The notes under the pieces were generated by a model. The model was not told the origin of the DNA. It ran no database searches and was given only the letters and a program-made list of their open reading frames with translations. Shown in pieces: positions 1-43,949 of a stretch of 43,949 bases of DNA (positions within the stretch are counted from its first letter, which is position 1; each line of letters opens with the position of its first letter). The translations under genes and the position numbers were made by a program. The DNA lies in IMG/VR virus record IMGVR_UViG_3300045988_155612; one strand, 5' to 3'. This DNA is from a virus.

Positions 1-55
1 GCGCGGCAGCCAGCTTCTTAATCTGGTCAGCCAGACCCTTGACGGCACCGTCCGC
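1..55. repeat. Terminal overlap, identical to 43895-43949
   Basis: gcgcggcagccagcttcttaatctggtcagccagacccttgacggcaccgtccgc occurs at both ends; compared base by base by eye. Confidence 0.95.
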
Positions 56-436
56 ATCGAGCTCAGCCTTATCAAGGTCGAGCAGCGCCTTCACGGCCTT
101 TACGTTCTTCGCTTTGGCAGCAGACAGAGCCAGCTCAACGGCGGTATCGATTTTGAGGCGCTTGATTTCCGCCTCATGGGCCTTCGTCGCTGCGGTGTTC
201 TCAGTCTGGAGAGTAGCGATTTGTGTCTTGAGCGCCTCGACGTCGCCGGTAGAGGCCTTGAGGGTCTCAAGTTGCTTGTCGCGCTCCTTGACGGTATCGG
301 CGAGAGCTTTCTTCTCGGTGTTCAGAGTGTTGAAGTCTGCGCGCGCCACGAAGTTCTTGCCGATTTCCTCAGAGACCTTTTTATCAATCTCTTCGGAGTA
401 CGCTTCTCCCAAAATAGTTTTCAGCCAGTCCAACAT
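1..436 (-). CDS. Scaffolding protein (GP20-like), N-terminal ~145 codons; continues in frame at 43894..43698 across the circular junction (about 210 aa in total)
   Basis: ATG at 436-434 follows caggaggacaaa. The translation MLDWLKTILGEAYSEEIDKKVSEE... is Ala/Lys/Glu-rich and coiled-coil-like. The frame was checked through the 55-bp overlap. The gene lies directly upstream of the major capsid gene. Confidence 0.8.
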   Translation of the reverse strand, partial: MLDWLKTILGEAYSEEIDKKVSEEIGKNFVARADFNTLNTEKKALADTVKERDKQLETLKASTGDVEALKTQIATLQTENTAATKAHEAEIKRLKIDTAVELALSAAKAKNVKAVKALLDLDKAELDADGAVKGLADQIKKLAAA

Positions 437-535
437 TTTGTCCTCCTGTCTCCCGCTGTCCTTTTTATCCGGCCAGTCCCGGTATTGCGGGTACGCTATT
501 TGTTGTCCGCCGCGTAAGGCGGTAATTTTTGTATG

Positions 536-569
536 AAAAAAGCGCCTCCTGCTAAAAAGCAGGGACGCT
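536..569 (-). terminator. Rho-independent terminator after the MuF/small-ORF unit
   Basis: On the minus strand: GCGTCCCTGCT-TTTT-AGCAGGAGGCGC followed by TTTTTT. Confidence 0.7.
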
Positions 570-603
570 CTAATCAACTATTGCTTCTGTGGGGCTCCAC
601 GGT

Positions 604-676
604 CTCCCGTATCGCGTTTTAACTGAGGGGGTCCTTAGATTTACCCTCTGAAAAAATCGGACTCAAATCAGGAGCC
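604..676 (-). repeat. Repeat family 3, copy 1
   Basis: ctcccgtatcgcgttttaactgagggggtccttagatttaccctctgaaaaa...ggagcc, starting right after a stop codon. Confidence 0.75.
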
Positions 677-856
677 TTCTGGCTCGCCTGAATATCGACC
701 GCACTTTTCACATACCTTGAGGGCCTTATCCCAGTCGGGAACGGTGTCACCCTCAAGAAGAATATCGTCGGTAGCGATATTGCAAAGCTCCCAGCAATAG
801 CCCCAGTCAATTTCCTTATTCAATAAAGGGCACTTGACCTTATTTTGCTCGGACAT
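668..856 (-). CDS. Small Cys-rich protein (62 aa), candidate immunity partner of the MuF C-terminal domain
   Basis: GAGGTG lies 8 nt upstream of the ATG. The ORF overlaps the MuF stop by 17 nt and carries CxxxC and CxxC motifs. The function is an inference. Confidence 0.55.
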   Translation of the reverse strand: MSEQNKVKCPLLNKEIDWGYCWELCNIATDDILLEGDTVPDWDKALKVCEKCGRYSGEPEGS

Positions 857-2426
857 GTTTCATCACCTCGTCGTATAGCAGTTTGCCGCGTTCGTCCAGT
901 TGACCGGCGGTACCAATCTCACCGTTATTATCAAGGACCGCAAAGCCCTCGCTTGTGTAGAAGGCATATTGCGTACCCCTGCGCTGTTTGAGCGCGAAGT
1001 CTGCATTATCAATAATATTCTGAGTCCATTCTAAGGTTATACCACGAGAAGCAAACCGTTTTTCGGCGTGCTCATTCGCTTTGACGGCAACTCGGCCCAT
1101 AGGCGGGGCGACCAGAGTTCCGGTCGTTCGGACTTTGCCCTCGTCGTGGAGAGCCTTAACCGCTTTATGCGCAGTCCAAAAGCACCTATCGCTTGTAGGA
1201 TTCGCACCCTTGTATCGATAGTAACCGGTAAGGTCCTTGTAGTTCTCAGAATTATACTTTAACTGCTGAAAAGCCGCAAAGCTCTTAGGCGCGTCTACGC
1301 CGAGTCGAGCCTTGTAGTTCTCATACTGCTTTTTATCAGCAGTTTCATTATACCACATATTTTTGAACTTTTCCACGGTACCAGTGCCATAGGCGCCGTC
1401 TTGTCTCGTTTTCCAGTCCTTATATGTCATATCCTTCGGAATATTGAAGCTCTCGCCGGTCTTCACATCTCTCGCGAAGCGGTCTCCGAGACCTTGCATA
1501 TCCTCGTAATAAGGGGCAGTCGTACCTCTGCACCACGGGTGAAAAGGCGGCGCAGTTACGCCGACTTGATATTCACTCATCGGATAGACCTTACCGTCAA
1601 GCCCTGCGCACAAGCTACAGGTCTCGTTGTCAAGGGTTTCCACGATAACATACTTCTCGACGCCGAGGTCCTTGAAACAGTCCTTACGGGCCTCATTCGC
1701 AAAAGCAGCGCTCTCGGTCATAACGAGGCGCCCGGCCTGCGACTTAGAGACCTGAAAGCGGTCGGAAATAGCCTTGATGGCTTTATCCGGAGCTGCACCT
1801 CGCATTATCATCTGGGTGAGCTGCGTGTTGACACTGTTGACGAGCGCCTGCTTGTTCGCCCAGATTCTATCGCTGAAAGTCTGGCCGTCTAAGGTCCATG
1901 GCCGCGAGAGTACTTTGCTGATAGCTTCATCGGTCAGCCCGTGGAGCGTCCAGCCGACCCCTATGCCCTTTTGGAGCTCAAAGGCGGTATGATAATAGCC
2001 TCGCTGGTAAACCTCGCTCAGGGACGAATTAAGAGCCTCTGTCTGCGCCCCGTGTAAGACCTCGGCCTGCTCCTGTAGCTGAAGCCTCAAGCTGTCAAGC
2101 CTTGACACGTGGACGCGGGCAGAAGCATTCTTAAGCTGCTTGAGCCACGCCTGAGAGACCGCGTTCTCTTGACCGTGTTTTATATACTCTTCAACGGTCC
2201 ACCGGAACTCGTCAAGCTCTTGCGTGGTAAGCAGCTTATTCGCCTCGGCGAGCGTTATGCCGTTTTCGGCCGCAAACCGCTGATACCATCTCGCGATTTG
2301 CGATTCTATATCCTGAATAGCGGTCGCATATTGCCGCTCGAGGTTTTTAACGTAGTCGTACCCCTTATCAAGCAAGGATTCCTCAAGAATCCGCATTCGG
2401 TTGGCCCAGTACTTATCATTCCTCAT
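840..2426 (-). CDS. Head morphogenesis / minor capsid protein (SPP1 gp7 / Mu F family) with an extra ~80-aa C-terminal DUF4258-like domain
   Basis: MuF core: ...GRLVMTESAAFANEARKDCF...ETLDNETCSLCAGLDGKVY...PPFHPWCRGTT. The gene follows the portal gene. The C-terminal tail reads ANEHAEKRFASRGITLEW... Confidence 0.85.
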   Translation of the reverse strand: MRNDKYWANRMRILEESLLDKGYDYVKNLERQYATAIQDIESQIARWYQRFAAENGITLAEANKLLTTQELDEFRWTVEEYIKHGQENAVSQAWLKQLKNASARVHVSRLDSLRLQLQEQAEVLHGAQTEALNSSLSEVYQRGYYHTAFELQKGIGVGWTLHGLTDEAISKVLSRPWTLDGQTFSDRIWANKQALVNSVNTQLTQMIMRGAAPDKAIKAISDRFQVSKSQAGRLVMTESAAFANEARKDCFKDLGVEKYVIVETLDNETCSLCAGLDGKVYPMSEYQVGVTAPPFHPWCRGTTAPYYEDMQGLGDRFARDVKTGESFNIPKDMTYKDWKTRQDGAYGTGTVEKFKNMWYNETADKKQYENYKARLGVDAPKSFAAFQQLKYNSENYKDLTGYYRYKGANPTSDRCFWTAHKAVKALHDEGKVRTTGTLVAPPMGRVAVKANEHAEKRFASRGITLEWTQNIIDNADFALKQRRGTQYAFYTSEGFAVLDNNGEIGTAGQLDERGKLLYDEVMKHVRAK

Positions 2427-3906
2427 TTACCGGGTCACCGCCTTCGGGGTTACGCAAAGCCTGCGCCTGCTCAAAAGCCGCTCGGTAGGGGTCCGCTTCC
2501 TCTTTCTGCTTTTCGAGCCGTTCAAGCTCGGCCGCAGGGTCGTCGACCCACGGGTGCATAGCGACGATGGTCTCATCGGAGATAATGCCGACGGACTTAG
2601 AGCAGTTATCAATAGCCTCGGACTCGTTGATAAGAATATCGCGGTTGAAGATAACTGTAATATCTTCGCTCTCATACGAGCCCTTGCCGGTGTTGGCGAG
2701 GTAGGTATTGACAAACCAGAGAATCTCCTCAAAAGAGGCTTGCAGCTCGGTCTCCATCGCGTTCGCGTCGAGGTCGATGTCGCAATACATGCTCTGAATG
2801 TTCATCTGGTTAGGCGTACCGGAAAGGCGGTCGTCCTTCGCGTCATAGCTGCGGAGGTTTTCAATGAGTGCCTTTTTCAGAAGCTCGAGGACGGTCTTAT
2901 AGTTCTCAGAGTTTACCGAGATTTCAAGGCTGTCCACGCCGCCGTCAGTACCCTCGACCGTGCGGACCTTGATAGCTCCGTAGGTCGTCAGGTTACGCCG
3001 GAACTCCCCGAGGTCCTGTCCATCGTAGTTCTTGAGGACAAGGACAGTATTACGGACGTCTTCCTCCATGTTGTTCACGAAGTCGGATTGCAGGAGGTTG
3101 ATAGCGTCCTGCAAGGAGCGGCCCCGACGAATGAGAGGGACTTCCTTCGGGTTGTACTTGATAGGGATAAGGGGGAAGCGTTCCCAGTTCAGGGGCTGCT
3201 CGTTACCCTTGCTGTCCTTCACCTTAACATAGGCCTGCTTCTCAGTGTCCGGCGTAAGTACGCCGTTCTCAAAGATGTAGGTCGTGACGCCTTCCAGCGT
3301 GAAGAGGTCGACCTTCTTAACGATTTTCTTCTCGGTACCGTAGTAGACCTCGACCGGATAAAGGCGAAGAGCGGAGTCAAGCTCGGTGTGAGCTGCGTCC
3401 GCCCAGAACGGCATAATCTCGTAGCCGGGGAATACCCGGAATGCGAGCTCGCCGTTTTTATTGTAATAGGGATAAAGCCACGAGATACCCGCATTGAGGC
3501 ACTCGACTCCCGCGCTCTTGAGAGTACGCATAAACCTCATGCCGAGTACCTTCTTGACCTCGGCTGCGTAATCGTCATTCTCGCAGGAGAAAGAAATAGG
3601 CTGACCGAGAAGGTAGTTTGCCTTCTGGTCAACGTGTTTCGCATACTGGTTATCCACAATACGGTTGTTCGGGAGATTCTCAATCACAATCAGCTTACCG
3701 TCAGGGCCGATAGCCGTGCGCTGGCGTTTGAGAATGTCATGGTCTCCGGTATAGTACCGGTCGCCGTCAATCATCTCGCGCCGTTCAGGAGAAGTCTCCC
3801 AGTCGGTAAGCTCTCGCGCGTAGAACTCAAGCTCGGTCATAGGCCTGCCGGCGCGGAGGCGCAAACTGAAAAACTCCTGCTCGATAGGCTTCTTGAATAA
3901 GGGCAT
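2416..3906 (-). CDS. Portal protein (SPP1 gp6-like)
   Basis: 496 aa, lying between terL and MuF. AAGGAGGTG RBS. The N-terminus ...ELEFYARELTDWETSPERREMIDGDRYYTGDHDIL is typical of SPP1-type portals. Confidence 0.85.
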   Translation of the reverse strand: MPLFKKPIEQEFFSLRLRAGRPMTELEFYARELTDWETSPERREMIDGDRYYTGDHDILKRQRTAIGPDGKLIVIENLPNNRIVDNQYAKHVDQKANYLLGQPISFSCENDDYAAEVKKVLGMRFMRTLKSAGVECLNAGISWLYPYYNKNGELAFRVFPGYEIMPFWADAAHTELDSALRLYPVEVYYGTEKKIVKKVDLFTLEGVTTYIFENGVLTPDTEKQAYVKVKDSKGNEQPLNWERFPLIPIKYNPKEVPLIRRGRSLQDAINLLQSDFVNNMEEDVRNTVLVLKNYDGQDLGEFRRNLTTYGAIKVRTVEGTDGGVDSLEISVNSENYKTVLELLKKALIENLRSYDAKDDRLSGTPNQMNIQSMYCDIDLDANAMETELQASFEEILWFVNTYLANTGKGSYESEDITVIFNRDILINESEAIDNCSKSVGIISDETIVAMHPWVDDPAAELERLEKQKEEADPYRAAFEQAQALRNPEGGDPVNEE

Positions 3907-3919
3907 TTATCGCACCTCC

Positions 3920-5143
3920 TTAAAAACTGAATCTCGACGGTTGGAACGCGGCGCGAACGAAGTATCTCGTATCGTCCATAGCGTGGTCGTCGATTTTTAG
4001 CGGCCGGTCTTCGGCGGCTTTTTCGTCCCACCGATATAAACCGAACTCTCTTATACAGTCCGTGCAGCAGTCGCAAAAGAAAATGTCGCCGGCGTTCAGC
4101 CGGGTAGCAACATCGCGAATACCGTCAAGGACTCGGTTGCTTGCCTGCTCGACCATGAAGCGGTCGTGCCGGCGTATGACCTCGATAAACGAGGCGGCGG
4201 AAGGGTCAACGATGATTTTCCGAATCGAGAGGTCTCCCGCAAGCTCTTCAATAGCTGCGTAATGCTCCTCGTCCGTTCGCTGATACCGTTCCTTGCGTCC
4301 GTCGTAGTAGTACTCTCGAACGCGGTACCATTTTCCCTCACAGAGGCCCCAGAGCCCGGCCGAGGTCGGGTTTAAGGTGCCGTAGTCGCAAGAGATAAGG
4401 TACTCCTCGTAATCGCGAGGCACGGAAGGGACTACATGATAGTCCTTATTAAACATTGTATATATCAAGCCCTCCGCGACGGTCCAGAGACCACGGATAT
4501 ACCGGTCGTAGAACACGCCGGAATACATACCCTCGTATCGGGCTTTGATTTTCTCATCAAGGCTGAGGTTGTCGTCCATCGTAAAATGCAGGTAGAGCAT
4601 ATTGCGCTCCGCCGCTTTACGAATCCACTCTTTATAAAACCAGTGGCCCGGCGACTCGGGGTTGCAGTTAAACCAGAACTTCGACCCGGAGACCGAGCAA
4701 CGCGCCATAGCCTGCTCTACGAAGGAACGAGGCATAAGGGCGACCTCGTCGAAGAGGACTCCGGCCAGAGTAATGCCCTGAATAAGGGTGTAGCTGGACT
4801 CGTCCCGACCTCCGAAGAGGTAGTAGGTATTAGAGCGATTGCCGATAGTGACGACCATTTTATTCTCGCTGCGGCGCTCAGTAACCTCGAACATACCCTC
4901 GAGCCATGTGGGAATATGTACGATAACGTTACGCCGAAGCGCTTCAATCGTGCGGCCGCAGATAGCGAAGTTCTGTTTATCGAAGCTCGCCATGCTCCAC
5001 ATGATAAAGCCGATAGCCATTGAGACCGTCTTGCCGGAACGAATTGACCCGTCGCAGATAAGCCCGTCTCTATTCTGGTGTTCCGGTTTCGTCCACCAGA
5101 AGAGGGTCGCGTTCTGCCGAGGACTGAAGCTCTGGTATTGCAC
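3920..5143 (-). CDS. terL: Terminase large subunit
   Basis: Walker A-like DGSIRSGKT near the N-terminus. 407 aa, immediately upstream of the portal gene. Confidence 0.9.
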   Translation of the reverse strand: MQYQSFSPRQNATLFWWTKPEHQNRDGLICDGSIRSGKTVSMAIGFIMWSMASFDKQNFAICGRTIEALRRNVIVHIPTWLEGMFEVTERRSENKMVVTIGNRSNTYYLFGGRDESSYTLIQGITLAGVLFDEVALMPRSFVEQAMARCSVSGSKFWFNCNPESPGHWFYKEWIRKAAERNMLYLHFTMDDNLSLDEKIKARYEGMYSGVFYDRYIRGLWTVAEGLIYTMFNKDYHVVPSVPRDYEEYLISCDYGTLNPTSAGLWGLCEGKWYRVREYYYDGRKERYQRTDEEHYAAIEELAGDLSIRKIIVDPSAASFIEVIRRHDRFMVEQASNRVLDGIRDVATRLNAGDIFFCDCCTDCIREFGLYRWDEKAAEDRPLKIDDHAMDDTRYFVRAAFQPSRFSF

Positions 5144-5561
5144 TCAGGTCAACCTCCTTTCCGGCGGCGTGAATCGCCTCAAAGAAGTTGGTCTCCTTCG
5201 CGTCGGACGACTTAATTGCCTCGTTAGCTGTATATTTGTCAATGACGATACCCATAGCGGTAGCAAGCTGATTGACCGTCGCGGCAGCGAGCTTGTCTTC
5301 GTCTCCCATAGCCGCAAGCAGCTTGTCAATCAGTCCGCAAACGTCATTTTTCTTAGAATCCATAAAGGCCAGAATGCTTGCCGTGTTCTCAGCCTTTTTT
5401 TGTGCAACCTTTTGTTTTAGGTCGTTGTCGCTTTTTAACGTGCGCTGAATCGTAGTCGTAGAGACGCCGTATTTCGCAGCCAGCGCCCGAATGCTCGAGC
5501 CGTTCACCGATTCAGCTATAATCTTTTTCCGTTGCTTATCGGTCAGCTTAGCCACGTTCAT
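5070..5561 (-). CDS. terS: Terminase small subunit (HTH)
   Basis: Start trimmed to MNVAKLTDKQRKKI..., preceded by GAGGGAGGG. HTH segment SIRALAAKYGVSTTTIQRTL. Lies upstream of terL with a 74-nt overlap. Confidence 0.7.
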   Translation of the reverse strand: MNVAKLTDKQRKKIIAESVNGSSIRALAAKYGVSTTTIQRTLKSDNDLKQKVAQKKAENTASILAFMDSKKNDVCGLIDKLLAAMGDEDKLAAATVNQLATAMGIVIDKYTANEAIKSSDAKETNFFEAIHAAGKEVDLSAIPELQSSAERDPLLVDETGTPE

Positions 5562-5708
5562 CCCTCCCTCGTTAGTTGTCGCTAACCTCCATTCATAATA
5601 ATAGACGGAGCACTGCACCGGAGGCCCGCGCAGTGCTCCATCGAGAAAAAACTCGGACAGTATCATCCGAGTTTTTCACCATACTATTTTAACATATTTG
5701 GTTGCGGC

Positions 5709-6140
5709 TCAGCGTGGCCAACTCCAATTATCCCCGAGGAATAATAAAACTTTTTTATGCCGACGCATGACCCAGCGATAGGCATAATGAAGTTCAACCG
5801 CAATTTCTTCCCAGCGCATGTAATTTAAGTACCGCAACTCCATCATAAACTGGTCTGTATCGTCAAGACCGCTTTCTTTTATGAGCCTACCGATTTCAAG
5901 CTCAACCACGGCAAGCTCGTAAATCTCGGCTTTGATTTCCGACTGCAAATCGACGATAGCGCAAGCGGCGTCCTCGACTTTCTTTGATGGCGTAGAAGAG
6001 AACGAGGCAACTGGCTTAATCTCAGCCGTAGTAGACTCAGCTCTACGCCGCCACTCATCGATACGGCGCTCCTTTGCGGCAATGCGTTCTTTTATTCTAT
6101 ATCCTCTGTTGAGGAAGTCCTTCACCTCTTGCGGTGTCAT
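5709..6140 (-). CDS. Putative late-gene transcriptional activator (sigma-70 region-4-like HTH; RinA/ArpU/DUF1492-like)
   Basis: Start trimmed to MTPQEVKDF..., preceded by AAGGAGG. C-terminal segment ELRYLNYMRWEEIAVELHYAYRWVMRRHKKVL. Occupies the classical position between the replication module and terS. Confidence 0.55.
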   Translation of the reverse strand: MTPQEVKDFLNRGYRIKERIAAKERRIDEWRRRAESTTAEIKPVASFSSTPSKKVEDAACAIVDLQSEIKAEIYELAVVELEIGRLIKESGLDDTDQFMMELRYLNYMRWEEIAVELHYAYRWVMRRHKKVLLFLGDNWSWPR

Positions 6141-7498
6141 TTTGATACCTCCTTGATTCTGGCTTTCAAAGCCTCGAGGCAAGCGTTCTGCCTTACCTCC
6201 TTCGGCGCGAGTATGTCGTCTAAGACACGGTAGTCATAGGTGTCCTTCATCAGGATATGGTGAATCAGGACCGTTTTCTTTTGCCCCGGACGGTGCAGCC
6301 GCTTGTTTGCCTGTTGGTAAAGCTCAAGACTGGTAGGAAGTCCGTACCATATCGCGATATGACCTCCCGCCTGCAAGTTCAGACCGTGCCCCGCGCTCGC
6401 GGGGTGCGCAAGCATAATCGGAATCTTGCCCTCGTTCCAGCGGACGACCGCTCCGTCGTCTTTAATGTCTACCGCTTCCGGGTATCGCTCCATAATTCTG
6501 TCGCGCTCATGCCGAAAGGCGTAGAACACCAAAACGGGTTGACCGTTCGCTTCTTCAATAAGCTGGTCTAACGCCTCGAGCTTGCAGTCATGCAGGACCT
6601 TGACATTGCCATTCTCATCGTAAGCCGCGCCTCCCGCAGCCTGCAAGAGCTTATTCGTCAGGGCTGCCGCGGTCGGCGCGTCGATGTCGCCGTCAGCAAA
6701 CGGGAGAAGAGTGTCCCGCTCAAGGGTCTTATAAAGCTCCATCGCCTCCGGGGTAAGCTCGAACTCACGACGGAGAAAAAGTCTGCCCGGTAGTTGTAAA
6801 TAGTCCGCCGCGTTCATACTGATACAGAGCTTGCCGATTTTCTCATAGATAAGCTCCTCCGCGCCGTCTTTCGGTTTCCATGAGAAAATGGTCGTGGCGT
6901 TCCGCTTATCCGGGACGAAGTAAGTATCGCGATACCCTGTCAGAGTTTTGCCGAGTGCCTTGCCCTCATCAAGCAAGTACATCTCCGGCCAGAGGTCAAG
7001 CAGTCCATTCGGCGACGGCGTGCCGGTAAGACCGACAATCCGCTTGATATATTTCCGGACCTTTTTCAGAGCCCGGAAGCGCTGCGCCTTACTGGACTTG
7101 AAGCTCGACAGCTCATCGATGATAACCATATCGAAAGGCCACTTGCTTTTGAAGTAGTCCACAAGCCAGACGACATTCTCGCGATTGACGATATAAATAT
7201 CCGCCTCCCGCTCGCAAGCTGCGATACGCTCGGCCTTCGACCCGAGAATCAACGAGAGCTTCAGATGTTTCAGGTGGTCCCACTTCTTGACCTCGGGTGG
7301 CCATGTTTCCTTTGCCGGTTTCAGCGGGGCGATAACAAGGACCTTGCTCACGGCAAAGTAGTCATTCAGGAGCTTGTCCGCCGCGCTCAAGCTCGTTACC
7401 GTTTTTCCCATACCCATATCCAATAAGAGCCCCGCCTCGGGGTTGTCGAGAATGAACTTCTCCGCGAAGTCCTGATAATAGTAAGGTTTATATTCCAT
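6137..7498 (-). CDS. SNF2-family DEAD/H helicase
   Basis: Motif I LLLDMGMGKT, motif II VIIDELSSFK, and a helicase C-terminal region ending ...QQANKRLHRPGQKK. Confidence 0.9.
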   Translation of the reverse strand: MEYKPYYYQDFAEKFILDNPEAGLLLDMGMGKTVTSLSAADKLLNDYFAVSKVLVIAPLKPAKETWPPEVKKWDHLKHLKLSLILGSKAERIAACEREADIYIVNRENVVWLVDYFKSKWPFDMVIIDELSSFKSSKAQRFRALKKVRKYIKRIVGLTGTPSPNGLLDLWPEMYLLDEGKALGKTLTGYRDTYFVPDKRNATTIFSWKPKDGAEELIYEKIGKLCISMNAADYLQLPGRLFLRREFELTPEAMELYKTLERDTLLPFADGDIDAPTAAALTNKLLQAAGGAAYDENGNVKVLHDCKLEALDQLIEEANGQPVLVFYAFRHERDRIMERYPEAVDIKDDGAVVRWNEGKIPIMLAHPASAGHGLNLQAGGHIAIWYGLPTSLELYQQANKRLHRPGQKKTVLIHHILMKDTYDYRVLDDILAPKEVRQNACLEALKARIKEVSK

Positions 7499-7772
7499 CG
7501 GCTTTTAGCCTCGCTTTCAAATCCTCCATATCGGAGATACGCCAAACGATACAGCCGAGCCCCTCTAATGTCGCGATGACCTTTTTCTGCCTGATACTCA
7601 AACCGTCACTCAGCCCCGGCCGCTTGACCTCTATAAAAATTATTCGTCCCCCCGGCAATATTGCGATTCGGTCAGGCACCCCCGGAGCTCCCGGGGACAC
7701 CCACTTATACGCTTTACCGCCGAGGGACTTGATATACTCACAGAGCTTTCGCTCAAAAGTGCTTTCATACAT
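7488..7772 (-). CDS. VRR-NUC domain nuclease
   Basis: PD-(D/E)XK-type signature GVPDRIAILPGGRIIFIEVK. 94 aa. GAAGGAGGG RBS. Lies next to the SNF2 gene, as in many Firmicutes phages. Confidence 0.85.
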   Translation of the reverse strand: MYESTFERKLCEYIKSLGGKAYKWVSPGAPGVPDRIAILPGGRIIFIEVKRPGLSDGLSIRQKKVIATLEGLGCIVWRISDMEDLKARLKADGI

Positions 7773-7787
7773 AGAATCCCTCCTTCA

Positions 7788-7976
7788 GGTAGTCGAGTAG
7801 CGCGTGTAACAAAGATTCCTTATATATACATGTAATGCGAGGGAGCGAACAAGTTGTGTCGAGTGTCCCTTTACTTTTTTAAAAAATGTTTTTAAGATTT
7901 TTCGACTACCAGTACTACCAAGTAGCCAAAAGCATTGATATATAAGGCTTTTTTGAGGTAGCAGAGTAGGTAGCAC
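7788..7976. repeat. Repeat family 2, copy A (between the primase/helicase and VRR-NUC genes)
   Basis: ggtagtcgagtagc...ttccttatatatacatgtaatgcgagggagcg...cgactaccagtactaccaagtagccaaaagc...gaggtagcagagtaggtagc. By eye, roughly 75-80% identical to copy B over about 190 bp. Confidence 0.8.
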
Positions 7977-8085
7977 TTTGTTGCAAGTAGTTCTTAAAGT
8001 GCTACCTTTGTTGCAAGTGCGCTTGTACGACCTACCCTCTAATGAAAAAAGTTGGCCTTTCAAGTGCTACCTTTGCTACCTCAGA
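7955..8085. repeat. Iteron-like cluster of GGTAGC/GCTACC-containing motifs (candidate replication origin)
   Basis: gaggtagcag, taggtagcactttgttgcaag, agtgctacctttgttgcaag, cgacctaccc, agtgctacctttgctacctc. Non-coding stretch adjoining the 3' end of the primase/helicase gene. Confidence 0.45.
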
Positions 8086-10477
8086 CCTCTTTCACGAAGC
8101 CCCTCTGCCTGCCGTAAATTGCTCCGCAGTTGACGGAGGTGGACAACCGCCAGCCCGGAATCATGCGCAGGAGCCCGATAATCTCGCGGGCCTGCGTCTG
8201 CGAGTAGCTCTTCGGGTCTCCCTTGAAAAGCTCCTGCCAAACCTCAAGCGCGCAGACCTTTGTTCTCGGTACGGTGCCGTTACGCTCCTCACCGAAGCCG
8301 CCGCTCCAGAACATGAGACGCTTTTCAAGGTCCCAATCGTCCCAGCCCTCGGGCAGCAGGACTTCAAGAAAGTTCTCGATAAGACCGAGCTTGCCATTCG
8401 CCTCGGTGTGGTCGGCCTGCACCTTGCGGGCCATTTCTTCGACCGCGCCGTCAAGGTACCAAGTCTCGCCGGCCTCGTAGTAGGTCACGGCCTCGGCCCA
8501 TATCTGGTCCACGATAGAAGCGGTCAGCTTGTCCCCGAGAGTCTTACCCGCGTCGGTAACGACGACCGGCCAGAAACGGCGGGCGCCGGTAGGGTCACGC
8601 AGGAACTCCTCGTCATTCGTGGTGCCGAAGAAGGCGCATTGTCTCGGGTGGCATTGCGTGCGGCGAGCGTATGCCGCGCGGTAGTTGTCCTCCTGTTTGG
8701 AGACGAACTGCTTGATTTGCTCGACCTCGGCTTTACGTGTCGCGGCCATTTCAGAGAGCTCGATAATCCAAAAGCCTTGAAGCTGCTCGTAAGCGTCCTT
8801 GCCGGACATGGTATAGAGCGAGTCCGAAAACCACTCTTTACCGAGCTTCTTCAAGGTCGTACTCTTGCGGCAGCCTTGCGGGCCGATAAGAACAAGCATG
8901 TGGTCGTGCTTGCAGCCCGGAGATAAGATTCTCGCGGCAGCACCGATAAGCGCCTTGCGGGTTACCGTTCTCGTGTACCGGGAGTCCTCGGCGCCGAGGT
9001 AGTCGATGAAGAGCGTCTCACAGCGTTTCTCGCCGTCCCAGATAAGGCTCCGCAGGTACTCGCGTACCGGGTGCCTTGTAACGTCAGCGAGCGCAAGGTC
9101 AACGCCTTCTCGGGTCTTCGGCATAGAGTCGATTTTGTAGTCCTTCTCAAGGACATTGTGAACGCCGGCGTCGTCGGTGTCATCCCACGAGCGTGGCTTT
9201 GCGTCGGCCTTTCTCCAAGGAAGGTCTCCGCAGACCATAGGTCTCTCCATGAACTCGTCCCAGTAGAAGGTCCCCTTAAACCGAGGGTCATTCTTTACGA
9301 TGATACGGATATTCTCAACCGTGGTCGCTGCGTGTCCGGTCTTCGGGTTTACCTCAAGCTGTGAGACCCAGTTCATATCAGGAGCCTCGTCGCCCTCGCC
9401 GAAGAGCTGGACGATATAGTCGAGCTGCTTGCTTTGCAGCTCCTTCATAACGCTCTCGCAGTTGGTCTCAATCCACTTACACATATTTTTGTAGGAAGGA
9501 AGATTATTTGCCGCAGTGTTCGCTGGTTTCCCTTCGTCGTCCTTGCCGAACATGTGAATGCGGACGAGGTCAAACGCATTGCAGAGCTTGCCGCAAGTTG
9601 GGTCTGTGCTGTGGTGGCTATACGCAAAGCGGCCGTCTTCATAGATAACGAGACCGCCGGAAGTCGAGCCGCCTTTATAGGTGTAGCGGCCGTTTTCGCC
9701 CTTGATGTAGACGTCAGGCAGGAAGGTCTCGATTGCGTCCTCAACGGAGTAAGTACGGCAGAACGCGCCGACGATACCGTCTTTCGCGGTCGGGTCTCCC
9801 TGCTTGTCAGCGAGACGCCGAATCGTGCCGGACTTCCTGCTCGATACGGGCCACTGAGTCGGGTCTTTCCAGTCCGCATACCTTGCGAGCTGCTCGTCGG
9901 CGTCCAGCCACGGGCCGTCCTGCACTTCATAACGGAACTCGCCGTCAGAGGAAGCGCTCGCCCAGTACATGAGCCGATGGGGCTCATAGGTGGTATCGTC
10001 GCACATGTCGATACCGATGTCACCTGCAATCCTGCGGGCAATGGCCTCATACTCCTCAGGAGACACAGGTCTCGAGAGAGGAAGCACAAGGCGAAGTCTC
10101 GGAGCTTTCGCCGTATGGCTGTGCGTGCTGTAGAGTACCGCAGCGCAGCCCAGAATCAGCTCAACCGTAGGCCACGGGTCTTCGCCCGCCGTGATAGAGT
10201 CCATATCGAGGGTGATAAGCCGACGCTGCAGAACGGCGTCGATTTTACGATGACCGCCTTTCAGGGTACCGCCGACAAAGCCGCCGACGTCCTTCGCGTT
10301 ATCGCGTTCCTCCTTCGGCATACGGAAGTACTCTTGCTGGGTCTCCTGCGTCCGGGTCACACGGCCGAGCTTATCAACGAACTCAGACCAGAGCATTTCT
10401 TTAGTTTTCCAGCTTGCCGAACGCCGCGAGCTACCCGTCGCAATCGTTATCAAGCCGTCGTATTGAAGAGTCGGCAT
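8081..10477 (-). CDS. DNA primase/helicase (N-terminal prim-pol-like domain plus VirE-type P-loop NTPase)
   Basis: Walker A LIGPQGCRKSTTL followed by WIIELSEM. The N-terminus has LITLDMDS and YSTHSHT, which resemble AEP prim-pol motifs. Confidence 0.8.
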   Translation of the reverse strand: MPTLQYDGLITIATGSSRRSASWKTKEMLWSEFVDKLGRVTRTQETQQEYFRMPKEERDNAKDVGGFVGGTLKGGHRKIDAVLQRRLITLDMDSITAGEDPWPTVELILGCAAVLYSTHSHTAKAPRLRLVLPLSRPVSPEEYEAIARRIAGDIGIDMCDDTTYEPHRLMYWASASSDGEFRYEVQDGPWLDADEQLARYADWKDPTQWPVSSRKSGTIRRLADKQGDPTAKDGIVGAFCRTYSVEDAIETFLPDVYIKGENGRYTYKGGSTSGGLVIYEDGRFAYSHHSTDPTCGKLCNAFDLVRIHMFGKDDEGKPANTAANNLPSYKNMCKWIETNCESVMKELQSKQLDYIVQLFGEGDEAPDMNWVSQLEVNPKTGHAATTVENIRIIVKNDPRFKGTFYWDEFMERPMVCGDLPWRKADAKPRSWDDTDDAGVHNVLEKDYKIDSMPKTREGVDLALADVTRHPVREYLRSLIWDGEKRCETLFIDYLGAEDSRYTRTVTRKALIGAAARILSPGCKHDHMLVLIGPQGCRKSTTLKKLGKEWFSDSLYTMSGKDAYEQLQGFWIIELSEMAATRKAEVEQIKQFVSKQEDNYRAAYARRTQCHPRQCAFFGTTNDEEFLRDPTGARRFWPVVVTDAGKTLGDKLTASIVDQIWAEAVTYYEAGETWYLDGAVEEMARKVQADHTEANGKLGLIENFLEVLLPEGWDDWDLEKRLMFWSGGFGEERNGTVPRTKVCALEVWQELFKGDPKSYSQTQAREIIGLLRMIPGWRLSTSVNCGAIYGRQRGFVKEV

Positions 10478-10899
10478 TAAAAGGTACCGGCTCTCGTTAC
10501 TACTCTCGTGATACCCGCGTTCTTAATCATGCGGTCGCAGATATTACACGGAGCAGGGTCAATAGTATCGTCGAGGCACGCGAGGTAAAGGGTAGCACCT
10601 CGCATGGACCGCCTCGGCGCACTAATAATCGCGTTCTGCTCGGCGTGAACGGCGACGCAAGTCCCGTACTGGTCCCCGTGGCGGGCGGCATGCTCGTCGA
10701 TAGGAGTGGAATGCTCTCGGCAGTAGCACTTCCCGACGTCGCAGCAGTTGGCCTCGCCTCTGGGCGCGCCGTTATAACCGGTCGCGATGATTTCGTCGTC
10801 TGCGACAATCACGGCCCCATACTGCCTGCGAAGGCAGGTAGAACGGGCCGCGACGGCTTTTGCGATATTCAGATAGTAGTTGTCTTTGTCTATTCTCAT
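10477..10899 (-). CDS. dCMP (deoxycytidylate) deaminase
   Basis: Zinc motifs HAEQNAI and PCNICDRMI. Confidence 0.9.
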   Translation of the reverse strand: MRIDKDNYYLNIAKAVAARSTCLRRQYGAVIVADDEIIATGYNGAPRGEANCCDVGKCYCREHSTPIDEHAARHGDQYGTCVAVHAEQNAIISAPRRSMRGATLYLACLDDTIDPAPCNICDRMIKNAGITRVVTRAGTF

Positions 10900-11231
10900 T
10901 CAGTCTCACCGTCCCGATTCCAAGATTCAATGTCGACGCCGATTTCCTTCAGCTTGTAGGTGTTGAGCCAGATATTGTCGCCCTCATCCATTTCATACCT
11001 TTTAATAAGGTCAAAATACTCAGCCCTGAAACGGTCGTAAAACCGTCTCAGACGCTTCTCGCCGAAGCCGTACTGCACGTGTAACTGCCAAAGTATAATG
11101 GCGTCGATTTCGTTCGCGTGTTTACGGCTGTACTCTGCAAGCTGTCTCTCGATTTCGAGATTCATAGCCTTGCGCTCGGCGGCGGTAAAGTCAGCGCCGT
11201 AAACTTTACCGCCCGCCTTTTTTACCCGCAC
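10896..11231 (-). CDS. Hypothetical protein
   Basis: 111-aa ORF packed tightly between the dut and deaminase genes, with overlapping stop and start codons. Confidence 0.6.
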   Translation of the reverse strand: MRVKKAGGKVYGADFTAAERKAMNLEIERQLAEYSRKHANEIDAIILWQLHVQYGFGEKRLRRFYDRFRAEYFDLIKRYEMDEGDNIWLNTYKLKEIGVDIESWNRDGETE

Positions 11232-11233
11232 GG

Positions 11234-11638
11234 TTATCTTCCGCTGCTGCCGAAGGCCCCAGACCCTCGAGCAGCACCCTCGTCATAGGTGAACTCAGGG
11301 ATAACGACCGGCATAATCACGAGCTGGCCGATACGGTCACCCTTCTTGATGTCGTAGCCGTCGCCACCGACATTCGAGACGATGGCGTGGACCTCTCCGC
11401 GATACCCAGAGTCGATGGGCGGAAGCTCGCATACGATACCGCGAACACTCAGGCTGCTGCGAGGAAATATGTACCCCACATAGCCGTCAGGCAGTTCCAG
11501 ACCGAAGCCGAGAGGCAGCTTGTAAACCTGCCCCGGATAGATGGTCTGGTCTCTGGGGCTGAACACGTCCGCACCGGCGTCGTTGTCATGCGCTCGTACA
11601 GGAGCGGGACCGTTAAAGTCAATCAGCTTAATCTTCAT
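11234..11638 (-). CDS. dut: dUTPase
   Basis: Start trimmed to MKIKLIDF, preceded by GGAGGTG. Motifs AGADV, PRSS, IDSGYRGE, GDRIGQL and a C-terminal RGSGAFGSSG. Confidence 0.9.
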   Translation of the reverse strand: MKIKLIDFNGPAPVRAHDNDAGADVFSPRDQTIYPGQVYKLPLGFGLELPDGYVGYIFPRSSLSVRGIVCELPPIDSGYRGEVHAIVSNVGGDGYDIKKGDRIGQLVIMPVVIPEFTYDEGAARGSGAFGSSGR

Positions 11639-12392
11639 CTCGCACCTCCATACAGAGCGGAAAATCCCGCTCGAGAATATCGTGAGGCGTAAGGTCGGAC
11701 GACAGCGGAGTCCCGCAAGCCATCTTACCCTCAAGGCATTTACCCTTCATGCAGTAGGGGCCGGTCGTCTCAGGAGAGAAGAGAGCCGGAGCCAATTCGT
11801 AAAGCTCTTCCCAAAGGCGGAGCATAACGTAGCGGGTTTCGGCGGTATTACGCCGGCAAGTTCTCTGGCTTATCATGTGCTTCCACTGATAAGGCGTTGC
11901 GCTGATAATCAGAACGTTTCTCAAGCCCTGCGGGGCCAGATAGCCGGCAGAGTCATTGTCCACGCCGTACTCGACGAGGAGCTTATACTTCCGCATAGCG
12001 TCTTGACACTGGGAGAGGTAGGAGAAGCGCATTTGACTATCAAGCAGCTCATAAGGGACAACGAAGTCGGCCTCATTCGAGTAGTCGCTGTACTGCAGCG
12101 ATGCGGACATGAACTTGACCTCGTTCTGGTGTCTCGTAATCTGGGCGAGGAATCTCCTTGACGCTCCGACAATTACGGCGTTGATAACCGCGAACTTCTG
12201 AATCGTGGGGTGCGGAAGCTGGGTCATAACCTTAGCCGTTTTCTCGGTGTACCCTTTATCGTAGAGAGCGAGGAAGTCGGAGAGGTCTTTGACCGTGTGC
12301 CCACGCTGTGTCAAGCGCGCAGCGCAAACCATCATCTTCTCAGCCTCGCTGATTGCGGTCGGATTGAGGACCGCGACTTTGATTTTATCCAT
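11628..12392 (-). CDS. thyX: Flavin-dependent thymidylate synthase ThyX
   Basis: Start trimmed to MDKIKVAV, preceded by AGAGGAGG. ThyX-type signature ITRHQNEVKFMSASLQYS, plus ...QWKHMISQRTCRRNTAETRY. Confidence 0.8.
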   Translation of the reverse strand: MDKIKVAVLNPTAISEAEKMMVCAARLTQRGHTVKDLSDFLALYDKGYTEKTAKVMTQLPHPTIQKFAVINAVIVGASRRFLAQITRHQNEVKFMSASLQYSDYSNEADFVVPYELLDSQMRFSYLSQCQDAMRKYKLLVEYGVDNDSAGYLAPQGLRNVLIISATPYQWKHMISQRTCRRNTAETRYVMLRLWEELYELAPALFSPETTGPYCMKGKCLEGKMACGTPLSSDLTPHDILERDFPLCMEVRDED

Positions 12393-12720
12393 TGCCGTTC
12401 GCCTCCTCTTCGACCAGAGCCTTGAGCAGAAGCAGGTAGTTAATGCTGTCCGTGATTTTCTCGGTCCAGCGGTCCAGAGAGTAGCTGCGGCCGTCGGTAC
12501 ACATATCCGAGATAGAAACAAGGTGCTTTGTCAGCATACCGAGCAGCGCCTCTTTCGGTGTGCCGTCGATAATCGCGGCAGCCTTCTTGAAGTGCGCGAG
12601 GCGGTCGATATTGCTCTCGTCTACGGCGTCAGGAGCATACTCGTGGCCCTTGCCGGTAAGCAGGTGCTCGCAGACAAGGAGCTGCTCTTTGACGACCTTA
12701 TTAAATACGTCTATCTTCAT
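12385..12720 (-). CDS. Hypothetical helical protein (possibly DUF1599-like, associated with nucleotide metabolism)
   Basis: Start trimmed to MKIDVFNK, just after the polymerase stop codon. The family assignment rests on memory only. Confidence 0.5.
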   Translation of the reverse strand: MKIDVFNKVVKEQLLVCEHLLTGKGHEYAPDAVDESNIDRLAHFKKAAAIIDGTPKEALLGMLTKHLVSISDMCTDGRSYSLDRWTEKITDSINYLLLLKALVEEEANGNG

Positions 12721-12725
12721 AGCGG

Positions 12726-14672
12726 TTAGTCCTTTCTGTAGTATTCGCACTCATAGGCGTCAGCCTTGAGCGGTAAGCCGGTCGCCCACTCGATGGGCTC
12801 CGACATGATTTTGCTGATTTCCTTGGCGGAGCTTACGCCGATAGGTACCTCGCAGATAACTTCGTCGTGGACATGGAACACGACCGGAAAACCGGCGCGC
12901 TCCAAGCGGTCAATGGCGACTGCAAGGCAATCCCGGGCCGTAGCCTGAACGATGTTCTCCACGAGTTTCGGACCGTAGGACTCAATACGACCCCAGCCAC
13001 CCGAGGATTGAATTGTACCCTCATAGGTGATACTGTCGTCGTCGATTCTGGGCTTTACGTAGCTCAGCTCACGACCGTTCGGAAGTCTCAGCTTGAGGAG
13101 AGGCCCTTGCTTGTAGAAGCCCATACCGAAAGGCAGCTTAGTAGGAGCCTTCGTCTGAATGGTCCTGCGCGCGGCGGCGTCCGTGTCCCACCACAACTTA
13201 GTGATAGCAGGATTTGCAGCGCGCCAGCTATTGACAAGCGGTTTCAGTTCAGACTCCTCAAGCCCCATCTCGAGGGCGCCCATAGATTTCAGAGCGCCGA
13301 CGCTGCCGCCGTAGCCGAGCGCGAGCTCAGCGATTTTTCCTTTCTGCCGCATAGGGTCGCCCTTCTTGACGGAGCCCTTCGGAAGGTGAAACATCTGCTC
13401 GGCGGAAGCCTCGTAGATTTTGCCGTGGGTCTTGAAAACCTCCATGCGCCACTCTTCGCTTGCGAGCCACGCGATAACGCGGGCCTCGATAGCAGAGAAG
13501 TCGGACACGATGAAGCGATAGCCGGGTCTCGGGATAAAGGCCGTGCGGATAAGCTGCGAGAGGGTCCCGGAAATGTCGTCGAAGAGCATTTCAAGAGTCT
13601 CAAGGTCTCCGGCCTCAACGAGCTGCCTTGCGGTATCAAGGTCACGGTCCGGCATTTTGTTCTGCGGCAAGTTCTGCATTTGCACGAGGCGACCGGCCCA
13701 TCGACCGGTACGCGCTGCGCCGTAGAACTGAGTCAGACCTCGAATACGTCCGTCCGGGCAAGCCGTTCGGAGCATAGCGTTGTATTTTTCAGTTGAGGTC
13801 TTCGCAAGACCCGCTCTGATGTCGAGCATACGGTCCACCGCGTCGCAGTCGGCGTCAGCTCTTACGCCGGCGATACTCTTCTTGTTGAGGCTCTCGACCT
13901 CAATACCCGCGGTGTCCTCAATCCAGCCCTTGAGCTGCGCGGTACTCTTCGGGTTTTCAAGGCCCGTAAGCTCCTTAGCCTGCTCGAGAAGTCTCGCCTT
14001 GATAACGGCGTCAATCTCGACCGCATGCTCCGCGAGGTTAAGGTCCACACCGACGCCGCGGTCGTTGATATGCTGGTCGTGAATCCAGAGAGGTTGCTCC
14101 TTCTCATATACCGGAAAGCGAGAGAGCTTCTGCCGGATAGCCCGCTCCGAGACGACGTCCTGACGGTTGTACTCAACGTAGATAGCCCAGCGGTCAGGGT
14201 CATGCTCAGGAAGGTTGCGGGTCCGGTTGCCGTTCGTCTTCGTAGGCTTACAAGGTATCGAGAAGTAACGGATAAGCGCCCGGCCAGTCTTAGACTTCTG
14301 CTTGTCTTCAGGAAGCCCGATGACTTCGCCGACAGCCTCCAAGCTACCGGGCAGGCCCAGCTCTCGGGCCATGACTGCGGTACAGCTCCATTGCTCGGGC
14401 GGCGTCACGCGGCCCATAAACGCGCTCAGACAAGTCCGTTCAAAAGACGCATTGAATGCTGTCTTCAAGATTTCGGGGTCATACAGAGCGTTCTGGAGCT
14501 CCTCAGGCAGGCTCTCGCCTCTGGCGAGGTCAATAACCTCGACCGGGCCGTCGTCCCAAGCGTACCCAAAGAGAAGAATCTCAAAATCAGGGCTCTGAGC
14601 GTAGGCGTAGACACCGCACTTTTGCAGAGAGACCGAGCTATAGGTCTCTATATCGATTGCTAATGTTCTCAT
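12726..14672 (-). CDS. Family A DNA polymerase with 3'-5' exonuclease domain
   Basis: Exo I LAIDIETYS, motif A DFSAIEARVIAW, motif B RQKGKIAELALGYGG, motif C HVHDEV. Confidence 0.9.
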   Translation of the reverse strand: MRTLAIDIETYSSVSLQKCGVYAYAQSPDFEILLFGYAWDDGPVEVIDLARGESLPEELQNALYDPEILKTAFNASFERTCLSAFMGRVTPPEQWSCTAVMARELGLPGSLEAVGEVIGLPEDKQKSKTGRALIRYFSIPCKPTKTNGNRTRNLPEHDPDRWAIYVEYNRQDVVSERAIRQKLSRFPVYEKEQPLWIHDQHINDRGVGVDLNLAEHAVEIDAVIKARLLEQAKELTGLENPKSTAQLKGWIEDTAGIEVESLNKKSIAGVRADADCDAVDRMLDIRAGLAKTSTEKYNAMLRTACPDGRIRGLTQFYGAARTGRWAGRLVQMQNLPQNKMPDRDLDTARQLVEAGDLETLEMLFDDISGTLSQLIRTAFIPRPGYRFIVSDFSAIEARVIAWLASEEWRMEVFKTHGKIYEASAEQMFHLPKGSVKKGDPMRQKGKIAELALGYGGSVGALKSMGALEMGLEESELKPLVNSWRAANPAITKLWWDTDAAARRTIQTKAPTKLPFGMGFYKQGPLLKLRLPNGRELSYVKPRIDDDSITYEGTIQSSGGWGRIESYGPKLVENIVQATARDCLAVAIDRLERAGFPVVFHVHDEVICEVPIGVSSAKEISKIMSEPIEWATGLPLKADAYECEYYRKD

Positions 14673-14738
14673 ATTGCCTCCTTCCTCCGGGCGGCGTTCG
14701 CCTCAGCAAATCCGAGACGAACGCGCCGGAGCATACGC

Positions 14739-15302
14739 TTAACCGAGGAGGTCGTCGTTGTCGTCCTCGTCTTCCCAGCCGTCGTCCCAATCGGAATCCG
14801 TAACAACGCCGCCGCCCAGAGGCTCGCCGTCGTAGAGCTTCATAATACCGTTGAGGCCAGCAGAGATACCCTTGTTGCCCTGCGTGTCATACACATAGAA
14901 GTTGATGATTGCGCGGCCGTAGCAGCCGGAGTAGAGTTCCTGCGGGTCAGTCAGCGGGGTCTTGTCTGCGTGGACGAGAACAGGCTTGTTGTTGGAGCTG
15001 ACGGTGATAACGTAGCAGCCCTTGCACTCTTCGCCGAATTCGCCGCCGTTCGGGCGTTCGCCGTCGCCGTCGTGCAGCGTGCTCTTGAGGTTAGTAGGCA
15101 GCTTCTTGCCGCTATTGCTTGCCATGAACTTCTGCTTAGCCTCGTCCATAGCGGCCTTGATTTTCTGCATGGTGGCCTTGTCGCTCTTCGGAATCAGGAG
15201 GGTAACGCTGTACTTCGGCGTAGCGCCTTCCTGAACGGCGCGAGGGGTGAAGAGGTTGCAGTAGGAAAAACGGACCTTACCAGTAGTGATTTGAGTAGAC
15301 AT
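14739..15302 (-). CDS. DUF2815-type phage ssDNA-binding-like protein
   Basis: N-terminus ...TTGKVRFSYCNLFTPRA and an acidic C-terminal tail DDGWEDEDDNDDLLG. Lies next to the polymerase and the DUF2800 gene. Confidence 0.7.
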   Translation of the reverse strand: MSTQITTGKVRFSYCNLFTPRAVQEGATPKYSVTLLIPKSDKATMQKIKAAMDEAKQKFMASNSGKKLPTNLKSTLHDGDGERPNGGEFGEECKGCYVITVSSNNKPVLVHADKTPLTDPQELYSGCYGRAIINFYVYDTQGNKGISAGLNGIMKLYDGEPLGGGVVTDSDWDDGWEDEDDNDDLLG

Positions 15303-15306
15303 AGTA

Positions 15307-15840
15307 TCAATCTCCTTTAATATAAATAGTTTTCATCTGAACGCCGTACTCAACGGCAAGCTCATGTGAGTCAAAATAGATGTCGATAACATTTCCCTTA
15401 ACGGCGCTTCCCGTATCTTCGGCTATGTACTCGTGGCCGTCGATAATGAGGACCGTTCCGAGAGGTATCACATCGGGGTCGACCGAGACCGTGCGGTCCG
15501 CGGTCGGAATCGTGCCGCTCTTTGTTCGCTGCACGTAATCGGTACCGACCCGAGAAGGGTGTTCCGCGCTCCAGATACCGCAGCACTTGACGCAAGTGCA
15601 ATAGGCTGTAGTCTTGAACTCGCCGAGCTCAATAAGCTCAGGCGCCGGTGCGGCGGTCTCGGTAATCGGCTCAGGAGCTTCTACCCGAACGGGCGAAGAC
15701 TCAGGCTCATCAGGAACGGAAGCGCTCGGTCTCGTAACGAACGAGATAATCAAGGCGACAATGAGCGCCAGAATGAGGAGCCACTGGATTTTGATAAGGC
15801 GGATTCTCGCCCGCGTTCTGCGTCTTGCCACTTCCGTCAT
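15307..15840 (-). CDS. 3D-domain (MltA-like) protein with N-terminal TM helix
   Basis: TM segment WLLILALIVALIISFV. C-terminal segment VSVDPDVIPLGTVLIIDGHEYIAEDTGSAVKGNVIDIYF. Confidence 0.75.
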   Translation of the reverse strand: MTEVARRRTRARIRLIKIQWLLILALIVALIISFVTRPSASVPDEPESSPVRVEAPEPITETAAPAPELIELGEFKTTAYCTCVKCCGIWSAEHPSRVGTDYVQRTKSGTIPTADRTVSVDPDVIPLGTVLIIDGHEYIAEDTGSAVKGNVIDIYFDSHELAVEYGVQMKTIYIKGD

Positions 15841-15852
15841 AACGAGACCTCC

Positions 15853-17019
15853 TTACTTATCGAACTCAGCGAGAAGCTGTTCCTCAGGCTTGAACTCAGG
15901 ACGCTTGTCCTTCGCAGGAGCCAGAGTAGGCTTGCCCTGAGGCTTGACGATAAGCTCGCCGAGCGTTTCCGACACGGCCTTCTTACCGAAGTCCTTCTCC
16001 ATCTGAGTCAGGGTAATCAGCTTGCGCTCGTAGAGCAGACTTTCGTCATAGCCGGCAGACTTCATAGCCTCGACGACTTTCAGCTCGTCCGCGAACTTGC
16101 GGTTGCTGCGGCCTTCGACCATCTTCCAGCCGGTAACAGGCTGACCGCTGAGCAGCGTAGAAGATACAAGGCCTTCAAGGTCCGTAAGCCACGCCTGAAT
16201 ATCCGCGGCCTTTTCAAGAATCGCGCCGGCCTCTTCAGGAGTCAGGAGCATAGCGTCCGGAGCCTCATCGAAGAGCTTGAGATTCTTGTCGGCTCTCGCT
16301 TTGCACTGAGCTTTCGCCCGGCAGAACCTGCAGACCTCTTCGGACGGGGCAAACTCGCCTTCGCCCTTATAAGCCAGCTTAGCGCGGGGCTTGACATACT
16401 TCTCAGCCCACTCGAGCAGCTCCTTGACGGTGATTTCGTCGGAGCTCTGAACGCCGGAGAGGCGAGGCTGGAAAATCGTCATACGAACGGAGTCGATGTC
16501 GAAAAGTGTGTTGTACTTGAGAAGCGCACCGAGAGCGTAGAGCTTCATCTGCGGATTGCCGGTCGCCTCGACACGAACGCCCTTGCCATACTTGAAGTCC
16601 ACGATTTCGAGGACCTTATCAGCGACGATGATACAGTCACCGGTGCCGAAGCCGTCTTTGACGTACTTCGAGAAGTCGACTCTCACCTCAAGCTCGGTAA
16701 ATGCGTCCTCACAAGACTCCTGCGCAGCTTTGGTCTTTTCAGTAACAAATCTTGCGTAGTCATTTGCGCATTCCTGCATTTCGGCGTTGTAGTAAGGGCC
16801 TTTTGCCAATTCGTCACGGCGATTCTCAAAGTCCATCTCGGAGACTTCGCCGAGGAAGTAGCGGGCGGTCAGCTCGCAAAGCTCATGCGCTGCGGTGCCC
16901 TCCTCGGCATACTCGCTCGTGCTCTGCGGAAATTGAAGCTCGAGCAGCGCGCTCGGGGTACACTCGAGCCAGCGGTGAGCGCCGCTTGCGGAAAGTAGTG
17001 CGTGCTTAGCCATTGACAC
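15853..17019 (-). CDS. DUF2800 / PD-(D/E)XK (Cas4-like) nuclease
   Basis: N-terminus LSASGAHRWLECTPS, core GTGDCIIV...VEIVDFKYGKG, and Cys cluster CRFCRAKAQC. Confidence 0.8.
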   Translation of the reverse strand: MSMAKHALLSASGAHRWLECTPSALLELQFPQSTSEYAEEGTAAHELCELTARYFLGEVSEMDFENRRDELAKGPYYNAEMQECANDYARFVTEKTKAAQESCEDAFTELEVRVDFSKYVKDGFGTGDCIIVADKVLEIVDFKYGKGVRVEATGNPQMKLYALGALLKYNTLFDIDSVRMTIFQPRLSGVQSSDEITVKELLEWAEKYVKPRAKLAYKGEGEFAPSEEVCRFCRAKAQCKARADKNLKLFDEAPDAMLLTPEEAGAILEKAADIQAWLTDLEGLVSSTLLSGQPVTGWKMVEGRSNRKFADELKVVEAMKSAGYDESLLYERKLITLTQMEKDFGKKAVSETLGELIVKPQGKPTLAPAKDKRPEFKPEEQLLAEFDK

Positions 17020-17374
17020 TCACCAGCTCTTTCATAAGCGCCGGATAGTCTTCCGTGCGGCTGTCGAAGTCGGAGAGTTTCTTGCAACCGAACTTCGCGA
17101 AGATGTCAGCGAGCTCTTTCTGCTTGCCGGCTTTGGAGAGCTTCAGGGCGACGGCGCGGATGTCGGTCTTCGTGATAGGCTTGTCCTCGGTCTTAGGAGC
17201 CTCAGCCACAGGAGCAGGGGTCTCGGTCTTAGGAGCCTCAGCCGTGGGCTCGACAGGCTTTTCCGAAGGGGAATTGAACATACTTACCTGACCGGGAATC
17301 TCGGTGTTAGGGAGCAGGGCTCTCAGCTTGCTCAGGTTTTCCTGAGTCAGTTCCATTGTTACGGTGATTTTCAT
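17006..17374 (-). CDS. Hypothetical protein
   Basis: AAGGAGG RBS. 122 aa with a Pro/Ala/Glu-rich linker. Confidence 0.65.
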   Translation of the reverse strand: MKITVTMELTQENLSKLRALLPNTEIPGQVSMFNSPSEKPVEPTAEAPKTETPAPVAEAPKTEDKPITKTDIRAVALKLSKAGKQKELADIFAKFGCKKLSDFDSRTEDYPALMKELVSVNG

Positions 17375-17519
17375 TTTGTTTTGCCTCCTTGTTTTTCTTC
17401 CAAGCCAAATAGGCTTGCATATTTTGTGGATTTTCGTAAAACGCGTTGACCGCAGCGCTTAGTCGGTCAAACATAAGATTCTCTCTTGCAAGAGCGGTAT
17501 CGGCGAGCGTCGGCCGCAT
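17307..17519 (-). CDS. Possible small ORF (start uncertain; an internal MFDRL start at 17474 is also possible)
   Basis: Open frame with a weak RBS. Its 3' end overlaps the next gene by 68 nt. Confidence 0.35.
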   Translation of the reverse strand: MRPTLADTALARENLMFDRLSAAVNAFYENPQNMQAYLAWKKNKEAKQNENHRNNGTDSGKPEQAESPAP

Positions 17520-17521
17520 TT

Positions 17522-17537
17522 TTGTCTTTTAGGACAA
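17522..17537. promoter_or_regulatory. Distal operator-like palindrome
   Basis: TTGTCTTTTAGGACAA shares its half-sites with the 17795 palindrome. It lies at the 3' end of the Cro-like gene. Confidence 0.4.
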
Positions 17538-17744
17538 ATCAGCCGCAAAAAAAATTGCGTTCGTCGTAGGAGCGTCCAAATCAAGGAGCTCCTTACAGAG
17601 CTGCACTTCAGGTACCGTGAAGGCAACTTTGCCCGTAATCTTACGGTAGGCTGTGCTCATACTCCAGCCCTGCGCGTCCGCAAGGTCCTTCGTAGTAACG
17701 CCTTTCAGGGTCATGTGGGCCCTCAACATTCGAGTTTCAACCAT
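17529..17744 (-). CDS. Cro/antirepressor-like HTH protein
   Basis: Start trimmed to MVETRML, preceded by GGAGACAG. HTH segment VTTKDLADAQGWSMSTAYRKITG. Divergent from the repressor gene. Confidence 0.7.
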   Translation of the reverse strand: MVETRMLRAHMTLKGVTTKDLADAQGWSMSTAYRKITGKVAFTVPEVQLCKELLDLDAPTTNAIFFAADLS

Positions 17745-17794
17745 ACGATATACTGTCTCCTTTCCTTGAGATTTTTCCTCGTAGGCACTACCGG

Positions 17795-17859
17795 TTGTCC
17801 CAAAGGACAAATTTATTATACCGTGTCCTTTTGGATTTGTAAATGGCCTTTTGGAAAAT
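17795..17859. promoter_or_regulatory. Operator cluster of the genetic switch
   Basis: Palindrome TTGTCCCAAAGGACAA (17795-17810), plus the related TGTCCTTTTGGATTT and TGGCCTTTTGGAAAA, which overlap the divergent promoters. Confidence 0.55.
17815..17843 (-). promoter_or_regulatory. Sigma-70-type promoter for the Cro-like/lytic operon
   Basis: On the minus strand: TTTACA, 17 nt, TATAAT (plus-strand tgtaaa at 17838-43 and attata at 17815-20). Confidence 0.6.
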
Positions 17860-17883
17860 ATTTGTGAAGTTTAAGCAAAAGTA

Positions 17884-17912
17884 TTCACTTTAAGACAAAT
17901 GCGTGTTATAAT
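17884..17912 (+). promoter_or_regulatory. Promoter for the repressor/HNH/integrase operon
   Basis: TTCACT, 17 nt, TATAAT, with an extended-10 TG (tgtTATAAT). Confidence 0.55.
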
Positions 17913-17945
17913 AAGAGTAATTTTTTTTCAAGGGAGGCGGTCTTA

Positions 17946-18338
17946 ATGACTTTAGGCGATAGAATACATTATCTCAGAACAGAGAAAGGGTACACTCTGC
18001 AGGAGCTCGGCGATAAGGTCGGCGTCGGTGCGAGCACGGTCCGCAAGTGGGAAACGGGCTACATCAAAACACTTCGTACCGATAAAATGCAGAAGCTCTC
18101 GAACGCTCTCGGAACGTCGGTCGACTACCTGATGGGGTGGACCGATAACAGCGTAAACGTCGGAACGGTGGGGACCAATAACGGCGTCATAGGCCAGAAC
18201 TCCGGCGAGATTCACTTAGAGCAGCAGCGCTCCAAAGAGGAAGCGGAGCTTCTGCGTATTTTCTCCGGGCTCGATGTCAAGCGGCGTATGGAGCTGCTTA
18301 TGACAGCTATCCGCTTAGACGAGGAGCAGAATCAATGA
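17946..18338 (+). CDS. XRE-family (CI-like) repressor
   Basis: HTH_3 segment LRTEKGYTLQELGDKVGVGASTVRKWETG. GGGAGG RBS. Transcribed divergently from the lytic genes. Confidence 0.85.
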   Translation: MTLGDRIHYLRTEKGYTLQELGDKVGVGASTVRKWETGYIKTLRTDKMQKLSNALGTSVDYLMGWTDNSVNVGTVGTNNGVIGQNSGEIHLEQQRSKEEAELLRIFSGLDVKRRMELLMTAIRLDEEQNQ

Positions 18339-19141
18339 ACGCGTGGAGCAGAGAGGATATAATTATCGCCTATGCTCTTTACTGCGTTACTCCTCTCGGG
18401 AAAATCAATCCCAGCAATAAAGTCATTCAGCAGGTCGCCGAGATTATTCCTCACTCAGTCGCTTCTATCGTAATGCGCATGAGGAACTTTCGGTATATAG
18501 ACCCGAAAGTTTCCTCAGGGCTTAAGAACGTAGCGAAGGCGGACCGAATGATTTACGAGGAGTTCAAGCACGACTGGGGCTCTCTGAGTCTTGAGGCGGA
18601 GACCTTGACGGGTCTCGCTATCTTTGACTCCTCACCTTTGCAAGGAGCAAAGCCGCTTTCGTCTCTGACGAATCACGGAAGAGTATCACGGGAACGACAC
18701 TTCTTCAAGCAGGCGGTGCTTGCGGCTTACGATGACCGGTGCTTTATATCCGGCTGCGCGCTGCCGCAAATGCTCGTTGCAAGTCATATAAAACCGTACT
18801 CGCAATGCCGAAGCGAGGCGGACCGGGTCAGCCCCGACAACGGGATTTGCCTCAATACTTTTTATGATAAAGCCTTCGACCGAGGCCTTATAACTATCAC
18901 TCCTTCCATGAAAATCTATGTTTCTCCGATAATTTTGGATAGCCCTCAGGACGCTTTTACAGCCCGCTGGCTGGCTTCTCTTGACGGAATGATTTTACCC
19001 CCCCCCGATTTCCGCCGCGTAGAGAGCTTCTGGAGTACCATAACGACGAAATTTTTAGGAGGGTCACATGAATACAGTAATTTATGCTCGGTATTCTGCC
19101 GGCCCGAGACAGACCGACCAGAGTATCGAAGGGCAGCTTAG
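18335..19141 (+). CDS. HNH endonuclease (HNH_2-type, restriction-endonuclease-like) with an uncharacterised N-terminal domain
   Basis: C-terminal segment ...CFISGCALPQMLVASHIKPYSQC...DNGICLNTFYDKAFDRGLITI. ATGA overlap with the repressor stop codon. Confidence 0.7.
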   Translation: MNAWSREDIIIAYALYCVTPLGKINPSNKVIQQVAEIIPHSVASIVMRMRNFRYIDPKVSSGLKNVAKADRMIYEEFKHDWGSLSLEAETLTGLAIFDSSPLQGAKPLSSLTNHGRVSRERHFFKQAVLAAYDDRCFISGCALPQMLVASHIKPYSQCRSEADRVSPDNGICLNTFYDKAFDRGLITITPSMKIYVSPIILDSPQDAFTARWLASLDGMILPPPDFRRVESFWSTITTKFLGGSHEYSNLCSVFCRPETDRPEYRRAA

Positions 19142-20648
19142 AGTCTGCACCGACTTTTGTAAGCAGCGAGGGCTTACCGTTATCGACACATACTGCGACC
19201 GTCATATCTCAGGCCGCACAGACGAGCGACCGGAGTTCCAAAGGCTCATCGCTGACGCCAAGCGCAAGAAGTTCGAGGCGGTGGTCGTCTATAAGACAGA
19301 CCGCTTTGCCCGGAACAAATACGACAGCGCCGTTTATAAGCGGGAGCTCAAGAGGAACGGAATCCAAATCTTTTATGCGGCCGAGGCGATACCGGACGGG
19401 CCCGAGGGAATTATCCTTGAGAGCCTTATGGAAGGCCTCGCGGAATACTACTCGGCAGAGCTCGCTCAGAAAATCAAGCGGGGAATGCACGAGAGCGCTT
19501 TGAAGTGCCAGAGCACCGGAAGCGGGAGACCGCTCGGCTATCGGGTCGACGAGCAGAAGCGTTTCCAGATAGACCCAGAATCAGCCCAGACCGTTCAAAC
19601 GATTTTTAAACAGTATATTAAGGGCGAATCAAATGCGGCCATCTGTGAGCTCCTGAACAGCCGTGGACTGCGTACCGCGCAGGGTAAGCCCTTCAACAAG
19701 AACAGTATCAACCGAATTATTAAAAACCGAAAGTATATCGGCGAATACCGGTATCACGATATAGTCGTCGAAGGCGGCATGCCTGCGATTATCCCGAAGG
19801 GCACCTTTAACCTCGCTCAAGCCGAAATGGAACGCCGGCGCACTCGCAAGGCTCCAAAGTCGCCAAAGGCCGAATACCTCTTAGCCGGTAGGCTCTTCTG
19901 CGGCCATTGCAAAGGACCAATGCAGGGAGTCAGCGGTACGGGCAAGAGCGGGAACAAGTGGTACTACTATTATTGCGGGAACACTCGCGGCAAGAATAAG
20001 ACTTGCGATAAGAAGCAGGTCTCGCGCGACCGCCTCGAGCGCGCCGTGGTTGACTTTACTGTCCGCTATATCCTTCAAGAGGAAGTTCTCGAGGAACTCG
20101 CGAGAAAGGTACACGCGGCGCAAGAGCGCCAAAATGATACCGCCTCGGAGATTGCCTTTTACGAGAAGAAGCTGGCAGACAACAAGAAGTCCATTGCGAA
20201 CGTGCTGCGGGCTATCGAGTCAGGCGCGGCGACGCAGACCTTGCCTGCGCGCCTGCAGGAGCTCGAGAACGAGCAAGCGGTCATTCTGGGCGAGATTAGC
20301 TTCCTCAAGGGCAAGCGCCTCGCGTTTACAGAGGACCAGATTCTCTTTGCCCTGATGAAACATCTTGAGCCATATCCGGGTGAGTCCGAGCAGGACTACC
20401 GTCGGAGAATCATCTCTGACTTTGTTTCAGAGGTCTACTTATATGACGACCGGCTTCTTATCTACTTTAATATCAGTAGCGAAGACGGAAAACTCAAGTC
20501 CGCAGACCTCTCAAACATTGAGGGCGGCGAGTTCGACGAGGGACTCGTCAGCTCCACCAATTTAATCGCAGGTCGAACCCCTGAGGTGACGATAGTCGTC
20601 TTGCCTTACGGTTTCGTACTTGCGACCCAGATTAAGGATAGGCTTTGA
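19068..20648 (+). CDS. Large serine recombinase (integrase)
   Basis: Resolvase catalytic N-terminus VIYARYSAGPRQTDQSIEGQ. Recombinase domain. Zinc ribbon CGHCKGPMQG...YYYCGN. Coiled-coil C-terminus. Confidence 0.9.
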   Translation: MNTVIYARYSAGPRQTDQSIEGQLRVCTDFCKQRGLTVIDTYCDRHISGRTDERPEFQRLIADAKRKKFEAVVVYKTDRFARNKYDSAVYKRELKRNGIQIFYAAEAIPDGPEGIILESLMEGLAEYYSAELAQKIKRGMHESALKCQSTGSGRPLGYRVDEQKRFQIDPESAQTVQTIFKQYIKGESNAAICELLNSRGLRTAQGKPFNKNSINRIIKNRKYIGEYRYHDIVVEGGMPAIIPKGTFNLAQAEMERRRTRKAPKSPKAEYLLAGRLFCGHCKGPMQGVSGTGKSGNKWYYYYCGNTRGKNKTCDKKQVSRDRLERAVVDFTVRYILQEEVLEELARKVHAAQERQNDTASEIAFYEKKLADNKKSIANVLRAIESGAATQTLPARLQELENEQAVILGEISFLKGKRLAFTEDQILFALMKHLEPYPGESEQDYRRRIISDFVSEVYLYDDRLLIYFNISSEDGKLKSADLSNIEGGEFDEGLVSSTNLIAGRTPEVTIVVLPYGFVLATQIKDRL

Positions 20649-20666
20649 GCCTGTCCTTTTTCTTTT
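20640..20666 (+). terminator. Weak terminator-like element at the end of the integrase gene
   Basis: AGGCT-TTG-AGCCT followed by GTCCTTTTTCTTTT. The stem is short. Confidence 0.3.
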
Positions 20667-20857
20667 GGTAGTCGGTAGTCCGTTTTAACGAATTTTCCTT
20701 ATATATACATGTAATGCAAGGGAGCGACGAGATTGCGCTTTGAGTCCCTTTACTTTTTGGAAAAATCTTTTTAGTTTTTACGAACTACCAGCACTACCAA
20801 ATAGCCAAAAGCCTTGTAAATCAAAGACTTTCTTCGGTAGCAGGCTCAGTAGCAGAG
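20667..20857. repeat. Repeat family 2, copy B (downstream of the serine recombinase; its right end enters the 3' end of CDS 20821..21408)
   Basis: ggtagtcggtagtc...ttccttatatatacatgtaatgcaagggagcg...gaactaccagcactaccaaatagccaaaagc...cggtagcaggctcagtagc. Confidence 0.8.
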
Positions 20858-21408
20858 GGCTCGGGCTCGACTACCTCGACTGCTACGGAGACCCGCAGGA
20901 GTTGTCCTTCGGGGACGAAGGCCTTGATTTGCTTTACAAAGCTCGCTGCGTTGAAGGCTCCGGAGAAGCAGAACGAGAAGTTCTCCAAAGTTATTTTTTT
21001 TGTCGGCGCATTCGTGCTGATACCGTAGTCCTCTCGGAATCTCTCGAGGTCGTCCTTCGTAGGCTGAAAACCTCGCTTGAAGGAAAAGCCTCTCTTGCTC
21101 AGGTAAACGCCGACCGCACCGGCGTTCGCGCCCATAAGCTCGGCAAGAGCCGAAGGGCCGACGCGGTACTTGTCAATGATGTTTTGTACGTAGCTCTTCT
21201 GCAAGCCCTCAGGAAGGGCCTTGAACTCTGCGTAGGTGATACGCTTTTTCAGGTTGAGCGTGTAGGTAGGACCGCTCATCTCTCTCATCTCCTTTGCCGT
21301 ATATTGCGGTAGGCGGCAACCGCTATGCCGAGGGCGCTTCTTAGCGCTCCGGGCTGTTATCGCCTTTTCTCGTACATCTTCTTTGAAGAGGTACTCTTCG
21401 TCTCTCAT
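20821..21408 (-). CDS. Hypothetical protein
   Basis: Start trimmed to MRDEEYLF, preceded by GGGGAGG. 195 aa with no motif I recognise. Confidence 0.6.
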   Translation of the reverse strand: MRDEEYLFKEDVREKAITARSAKKRPRHSGCRLPQYTAKEMREMSGPTYTLNLKKRITYAEFKALPEGLQKSYVQNIIDKYRVGPSALAELMGANAGAVGVYLSKRGFSFKRGFQPTKDDLERFREDYGISTNAPTKKITLENFSFCFSGAFNAASFVKQIKAFVPEGQLLRVSVAVEVVEPEPSATEPATEESL

Positions 21409-21435
21409 ATAAACCTCCCCGGGCAAGCCCCAGAC

Positions 21436-21517
21436 CTCCCGTATCGCGTTTTAGCTCAGGGGCCTTTAGATTTACCCTCTGAAAACTTTGGACGCGATAC
21501 GGGCCATTCTGGAGTCC
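21436..21517 (-). repeat. Repeat family 3, copy 2 (with an 11-bp closing stem)
   Basis: ctcccgtatcgcgttttagctcaggggcctttagatttaccctctgaaaac...cgcgatacggg...ggagtcc. cccgtatcgcg (21438-21448) pairs with cgcgatacggg (21493-21503). Confidence 0.75.
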
Positions 21518-21519
21518 TT

Positions 21520-22353
21520 TTAATCAGCCCTCTCCATAGCGACCTCGCAGATACCGCAAATGAGGCTGAAGTCGGCGGTCGTCTTAACTTCCTGCCCGCA
21601 GACCGGGCAAACGTAGCGGTGAGGCTTTTCGCGTTCGGCCTTTGCTTTCTCCTCAGGCATAACGCGGGCGAACGGAACTTCAAGTACAAAGCCGTTGTCT
21701 TCGAGGGTCTTCTTGAAGGCCTCGGTCGGATTTGTGTGGGAGAAGCCCACCGTGCGGTCATAACCGATTTCAAGGTCTCTCGCCTCAGCCTCAGCCTTGA
21801 AGGTCTTGTTGTGGTAGCGGCCCTTCTGGCAAGTGTCCTGAATCTCATTTACGAGGCAGTAAAGATGGACCATCTCATGGCACAGCGTCGCGGCCGTATT
21901 AGCGGATGGGCGATTGAGGAACTCGGCGCCGATGTTGATTTCGTACTGGCCGTCACTCTCGCTCTTCCAAATCTTCTTAGTGGAGCAGTGACCGTAAGCC
22001 TTAGGGGTAGACTGAACGGTGATGACCGGTTTCGGCAGCGCGTTGTCGAAGTAGACGCGATTCAGAATGTCGAACAGGCTCTCGAGCTTAGTCACGACGT
22101 CCGACATTTTCATGGGCTCGTCGTGGTTGACTTCTGGCTCAGCGGTCTCGCTGACCTCAGCCTCAGGCTCTTCGTAGAGCTTCCAGCGACGGTCATAGCT
22201 TGCAGCAGCCATGATACTCGGCTCAGCGTTAGGCTCGTCCACGGGGACGGAGTGAATCTTGCGATTCTCCTCGTCAATGCTCACGACCAGACGGACCTCG
22301 TTGGTCTCCTTGTTGATAATCTTCTTGTTAGCGATAATGCTCATGTCTTTCAT
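21520..22353 (-). CDS. SprT-like zinc metallopeptidase with C-terminal zinc ribbon
   Basis: HExxH in TLCHEMVHLYC. C-terminal CPVCGQEV...CGICE. AAAGGAGG RBS. Confidence 0.75.
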   Translation of the reverse strand: MKDMSIIANKKIINKETNEVRLVVSIDEENRKIHSVPVDEPNAEPSIMAAASYDRRWKLYEEPEAEVSETAEPEVNHDEPMKMSDVVTKLESLFDILNRVYFDNALPKPVITVQSTPKAYGHCSTKKIWKSESDGQYEINIGAEFLNRPSANTAATLCHEMVHLYCLVNEIQDTCQKGRYHNKTFKAEAEARDLEIGYDRTVGFSHTNPTEAFKKTLEDNGFVLEVPFARVMPEEKAKAEREKPHRYVCPVCGQEVKTTADFSLICGICEVAMERAD

Positions 22354-22390
22354 TATGTTTGCCTCCTTTGTAATTCCCAGTGTTTTCCAA

Positions 22391-22479
22391 CTGACAATTA
22401 TATTTTACCGTGTTCAGTAGAAAAAGGGAGCGCGCAAAACTGCCGGGATTCTGCGAACTTTTCGTTGCAGTTCTACCGC
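22391..22479 (-). repeat. Intergenic repeat family 1, copy 1 (upstream of the SprT-like gene)
   Basis: Core gggagcgcgcaaaactgccgggattctgcgaacttttcgttgcagttctaccgc, plus an AT-rich flank ending in ttgacaatt. Confidence 0.85.
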
Positions 22480-23270
22480 TTTTGGTAAGAAGCTGCCTCC
22501 ACGGTGTTCTTGAGCAGCATGGCGACGGTCATCGGGCCCACGCCGCCGGGTACCGGAGTAATCGCTGACGCCTTTGCCGCGACCTCCTCAAAAGCAACGT
22601 CTCCACAGAGCTTACCGTTCTCGTCCCGGTTAATTCCGACATCGATAACGACCGCCCCCGGCTTAACCATGTCTGCGGTAATAAAGCGGGGCTTACCGAC
22701 TGCCGAGATAAGTATATCGGCCTGACGAGTATAGCTCGCGAGGTCCTTCGTCTTAGAGTGGCATACGGTAACGGTGGCGTTCGCATGCAGAAGCATAAGG
22801 GCAAGTGGCTTGCCTACGATATTGCTGCGCCCGATAATGACGCAGTGCTTCCCGCTTACGTCTCCCAGCAAATGGAGGATTCCGGCCGGAGTGCAGGGCC
22901 TGAGACCAGCCTCTCCGGTCAAGAGCTTTCCAATATTATAGGGGTGGAAGCAATCCACGTCTTTCTCCGGCGGTATTGCGCCGAGTACCTTCTTCTCGTC
23001 AATGTGTTCCGGGAGAGGAAGCTGAACGAGAATACCGTCCGCCCACGCGCTGAGCCCTGCGATAGACGCGATGACCTCTTTGGTCGACGCCGTAGCCGGC
23101 AACCTGCGAGAGCAAGACCGAATACCGACCTCGGCGCAAGCGCGTTCCTTGTTGCGGACATAAACCGAGGAAGCGGGGTTGTCGCCGACCATAATAACGG
23201 CGAGCTTTGCGTCAGAGCCTTGCAAAGAAGCCTTCACCTGAGCGGCGATAGCTTTTCCGTCAATAATCAT
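22473..23270 (-). CDS. folD: Bifunctional 5,10-methylene-THF dehydrogenase/cyclohydrolase FolD
   Basis: MIIDGKAIA..., [49 protein letters not shown]. Confidence 0.88.
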
Positions 23271-23449
23271 TCGCTTTCCTCCTCAAAAACATCAAGAGGA
23301 ATGGCGATTTCATCCTCTTCGGTATCATCTACCGCAGCATAGCCAATGCCGTCACATGCGGTAACTAACTGAGCGCAGTCTAAATCTTCACCGACAGCCT
23401 CGATAAAGCTGTCTCGGTCGATTTCAGTAACCTTAAAATATCGAGCCAT
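23267..23449 (-). CDS. Small, highly acidic protein (60 aa)
   Basis: Hand count gives 19 Asp/Glu against 3 Arg/Lys. Start and stop overlap the neighbouring genes. Confidence 0.6.
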
Positions 23450-23655
23450 TATTCTTCCTCCTTATCCGGTTTTGTCAGGTCCTCAGGCTGGCAGTCGAGA
23501 GCCTGCGCGAGCTTGAGCGCCGTTTTGAGCGTGATATTCTCAGGCTTGATGATACCGACCTCAATATCACGGATTTTCTGGTAGCGGATTCCGCTGACTT
23601 TTGCCAGCTCGGTGCGGCTGTAGCCTTTCGCAAGCCGCAAATCTTTAAGTCCCAA
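23449..23655 (-). CDS. XRE-family HTH protein
   Basis: LRLAKGYSRTELAKVSGIRYQKIRDIEVG. Confidence 0.75.
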   Translation of the reverse strand: MGLKDLRLAKGYSRTELAKVSGIRYQKIRDIEVGIIKPENITLKTALKLAQALDCQPEDLTKPDKEEE

Positions 23656-23673
23656 AGTGTCATTCTCCTTTCA

Positions 23674-23696
23674 CCGCGGGGCACAAGGCCCCGCGG
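23674..23696 (-). promoter_or_regulatory. GC hairpin downstream of VR2 (DGR target-recognition hairpin/cruciform candidate)
   Basis: ccgcggggc-acaag-gccccgcgg: a 9-bp perfect stem with the same 5-nt loop as the VR1 hairpin, about 17 nt past the stop codon. Confidence 0.75.
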
Positions 23697-23712
23697 ATTC
23701 ATAGATTGATGA

Positions 23713-24282
23713 TTAGATATAGAAGCCGAAGCAGACGCCGTTGGTGTAGTTGGCGCTGTTAATGCTCGCGCCGCCGTAGCTGTCCACAAAGCAGAAGTAG
23801 CTGGAGTAGCTCCCACGAGGAGAACGCTCCCACCACCAGTACGCATCTCCGTCTTCGTCGACCTTGATACGGTTGCGACGGTCCTTGAAGTACTCGAACT
23901 GGAAGCCGCGGTCAGGGTCATTCTCGGTCCAGTCATGTTCACCGAAGACCTCCATCTCGGAGAAGAGCCAGAGCTTGTCCTCCTCTTTGCCGAACTTGCG
24001 GGGCTTGATAGCTGCGATAAGCGCATCAGGGAGCAGCGCGATAACTTCCTCGTTGAGGTAGCGACGCATATCGCAGGCAAGCCAGCCGCCTTCGTTGGTC
24101 CACTCCTTATTCATGCGGTGGTAGCCGAGCAGATTCTTCAGCCCGATAACGCCGTCGTCCATGACGACGAACACAACCTCGCGGCCGTCCTTGAGAGTCT
24201 CGACGATTTCATCGCCGACCTTGAGCGTACCCGGATTCGCCCAGTTAAAGGCCCGGGTCTCTTTCGTTGTAATAGTTGCCAT
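23713..24282 (-). CDS. Second DGR target: stand-alone lectin-fold-like protein whose C-terminus carries VR2
   Basis: Start trimmed to MATITTKE, preceded by AGGAGG. It is paralogous to the C-terminal domain of the tail fibre (KLWLFSEMEVFG vs KLFLFSEIEIFG; WWWERSP...GVCFGF). Its last ~42 codons align with the TR. Confidence 0.85.
   Translation of the reverse strand: MATITTKETRAFNWANPGTLKVGDEIVETLKDGREVVFVVMDDGVIGLKNLLGYHRMNKEWTNEGGWLACDMRRYLNEEVIALLPDALIAAIKPRKFGKEEDKLWLFSEMEVFGEHDWTENDPDRGFQFEYFKDRRNRIKVDEDGDAYWWWERSPRGSYSSYFCFVDSYGGASINSANYTNGVCFGFYI
23722..23846 (-). repeat. DGR variable repeat VR2 (3' end of 23713..24282)
   Basis: About 123-nt alignment to the TR with 17 mismatches, all at TR adenines on the coding strand. 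Confidence 0.9.
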
Positions 24283-24311
24283 AATAAAAACCTCCTGAAA
24301 AATGTATTTGC

Positions 24312-25040
24312 TTATAAGAGCGTTCTGCCCTTGAGAAGCCTTCTGATAGTCCACACGTCGGAGCAGTACATCGGCGTAAGCCAGTAGTTCTCCAATGAGT
24401 CGTCCGAGCGCATGGGCTCGGTAAGTGAGTTGCCTACTTTGATATAACCGGCGACGCCGAGAAGCGAGAGCTGGATATAACACATGTATGCTACGGTGTA
24501 ATCAACATCCTGCGCGGTCACGAGAATGTGGTTTTGCCAGTTCAGACCGGCCTTGCTTATCTGCTTAGCCGCAGCGTGAACGCCGGCAATCAAAGTAGCG
24601 CCGGCACCGCAAGCGCAATCGTTAATTGAGATATAGCCTTTCGCCTCGATAGTCGGTAGCACGTTGTCACAAGTCATTTCCGCCATCATTCGGCAAACAT
24701 CGTAAGGCGTAAAGAACTGCCCGCCGGAGTCATTGCCGAGATTAAGCGCCATAAAGATACTTCCGAGGAAGTCTTGCTCTGGATTCTTCTCGAGAGCAAG
24801 GACCACTTCCGCAGCGAGCTGAGGAAAAATCTCTTGCTCCTTCTTGTTGTACTTCTGAATCCGCTTGAGGTAGAGTTCCTCGCGCTTTTCAAAGTGGGAC
24901 TTGTCGACCGCGTTCGAAATAGCGCAAGCGTACATCGTAACGAAGTCCTGCCAGACCTCCCGTGGAGTCCAGCGGTATGTAAGCTCTCGGAAGAGCTTTA
25001 CAAAAGGTTGGTCATTGGTCTTTCCGACTCTTTTTGCCAT
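24312..25040 (-). CDS. N6-adenine-MTase-like protein, truncated, with no canonical catalytic motif IV
   Basis: Motif X-like GGQFFTPYDV and motif I-like INDCACGAGATLIAG are present. No (D/N/S)PP(Y/F/W) is seen, and the ORF ends about 95 aa after motif I. Confidence 0.6.
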   Translation of the reverse strand: MAKRVGKTNDQPFVKLFRELTYRWTPREVWQDFVTMYACAISNAVDKSHFEKREELYLKRIQKYNKKEQEIFPQLAAEVVLALEKNPEQDFLGSIFMALNLGNDSGGQFFTPYDVCRMMAEMTCDNVLPTIEAKGYISINDCACGAGATLIAGVHAAAKQISKAGLNWQNHILVTAQDVDYTVAYMCYIQLSLLGVAGYIKVGNSLTEPMRSDDSLENYWLTPMYCSDVWTIRRLLKGRTLL

Positions 25041-25085
25041 TGAGTTGCCTCCTTTAATAAAGTAGTGTGCTAAAGTAATCAGCCC

Positions 25086-25107
25086 GAAAGAAACGCCCTT
25101 GCGGGCG
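25086..25107 (-). terminator. Terminator-like hairpin after the 63-aa ORF
   Basis: On the minus strand: CGCCC-GCAA-GGGCG followed by TTTCTTTC. Confidence 0.5.
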
Positions 25108-25115
25108 AATCTTTC

Positions 25116-25307
25116 TCAGACGATATTGACCTCGTAAATGAGGTAGTCGGTGAAGTCTGCCGTGCGGTAAAGGTACGGCGAGATTTGCTGCGGACGGTCG
25201 GAACGGCTCTCGACAAAGGCTTGCGCCTTTTCTAAAGTCGAGTAGCCCTCCTGACTGACTTTCCCGAGGCTTGCTTCGGGAATCACTTGAACGATGTAAA
25301 CTTTCAT
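25116..25307 (-). CDS. Hypothetical protein (63 aa)
   Basis: AAGGAGG RBS. Followed by a hairpin with a T-rich tail. Confidence 0.6.
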   Translation of the reverse strand: MKVYIVQVIPEASLGKVSQEGYSTLEKAQAFVESRSDRPQQISPYLYRTADFTDYLIYEVNIV

Positions 25308-25411
25308 GTTATTGCCTCCTTGTTTTTAATGTCAAGAGGTTACCTTTCGCAGCGCGCTTACCGCTTGAAGCTCGTAAGCTGGGCGGCGCTGTCCGCATTC
25401 TGTTTTATCCT

Positions 25412-25502
25412 CTTGACATTATTTATTATGCCGCGTTTTACTGATTTCGGGAGCGCGCAAAACTGCCGGGATTTTGCGAACTTTCCGTTGTGGTTTTACC
25501 GC
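25412..25502 (-). repeat. Intergenic repeat family 1, copy 2 (upstream of the 63-aa ORF)
   Basis: Core gggagcgcgcaaaactgccgggattttgcgaactttccgttgtggttttaccgc. Confidence 0.85.
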
Positions 25503-25504
25503 TT

Positions 25505-25837
25505 TCAGTCAATCGCGTCGACCTCGCCGGCTCTCATAGCAGCCAGAATCGCGTTGAGCTCGTTTGCGAGGAAGCGGTGACACATGCGCAGCTTCATGTC
25601 AAGCTCCTTCTTCGTATACTTGCGGTCGACCGCTTTAAGGTAGTCATACCACGGGGAAAAGTCCGGGTCGAAGAGCATACAATGCGTTTCGTCATAGCAA
25701 AGCTCGAATACCTTCTTTACCTCAAAGCATTTACTAAAATGCTCTGCCGACCGGCGAACGGTCCAGTTTGTGGCCTTTACGGCGTCAGCGCACCGCTGCA
25801 GAGCGGAGTAGCTGTAGCAAGCGCGTTGGAAATTCAT
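25505..25837 (-). CDS. Hypothetical Cys/His-rich protein (110 aa)
   Basis: TAAGGAGG RBS. No motif I recognise. Confidence 0.6.
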   Translation of the reverse strand: MNFQRACYSYSALQRCADAVKATNWTVRRSAEHFSKCFEVKKVFELCYDETHCMLFDPDFSPWYDYLKAVDRKYTKKELDMKLRMCHRFLANELNAILAAMRAGEVDAID

Positions 25838-25947
25838 AGAATCGTTACCTCCTTAGGGTTTACTTTCTCGTCTGAACGCGATATAATATATGAACACTCT
25901 TAAGCTCAGCCAGTCTTGTGACCGGCCAAGCTCTCGAGCGGACGAGG

Positions 25948-26052
25948 TTAGTCGTCAGTTACGTATTCAAGGTACTCGGTGTCTGTCGCGAAGAGCATGT
26001 ACTCTCCGTTTACCAAGCCCATGAATCCGTAGTCGGTGTGATAGCCGTCCAT
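25948..26052 (-). CDS. Possible 34-aa acidic micro-ORF (MDGYHTDYGFMGLVNGEYMLFATDTEYLEYVTDD)
   Basis: Not in the supplied ORF track because it is shorter than 60 aa. GAAAGGAGG lies 7 nt upstream of the ATG. Translated by hand. Confidence 0.45.
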   Translation of the reverse strand: MDGYHTDYGFMGLVNGEYMLFATDTEYLEYVTDD

Positions 26053-26119
26053 GATTGACCTCCTTTCTGAGCTCTCGTTGCTGGAACAACGGGGGCTCTT
26101 TTCTTTGTCAAGGCTTTCC

Positions 26120-26211
26120 CCTTGACAATTATTATTTTACCGTGTTTGGTAAGAAAAGGGAGCGCGCAAAACTGCCGGGATTCTGCGAACTTTCCGTTGC
26201 ATTTCTACCGC
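26120..26211 (-). repeat. Intergenic repeat family 1, copy 3 (upstream of the 34-aa micro-ORF, just after the endolysin terminator)
   Basis: Core gggagcgcgcaaaactgccgggattctgcgaactttccgttgcatttctaccgc. Confidence 0.85.
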
Positions 26212-26259
26212 AAATAGTAAAAGGCCGGAGCCGTCCCACGAAGGAACGACTCCGGCCTT
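26212..26259 (-). terminator. Terminator after the endolysin gene
   Basis: On the minus strand: AAGGCCGGAG...CTCCGGCCTT (10-bp stem) followed by TTTTACTATTTG. Confidence 0.6.
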
Positions 26260-26264
26260 ATCTC

Positions 26265-27188
26265 TTAGGCGAACTGATTTACTTTTTTCTGTACGGCGGC
26301 ATAGTCATACCCAGCGGCCTCAAGCCGCTTTTTACGCTCCGCACCGTTGCCCCACTTGCCTTGCAGGACCTCCCGAGCGAGCTCGTCTACCGACTTGCCC
26401 GCACCCTCCGCAGTAGTGATGAAGGCCGAAAAGCCCGCGGCTTGCAGCTTCTTCATCATAGCTTCCGCGTTCGCCTTGACCTTGAAGGCCCCGACCTGAA
26501 TCTTGTAGAGGTCTCCGGCCTTCACCATATAGGTGTCGAAGCCTTTCGCCTTGACCTTAGCCAGCATGGCGTCTGCGTTTGCCTTAGACTTAAAAGCACC
26601 CGTCTGGACGCGATACAAGCCCCCAGACGGCTTTTCAGGCGCGGGCTTGATATTCGTACTCCCGAGGCGTTTGTTGACCTCAGAGGCAATCTGGGCGTGC
26701 CGTTCGTAGAGGTATGTACCGGGGCAGCTCTTATTCGCAAACCAACGGTGTACGGTCATGTTCTGCTTGTCCGGCTGACCGATAAGAGACTTGTCAGCCT
26801 TCCACTTGAGTTCCTTGATTCCGTTACGCTTGCAAATATCGACGAGCAGGTCGATAAGCGCGGCATAGGCCTTCGCATTGACCGCGTAAGGCTCTTTGGT
26901 GTCGCTGGCGACCTCAATCGTAATTGCGCGGTTGTCGTTCGCCGCGTTCGAGGAGCACCACGAGCGGTCTTTCTCCTCGACATACATACCGATACGGCCG
27001 TCATACCCGATACCGTAGTTGCTGGACGCCTGCCGAGAGGTGGGCGCGAACACGTTGCCGAGGGTCTCGACCGAGCATTGACCGACTACGCAATGGATAG
27101 TTACGGTATCGATTTTGTGGTTGCGAGGGCTCGACTTATTCGGCGAGATTTTTGTATAGCTTACGAGCGGGCTGTTACTCATTCTCAA
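26265..27188 (-). CDS. Endolysin: N-acetylmuramoyl-L-alanine amidase, two SPOR-like repeats and a CW_7-like C-terminus
   Basis: Amidase_2-like N-terminus (IDTVTIHCVVG..., NDNRAITIEV). SPOR-like LYRVQTGAFKSKANADAM and LYKIQVGAFKVKANAEAM. C-terminal GKWGNGAERKKRLEAAGYDYAAVQKKVN. Confidence 0.85.
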   Translation of the reverse strand: MRMSNSPLVSYTKISPNKSSPRNHKIDTVTIHCVVGQCSVETLGNVFAPTSRQASSNYGIGYDGRIGMYVEEKDRSWCSSNAANDNRAITIEVASDTKEPYAVNAKAYAALIDLLVDICKRNGIKELKWKADKSLIGQPDKQNMTVHRWFANKSCPGTYLYERHAQIASEVNKRLGSTNIKPAPEKPSGGLYRVQTGAFKSKANADAMLAKVKAKGFDTYMVKAGDLYKIQVGAFKVKANAEAMMKKLQAAGFSAFITTAEGAGKSVDELAREVLQGKWGNGAERKKRLEAAGYDYAAVQKKVNQFA

Positions 27189-27564
27189 TACCTCCTTCTG
27201 TCTTAGCGTTCAGGATTGCCACGAACTTAGTAAAGGCCTCCTTGATGTACTTGCAGGCCACGAGTAGCACGGCACCGATGATAATAAGGTCAGCGAAGAG
27301 GTCGGAGTACTCCTCGGGAATCGCCCAGCCGACTTGATTTGCGAACAGGGGCAGAGTCGTGATTGCCGTACAGAGCAGCGTCAGGCCGACCACGAAGGTC
27401 AGAATCTTAAGGCCGCTCGCAATGAGCTTGTCCTTGTCAAAGGACTCATGCAGAATCTTGATGTTGTACCAGAGCGAAAATGCGACATTCGCAAGGTACG
27501 CAGCGAGGAAGATAAGCATAGCCCAGCCGATGTTGATAAGGTTTTGCAGTACGCTTTCTAACAT
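27175..27564 (-). CDS. Putative holin (multi-TM)
   Basis: Start trimmed to MLESVLQN, preceded by AAAGGAGG. Several hydrophobic helices. Immediately upstream of the endolysin gene. Confidence 0.65.
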   Translation of the reverse strand: MLESVLQNLINIGWAMLIFLAAYLANVAFSLWYNIKILHESFDKDKLIASGLKILTFVVGLTLLCTAITTLPLFANQVGWAIPEEYSDLFADLIIIGAVLLVACKYIKEAFTKFVAILNAKTEGGIENE

Positions 27565-27568
27565 GTTT

Positions 27569-27826
27569 TCAGTCCTCCTTTGAATCATTGTATATATCAG
27601 GCCCGTATTTCTTACGGAGCTTGATTCGGTTTTCGGCTTTTGCCTTACTATAGTAGAAGCCGGTCGCAGTAGCGAGCTCGGCAAAGATGGCGGGGATAAG
27701 GTATGCAAGCGGCGAAGTGTCGCCAGTTTTCCAAACGACGGCCAAAGTAAAGACCGTTACGATATCCGTAGCGGTCCCAACAATGGCGATTATGATTTTG
27801 GAAAACTCTCGTTTCTTAGCTCTCAT
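27569..27826 (-). CDS. Small two-TM membrane protein (holin/antiholin candidate)
   Basis: Hydrophobic segments IIIAIVGTATDIVTVFTLAVVW and LAYLIPAIFAELATATGFYY, with a charged C-terminus. Confidence 0.6.
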   Translation of the reverse strand: MRAKKREFSKIIIAIVGTATDIVTVFTLAVVWKTGDTSPLAYLIPAIFAELATATGFYYSKAKAENRIKLRKKYGPDIYNDSKED

Positions 27827-28130
27827 CGGGCGGCGATACCGGCAGCTCCAAGAACTTGTTATGGAGGTCGTCCATAACGCCGTTCACACCGAGAGAGTGG
27901 TACTGCTTCCAGCAGTTTTCAAAGTTCTCCCGGGCGTAGATAGGAGCGAAGCCGCGGTCCTCCCATTTGTTGTAGTCGCTAATCATCTGCGACCTGAGCA
28001 AGGCTTGCAGTCCCGCCTTTACCGCAGCCGTGTCCAGAGCGTTCTTCTTGACGAGGGAGTGTAGGTACTTGAAGATGGCCGCAATGAGCGCAGGCACGCC
28101 CAAAAGACAGAGCCATTGATAAACCGTCAT
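27816..28130 (-). CDS. Membrane-anchored protein of the lysis cassette
   Basis: N-terminal TM segment WLCLLGVPALIAAIF. Function unknown. Confidence 0.55.
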   Translation of the reverse strand: MTVYQWLCLLGVPALIAAIFKYLHSLVKKNALDTAAVKAGLQALLRSQMISDYNKWEDRGFAPIYARENFENCWKQYHSLGVNGVMDDLHNKFLELPVSPPDES

Positions 28131-28816
28131 TCAGTAACCTCCTCCCAGCCGTAGACGCCCGGCTCCCATACATTGTTGGCGACTGTGCTTGTCCAGCGCT
28201 TGCCGTTGTGCGCTACCTTATCGCCGAGACCATAGGCGTCAGTTGCGCCGAGCGGCTGAGACCATTCGGGGTATTCCGCGGTGGGGTCTCCGATTTCCTT
28301 CCAGAGACTTGCGGCCGAGGGAGGCGTCCAATCTGCCTGAGAGGTATGCGCCTGCAAGCAGCGGTAGAGCTTGCCCTCATAGGAGCAGATAGCCTTGACA
28401 GCATAGCTTACGGGGTACGCCCATGCGCTGAACTGCTCGGCATGCTCCGTGAGGGTCGTGTCGTCGAGCTGCTCAGTTTCCGCCATCTTGACAAAGATGA
28501 TATTCGCAAGCTCAGGAGCCTGCGCCTTTGCAAGTGCGGTCAAGTTCGCCTCGGTCGTGTAGAACTCCCCGGCATGGTAGAAGTAAAAGCCGGCGACGAC
28601 TCCCGCAGGAACGCTCTCGACCTCGACGAGCTTATGACTGTCGCAGAGGTAGCCGACCGTTTCAGTAGGCCAGAAGGTGTTGGAGTCGTTCGAGTAAATC
28701 GCGTCGGCTTTGTCCTGCTCACTGAGAACGACGACGCCGTTTGCCTGCCTGCGAACATAACAGGGGTGCTCGCAGATTTCGACAATGAGATTTGCCGAGT
28801 TTGTGATTAAGTACAT
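28127..28816 (-). CDS. Protein with two C-terminal CBM5/12 (ChtBD3)-like carbohydrate-binding repeats
   Basis: YEGKLYRCLQAHTSQADWTPPSAASLWKEI and GDKVAHNGKRWTSTVANNVWEPGVYGWEEV. Start chosen at MYLITN, preceded by TGGAGGAAAG. Confidence 0.6.
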   Translation of the reverse strand: MYLITNSANLIVEICEHPCYVRRQANGVVVLSEQDKADAIYSNDSNTFWPTETVGYLCDSHKLVEVESVPAGVVAGFYFYHAGEFYTTEANLTALAKAQAPELANIIFVKMAETEQLDDTTLTEHAEQFSAWAYPVSYAVKAICSYEGKLYRCLQAHTSQADWTPPSAASLWKEIGDPTAEYPEWSQPLGATDAYGLGDKVAHNGKRWTSTVANNVWEPGVYGWEEVTE

Positions 28817-30000
28817 AACGCTTTCCTCCATTCGATTTTATTGTTCGGGTGGAATCCAAACAGTTTCTTAAAATATAGGTCCATGCGTGCTACAGCGTGA
28901 AAGCTGTTACCGCGGCGCATGTGCCCGCGCCAGCTTTCATAGGCGCTGCAAATATCCGAGAGCGGGAATACGCGCCGGACGGGTTTCCCGGCGATTGTCA
29001 CGACTCGGCCCTCAGTATTCCAGAGCTTGAACTTTTTGAGCTTGCGTCGGATTTTCTTAATACTCTCAAAGCTCATCTTGCGGAGTACCTTGCCGGTCTC
29101 CGTCAGCTTGAAGCGGATTTGCAAGAACTTGAAGCCCTCGCTGAGCTTCTTGATTTTTGTCTTTTTCGTATTAAGAACGATACCGAGAGAATCACAGACC
29201 TCTTTCATGCGAGCAAGACACTCTTTGAGGTATTCCTTGCTCGGGTGAATCAGGTAGCCGTCGTCCATGTATCGGGCGTACCCTTTTATGCCGAGCTTTT
29301 CTTTGATGAAGTGGTCGAGCTTATTCGGCAGCATAAGAGCGGCAGTCTGTGAGATTTGACTTCCGAGCCCGTAGCCGATGGGACCGAAGTTATCGAGGCA
29401 CTCGTTCGCAAGAGCCCTGATTCTCACGTCATGCACGCGCTTTGCCAGCTCACGGCTGACCGGCCAGTGCTGAGCGTTGGCGAAGTAGTTGGAAAAATCA
29501 AAGAGAAGAACATAGCCCTCGCGCCCGTATTTCCTGTAATGCCTTTGCAAGTGGCAGGAGGGGCGGTTAAGAGCGAAGTCGATTCCCTTGTTCTCAGTAC
29601 TTGCGCCGTTGTCATAGATGAATGCCGGCTTGAGCGTCGGGTTTATGACCTTATCGCAGAGCGTTCTCTGCACGACGCGCTCGCTGATATGAATACTTCT
29701 GATATGCCGCATTTTCCCTCGGTCGTAGAGGTCAAACTCAATAAAGCCTCTGCTCTTATACGACCCGTCGAGAAGCGTGCGGCGCGTTGTCGCCGTATTC
29801 GTTACAAGGTTGAAACGGTACATTTGCGTAGAGCTTTTCCAGCTAACGCCGCGGCAGCAAATATGCCCGGCCTGATATAGATTTTCATAAGAAAAGACGT
29901 CCTCAAAGTCTCCGCAGGATTTGCTGAGAGCGAGGCGTCTTTCTTGTCGTTTCTTGACTCGCCTTTGATAGCGAGCCTCGTGTCTTTCTTCGCTTGTCAT
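28807..30000 (-). CDS. DGR reverse transcriptase
   Basis: YMDD box (GYARYMDDGYLIH) and the DGR-type motif LGSQISQ. Lies next to the TR. Start trimmed to MTSEERHEARY. Confidence 0.9.
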   Translation of the reverse strand: MTSEERHEARYQRRVKKRQERRLALSKSCGDFEDVFSYENLYQAGHICCRGVSWKSSTQMYRFNLVTNTATTRRTLLDGSYKSRGFIEFDLYDRGKMRHIRSIHISERVVQRTLCDKVINPTLKPAFIYDNGASTENKGIDFALNRPSCHLQRHYRKYGREGYVLLFDFSNYFANAQHWPVSRELAKRVHDVRIRALANECLDNFGPIGYGLGSQISQTAALMLPNKLDHFIKEKLGIKGYARYMDDGYLIHPSKEYLKECLARMKEVCDSLGIVLNTKKTKIKKLSEGFKFLQIRFKLTETGKVLRKMSFESIKKIRRKLKKFKLWNTEGRVVTIAGKPVRRVFPLSDICSAYESWRGHMRRGNSFHAVARMDLYFKKLFGFHPNNKIEWRKALCT

Positions 30001-30231
30001 TAAAAATTGTCCCCTTTGTACAGTGTTGCACGCGTAAAAGTAACTGCATAGTAGTACCGCCCATGAAACACGGTCCGCGTAAACCGTGCCATGCAAGCAG
30101 CGTCCGAGCGACTACATCAAAGGAGTGTTTTAGCCAAAAGGCAGGGTACGAGTCATCCTTCCATAAAGGTACTGATTTCAGCGGGAGACGCAAGCGTCTA
30201 CTGCTTACTTTGTCGGACCTGATTCCTTATG

Positions 30232-30356
30232 GAATCCGAAGCAGACGCCGTTGGTGTTGTTGGCGTTGTTATTGTTCGCGTTGCCGTTGCTGTTCACATT
30301 GCAGAAGTTGTTGGAGTTGCTCCCATTAGGAGAACGCTCCCACCACCAGTTCGCGG
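30232..30356 (-). repeat. DGR template repeat (TR), non-coding
   Basis: On the minus strand it reads TGGTGGTGGGAGCGTTCTCCTAATGGGAGCAACTCCAACAACTTCTGCAATGTGAACAGCAACGGCAACGCGAACAATAACAACGCCAACAACACCAACGGCGTCTGCTTCGGATTC, which is rich in AAC codons. It lies between avd and the RT gene. Confidence 0.92.
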
Positions 30357-30395
30357 CGCAAAGACAACAGTATCATGACAGGACCCATATATCGG

Positions 30396-30821
30396 TCAGG
30401 GCAGATTCTTGAATCGCTCCTTATCCGATTTCTTTACGCCGGAAATTAGCTTAGCTTCTTCGCTGATGAGAGAAGCCCACTCCTCGAGAGCATTATCAAG
30501 CCAGCGCAGCTTTTCAGGATTCTGCTTGAGAAGGTCGGCCATGATTCCGAGCTGACCGATAAGCGCCTGAAGTGTAGCGTTAGCCTCGATAAGGTGGTCT
30601 CGTCGGAGCTGTACTTCATGCTGATTTCCGGGAAAAACGCTGTTCGCCATTTTGACCTCATTGTAGACGGTATCGGCGAGAGTGCTTAGTTCCTGAGCGC
30701 CGTAGAAGGTATACCTCTTCGGCATTTTCAGGCAGCATTTTCTTGTATGCACAGCGAGATTGCGCGCGGTCTCAACGAACTGGACCGAGCTATCGCCGCG
30801 CAGTGCTTTATATACTGACAT
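30396..30821 (-). CDS. avd: Accessory variability determinant (Avd; four-helix-bundle, 23S-rRNA-IVS protein family)
   Basis: 141 aa, helical, with ...CLKMPKRYTFYGAQEL.... Lies between the VR-bearing gene and the TR. AGGAGG RBS. Confidence 0.8.
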   Translation of the reverse strand: MSVYKALRGDSSVQFVETARNLAVHTRKCCLKMPKRYTFYGAQELSTLADTVYNEVKMANSVFPGNQHEVQLRRDHLIEANATLQALIGQLGIMADLLKQNPEKLRWLDNALEEWASLISEEAKLISGVKKSDKERFKNLP

Positions 30822-30840
30822 AGTTCGCTTTTTCCTCCTA

Positions 30841-30861
30841 CCGGGGCCACAAGGGCCCCGG
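30841..30861 (-). promoter_or_regulatory. GC hairpin downstream of VR1 (DGR target-recognition hairpin/cruciform candidate)
   Basis: ccggggcc-acaag-ggccccgg: an 8-bp perfect stem, about 20 nt past the stop codon. Confidence 0.75.
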
Positions 30862-30880
30862 ATTGACTAAAGATAGTAGA

Positions 30881-32515
30881 TTAAACACAGAAGCCGAAGC
30901 AGACGCCGTCGGCGTCGCTGGCGTTGCTACCGCGCGCGTTGCCGCTGCTGTCCACACCGCAGAAGCTGTAGGAGCCGCTCCCATAAGGAGAACGCTCCCA
31001 CCACCAGCTCGCGGACCCTGTACCGTTGGCGAGGTACTTGATTCTGTTTGCCGCGGTTGCGAAGTAGCTGTACTGCGAGCCCTCGCCGGCTTTCGAGTAG
31101 GTAGTCGCGCCGAAAATCTCAATCTCAGAGAAGAGGAAGAGCTTCATCGAGTTTGTGTTGATAGTCGAGCTCTGACTGCCCGCAGAGGTCTTTTTATTGA
31201 CGTTCTTGAGCACAGCTTGCAGGTCAGTCGGCAGAGTCGGCAAAAGCGTGTTTTGCAGCCACGAGTACATTTCAGAGCCGGTAAAGCCGCCGCTGTTCGT
31301 ATTCGAGGCATTCATTCGGCGCGTAGTTGCCATAAGGTTTTTCAGGCCAAGGGTAATACCGGCTTTACCGCCGCTTGCGAGGTCGTCGTGATTGAAGCCC
31401 ATAATTACGAGCGTCAGGGTCTCACTTCCGACCGTGATGTCCTTCGTATCGCCGACAGACCAGAGCTGAGAAGCCTTGCCTGCGGCAGACGCCTTAGCAA
31501 TCTGCGCCCATGTGTTTTTGGAGAAGGTCGCATTGAAGAACAGACACTCGATGGAGTAGGTCTGCCCGGAGGTCGTGATTGCCACGCTCACGGGGTCGGT
31601 CGTCTCTCCGCTCTTCGTAGCGGTAACGGTATAGGTACCGAACGCGGTAATCGTCAGGGAGAGCACGCCACTCGAAGGCACGGTGCCGGTAAAGGTCTTC
31701 GCGCCGTTTGTGGCGGTAACGGTGGCACCGGGGTCCGAAGTTACCTTCAAGGTCGCAGAGAAATAGGAGAGCGAGATTTTATACTGCTTTACATCGTCAA
31801 CGACAACGTTCTCAGTCGCGGTCTGCCCGTCCTTTACTGCCGTTACGACCCATGTGCCGTACCCCGTCAGGTTGAAGGTCACGGTACCGGTGCTTGTCGC
31901 GGTCAAGGTCTTAGAGCCGCATTTACAGGTAACGGAGCTGCCACTCGGGATTGTGGCGATAATCTGAGGAGGCACGCCGACCGTACCAAGCTGAGATTCG
32001 GGAATCTTACCGTCGCTTCCCAGAGTAGCCACTCCGCCTGCCGCGCCTTTCTGCGAGGTAGGAATATAGCCGAGAGCGGGAATTTGCGCGACCGGGACTT
32101 TCTTATTCGCATCAAGGGACGCGACGCCATTTGCGGCGGCCTTCTGAGAAGTTGGAATGTAATTGAGCGAAGGAAGCTGTCCCGAGGGGACCTTGCCGTC
32201 AGCGCCCAGACTCGCAACGCCTCCTGCGGTGCCCTTTTGAGAAGCGGGGATATAGTCCATAGCGGGAAGCTGCCCCGAGGGGACCTTGCCGTCAGAGCCG
32301 AGGCTTGCGACGCCTCCCGCAGCCCCTTTCTGTGAAGCCGGGATATAGGACAGGCTCGGAAGCTGGCTCTCTTTCAGCTTGCCGGATTCGTCGAGGTCTG
32401 CCTTGTCCTTGAGTGCGGCGTCGATTTTATCCGCGTTCTCATTGAGGTCTGCAATGTCCGCGAAGTCTTCCGGCGCCGGCTTTTTCAGTTTGTAGTTGTC
32501 TGTGTAGGTAGCCAT
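30881..32515 (-). CDS. Tail fibre / receptor-binding protein carrying DGR VR1 at its C-terminus
   Basis: Start trimmed to MATYTDNYKLKKPAPEDF (TAATG overlap with the upstream gene). Four 31-aa repeats, Ig-like Thr/Ser-rich segments, and a C-terminal ...WWWERSPYGSGSYSFCGVDSSGNARGSNASDADGVCFGFCV. Confidence 0.88.
   Translation of the reverse strand: MATYTDNYKLKKPAPEDFADIADLNENADKIDAALKDKADLDESGKLKESQLPSLSYIPASQKGAAGGVASLGSDGKVPSGQLPAMDYIPASQKGTAGGVASLGADGKVPSGQLPSLNYIPTSQKAAANGVASLDANKKVPVAQIPALGYIPTSQKGAAGGVATLGSDGKIPESQLGTVGVPPQIIATIPSGSSVTCKCGSKTLTATSTGTVTFNLTGYGTWVVTAVKDGQTATENVVVDDVKQYKISLSYFSATLKVTSDPGATVTATNGAKTFTGTVPSSGVLSLTITAFGTYTVTATKSGETTDPVSVAITTSGQTYSIECLFFNATFSKNTWAQIAKASAAGKASQLWSVGDTKDITVGSETLTLVIMGFNHDDLASGGKAGITLGLKNLMATTRRMNASNTNSGGFTGSEMYSWLQNTLLPTLPTDLQAVLKNVNKKTSAGSQSSTINTNSMKLFLFSEIEIFGATTYSKAGEGSQYSYFATAANRIKYLANGTGSASWWWERSPYGSGSYSFCGVDSSGNARGSNASDADGVCFGFCV
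30890..31014 (-). repeat. DGR variable repeat VR1 (3' end of the tail-fibre gene)
   Basis: 125-nt alignment to the TR with 20 mismatches, all at TR adenines on the coding strand. Confidence 0.92.
31991..32362 (-). repeat. Four tandem 93-nt (31-aa) repeats inside the tail-fibre gene
   Basis: LPSLSYIPASQKGAAGGVASLGSDGKVPSGQ / LPAMDYIPASQKGTAGGVASLGADGKVPSGQ / LPSLNYIPTSQKAAANGVASLDANKKVPVAQ / IPALGYIPTSQKGAAGGVATLGSDGKIPESQ. Confidence 0.85.
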
Positions 32516-33078
32516 TAAGTAAGTACCTCCTCCTTCAAATCTTTCCACGTGAGCGACTTGACCTCGCTCCATTTATAGGGCTTGACCTTAGCCCACGTGT
32601 TATAAAGAAGCTCTACCGTAAAGACCATGTTATACGGCAGAATGCGCTCAAGCGTCTCGGAGATAATCGTCTCCTGCTTTTTGACGCCGAGTGCGACTTT
32701 CACATTGACGGTAAAGGTCGCCGTCGTGATAGTCAAAACATAACCTCCCGCTCCGCAGAGAGACTCAAGCAGAGCGGCGAGGCTTTTCCTTGTGTAGGGA
32801 ATATTTTCGTTGTACCGGCTGAGCAGCCGGAGCTTGCGGTCGTCAAGAGTATCTGTCGCGAAGGGCGTGATACCCAGCATTTTCTCCCGGCGGGCTACAC
32901 CGTTCTCGGTAGCCTCGGAGATAAATTGGTCGTTCATGCAGTCCTCGCAGGCATCCCAGATGGCTTGTACCTCCGGGGTCTCAGCTTCCATGATTGCCCG
33001 CATTTCCTGTACGTCTTTCAGCACGTCGGGAAGATACTCTTTAAGGTCGATGGTCCTGATGTTGTTGAAGTTACGCAT
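32515..33078 (-). CDS. Baseplate/tail protein (DUF2313, XkdU-like)
   Basis: Lies after the baseplate J gene. The family assignment rests on position and memory of the N-terminus. Confidence 0.6.
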   Translation of the reverse strand: MRNFNNIRTIDLKEYLPDVLKDVQEMRAIMEAETPEVQAIWDACEDCMNDQFISEATENGVARREKMLGITPFATDTLDDRKLRLLSRYNENIPYTRKSLAALLESLCGAGGYVLTITTATFTVNVKVALGVKKQETIISETLERILPYNMVFTVELLYNTWAKVKPYKWSEVKSLTWKDLKEEVLT

Positions 33079-34129
33079 TTGTGAACGACCCCCTTACGGC
33101 GACCGCGTCCTTATCGAGTGTGAGATTTCCCGCCTGACCGTTCAGGGTCGTGCCGGAAATATCAACAATACCGGCAAGCGCGAGAAGTCTCGACTCGATT
33201 TGCGATACACGGACAATCAGCCCCGCCTCTTTACTCCACGTCGAGTTGAGCTCGAGATAGTAGGCGTCAAGAGCGCTCTGAATGTACGGGAGGCACTCAG
33301 TCAAGTTCCAGCCCGAGGCAAAAGTCAGGGTCGTAGAGATATTGACCGTAGTACCTGCCGCGCCGACGACCGTAACCTCATGGTCGATAGGGGCAAGGCC
33401 GATACCATCGCCGCTGTTCTGCGTCGGGTCGATGGCCGTCTGCACGGTATTGATAAGGGTATCTGAAGGCGGTTGGTAGTCGCTTCCCGTAATAACGAGC
33501 TTGACTGTTCCGGGACCTTTCCACGCACGGTAGGGCTTGCACCCGCCGACGCCCGGCAGTGCCTCGGTGACTTCGATATACTGCCCACGGTTGAAGCCGT
33601 AGGACTGATTCTCAAAGCTGTTGAGGTAGCGCAGTCTCAGGGTCTCGGTCGCTTCTTCGTCTTCACCGTTAATAACGATACTCGTCAGCTCCGCGGTCGC
33701 GAGTCCCTCGATATACTCGATGGGAATAAGCTGACCGGTGTAGCTGTTCGAGTCCGCACCGGCGGTCTCACAAGTAAGGTAATACTTGAGAGACTCGATT
33801 TTCTCGGTCACGGCCCAGTTGTATTTATCGCAGGAGAAGCGCGTGCCGACAGGAATATCCATACTGAACTCGCCGATACCCACGGCGCAGGTCGCCGGCA
33901 GAGGCGTGATACCGCGCTCAGCGCAGCGCATGATAAGGTAGTCTCTGCTTGCGGTGTCTGCGAAGGTCTCATTGAGTACAGTATCGAGAGCCACATAAAT
34001 CATGGCGCTCTCAAGGGAGTTCGGCGCAAGCGCATCGAAAATAATCGAGCCCTCGCGCTTATCAAGGCTCGACGCTATGCGGGCGAGTTTCTCTTGAAGA
34101 ATCGCCTCATAGGTTTTATCCTCATACAT
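33071..34129 (-). CDS. Baseplate J-like protein (XkdT-like)
   Basis: Start trimmed to MYEDKTYEAIL (ATGTATGA coupling with the upstream gene). Size and position match those in PBSX-like tail modules. Confidence 0.75.
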   Translation of the reverse strand: MYEDKTYEAILQEKLARIASSLDKREGSIIFDALAPNSLESAMIYVALDTVLNETFADTASRDYLIMRCAERGITPLPATCAVGIGEFSMDIPVGTRFSCDKYNWAVTEKIESLKYYLTCETAGADSNSYTGQLIPIEYIEGLATAELTSIVINGEDEEATETLRLRYLNSFENQSYGFNRGQYIEVTEALPGVGGCKPYRAWKGPGTVKLVITGSDYQPPSDTLINTVQTAIDPTQNSGDGIGLAPIDHEVTVVGAAGTTVNISTTLTFASGWNLTECLPYIQSALDAYYLELNSTWSKEAGLIVRVSQIESRLLALAGIVDISGTTLNGQAGNLTLDKDAVAVRGSFTNA

Positions 34130-34514
34130 CGGTTTCCACCTCCAAATCGCCGAAAATGCTATGCACGGTAAAGGTGACGTGCACGGTCTTTTTTCCGGTC
34201 TCAAACTCGAAGCCGTCTACTGCGGTGATTCGGTCGTCCTGCAGTAGGGCCTCTGTAATGCAACGCTTAATCTCTGGAAGCGCATACTCTTTCGGCTGGC
34301 CGATAAGCTCGACGAGCTCAACGCCGTAGTTCCATGAGTAAATGAGATAGGCGTACCGCTCCGTGCTGAGAATCAGGTAAATAGCCTGCCTCAGCGACTC
34401 GAGCTCGTCTACCATGCCGCGAATGCGCCCATGCTCAATATCCAGAGCGTAAGTAAGACTCGGCTGAGTCTCGACCTCAAGCGTCAAAAGGTCGTCTTCT
34501 ACTTTAGGTATCAT
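34122..34514 (-). CDS. Baseplate protein (XkdS / DUF2634-like)
   Basis: 130 aa. Synteny with the PBSX tail module. Confidence 0.6.
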   Translation of the reverse strand: MIPKVEDDLLTLEVETQPSLTYALDIEHGRIRGMVDELESLRQAIYLILSTERYAYLIYSWNYGVELVELIGQPKEYALPEIKRCITEALLQDDRITAVDGFEFETGKKTVHVTFTVHSIFGDLEVETDV

Positions 34515-34894
34515 TTTGGCGCCTCCACTCTGTCTAAGATAATAAACTTCTGGCCGCCGTCGGCCCGCAGGAGAAGCACTTGCTCACCGGTCTTTAGGGC
34601 AAGGTGTACCTTGTAGGCCTTTTTGCCCTTGTAGGCGTGCTTATGACTTGCGAACTCTGCGTAGCCGCTGCCGCCGGAAGTTTCTTCTGTCTGGTGGTCC
34701 ACCGTCATATAAACGGTGAAGTCTCGCACCGCATTCGTCAAGATGAGCTGACTTGCAGTAAGTTCGAGCTTCTGGTCAACCTGCACCTTGAGCGGGGAGA
34801 CACTCGTCACCTTACCGAGGATAAAGCCGAAGGGTTTGCCGGCGGCTACAGCCTCGACCGCGGCGCGCTTTACGTTTTCTAAAAAACCGTTCAT
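34511..34894 (-). CDS. Baseplate protein (XkdR / DUF2577-like)
   Basis: Start chosen at MNGFLENVKRAAVEAV (TGATATG coupling). The GTG start at 34915 is an alternative. Confidence 0.6.
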   Translation of the reverse strand: MNGFLENVKRAAVEAVAAGKPFGFILGKVTSVSPLKVQVDQKLELTASQLILTNAVRDFTVYMTVDHQTEETSGGSGYAEFASHKHAYKGKKAYKVHLALKTGEQVLLLRADGGQKFIILDRVEAPK

Positions 34895-34895
34895 A

Positions 34896-35864
34896 TCAAG
34901 TGACAAATGTACCACCTCGCAATTTCAGGTCCATCAGGTGTTGCTCTTGCTTGAACTTGTGCGTCACCGATTCGACCAGTAGGTAGCTCTGGACGTTGAT
35001 GTCTCCGAGCCCCAGCTTAACAATAACGGACGAGCCCGCCCGGACTCTCGTATCGCCGAGCGCGTCGGAGATAGAGAGCGAGCGGGTTTTTGTGTTGTAG
35101 AGCTTTAGGAGAGCCTCTGCCTTTGCCGCGCCGCTTGCGGAGAGCTCGACGGTATCGGTGTATTGCAGAAGGCCCCACTTGTTGATGTTCGAGCTGTCTT
35201 TCGCAATGAAGATTTCGCGCTTGCCCGAATCCTTGTTCTCAAATGTAATCTTGATTTGGTTGTAGGTCTGCTTGTCGATGGTACTCGAATAGGAGTACTC
35301 GCCGATAGTGTCGGCGTCGATAAGCAGATTCAGCTTCATGCTCTCAATGTCCTGCAGCGTCAGCTTGCCGACTTTATCGTAAAGCACATAGAGCTTAGTT
35401 TTCGCCCGCAGTGTTTCATCAAGCGCATTCTGGGCGATGTCAAAGAGCGTGGCGTTGTCCTCCGTCCTCGAGGCGATAACGTACCCCGTGTCCTCAAGCG
35501 CTCCCACGCTGAGGCCGAAGTCCTCGGCTATCATCTTGATAACGTCGCTCGCTTTCTTGTTCGAGTAGACATAGGTGTCCTTATTCTTGAAGTAGCGGAG
35601 CTGGTCGTAGGCGGTAACCTCGATAACGTTCGGCGTGCGGCCTGAGCGGCTCTTTGTAAAGACAAAGCCGTAAAACATGTCCGTCCCATCGACGGACAGC
35701 TTTACGGCGTCTCCTTCCTGAAAAGACAAGACGGAATCCTTTACCACGGAAAACTTGAGCTTTCCGGGAGAGCCTTTGCGGTCCCACGAAAGGCTGATAC
35801 CTTCCTCAACGATGGGGTAGAGAATCGTGCTGCCGCTCTGAATGATTAAATCTACTTTACTCAT
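34896..35864 (-). CDS. Baseplate hub/tail protein (XkdQ-like)
   Basis: 322 aa. Lies after the LysM protein, as in PBSX. Confidence 0.6.
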   Translation of the reverse strand: MSKVDLIIQSGSTILYPIVEEGISLSWDRKGSPGKLKFSVVKDSVLSFQEGDAVKLSVDGTDMFYGFVFTKSRSGRTPNVIEVTAYDQLRYFKNKDTYVYSNKKASDVIKMIAEDFGLSVGALEDTGYVIASRTEDNATLFDIAQNALDETLRAKTKLYVLYDKVGKLTLQDIESMKLNLLIDADTIGEYSYSSTIDKQTYNQIKITFENKDSGKREIFIAKDSSNINKWGLLQYTDTVELSASGAAKAEALLKLYNTKTRSLSISDALGDTRVRAGSSVIVKLGLGDINVQSYLLVESVTHKFKQEQHLMDLKLRGGTFVT

Positions 35865-36523
35865 GGAATCGTCAACACCTGCCCCGGGTAAATAAGGTTA
35901 GGATTCTTTATCTTGCCCTTATTCGCGTCATAGATTTTTGTGTACTGCGCTCCGTTGCCGTAATACTTCTTAGCGATGTTCCAGAGGCAATCTCCCTTCT
36001 TTACGGTATAGGATTTCGTCTTAGGCTTGCTCGAAGTCTCGCGCTTCTTCTCCTCCTTGATGGTGGGCTTGTTCGCGGCCGCGGCCGGTTTCGTTACCGT
36101 GACGGTCTTCGTCGCGTAGTCGATATACTGCTTGAGCGTAACCGAAACGGTCACGTCAGGGCCTTTTGTGGCGTCCTCTGTGATGTTATAGCTCTCAAGG
36201 CTTACTTTCATATTCGTATCGAACAAAAGTCTCCCAGAGGGCGACACACGACTCACGATGAAGCGGAACGGAGTCTTACTTGTCATGTAGTTCTCGAAAA
36301 TACCGAGGTAGTAGTCAGGTCTGCGGAAGGTACCCGCAAAAGAGTACTGCCCCAGCATAGGGAGAACAACGTCAAAGCTGATTTCGGTCAAGCCGGGAGA
36401 GCGCAGGAAGTTTATATCGCCCTCATTGACAAGGGTAAGCGTCTTGTTGTTCCCCTTGATTTTGGTCGTCAGCTTCTGCGGCGTAACTGGCAAAAGCAGA
36501 CGCCCGAAGTAAAAGCTATACAT
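35861..36523 (-). CDS. LysM-domain tail protein (XkdP-like)
   Basis: C-terminal LysM segment YTVKKGDCLWNIAKKYYGNGAQYTKIYDANKGKIKNPNLIYPGQVLTIP. Confidence 0.8.
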   Translation of the reverse strand: MYSFYFGRLLLPVTPQKLTTKIKGNNKTLTLVNEGDINFLRSPGLTEISFDVVLPMLGQYSFAGTFRRPDYYLGIFENYMTSKTPFRFIVSRVSPSGRLLFDTNMKVSLESYNITEDATKGPDVTVSVTLKQYIDYATKTVTVTKPAAAANKPTIKEEKKRETSSKPKTKSYTVKKGDCLWNIAKKYYGNGAQYTKIYDANKGKIKNPNLIYPGQVLTIP

Positions 36524-38430
36524 TATTCATGCACCCCCTCAGCAGCGACCTCGAGTGCTTCCGCGAAGCCCTCGGTCAGAGTATTCAGCACGCCGTCAAG
36601 GTCCATATCGGAATCAATGCGGTTAGTCATGCCGGTCATATCGATTTTGACCTCGGCGGTCGTGAAGCGGTTGATTGCTTCCTGCTCCGCAAGGTCTCTC
36701 ATATATTTCAGGTCCTCGGTCGTTTCCTTTAGAGAAGCGGCCGTGCTTCCTGCACTGTCGTTAATGCCGGCGGTGTCCGCACCGATACCGTCAAGAGCGG
36801 TCTGTTCTGCGGAGCTGTCAGCCGCGGCGTCGGCCTTTGCCTGTGCATAAGCGGCCTGCAAAGCGTCGACAGAAGAATTGAGCTCAGCTTTCAAAGAGTC
36901 GATATGCGCGTCTCTTCCGGCTTTCGCGCTCGCAAGCTCACTCTCATACGCGGCAAGGTCTGCCGCGCGAGCGGACTTCGCAGCCTCGTTTTCCGCCGCG
37001 GCGGTTGTCGCGAAGGTTACATGCTCGATGGCGTCGATACTCACGCCGGGGATTTTATTCAGCACCCCGATGAACTTGTTGATAATATCGATAGCGCCGT
37101 TAATCATGTTCTGGAGAATCGTCAGTACAGAGACTTTCATATCCCCCATGAAGTTCGCGATTGCTACACCGGCTTTCTGCCAGCAGAGCTTGAGCTTGTC
37201 TACGAGGTCAATGACCCAGTAGACGCCGGTAAAGAATGTGAGCTTGACCGCGTTCCAGCCCACGATAAGTGCGAGCTTGCAAATCTCCCACGCATTTTTA
37301 ACGCCGCCGATAGACTGAATCCACCGATACATCGCCGCAACAAGTACGCCGATGATAATGGCAATCCAGAGAATCGGATTCGAGAGGAGCGAAACAATAA
37401 GGGCCTGATTTGCCGCGACAGCCAGCCACTGAGCAGCGGCATGGACGACCCACGCAACGGCGAGAATGCCGACTGTAGTAGCCAGCCCCACGAGTACCGC
37501 GCTGACCATATCTGCGTTCTCCGTGAGGAAGGCGACGATATTATTCAGCCACGAGACGATGGTCGTAAGGACCGGCAGAAGCTGCTCAGCCATAATGCCG
37601 GTAAACTCGAGCCAGCTCTCGGAGAGAAGCCGGGTCTGGTTGGCGTAGCTATCCTGCGTGCGGGCAAAGTCGCCTTGCGCGTCGGCGGTCGTGCTCATAA
37701 GGTAATTGTACCGGAGCATGACCTGCTCAGCCTGAGACATTTCGTTGTAGGCCGTTGTGATACCCTGCGAGAGGGCATAAGCCTCGAGGTTGGCGACCGA
37801 CATGTTAATGCCGAGCTGCTTCAAGGGCTCTGTCTCGCCGGAGATACCGGAACGGATTTTCTCGAAGGCGGTCTCAAGGTCAAGGTTATAGAACGACGCC
37901 ATATCGCCGGCAAGGCCGACCATATCTTTCGACATATCTACAATGGCGTCGCCCGCAAGGCCGGAAGACTTGAGCATGGCGCCGATAGTGCCGGCGTACC
38001 GCTTTGCGCTTACCTCGTTCATGCCGTAAGCGGCAAGACACTCTTTCGACCACGAGTTGATAGCCTCCGTAGCGCTTCCGAAAGTAACGTCGACGACGTT
38101 CTGGACTTCGGCAAGGTCGGAGGCATAATCAATTCCGGTCTTGATGGTATCGAGCGCCTTGCGGGCAATCATCACAAGCCCGATGGCTTTCGCGAGCCGG
38201 CTGAAGGCGTCGGTTGATTTATTCGTATGGTCTTCCAACTGGTCCAGCGCGGCACTTGCTCTCGCAAGTTCCTCGCGGGCCTCTTGAATGGAGGCGGTGT
38301 CGATAGCCCGTCCGGACGCGTCCTGCATAGCCTCGAAGCTATTAAGTACAATGTTCATCGCCTTATTGATACTCTTGAGCGGGCCGGTCATGCCGTCCGT
38401 AAGTACGAGCTGCGACTTGATAAGGGCCAT
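36523..38430 (-). CDS. Tail tape measure protein
   Basis: 635 aa, Ala-rich and helical, with a central multi-TM hydrophobic block. Follows the chaperone genes. Confidence 0.85.
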   Translation of the reverse strand: MALIKSQLVLTDGMTGPLKSINKAMNIVLNSFEAMQDASGRAIDTASIQEAREELARASAALDQLEDHTNKSTDAFSRLAKAIGLVMIARKALDTIKTGIDYASDLAEVQNVVDVTFGSATEAINSWSKECLAAYGMNEVSAKRYAGTIGAMLKSSGLAGDAIVDMSKDMVGLAGDMASFYNLDLETAFEKIRSGISGETEPLKQLGINMSVANLEAYALSQGITTAYNEMSQAEQVMLRYNYLMSTTADAQGDFARTQDSYANQTRLLSESWLEFTGIMAEQLLPVLTTIVSWLNNIVAFLTENADMVSAVLVGLATTVGILAVAWVVHAAAQWLAVAANQALIVSLLSNPILWIAIIIGVLVAAMYRWIQSIGGVKNAWEICKLALIVGWNAVKLTFFTGVYWVIDLVDKLKLCWQKAGVAIANFMGDMKVSVLTILQNMINGAIDIINKFIGVLNKIPGVSIDAIEHVTFATTAAAENEAAKSARAADLAAYESELASAKAGRDAHIDSLKAELNSSVDALQAAYAQAKADAAADSSAEQTALDGIGADTAGINDSAGSTAASLKETTEDLKYMRDLAEQEAINRFTTAEVKIDMTGMTNRIDSDMDLDGVLNTLTEGFAEALEVAAEGVHE

Positions 38431-38480
38431 AGGCCTCCTCCTTTCCGGGAATAGGCGCCGAGGCTTGACCCGGCTTTACC

Positions 38481-38672
38481 TCAGCGCTTTTTCCCGTGTT
38501 TTGCTTTGGACGCTTCTTTCTTCTCCTGCTCGACCTTTATATCGATAGCAGCGATAATGAACGCCTGCGTATACGGGTCCATGTCAAGGAAGACATTCGG
38601 CGGCCATTTGAACTTATGGAGACAGTAATAGACGTAGTTCGCCTCCGGGTCGTCTCCGAGTATTAGTTTTTT
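38481..38672 (-). CDS. -1 frameshift extension of the tail assembly chaperone (gpGT-like)
   Basis: Slippery A_AAA_AAC at 38672-38666, just before the stop codon of the upstream ORF. The -1 frame reads ...LILGDDPEANYVYYCLHKFKWPPNVFLDMDPYTQAFIIAAIDIKVEQEKKEASKAKHGKKR to a TGA at 38483-38481. Confidence 0.65.
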   Translation of the reverse strand, partial: KKLILGDDPEANYVYYCLHKFKWPPNVFLDMDPYTQAFIIAAIDIKVEQEKKEASKAKHGKKR

Positions 38673-39094
38673 GCTTCTTCCACCATTTCGTCGCCGGACT
38701 GGAAGCCATTGACCTGCAGGACCTTAGTGGAGTAGTCCTCGAACTCGGCGGGGGTCAGCATAGTGGTGATAAGCTGCTCCGCGCCCATAACGCCATAGCT
38801 CTGCTGGAGTTCGGCGTCATTCAGATTCGGGAACACCGTGCAGCGGACGGCCACCTTTGCGAGGTAGGCATTCGCGTCGAAGTCCTGCGTAAACTGGCCC
38901 TTGCGACCGGGCACCGGGACGGTACGCATGCAGGCCTTTCTCAGACCAGCATTCTCCGCCGCGGTAATGCAGCAGATTTCCCACGGCATAGCCTCGCCGG
39001 TATCGGGGTCGATGAAACGGTCGGAAGCGATAAAGGTAACGTTGTCGATTTTCTTCGCGTTCTGAGCAAGGAACGCAGTCAGATTCTTAGCCAT
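38663..39094 (-). CDS. Tail assembly chaperone (XkdN-like)
   Basis: 143 aa, between the tube and tape measure genes. N-terminus MAKNLTAFLAQNAKKIDNVTF. Confidence 0.75.
   Translation of the reverse strand: MAKNLTAFLAQNAKKIDNVTFIASDRFIDPDTGEAMPWEICCITAAENAGLRKACMRTVPVPGRKGQFTQDFDANAYLAKVAVRCTVFPNLNDAELQQSYGVMGAEQLITTMLTPAEFEDYSTKVLQVNGFQSGDEMVEEAKN
38666..38672 (-). promoter_or_regulatory. Programmed -1 ribosomal frameshift slippery heptamer
   Basis: A_AAA_AAC immediately 5' of the chaperone TAA stop codon. Confidence 0.65.
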
Positions 39095-39122
39095 AGTAAA
39101 ATACCTCCTGTTTTATGTTGGT

Positions 39123-39599
39123 TTACTGCATGCCGTTCAGCAAGCTAAAGGTCTCGGGCATTTCCCAGTCGTCGAAGGTGCCCTCGAGTTCCTCGTCGAG
39201 AGTCTCGGCGTCGGCGTCAAACTTCGCCAGAATGCCGCCCTTAGTGAGGCAGTTCTTCAAGATGATAGTCTGGCGGCCGACAGAAGCGGTCGGGTCTTCG
39301 TTCGCGACCTGAATATCGAACGTAGGCATAAAGCCGGTACGCTTATACTCGAGGAGCATTTTGCGGAAAACGGACTGGTTGTAGTGGGCGGTGCCACTCC
39401 ACGTGCCGGACCAGCCGGTCGGCTTGTTGCCCTTGCCGGACTTACCGAGGATAGGCACCTCAGCTACGGAGATGTCCATTTTGGACTCGAAGGAATAGAG
39501 CTGCATAAAGCAATATCTGTTGCCGTCGGCCAGTGTGATATACGCGGAAGCCTGAGAGCCCGCAATCGCGTCGAGCGCGTTCATAATAGGCTGAGCCAT
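39123..39599 (-). CDS. Tail tube protein (XkdM-like)
   Basis: 158 aa, directly after the sheath gene. Confidence 0.8.
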   Translation of the reverse strand: MAQPIMNALDAIAGSQASAYITLADGNRYCFMQLYSFESKMDISVAEVPILGKSGKGNKPTGWSGTWSGTAHYNQSVFRKMLLEYKRTGFMPTFDIQVANEDPTASVGRQTIILKNCLTKGGILAKFDADAETLDEELEGTFDDWEMPETFSLLNGMQ

Positions 39600-39612
39600 A
39601 ATTCAAACCTCC

Positions 39613-40953
39613 TTACATGATGATAACGCTCATATAGAGCTGAGCCATAGCGTTCACGACGTTCAGGTCCTTCACGGTGCAAAGGACGGCCTTCTTCGTG
39701 TCGCCCTGCTCCACGGTTACGCTGTCGGGGTCGAAGTCCTCGATAGCGCGAATAGACTCGAGGTCCTGATGGAGCTTGCAAATATCGTTCCAGAGAGCGA
39801 TTCTGCCCGCCGCATCGTTCGGCACGGTGCCGAGGTAGCGCGTGTTGAAGAGGACCGCCGTATCGTTCGCAATCTGGTCGCAGACGCGGATAGTCTGATT
39901 CGACTTGAAGACGTCGCCCTTCGTGTCGGAGACAGTAATCAGGGAATCGATGTCCTCGAGAATGCGAACGTCGCCGTTGACATTGTGGAACATCAAGCGA
40001 CCGGCCTTGATTGCTGCCTCGAGCTCGGCCTGCGTTCTGTCTACGTCGACGGTGAGCTCGCCGTCATACTTCTTGTTCGTGTTGGACTTGTTCACGGCGC
40101 AGCCCGCAGACGCGCCGGTCATCCAATACACAAGACCGTACTGGCCAAGACCGGAAATGCCGGAATCGTAGTCCGTCACCTTGCTGCCGATTTCGATAAC
40201 GCCCTCATAGTCTGCGAGCTTCTCGTTGGAATCGAGGTTAAAGATAACGGTCTGGAACTTCGCGCCGACCTCGTCACGGAGACGCTTTGTGTAGTTGATA
40301 TACAGCTTGATAGTGGTCGAGTCATCGGACGGGCAGCCGAGAGTATTGAAGCTGTAGCTTTCAAACTTATCGAGCGCCGCCTGATGAGCCGCCGCGTTTG
40401 CCGTGCCGTTCGTGCCGCCGGTGAGCGGGGTCTTTGCAGTCGCGGCGAGAGACGCGGTAGTCTTCCACGTTACGAAGTCGTTATCCTTGAGCGCGGTAGC
40501 CGCAGCCACGGTCTGCGTATCGAGGAGAGTCGTATCGTAGTAGAGGCTGACGTCAAAGAGGTCAGCGTTATCAGCGTTCGCTGCGATAACCACATAGAGC
40601 TTGTTGCCGGCAATGCCGGAATACTTCGCCGTGCAGTAAGCGCAGGCAGCCTTAGTACCTCCACCGTTCAGGCGATAGGCGTAGAGGGTCTGCGTATACT
40701 GGAAGAGCTCGCGCAGAGGCAGCAAAGCGTCGTCGGTGTACGCATGACCGAAAATCTTGAGGCTGTTCTTCTGGAAGTCGCCGCTTGTCACGGTAAAGAC
40801 CGTACTGTCGGGACCCCAGTCCAGCATAAGAGGCATAGCCGCGTAACCTCTGTCGGAGAGAGTAGCGGACGCCTTAGCCACGCTGGAAAAGTTGATATAC
40901 GTGCCGGGGAGTACCTTATTCTGTACTGCCCAGATTCCACCGCCAAGGGCCAT
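39613..40953 (-). CDS. Contractile tail sheath protein (XkdK-like)
   Basis: 446 aa, upstream of the tube gene. N-terminus MALGGGIWAVQNKVLPGTYINF is typical of sheath proteins. Confidence 0.85.
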   Translation of the reverse strand: MALGGGIWAVQNKVLPGTYINFSSVAKASATLSDRGYAAMPLMLDWGPDSTVFTVTSGDFQKNSLKIFGHAYTDDALLPLRELFQYTQTLYAYRLNGGGTKAACAYCTAKYSGIAGNKLYVVIAANADNADLFDVSLYYDTTLLDTQTVAAATALKDNDFVTWKTTASLAATAKTPLTGGTNGTANAAAHQAALDKFESYSFNTLGCPSDDSTTIKLYINYTKRLRDEVGAKFQTVIFNLDSNEKLADYEGVIEIGSKVTDYDSGISGLGQYGLVYWMTGASAGCAVNKSNTNKKYDGELTVDVDRTQAELEAAIKAGRLMFHNVNGDVRILEDIDSLITVSDTKGDVFKSNQTIRVCDQIANDTAVLFNTRYLGTVPNDAAGRIALWNDICKLHQDLESIRAIEDFDPDSVTVEQGDTKKAVLCTVKDLNVVNAMAQLYMSVIIM

Positions 40954-40954
40954 A

Positions 40955-41140
40955 TTATTTCACCTTGCCTTTCATAAAGTTTTCGATAGCGGTATCAACC
41001 TCTTCGAGGGTATACCACTTACCGTCTTCCAAAAGTGCGCCCAGAAGGTCGCGGCGCTTAGCGTAGCGCTGAGACCTCAAAAGCTGCTCTTTGGAGTGAG
41101 TAGGAGCGGCGGGCTTTGCCGCCGCAGTAGCTTTCGCCAT
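40955..41140 (-). CDS. Small hypothetical structural-module protein
   Basis: Start trimmed to MAKATAAAK, preceded by AAGGAGG. Confidence 0.55.
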   Translation of the reverse strand: MAKATAAAKPAAPTHSKEQLLRSQRYAKRRDLLGALLEDGKWYTLEEVDTAIENFMKGKVK

Positions 41141-41141
41141 A

Positions 41142-41567
41142 TCAGTTTCCTCCTTGTTCAATTTTCAGAGTTCCCATCTTGACCTCCTCAGTCGTCTTAT
41201 ACGTGAAGTGGTTATAGGAGACAAGGAAGTGAAGCACTCCGTCCGTCACCTGAAAACTCATATCCGTACCGCGCAGCTTATCGCCGCCGGGCAGGTCAAT
41301 CACTTCAAGCACCTCGGTGAGGGTATCTGCTACGCCGTAGCAGTCCTCACGCCCGGCCTTCGGAAAGTAGAGAACATCGAAACGAGGAAGACGTTTCTTG
41401 CGCTGGGCCGGGTAGTCCGTGACCTCGGCGTTAACCAAAAGCACAATAAAAGCAGGTTGCCGAAGCCCCTGCTTTACTGCGTTTGATTCGATATGACTAC
41501 CGGGAAAAGCGGACCGCAGGGCCAGCGTGATTCCGTCTAAGATAATGTTTGTACTAATTTCCGCCAT
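41142..41567 (-). CDS. Putative tail completion/terminator protein
   Basis: The call rests only on its position between the gp10-like gene and the sheath gene. Confidence 0.5.
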   Translation of the reverse strand: MAEISTNIILDGITLALRSAFPGSHIESNAVKQGLRQPAFIVLLVNAEVTDYPAQRKKRLPRFDVLYFPKAGREDCYGVADTLTEVLEVIDLPGGDKLRGTDMSFQVTDGVLHFLVSYNHFTYKTTEEVKMGTLKIEQGGN

Positions 41568-42027
41568 TGCAGACCTCCTTCAGCTTTCGGAGCGCCATCT
41601 TCTCAAGCACAGACGGGGCGATTCGTTTCAGCTTTTCCTCGGAGATAGTCAGCATGTACCGGCCCTTGACCCAGCCGCCGTTTACGGTACGGTGACCGAA
41701 CTCGACATACGAGGCGTACTCGACCGGATTTATGATTTCGACCATATACGTATTCCCGGACTTTGTAACGGTTAGGGACTGCGCATACTCACGCCCGACT
41801 TTGCCATTCTTAGCGCCCCAGCCTCGGCGGAGGGTGCCACCTTTCTTGCCGGAGCCTTTCGGGTACTTGCCGACTGGGGTAGCCGGAATAACGAGCGCCA
41901 GAAGCCTTGCAGCAAGCTCTTTGCTGCAAGCCACGCAGAGGTCGTCTATCTCAGAGTCGCTCAGCTTTTCAAAGCCTTTCGCAAACTCCCTGAACTGAGA
42001 GAAGTCGCAGCGTCCCCAGCGGGACAT
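41554..42027 (-). CDS. HK97 gp10-family head-tail component
   Basis: ...KKGGTLRRGWG... and ...YASYVEFGHRT... signatures. Confidence 0.7.
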   Translation of the reverse strand: MSRWGRCDFSQFREFAKGFEKLSDSEIDDLCVACSKELAARLLALVIPATPVGKYPKGSGKKGGTLRRGWGAKNGKVGREYAQSLTVTKSGNTYMVEIINPVEYASYVEFGHRTVNGGWVKGRYMLTISEEKLKRIAPSVLEKMALRKLKEVCNGGN

Positions 42028-42389
42028 TAGGCGTACTCCTTGAATGGGACGAGCGGTATCTCCTGATGACAGCTATAGACCGCAGGCTCGCCGGACCTCG
42101 CATAGACGGTAGTCCGGCCTTCCTGCGTTACGACTATCTTAGAGCCCGCCGGGATTTCCGCAGTCTTCGAGATAAAGAGCTTGACCGACTGCTGAATCAG
42201 CGGTGCGCTGTCCTGCTCAGTCGTGCTTGAGATACTTGAGAAGGACAAACGGCAGGGCTCACCATGGAGCTTCTGGACCTCCGTGGGCTCGTCCCGGCCG
42301 TTTGCCTTATTTACCGCTGTCTCGAGGACATAAACGTCACAGAGGCCGTCCCAGAGCCTCCGTAGAGCATCCTGATAGCTTTTCACCAT
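42027..42389 (-). CDS. Head closure / head-tail joining protein
   Basis: The call rests on position and size (120 aa). Confidence 0.55.
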   Translation of the reverse strand: MVKSYQDALRRLWDGLCDVYVLETAVNKANGRDEPTEVQKLHGEPCRLSFSSISSTTEQDSAPLIQQSVKLFISKTAEIPAGSKIVVTQEGRTTVYARSGEPAVYSCHQEIPLVPFKEYA

Positions 42390-42772
42390 ACCAACCTCCT
42401 AAACGCTGCGATAAGCTCCGCGTCGGGGTTTACCATCTTCGCGAGCATTGCGTCAAACTGGTCCTCGAAGGAGCCAGTATCTGCAATCGCAAAGGTAACA
42501 GAGGTGTCGCCCTCAGAAATGCTCTTAGCCGGCGCGTTGAAGTCGTAGACCTCAGAGAGAGCGCCGGAAGCCTTCTTGTCTGTGAGGAACATGCCCGCAG
42601 CCATATCCGCCCAGACATAGAAAAGGCCCTCAGGCACTTCGAACTGATTCGTTCGCGCCTTTAGGGTCGTCTCGGCTTTCTTAATGTTGTAATCAAGTGC
42701 CGCGCTGTCGGCCTCGGTCACGGTATAACCGAGGGCCGACAGTCGGGCGGTTACTGCCGCGAGTATCTCCAT
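42383..42772 (-). CDS. Head-tail connector (gp6-like) protein
   Basis: Immediately after the major capsid gene. 129 aa. Confidence 0.55.
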   Translation of the reverse strand: MEILAAVTARLSALGYTVTEADSAALDYNIKKAETTLKARTNQFEVPEGLFYVWADMAAGMFLTDKKASGALSEVYDFNAPAKSISEGDTSVTFAIADTGSFEDQFDAMLAKMVNPDAELIAAFRRLVW

Positions 42773-42783
42773 GCTGTTCCTCC

Positions 42784-43698
42784 TTAGGCGATTTCGTACC
42801 AGCCCTTAGTCTTCGGATTGTCGCCTTCGCCGGGAGTAACCGCAACATAGCCGTTGCCGACCTTCGAATAGTAGGTCTTAGAGGCAGAAGCAGTCGTGTC
42901 AGTGGAGACCGTCGCGGTGCCCTTGAAAATCTTGACGTCCTTCGTCTCGTCGGTGAGGGCGACCAGATAGTACTTACGGGAGTAAATGCTGTTCTCACGG
43001 GTGTTCGGGTCGCGCTCCTGCTCAACCTCAGTACCCTTCTTATTGAAGAGGGTAACCGCTTCCTTCGTCGCCATGTAGACGGAGCCGCTGACGGCGTCCT
43101 TCTTCGTATAGATGTTCACGCCGGCGACGGTGCCGATATAGCCGTTCTTCGCAAAAGCCTCAACATACTGCAGAGTGTCCTTGAGTTCCTTACGGAGCTC
43201 AGCCACATCCGCAGGAGAGACAAAGGCGAAGATAGTCACGCCCTCAAGGTCCTCGAGAGCGAGAACGGACTGCGCGTCGGCAAAAGCGTCGAAGTTCAGC
43301 TTAGTCACAACGACAACCTGAGTCGCCTTTGCGAACTCGCCGTAAATATCGGCGTTGACAGTGTTGAACATGTCGGTACCCATGTGCTTAGTGCCGACAG
43401 GGACGAGCTGCGGGTCGGTCATAGCCTGCTCATCGTAGTACTTGAATCTGTTCTGAGCAAGCTGAATGCGGTACTCGCGAGGAGTGAAGCCGACCTCAAT
43501 GCTCTTAGAGTTGCCCGCACCCATAGCCAGCTTCTCAGTGCCGTCAGTAGCCTTGTAGACGTTAATCTTACGAAGCATGCCGGCCGTGCCCTCAAGGGCG
43601 TTGTCCACAGTGCAGAAGGTCTGCAAGTCGAGATGGGACTTGTACTGGTCCTCAATCTCGTTGGACAGATAAAAATTGTCGTAAACGGTATTAGCCAT
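42784..43698 (-). CDS. Major capsid protein (HK97 fold inferred)
   Basis: 304 aa, directly after the scaffold gene (TAATG overlap). Confidence 0.8.
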   Translation of the reverse strand: MANTVYDNFYLSNEIEDQYKSHLDLQTFCTVDNALEGTAGMLRKINVYKATDGTEKLAMGAGNSKSIEVGFTPREYRIQLAQNRFKYYDEQAMTDPQLVPVGTKHMGTDMFNTVNADIYGEFAKATQVVVVTKLNFDAFADAQSVLALEDLEGVTIFAFVSPADVAELRKELKDTLQYVEAFAKNGYIGTVAGVNIYTKKDAVSGSVYMATKEAVTLFNKKGTEVEQERDPNTRENSIYSRKYYLVALTDETKDVKIFKGTATVSTDTTASASKTYYSKVGNGYVAVTPGEGDNPKTKGWYEIA

Positions 43699-43894
43699 TA
43701 TTTCGTTCCTCCATCATAAAGTTTTTTGTACTCTTCAGGGTGTTTCTGAGAGAAGTTAAATCTCTCAGTGGGAGAGAGCTTTCTGAAGTTTTCCAGCGTC
43801 AACTTGCCGTCAGGCGCCGGGTCTCCGCTCTCACCGGGCTTAAAGCCCTCAAAATTGTTCTGCTCTTTGGTCTCGAACATAAAACCGCTGTCGG
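43698..43894 (-). CDS. Scaffolding protein, C-terminal part (continuation of 436..1 across the junction)
   Basis: The frame reads ...ADGAVKGLADQIKKLAAAPDSGFMFETKEQ... with no stop between the overlap and the internal Met that the ORF track used as a start. Confidence 0.8.
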
Positions 43895-43949
43895 GCGCGG
43901 CAGCCAGCTTCTTAATCTGGTCAGCCAGACCCTTGACGGCACCGTCCGC
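43895..43949. repeat. Terminal overlap, identical to 1-55
   Basis: Same 55-mer as bases 1-55. Confidence 0.95.

Follow-up and report, generated by a model that had tools for sequence, protein, structure and literature searches.

A stand-alone paralogue of the tail-fibre tip as a second, remote target of a phage DGR

Phage DGRs that serve two targets raise the question of why a second protein, one that is not the tail fibre, should be hypermutated. We analysed a 43,949-nt stretch of viral DNA (IMGVR_UViG_3300045988_155612; hereafter the window, to the whole of which all coordinates refer; Table 1) in which the original prediction had recognised, inside an accessory region, a free-standing paralogue of the fibre tip as a further, remote target of the DGR. 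The analysis upheld this: the mismatches of the remote repeat fall at adenines of the template repeat, its host protein is 40% identical to the fibre tip, and a relative exists without the island. Our overall account is that the gene is very probably a real and active second target of the DGR, presumably reached by homing in trans; for its product we lean towards an extracellular binder.

Table 1. Coordinates of the DGR components, the second target gene and its neighbours in the window
Feature	Position	Strand	Description
FolD	22473..23270		
60-aa hyper-acidic ORF	23267..23449		19 D/E versus 3 K/R
XRE-type HTH protein, 68 aa	23449..23655	(-)	Pfam HTH_3; directly downstream of the VR2 gene
GC-rich hairpin downstream of VR2	23674..23696	(-)	9-bp stem, loop CTTGT, no T-run
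Stand-alone DUF6273 protein, 189 aa, second DGR target	23713..24282	(-)	ORF; VR2 at the C-terminal end
IMH-like 3' end of VR2	23721..23739	(-)	GGCGTCTGCTTCGGCTTCT; TR counterpart GGCGTCTGCTTCGGATTCC
VR2, variable repeat, 119-nt core	23726..23844	(-)	Mismatches to TR only at TR adenines
HsdM-like N6-MTase fragment, 242 aa	24312..25040	(-)	Directly upstream of the VR2 gene
~110-nt repeated intergenic element	25424..25516	(-)	Precedes the o63/MTase-like/VR2/HTH unit
Strong terminator-like hairpin	26221..26259	(-)	17-bp stem; after the endolysin gene; RNA fold
Reverse transcriptase (RT) ORF, longest ORF	28807..30096	(-)	Pfam RVT_1; adjoins TR
RT-2 RNA motif (Rfam RF03077)	29991..30222	(-)	Directly 3' of TR, between TR and RT
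TR, template repeat	30236..30354	(-)	36 A/119 nt; AAC/AAT codons in the target frame
Avd-like accessory protein, 141 aa	30396..30821	(-)	Between fibre and TR
Hairpin downstream of VR1	30841..30861	(-)	8-bp stem, loop CTTGT
Tail fibre, 563 aa, primary DGR target	30881..32572	(-)	C-terminal DUF6273 domain
VR1	30894..31012	(-)	19 mismatches to TR, every one at adenines

Three in-register copies of one repeat are present in the window (23710-23844, 30220-30354 and 30878-31012). The middle copy was assigned as TR because it is A-rich and sits between the Avd-like ORF and the RVT_1 ORF. Within its core VR2 differs from TR at 16 positions (8 A>T, 7 A>G and 1 A>C), and the probability that 16/16 mismatches would land by chance on the 36 adenines among 119 positions is P=2.7e-10. 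Taking VR2 out to 23722-23846 adds one more A>C, which lies inside the IMH-like end and is common to VR1; this reproduces the 17 adenine mismatches originally counted, and the distance to TR, given as about 6.4 kb, was measured as 6,391 nt. The RT-2 RNA was matched over its full length by cmscan (154.6 bits, gathering score 40; E=8.8e-37). Because this RNA overlaps the 5' end of the RT ORF, the true RT start probably lies downstream of that of the longest ORF; called RT genes in relatives encode 338-397 aa. Against NCBIfam the RT ORF gave generic RT-family matches, all of them sub-threshold. The Avd-like ORF, for which Pfam and NCBIfam returned no match, is 27% identical to the annotated Avd of phage Shimadzu (E=2e-7) and is conserved at 91-97% across relatives, and this homology identifies it as the accessory variability determinant (Avd) of the DGR. 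In relatives the tail fibre comes after baseplate J and Mu Gp48-type genes.

In Bordetella phage BPP-1, a target is recognised by the IMH at its 3' end and by the hairpin downstream of it. When the three copies in the window were aligned, both VRs proved to end in ...GGCTTCT and TR in ...GGATTCC, and the VR-specific IMH-like end is found at VR1 and in relatives as well as at VR2. Across clades a hairpin stands 28-32 nt beyond the IMH core after both VRs and none stands after TR; the stems are lineage-specific in sequence and perfect in their pairing, and that of VR2 folds as DNA with z=-3.45. An IMH-like end that differs from TR, followed by a hairpin, marks VR2 by its sequence as a DGR target. 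By analogy with BPP-1, the TR RNA would be copied by RT and Avd into adenine-mutagenised cDNA, which would then home in trans into VR1 or VR2; the recognition elements present at each VR suggest that the cDNA is able to enter both.

The ORF that hosts VR2 starts at an ATG with AGGAGG 8 nt upstream. Its product matches Pfam DUF6273 (PF19789) over residues 56-183 (59.3 bits, gathering threshold 23.5), as does the tail fibre (71.1 bits), and aligns with fibre residues 407-563 at 40% identity (E=6e-32), so the C-terminal domain that the two proteins had been said to share is DUF6273 in both. The VR2 protein is the bare domain, equivalent to the entire C-terminal tip domain of the fibre, and has no shaft and no attachment domain. 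Nor was a signal peptide or TM helix found, the 19-residue Kyte-Doolittle hydropathy reaching a maximum of 1.30; as to shaft, signal peptide and TM helix the original description holds. The gene also lies outside the tail module, 6.4 kb from the tail genes and past the lysis genes and a terminator, and the protein thus bears neither mark by which a tail fibre or virion receptor-binding protein was recognised, namely a tail-module gene and a shaft or attachment domain.

Two more specific identities were rejected. A dedicated N-terminal docking peptide was discarded because the conserved N-terminal segment aligns with the fibre's own domain. The protein is not a tentaclin either, as it has a single domain, a C-terminal VR and no Ig-like domain; tentaclins carry an N-terminal C-lec/DUF6273 domain with the VR near the 5' end, and Ig-like domains follow (Baykov et al. 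2023, PMC10743442). In a structure model (pLDDT 78, pTM 0.78) the VR forms strands 163-166 and 172-175, and the variable residues lie on a beta-hairpin, in a part of the model that is of low confidence. BFVD matches of the model were DUF6273 proteins, stand-alone and fibre-borne, tail-collar fibre proteins included. The literature claims a C-type-lectin fold for DUF6273. With the same model, whose VR part is of low confidence, Foldseek did not recover it: it found no significant match in the PDB and none to Mtd, TvpA or FGE, and a PDB profile search with the family alignment returned nothing meaningful. No NCBIfam model matched the protein. PADLOC gave no match for it, and its neighbours matched only generic Type I MTase and control-protein models.

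We judged the activity of VR2 from variation between genomes and from assembly breaks. Among 54 close homologues, entropy was 2.31 bits at TR-adenine codons, against 0.10 at non-A codons of the VR and 0.19 in the scaffold. Near-identical scaffolds bear different VR2s whose differences are confined to TR-adenine codons, and one 90% cluster of homologues comprises 7,170 distinct sequences. Every relative, down to 49% identity, has a remote VR with adenine-specific mismatches at 6.0-9.4 kb from TR, and 10/34 contigs end within or just past VR2. The adenine of a GAG codon was mutated in 1/17 genomes, compared with 24-88% at AAY adenines, while variants without the invariant Glu (WWWERSP) or the cysteine pair were absent or rare. 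The scaffold evolves with a dN/dS of 0.06-0.27, indicating purifying selection. Taken together, these sequence patterns identify VR2 as an active target of the phage's single DGR, not a dead one.

Two other explanations can be weighed on the same data. A relic, in which a duplicated fibre tip gave rise to a VR2 that the DGR once diversified but has since ceased to act on, is very improbable. One genome alone cannot separate past from present mutagenesis, and about 20/120 homologue clusters among the matches listed are 268-aa forms frameshifted inside the VR. However, beyond the adenine-confined differences on near-identical scaffolds and the thousands of variants in one cluster, the entropy is what a live target should show, neither the IMH-like end nor the hairpin has been disrupted and both are conserved, the mutation load of VR2 equals that of VR1, contigs break at VR2, and the homologous VR2 of Shimadzu was active in experiment (10.1101/575076). 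Still harder to credit is an assembly artefact, a tail-fibre fragment misplaced across the repeated VR. While 135-nt near-repeats such as the VRs might mislead an assembler, the ORF has its own RBS and start codon and recurs with the same context in more than 30 independent contigs; since it is just 40% identical to the fibre tip outside the VR, occurs in the genomes of isolates and shows purifying selection, we conclude that it is not a misassembled piece of fibre. An invariant VR2 and a misassembled fibre fragment had been named as the outcomes that would overturn the original prediction, and neither was what we found.

VR1 and VR2 are rewritten independently. Their identity to each other is 0.318 within genomes and 0.300 between genomes (p=0.22), and this lack of within-genome covariation eliminates both convergence of the two repeats on the same ligand and their co-conversion by one cDNA. 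The substitution pattern of VR2 had been thought to differ from that of VR1; it does so in this one genome, but not systematically, the spectra of the two being indistinguishable across 11 genomes (chi-square p=0.13). We also considered VR2 as a silent cassette that recombines into the fibre, and rejected it because the repeats are direct, so that such an exchange would remove the DGR together with the lysis genes.

The VR2 gene is located in an accessory cassette past the late-operon terminator, between the lysis genes and the prophage end, with the terminator-like hairpin dividing the late operon from the island. Given this position, the cassette may be transcribed separately from the late operon. 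Further copies of the repeated intergenic element lie at 26133-26225 and 22401-22493, and in 40 loci the element occupies the same gene junctions; it was rejected as a standard sigma-70 promoter, having no convincing -35/-10 spacing. The neighbours originally listed (a truncated MTase-like ORF, an HTH gene, an acidic ORF and FolD) were confirmed, but the MTase-like ORF is not decayed, its 242-aa length being conserved in relatives, as is its position. It matches Pfam N6_Mtase at profile positions 23-139 of 311 and, partially, the PADLOC Type I MTase, and it has no [NDS]PP[FYW] motif.

A search of relatives for the MTase-like/VR-protein/HTH string, as the original prediction had proposed, showed it to be kept in about 30 contigs, including isolate genomes and prophages of gut Clostridia, at least one of them in a cultured gut isolate, Flavonifractor sp. 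HCP28S3_F3 (NZ_JBQHUF010000003.1, near 162.9-171.5 kb). The order DUF6273 then HTH is retained to relatives of ~50% identity, in which the MTase-like gene is relocated or missing, and is absent in Shimadzu. The island with the VR2 gene is truly accessory: relative L055 is without it, though its Avd and lysin are near-identical. Megablast of 22400-33000 against deposited phages gave no match, and the nucleotide-level relatives came solely from metagenome and IMG/VR collections.

The original prediction held that a diversified protein so placed is not the usual DGR context, which was overstated, as the arrangement is already known in related gut phages. The closest precedent is orf43 of the Roseburia phage Shimadzu, a remote second target diversified experimentally, with changes in both VRs seen in virion reads (10.1101/575076). 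Like the VR2 protein, to which it is homologous (38% identity, E=1e-25), orf43 carries DUF6273 in a stand-alone protein, here of 209 aa, and its C-terminal VR draws on the TR that also serves the tail-fibre VR1, 13.9 kb away; it too lies outside the tail module of a temperate myovirus of a gut Clostridia bacterium. The two differ in their surroundings, orf43 being flanked by a small MTase gene and Erf in the replication/early module and lacking an HTH partner, whereas the window gene follows the lysis genes at the prophage end and has HsdM-like and XRE-HTH partners.

Other phages provide further two-target systems. In the Faecalibacterium prophages Lelie and CP11 one DGR serves a large and a small target, both DUF6273 with a C-terminal VR, and in CP11 both VRs vary between cognate genomes (PMC11792537). 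These prophages share with the window the two DUF6273 targets per DGR but belong to other phage lineages, and a phage database search found no sequence-level match to their small targets. Toutatisvirus has two DUF6273 targets for one TR, the second of them 17,480 nt from it (10.1101/2024.10.15.618418); there the remote target is core (98.8% of phages) and the proximal one a Hoc-like tentaclin, whereas here the remote target is accessory and the proximal one a tail fibre. The tgt2 proteins of nd4/nd12, each the second target of a two-target DGR, are single globular DUF6273 domains with the C-terminal VR as a beta-hairpin (PMC10743442). They differ in their size of 234-294 aa, their flanking helices, their location within the DGR cassette and their pairing with an N-terminal-VR tentaclin, the window protein being 189 aa, encoded far from the cassette and having a fibre as its partner. 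Mtd of BPP-1 is alike in having a DGR-diversified C-terminal VR in a receptor-binding module; it has 381 aa, with an N-terminal beta-prism and a beta-sandwich for fibre attachment (PMC10743442), and the window protein matched it neither in sequence nor by Foldseek. A seemingly conserved pair of an MTase followed by a small DUF6273 gene, seen in the window, Shimadzu and Dulem virus 34, was downgraded to a weak lead because the three MTases are non-homologous, Shimadzu is MTase-rich, and ~50%-identity relatives move or lose the MTase-like gene.

As for the role of the second target, we tentatively regard the VR2 protein as a lectin-like variable binder whose action takes place extracellularly, once the cell has lysed, and does not depend on the fibre. 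Such a binder would provide the phage with a second ligand specificity evolving apart from that of the fibre. We lean to an extracellular role because DUF6273 is known from tail fibres, from a secreted cell-wall-anchored IgA peptidase (PMC12402451) and from large proteins that begin with a pilin-like segment and contain Ig-like repeats. A related reading, somewhat doubtful in our estimate, makes the protein a virion-borne second receptor-binding protein that docks on the baseplate or fibre, as Mtd does on BPP-1 fibres, so that one particle has two independently diversified specificities. It accords with the paralogy to the fibre's own tip domain, with receptor-binding proteins being the usual phage DGR targets and an Mtd-like role having been proposed for small DUF6273 targets (PMC10743442; 10.1101/2024.10.15.618418), with the tail-collar fibre proteins among the BFVD neighbours, and with the alteration of both Shimadzu VRs in 5/5 ultravirulent isolates (10.1101/575076). 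Yet the protein lacks an attachment or shaft domain and its N-terminal segment has a counterpart inside the fibre domain; its gene lies past the late-operon terminator amid non-structural genes; the Shimadzu and Dulem virus 34 homologues are in early/replication regions; and a close relative whose Avd and lysin are near-identical lacks the whole island.

It is unlikely that the protein is instead a non-virion, intracellular binder, produced from an autonomous accessory cassette, at an early stage or by the prophage, alongside anti-restriction-like neighbours, and recognising a variable host or competitor-phage protein, for instance a defence protein of the host or a component of an incoming phage. 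If true, this would be a phage-encoded adaptive binder for anti-defence or superinfection exclusion. The lack of a signal peptide or TM helix is consistent with it, as are the tight operon-like spacing with the HsdM-like fragment, the XRE HTH gene and the hyper-acidic ORF, the terminator that separates the gene from the late operon, the repeated element upstream, the early location of the Shimadzu and Dulem virus 34 homologues beside MTases, and a small DUF6273 target in another locus (L051) that adjoins an SSB-type gene. This is, however, guilt by association: PADLOC does not recognise the protein, the adjacent MTases of the three lineages are non-homologous and these phages are rich in MTases, so that the association may be chance, the MTase-like gene is moved or lost in ~50%-identity relatives, and the domain family otherwise occurs in extracellular contexts.

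The second target found here leaves knowledge of DGRs themselves unchanged. Its clade is suited to the question of why a second, non-fibre protein is hypermutated, offering a minimal 189-aa domain that is active, selected and varies independently of the fibre, on a swappable cassette without which some relatives exist, and as a prophage in a cultured Flavonifractor. With thousands of VR2 variants occurring naturally on scaffolds that are nearly identical, it also supplies a ready library of a small variable binding domain.

Two further observations concern the surroundings of the gene. The absence of a signal peptide, together with cytoplasmic-type neighbours (MTase fragment, HTH, FolD and SprT-like), would fit either an intracellular role or release by lysis. 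That the gene recurs beside MTase, HTH and early genes in three divergent lineages, and that the cassette has a repeated element of its own, would be compatible with a binder of intracellular or competitor targets.

The two ends of the window are identical over 55 nt (1-55 and 43895-43949), so it looks like a complete genome of 43.9 kb, either circular (or circularly assembled) or terminally redundant. It contains a direct repeat in three copies, and every relevant gene lies on the minus strand. Because the middle copy is A-rich and placed between an Avd-like ORF and an RVT_1 ORF, we assigned it as the template repeat (TR) of a DGR with two variable repeats, VR1 and VR2. The Avd-like ORF had no match in Pfam or NCBIfam; a homologue is the protein annotated as Avd in Roseburia phage Shimadzu (E=2e-7). 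Rfam identified a full-length RT-2 RNA (RF03077, 154.6 bits) directly beyond the 3' end of the TR; since it overlaps the longest reverse-transcriptase ORF, translation probably begins downstream of position 30096, and the called RT genes of relatives encode 338-397 aa. The RT stop is overlapped by a gene for a CBM_5_12-type protein, conserved directly downstream of RT in all relatives (42-99% identity); it may function in the DGR, the tail or lysis.

Features of the DGR and of the island carrying its remote target
Feature	Coordinates	Strand	Description
VR1	30878-31012	-	repeat copy at 30.9 kb; end of 563-aa tail fibre
VR1 hairpin	30841-30861	-	8-bp stem
Avd-like ORF	30396-30821	-	141 aa
TR	30220-30354	-	middle repeat copy
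RT-2 RNA	29991-30222	-	Rfam; overlaps first ~100 nt of longest RT ORF
Reverse-transcriptase ORF	28807-30096	-	RVT_1; TTG start at 30096
CBM_5_12-type protein	28127-28831	-	234 aa
~110-nt intergenic element	26133-26225, 25424-25516, 22401-22493	-	three copies, 75-87% identity
MTase-like ORF	24312-25040	-	242 aa
VR2 ORF	23713-24282	-	189 aa; ATG with AGGAGG 8 nt upstream
VR2	23710-23844	-	repeat copy at 23.7 kb; end of ORF 23713-24282
VR2 hairpin	23674-23696	-	9-bp stem
Hyper-acidic ORF	23267-23449	-	60 aa; 19 D/E, 3 K/R
FolD	22473-23270	-

The original prediction placed VR2 about 6.4 kb from the TR with 17 mismatches, all at TR adenines; we measured a gap of 6,391 nt and found 16 mismatches in a 119-nt core (VR2, 23726-23844; TR, 30236-30354), the remaining one being an A>C change in the 3' end within the wider limits used earlier. 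All 16 core changes (8 A>T, 7 A>G, 1 A>C) fall on TR adenines (P=2.7e-10 for chance placement on 36 adenines among 119 positions), as do all 19 mismatches of VR1. Read in the target frame, the adenines are the first and second bases of AAC/AAT codons, as is classical for DGRs. The suggestion that VR2 has a different substitution pattern from VR1 holds only for the single genome: when 11 genomes whose TRs are near-identical were compared, VR1 and VR2 did not differ in nucleotide spectrum at TR adenines (chi-square p=0.13) and had similar mutated fractions (VR1 44%, VR2 47%), indicating that the A>T-rich VR2 and A>G-rich VR1 of the window arose by sampling and are not inherent to the targets. 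VR1 and VR2 evolve independently of each other, as amino-acid identity between them at variable codons was 0.318 within these genomes and 0.300 between them (permutation p=0.22).

A search of 5.8 billion clustered proteins returned 294 homologues of the VR2 protein, the best cluster holding 7,170 distinct sequences (at least 90% identity). VR2 is far from invariant: in 54 distinct close homologues (each 189 aa), the 20 codons whose template contains TR adenines had a mean column entropy of 2.31 bits, against 0.10 bits for the 19 remaining VR codons and 0.19 bits for the scaffold (146 residues). Wherever a related locus carried the remote gene together with the DGR core, differences between the remote VR and the TR of that locus fell almost exclusively on adenines; this extends to clades of 49-64% protein identity, at distances of 6.0-9.4 kb, and the few other mismatches are fixed 3'-end differences common to the fibre VR. 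Ten of the 34 IMG/VR contigs with a close homologue terminate inside the gene or within 60 nt after it, the expected effect of within-sample heterogeneity on assemblies. The adenine of the GAG codon (Glu of WWWERSP) was changed in only 1 of 17 genomes, compared with 24-88% for AAY adenines, and scaffold dN/dS against seven relatives was 0.06-0.27; variants are therefore filtered by selection on the protein. Thus VR2 is active and its protein is under selection. About 20 of the 120 homologue clusters listed, with few members each, are 268 aa long owing to frame shifts inside the VR, reading on through the HTH gene in another frame (P0003, P0007, P0013, P0018, P0026, P0044 and others); these may stem from genuine indels associated with the DGR, or from mixed VR2 populations assembled into chimeras.

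Both VRs have the same IMH-like 3' end, GGCGTCTGCTTCGGCTTCT, whereas the TR ends GGCGTCTGCTTCGGATTCC. Approximately 30 nt downstream of each VR lies a GC-rich hairpin with an identical CTTGT loop and no T-run; no such hairpin was found after the TR in the window. In relatives with protein identity as low as 50%, the distance from either VR to its hairpin is constant and the hairpin never follows the TR, while the stems are lineage-specific yet perfectly paired in every relative. In Bordetella phage BPP-1, an IMH together with a downstream hairpin/cruciform directs mutagenic retrohoming. By analogy, the duplicated IMH-like end and hairpin would serve homing here. The DGR appears complete, with VR2 carrying its own putative recognition elements, and a single TR feeds two live VRs in trans. 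The core mismatches and population variation bear out the proposal of a second, remote DGR target.

On the minus strand, tail genes are followed by fibre, Avd, TR, RT and CBM_5_12 genes, then by small membrane proteins, endolysin, a terminator with a 17-bp stem and small ORFs, and then by the HsdM-like (MTase-like) ORF, VR2 gene, XRE HTH, acidic ORF, FolD and SprT-like gene; beyond, on the opposite strand, are a serine integrase and the repressor region. One copy of a 169-nt direct repeat (75% identity; 7807-7975 and 20686-20854, 12.9 kb apart) lies near this presumed attP/integrase region. Relatives were gathered through exact protein look-up and an IMG/VR scan. At 63-94% identity the string of MTase-like, DUF6273 and HTH genes, followed by SprT-like, is constant, with FolD and the acidic ORF variably present; at about 50% identity the order is SprT-like, DUF6273, HTH, with the MTase-like gene either relocated or missing. 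Unrelated genes take the place of the island in a close relative, L055 (Avd 97%, lysin 95%), supporting the view of the second target as an accessory module in an island. In prophage form the cassette occupies the prophage end adjoining bacterial smpB. Gut Clostridia serve as hosts, represented by one cultured Flavonifractor isolate and by MAGs of Clostridiales, Oscillospiraceae and 'Christensenellaceae'.

Several further observations concern the island and its surroundings. In two loci (L002, L004; ~13.9-20.5 kb) the prophage end borders smpB, RNase R and secG; on the far side lies an inverted second baseplate gene set (Mu Gp48, Baseplate_J, sheath initiator), which points to another related prophage close by. 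The acidic ORF overlaps both flanking genes, at the stop of HTH and the start of FolD, and both it and FolD are optional cargo among otherwise near-identical relatives. The N6-MTase-like ORF was described earlier as truncated: its match to HsdM-type enzymes is indeed confined to their SAM-binding half (Pfam positions 23-139 of 311), and an NPPF/Y motif is absent, with just TPMY at residue 222, but because its 242-aa length is kept in relatives (68-98% identity) it looks like a selected non-catalytic fragment rather than a decayed pseudogene, possibly an anti-restriction decoy or SAM binder. An apparent conserved 'MTase then DUF6273' pair in three lineages was rejected because the MTases are not homologous.

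The ~110-nt intergenic element occurs at the same three junctions in 40 related loci (lysin|cargo, cargo|unit of o63 [the ORF preceding MTase-like], MTase-like and VR2, and HTH or FolD|SprT-like), bracketing variable or accessory cassettes. As RNA, the core can fold into an 8-bp stem that includes G-U pairs, and a G>A change in one copy preserves pairing. It had no Rfam match, and a standard sigma-70 promoter was rejected since the standard spacing is absent. The element may be regulatory or act as RNA, for instance as a promoter/operator or an antitermination RNA, or it may be a cassette-exchange site.

The VR2 protein and the fibre both match Pfam DUF6273 (59.3 and 71.1 bits; cut-off 23.5). 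BLASTP aligned residues 45-189 with fibre residues 407-563 (40% identity, E=6e-32) and a global alignment carried the correspondence to the N-terminus, from about fibre residue 360; judged by these alignments, the protein is essentially the entire tip domain and nothing more, in line with the sharing of the whole C-terminal domain proposed originally. Likewise, no hydrophobic segment that could be a signal peptide or TM helix was found (maximum 19-residue hydropathy 1.30). An AlphaFold2 model from 38 sequences (pLDDT 78, pTM 0.78) has low confidence in the VR region, where a beta-hairpin is predicted (strands 163-166 and 172-175). Foldseek against BFVD recovered DUF6273 proteins of both types, stand-alone (160-260 aa) and fibres (400-870 aa). 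Foldseek against the PDB gave nothing of significance, the top match (TMq 0.56, E=0.8) being the Thomasclavelia ramosa IgA peptidase, whose N-terminal domain is annotated DUF6273, function not known (PMC12402451). The family comprises 2,760 representative clusters at E<=0.001, with stand-alone proteins of 185-230 aa numerous.

For the VR2 protein we tentatively favour an extracellular, lectin-like binder separate from the fibre, because DUF6273 is found elsewhere in tail fibres, a secreted wall-anchored peptidase and large surface-type proteins, two invariant cysteines flank the hairpin, the protein is without an attachment domain and its gene lies outside the late operon. A second receptor-binding protein docked on the virion is somewhat less likely but quite plausible. 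An intracellular binder connected with the anti-restriction-looking neighbours would be the most novel of these readings and is improbable.

The original prediction regarded a remote, non-tail target as an unusual DGR context; in view of published cases this overstates its novelty. Shimadzu orf43, in the early/replication region of its genome, is a homologue of the VR2 protein (38% identity, E=1e-25) and, as we confirmed, a remote VR of the Shimadzu DGR, 13.9 kb from the TR; published work showed modification of both Shimadzu VRs in virion reads as well as in each of the five ultravirulent isolates (10.1101/575076). DUF6273 targets described as 'large and small' belong to Faecalibacterium prophages Lelie and CP11, with both CP11 VRs variable among cognate genomes (PMC11792537). 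In Toutatisvirus the distance from the TR to a second DUF6273 target is 17,480 nt, and in nd4/nd12 phages a tentaclin is accompanied by a DUF6273 target of one domain (PMC10743442). Two targets are reported for ~13% of DGRs. The VR2 target is therefore a well-supported further example of an already described type, from a clade without representatives among deposited phages, and this clade provides a second DGR target that is minimal, active and open to experiment.

Stand-alone DUF6273 genes also occur in other settings. One (L010, 8001-8612; 203 aa, 48% identical) adjoins an ECF sigma factor/DUF4367 pair in an ordinary bacterial chromosomal context, with no phage or DGR genes within 8 kb. In L091 (4001-5355) and L088 (3-1083), MAG ERR318691_bin.113, at least 3-5 such genes of ~190 aa form a tandem array ~40 nt apart. 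Their VR-like C-termini all differ, and each gene has the IMH-like end GGCGTTTGCTTYGG; no GC hairpin was found in these genes, which may constitute a multi-target array. In an IMG/VR contig (L051, 9872-10558), the primary DGR target itself is a stand-alone ~228-aa DUF6273 protein directly upstream of Avd, and its upstream neighbours, none of them tail genes, are SSB-like and other early-type genes.

Follow-up and report, generated by a model that had tools for sequence, protein, structure and literature searches.

In a viral genome fragment of 43,949 nucleotides (IMG/VR record IMGVR_UViG_3300045988_155612, hereafter the window), a reverse transcriptase (RT) gene lies near repeats of a kind that raises the question of whether the locus is a DGR (diversity-generating retroelement), and what it diversifies. 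Our results indicate that the window very probably carries a complete DGR with two targets, in a temperate contractile-tail phage. The phage is a temperate, contractile-tail, myovirus-type gut prophage, and phages closely related to it reside as prophages in Flavonifractor and Oscillospiraceae. An earlier note, made from the letters alone, had described a target, an avd gene, a template repeat (TR) and an RT at the junction of the tail-fibre and lysis modules. All of the components it named were found, and the DGR is indeed flanked by baseplate genes upstream and an amidase endolysin downstream; what had been missed were the RT-2 RNA, the hairpins at the target sites and, in the interval assigned to the DGR, the remote second target.

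Adenine-specific differences between the template and variable repeats

The window has the anatomy of a DGR (Table 1), and its TR and variable repeats (VRs) differ in an adenine-specific manner. In an ungapped machine comparison of the minus strand, all 20 mismatches between TR and VR1 were at TR adenines (hypergeometric P = 2.2e-13, with 37 A in 125 nt), with G in VR1 at 16 of them, C at 2, and T at 2. These counts and types are identical to those of the hand alignment in the earlier note, which had named mismatches at other bases as evidence against a DGR; none occurred among the 125 positions. Similarly, TR and VR2 differ at 17 of 123 positions, 17/17 at TR adenines (P = 5e-11), and the 25 positions that differ between VR1 and VR2 are all TR-A positions.

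Table 1. Features of the DGR in the window (positions count from the first letter of the window).
Feature	Position	Strand	Description
DGR reverse transcriptase	28807..30000	minus	397 aa; LGSQISQ residues 212-218, YMDD 244-247
RT-2 RNA (Rfam RF03077)	29991..30222	minus	structured non-coding RNA; 154.6 bits
RT-2 segment CCUUUAUGGAA	30159..30169	minus	complementary to TR 3' end; candidate primer strand
IMH*-type TR 3' end	30225-30235	minus	A-UUCCAUAAGG; includes last 4 TR nt
TR	30232-30356	minus	non-coding template repeat; 37 adenines, 13 AAC codons in VR frame
avd-like accessory gene	30396..30821	minus	141 aa, pI 8.9, predicted four-helix bundle
GC-rich hairpin/cruciform after VR1	30841..30861	minus	CCGGGGCC-CTTGT-GGCCCCGG
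VR1	30890-31014	minus	last ~42 codons of target 1; 20/125 mismatches to TR
Target gene 1	30881..32515	minus	544-aa tail-fibre-like protein; Pfam DUF6273 1.3e-19, PHROG families
GC-rich hairpin after VR2	23674..23696	minus	CCGCGGGGC-CTTGT-GCCCCGCGG
VR2	23722..23844	minus	second variable repeat, 3' end of target 2
Target gene 2	23713..24282	minus	189-aa single-domain DUF6273 protein; Pfam 5.6e-16

The 21-nt core of the repeat occurs in only three copies within the window. No minus-strand ORF of at least 50 aa covers the TR, in agreement with its description as non-coding. Read in the VR frame, the TR gives the Asn-rich sequence NGSNSNNFCNVNSNGNANNNNANNTNG, and the richness in AAC codons pointed out before was borne out by the count in Table 1; 36 of the 37 adenines occupy codon position 1 or 2. 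The 3' ends differ as had been proposed for IMH versus IMH*, with the VRs reading GCTTCGGCTTC and the TR GCTTCGGATTC. The last 4 nt of the TR, ATTC (30232-30235), are part of the IMH*-type end, and A30235 is replaced by C in all displayed VR copies, a fixed A/C difference. VR1 ends 6 nt upstream of the stop codon of target 1. VR2 falls outside the interval 28807-32515 that the earlier note had assigned to the DGR.

Reverse transcriptase, accessory protein and target genes

The RT matched the profiles RVT_1 (1.2e-11) and phrog_1423 (5.8e-74). Its best relative in the PDB is bRT from Bordetella phage BPP-1 (8ub7_A, E 2.6e-18); a group II maturase reached 3.9e-5, and the same search returned no retron RT at E <= 0.001. 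The YMDD and LGSQISQ motifs were located as the earlier note had reported, and the latter aligns with IGSLTSQ of bRT, both having the (I/V/L)GxxxSQ form, the SQ motif that defines the DGR RT clade (PMC3521204). To judge from its sequence, the RT is of the DGR type. The TTG start of the 429-aa mechanical ORF was dropped in favour of the ATG at 30000.

The 141-aa ORF, previously described as an Avd-like four-helix bundle, gave 2.7e-5 against the profile phrog_3206 ('Avd protein of DGR'); there was no sequence-level match in Pfam, NCBIfam or PDB. Its AF2 model has four helices (pLDDT 85.8), and the top Foldseek matches, with weak E-values (0.17) for the helix bundle, were 2gsc, the BPP-1 Avd chains 8ub7_C and 8ub8_D, and 4dwl (TM at most 0.77 on the target for the last three), together with several BFVD entries named 'Avd-like protein'. 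The PHROG profile and the predicted fold support its assignment as an Avd-like protein.

Target 1, identified before as a tail-fibre gene with VR1 at its 3' end, begins with four repeats of ~31 aa, continues with a middle region, and ends in a DUF6273 domain (residues 395-538) in which VR1 lies. It matches tail-fibre and minor-tail families in PHROG, and its start ATG overlaps the stop codon of an upstream Mu Gp48-like gene by one base. Target 2 is located 6.5 kb away from the TR, flanked by an N6-methylase-like and a FolD gene, and its ATG is preceded by an AGGAGG ribosome-binding site. In both targets the VR is the C-terminal end of the DUF6273 domain. These domains may adopt a C-type lectin fold, a suggestion taken from the literature (PMC10743442) because the VR region of the small target was modelled poorly (pLDDT <50) and the fold search with this model was uninformative. 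The position and family of the targets are what suggest that one or both might bind receptors.

A GC-rich hairpin follows each VR, 28 nt (VR1, without a T-tract) or 25 nt (VR2) past the IMH end. Both have 8-9 GC pairs, and relatives conserve the hairpins with different stem sequences. They fit the 7-10 bp GC stems known to occur 4-34 bp from VRs (PMC3240598). A GC hairpin is also found 3' of the VR in BPP-1, but there the loop is GAAA, whereas the loops here have 5 nt (CTTGT) and the 4-nt GRNA loop important in BPP-1 is absent. By homology to BPP-1, the hairpins may contribute to homing.

Variation across related contigs

The hypervariability that had been predicted was seen as VR differences across related contigs, each represented in this comparison by one consensus sequence. 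The same TR sequence recurred in 20 of the 31 related loci. Sixteen related contigs sharing one identical TR had 16 distinct VR1 sequences, and 11 loci with identical TR had 11 distinct VR2 sequences; overall, all VR1 copies (n=26, from 25 related loci and the window) and all VR2 copies (n=16, from 15 related loci and the window) were distinct. Among the identical-TR loci, 34-35 of 37 A positions were variable, compared with 4-7 of 88 other positions (VR1: 34/37 and 4/88). The pooled spectrum comprised 433 A>G, 181 A>T and 95 A>C changes and 10 at non-A. In addition, among 47 variants of the TR (non-A or new-base), 45 recur in the cognate VRs, and the window's own T>C is one of these. The population has thus been diversified, with concerted transfer from TR to VR.

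The three repeats might instead be paralogous C-terminal domains shaped by point mutation, recombination or gene conversion, next to a retron, group II intron or defence RT, and the RT does have sub-threshold NCBIfam matches to group II intron RT (65 bits, cut-off 300), Drt3a (29, cut-off 200), and retron St85 (25, cut-off 235). However, all 37 mismatches are at adenines of one copy alone, the non-coding one, and variation among the contigs is restricted to A positions. The strongest solved relative is a DGR RT, whose E-value is better by 13 orders of magnitude, and the Rfam scan of the window detected RT-2 only, and neither a group II intron nor a retron RNA. The paralogous-domain reading, for which we see almost no chance, is refuted by the adenine specificity. 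It is also very unlikely that the DGR is a fossil, active in the ancestry of the lineage and now silent in this genome, with VR differences that are inherited history. A single assembled sequence, like one consensus per contig, carries no sign of present activity, but all ORFs are uninterrupted, the catalytic YMDD and SQ motifs are in place, the RT-2 RNA is a full-length model match, and neither the IMH nor either hairpin is damaged. In this genome the TR shows no non-A mismatch to either VR, so no drift has followed an inactivation. Moreover, each of the closely related contigs (RT identity 95-99%) has a different VR, implying very recent turnover. The lineage of this DGR is, as far as sequences can tell, active.

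RT-2 RNA, proposed mechanism and known systems

The region between TR and RT, measured at 231 nt and given as ~230 nt in the earlier note, is more than the spacer it had been taken for. It is filled by an RT-2 structured RNA, which matches the full-length model (1-222; gathering score 40 bits) and runs 10 nt into the start of the RT ORF, start codon included. Of 11 distant relatives scanned, 9 have RT-2 immediately upstream of the RT, at the same position as in the window. The original description left open whether it works with a retron or a DGR (Weinberg et al., 2017; PMC5737381); in all relatives examined here it has a verified TR on one side and a DGR RT on the other, and it pairs with the end of the TR. 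This helix, formed by UUCCAUAA(GG) and the RT-2 segment, whose GAA is part of an invariant GAAGGA motif, covaries. Over its 8 bp, with the register chosen visually on the 10 sequences that also served for the covariation, 90% of cells are paired, compared with 70% in shuffles (0/500 reach this value) and 41-61% in slid registers, and compensatory double changes occur at five of its pairs. The pairing resembles the template:primer duplex of BPP-1.

A working DGR in which RT-2 has no priming role, serving for example as a leader for RT translation while priming occurs elsewhere or through a hairpin at the TR end, is in our view improbable. RT-2 does overlap the RT start codon, its role is so far speculation by Weinberg et al. 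(PMC5737381), and in close relatives a local hairpin (GAUUCC-AUAA-GGAAUC, 30221-30236) competes for the same TR nucleotides. Against this, the covarying helix is kept in lineages that lack the local hairpin (such as L033, L038, L041, L042, L049, and L050), and RT-2 sits where BPP-1 has its Sp RNA, without which no cDNA is made (bioRxiv 10.1101/2023.10.23.563531).

In the mechanism that we propose with RT-2 as primer, an RNA comprising the TR and the downstream RT-2, and probably also the avd 3' region, would be bound by an RT-Avd complex. The TR 3' end (UUCCAUAA) would pair with the RT-2 segment ending in the invariant GAA, giving a template:primer duplex modelled on the TR:Sp duplex of BPP-1; both the RT-Avd RNP and cis-priming are inferred from homology to that phage. 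The cDNA primed in cis from this duplex would be a faithful copy except for any base opposite adenines, and would replace the homologous VR at two sites, the tail-fibre DUF6273 domain (VR1) and the small DUF6273 protein (VR2), each marked by an IMH (..GCTTCGGCTTC) with, 25-28 nt downstream of it, a GC-rich hairpin. There are 20 variable codons (16 AAC/AAT, plus AGC, ACC, and GAG), none of which can become a stop codon, so ~10^21 protein variants per target would be accessible.

The BPP-1 DGR (mtd-avd-TR-brt) shares with the window the gene order target, avd, TR, structured RNA, RT, as well as adenine-specific mutagenesis, the IMH/IMH* asymmetry, and pairing of the TR 3' end with a downstream RNA. 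Its RT is homologous, with SQ motif and YMDD, but only remotely similar (69 bits), and its Avd has the fold predicted for the Avd-like protein. The downstream RNA is RT-10 in BPP-1 and RT-2 here, the target domain is Mtd in BPP-1 and DUF6273 here, and, unlike BPP-1, the window DGR has two targets, one of them distant, in a phage of a Gram-positive gut anaerobe.

The term non-standard, used in the earlier note, overstates the novelty of this system, since target-avd-TR-RT is the commonest DGR architecture. DGRs with a large and a small DUF6273 target are already known from Faecalibacterium phages: Lelie and CP11 use one TR for such a pair, and in this group (Lelie, CP11, Roos, Pioen, and FP_Taranis) the hosts are likewise of gut Oscillospiraceae type and the VR is at the C-terminus of the DUF6273 domain (PMC11792537). 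Their RTs are 31-37% identical to the window RT, and the targets of FP_Taranis, Pioen and Roos are 34% identical to the C-terminal half of the tail-fibre protein. The window phage is distinct from them, with no megablast match among 50,697 phage records, and its RT is nearer to those of Roseburia phage Shimadzu (46%) and the human faecal contig MT837512 (49%). Two targets per TR also occur in the gut phage DGRs nd4 and nd12 (tentaclin and tgt2), where population-style evidence of the same kind, identical TR with differing VRs, has been reported (PMC10743442). The large target there is tentaclin with an N-terminal VR, in contrast to the tail-fibre-like protein with a C-terminal VR in the window, and the RTs are 30-36% identical.

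Template and variable repeats

The DGR lies on the minus strand, and its features are listed in the table below together with those of the surrounding region. The earlier note had aligned the template repeat (TR) by hand with the variable repeat of the tail-fibre gene (VR1), and the machine comparison reproduced that alignment exactly. Without gaps, TR and VR1 differed at 20 of 125 positions, all of them TR adenines (16 A>G, 2 A>C, and 2 A>T). With 37 adenines in the 125-nt TR, the probability that all 20 mismatches fall on A is 2.2e-13. In addition, a third copy of the repeat (VR2) was found outside the region covered by the earlier note, at the end of a second, smaller gene. Its 17 mismatches to the TR over 123 positions likewise affect only TR adenines (17/17, P = 5e-11), and the 25 positions at which VR1 and VR2 differ from each other are all TR-adenine positions.

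Features of the DGR and of the surrounding region
Feature	Position	Strand	Description
Template repeat (TR)	30232-30356	-	125 nt
VR1	30890-31014	-	variable repeat of target 1
VR2	23722-23844	-	variable repeat of target 2
Target 1	30881-32515	-	544 aa, Pfam DUF6273, VR1 at the C-terminal end of the domain
Target 2	23713-24282	-	189 aa, Pfam DUF6273, VR2 at the C-terminal end of the domain
VR1 hairpin	30841-30861	-	CCGGGGCC-CTTGT-GGCCCCGG
VR2 hairpin	23674-23696	-	CCGCGGGGC-CTTGT-GCCCCGCGG
avd-like ORF	30396-30821	-	141 aa, pI 8.9
RT-2 RNA	29991-30222	-	Rfam RF03077, between TR and RT
Local TR-end hairpin	30221-30236	-	GAUUCC-AUAA-GGAAUC
RT ORF	28807-30000	-	ATG at 30000, 397 aa
CBM_5_12 protein	28127-28831	-	234 aa, two modules, E 3.4e-17
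Short N6-DNA-methylase-like protein	24312-25040	-	flanks target 2
FolD gene	22473-23270	-	full length, both Pfam domains, E 5e-72 and 5e-32
SprT-like metalloprotease-family protein	21520-22353	-	near target 2
Large serine recombinase	19068-20648	+	Resolvase, Recombinase, and Zn ribbon
~93-nt element, three copies	22401-22493, 25424-25516, 26133-26225	+	75-87% identical
169-nt direct repeat pair	7807-7975, 20686-20854		75% identical, 12.9 kb apart

Read in the frame of the VRs, the TR encodes ...NWWWERSPNGSNSNNFCNVNSNGNANNNNANNTNGVCFGF and contains 13 AAC codons. An adenine at codon position 1 or 2 accounts for 36 of the 37 cases, and a stop codon can be reached from none of the 20 mutable codons, from which about 10^21 possible protein variants per target were computed. 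VR1 and VR2 each stop 6 nt short of the stop codon of their ORFs, while no minus-strand start-to-stop ORF of at least 50 aa covers the TR. As is typical of a DGR, the VRs occupy the 3' ends of coding targets and the TR is non-coding and invariant (entropy of 0.06 bits for the TR versus 1.25 bits for the A positions of the VRs).

The repeats also carry the marks of target sites. The TR and the VRs share an identical GC-rich run, GGCGTCTGCTTCGG, after which every VR copy displayed has C and the TR has A (A30235); the sequences diverge from there on. This agrees with the difference between the 3' ends of the VRs (IMH) and of the TR (IMH*) described in the earlier note. Both VRs end in GGCGTCTGCTTCGGCTTC, followed by a related stretch with the stop codon (TRYRTYTAATC). 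The non-identity of IMH and IMH* would set the direction of transfer, and a role in homing is predicted. All-GC stems of 8 and 9 bp, which form candidate inverted repeats of the DGR type, are located 28 and 25 nt past the IMH of VR1 and VR2, respectively. Homing in BPP-1 needs a hairpin or cruciform with GC stems of 7-10 bp at 4-34 bp from the VRs (PMC3240598); the present hairpins match it in stem and position, but their loop is the 5-nt CTTGT and not GRNA. Distant relatives keep a hairpin at an equal distance, with other stems in which the pairing is preserved (CCGGCCC-GTAA-GGGCCGG and CCGCCCGC-CTCAGT-GCGGGCGG). The possibility that these hairpins are terminators was rejected, since neither is followed by a T-tract or listed by the terminator scan.

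Diversification was examined among the relatives of the RT, comprising 44 IMG/VR loci and 18 genome loci. The TR was identical in 20 of the 31 IMG/VR loci that yielded one. Under one identical TR, the 16 VR1 and 11 VR2 sequences recovered from different contigs were all distinct, and variation affected 34-35 of the 37 adenine positions versus 4-7 of the 88 others. The pooled TR-to-VR spectrum consisted of 433 A>G, 181 A>T, 95 A>C, and 10 non-A changes. Moreover, 45 of 47 TR substitutions to a non-A base were mirrored in the cognate VRs, and the T>C of the window itself is present in TR, VR1, and VR2. Such mirroring is a signature of repeated information transfer from TR to VR. Multi-allelic VRs under an invariant TR, as compared between contigs, point to DGR diversification, and to judge from these sequences the DGR is evidently active.

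Reverse transcriptase, Avd-like protein, and targets

The RT matches Pfam RVT_1 and PHROG 1423 (5.8e-74). The earlier note had called it a DGR-type enzyme with YMDD and LGSQISQ, and both motifs were located, at residues 244-247 and 212-218, respectively, the latter aligned with IGSLTSQ of the BPP-1 RT (bRT). The pattern (I/V/L)GxxxSQ in motif 4 is a signature of the DGR RT clade (PMC3521204). The best solved relative is bRT (8ub7_A, E 2.6e-18); among named phages, Roseburia phage Shimadzu has the nearest RT (46% identity). A group II maturase also appeared in the PDB search (E 3.9e-5), and no retron RT was among the PDB matches at E <= 0.001. The NCBIfam group II, retron, and Drt models scored far under their cut-offs, and Rfam, scanned over the entire window with gathering thresholds, yielded only RT-2, with no retron msr/msd or group II ribozyme domains. 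Membership in the retrons or group II introns was thus rejected, and motifs 4 and 5 (YxDD) together with the best PDB relative argue for the DGR clade. A longer, mechanically called ORF starting at TTG would read through the structured RNA upstream of the RT.

The 141-aa ORF adjoining the TR, described in the earlier note as an Avd-like four-helix bundle, fits that description. It matches PHROG 3206, "Avd protein of DGR" (2.7e-5), and no sequence matches were obtained in Pfam, NCBIfam, or PDB with the single protein or a 39-sequence profile. The model built from the 39-sequence alignment consists of four long helices (pLDDT 85.8). Its first fold match is 2gsc; next come the BPP-1 RNP Avd chains (8ub7_C and 8ub8_D, TM on target 0.74-0.77) and 4dwl, and several "Avd-like protein" entries are among the top BFVD matches. 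The assignment of this small, basic protein as a putative Avd comes from two sources, the PHROG profile and the predicted fold.

Target 1 has four repeats of about 31 aa each at its N-terminus and matches PHROG tail-fibre and minor-tail families. For both targets, a C-type lectin fold is suggested by the assignment of DUF6273 to that fold (PMC10743442). The AF2 model of the 189-aa target 2 was weak (mean pLDDT 68.9, below 50 over the VR), and its Foldseek PDB matches are meaningless (E above 2). Its gene is situated beyond the lysis genes, with the N6-methylase-like gene on one side and the FolD gene on the other. VR2 falls in an accessory, lysogeny-proximal module, and target 2 might be a prophage-expressed rather than a virion protein. 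If so, the lysogen itself gains a hypervariable binding protein. Homologues of target 2 form hundreds of 90% clusters in the protein database. One of these (P0121) has 7,170 distinct member sequences, and others have 876, 464, 355, and 285 members; cluster sizes of this kind independently reflect hypervariation in public metagenomes.

Overall, the identification of a DGR is strongly supported, as every defining feature open to test here was found. The cassette is arranged as target-avd-TR-RT, with one further target that is not adjacent to it in the same phage. The most frequent class of DGR architecture is built around avd-TR-RT, and targets away from the cassette are common in prophages (PMC5758913). 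The Faecalibacterium phages Lelie and CP11 have one large and one small DUF6273 target (PMC11792537), and small DUF6273 "tgt2" proteins have already been described in nd4 and nd12 (PMC10743442). The DGR is correct as called but biologically ordinary, of a kind already known. What is modestly new is the link of the orphan RT-2 motif to DGR function.

RT-2 RNA and the 3' end of the TR

The interval of about 230 nt between TR and RT, regarded as a spacer in the earlier note, is instead a structured RNA that matches Rfam RT-2 (154.6 bits; gathering score 40). Weinberg et al. (PMC5737381) found RT-2 among 19 motifs associated with RTs; of these, RT-10 was shown to hold the corresponding position in BPP-1, and DGR roles for the others were only speculated. 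In 9 of the 11 distant relatives scanned (RT identity 42-65%), RT-2 was directly upstream of the RT. The sequence UUCCAUAA (30234-30227), right after CGG-A at the 3' end of the TR, is complementary to the RT-2 segment 30159-30166, whose terminal GAA belongs to an invariant motif, GAAGGA. In ten distinct lineages, 90% of the cells of this 8-bp helix were paired, versus 70% in column shuffles (0 of 500 reached the observed value) and 41-61% in slid registers, the tested register having been picked by eye from the same sequences. Compensatory double changes were found in 5 of the 8 pairs.

These results suggest that RT-2 is a structured RNA pairing with the 3' end of the TR, as Sp does in BPP-1, and by this analogy a priming role is predicted. 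The covarying helix mirrors the experimentally defined priming duplex of BPP-1, and RT-2 is evidently the DGR RNA of the present RT clade. A large DGR clade of gut-Clostridia phages may use it for cis-priming and as a scaffold. In that case, the TR 3' end would enter a template:primer duplex with the invariant GAAGGA and the variable bases on the 5' side of this motif, and IMH* would differ from IMH because it must pair with RT-2. The joint reading, that RT-2 primes these DGRs with IMH* shaped by the pairing and that target 2 is a non-virion protein, is given slightly less than an even chance. RT-2 provides a second, sequence-unrelated DGR RNA for testing the generality of cis-priming.

The extreme 3' end of the TR also contains a local hairpin, which uses the IMH*-specific A30235. 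This hairpin competes with the long-range helix and is confined to close relatives and one further locus (L048), whereas the long-range helix is general. The local hairpin was therefore rejected as a conserved element and may be an alternative conformer. A brief look by eye for a cPRT-stop-type duplex, in which sequence upstream of the TR would pair with the 3' end of RT-2, gave nothing convincing.

Genome context and host lineage

An exact 55-nt direct repeat at the ends of the window (1-55 = 43895-43949) indicates that the window, of about 43.9 kb, was assembled as a circle and is probably a complete phage genome. On the minus strand, a Mu Gp48-like gene, Baseplate_J, a sheath initiator, and a YQBQ-like gene are located upstream of the tail fibre, and together they indicate a contractile tail. 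Downstream of the RT are the CBM_5_12 protein, three small ORFs, and an amidase/SPOR/CW_7 endolysin. The DGR is thus at the junction of the tail-fibre and lysis modules, where the earlier note had placed it. The CBM_5_12 ORF, whose start overlaps the 3' end of the RT by 25 nt, has the DGR on one side and the putative holin and endolysin genes on the other, and its product could have an accessory role in the tail or in lysis. The FolD gene directly downstream of target 2 codes for a methylenetetrahydrofolate dehydrogenase/cyclohydrolase and is an apparent auxiliary metabolic gene. The serine recombinase, SprT-like, and methylase-like genes around target 2 fit a lysogeny/accessory module.

The closest RTs come from Flavonifractor sp. 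HCP28S3_F3 (97%) and from Clostridiales and Oscillospiraceae MAGs, where prophages carry them. The lineage was seen in 44 IMG/VR loci, and its prophages occur in Flavonifractor and Oscillospiraceae genomes. No match was obtained when the DGR region and 14 kb of structural genes were compared by megablast with 50,697 GenBank phage records. The present DGR adds to the known set one from an uncultured, widespread gut prophage lineage. For annotation, analyses of host range or strain tracking should regard the tail-fibre tip and the small, putatively lectin-type protein as hypervariable.

Two further repeats were observed in the window. Each copy of the ~93-nt element opens with a sigma-70-like promoter (TTGACA, about 17 nt, TATTTT/TATTAT) followed by a conserved leader, GGGAGCGCGCAAAACTGCCGGGATTYTGCGAACTTT. 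The copies matched no Rfam family. They face the 3' ends of three minus-strand genes (FolD, the endolysin gene, and a 110-aa ORF) and may represent small RNAs transcribed in antisense or convergent orientation. The other is the 169-nt direct repeat pair.
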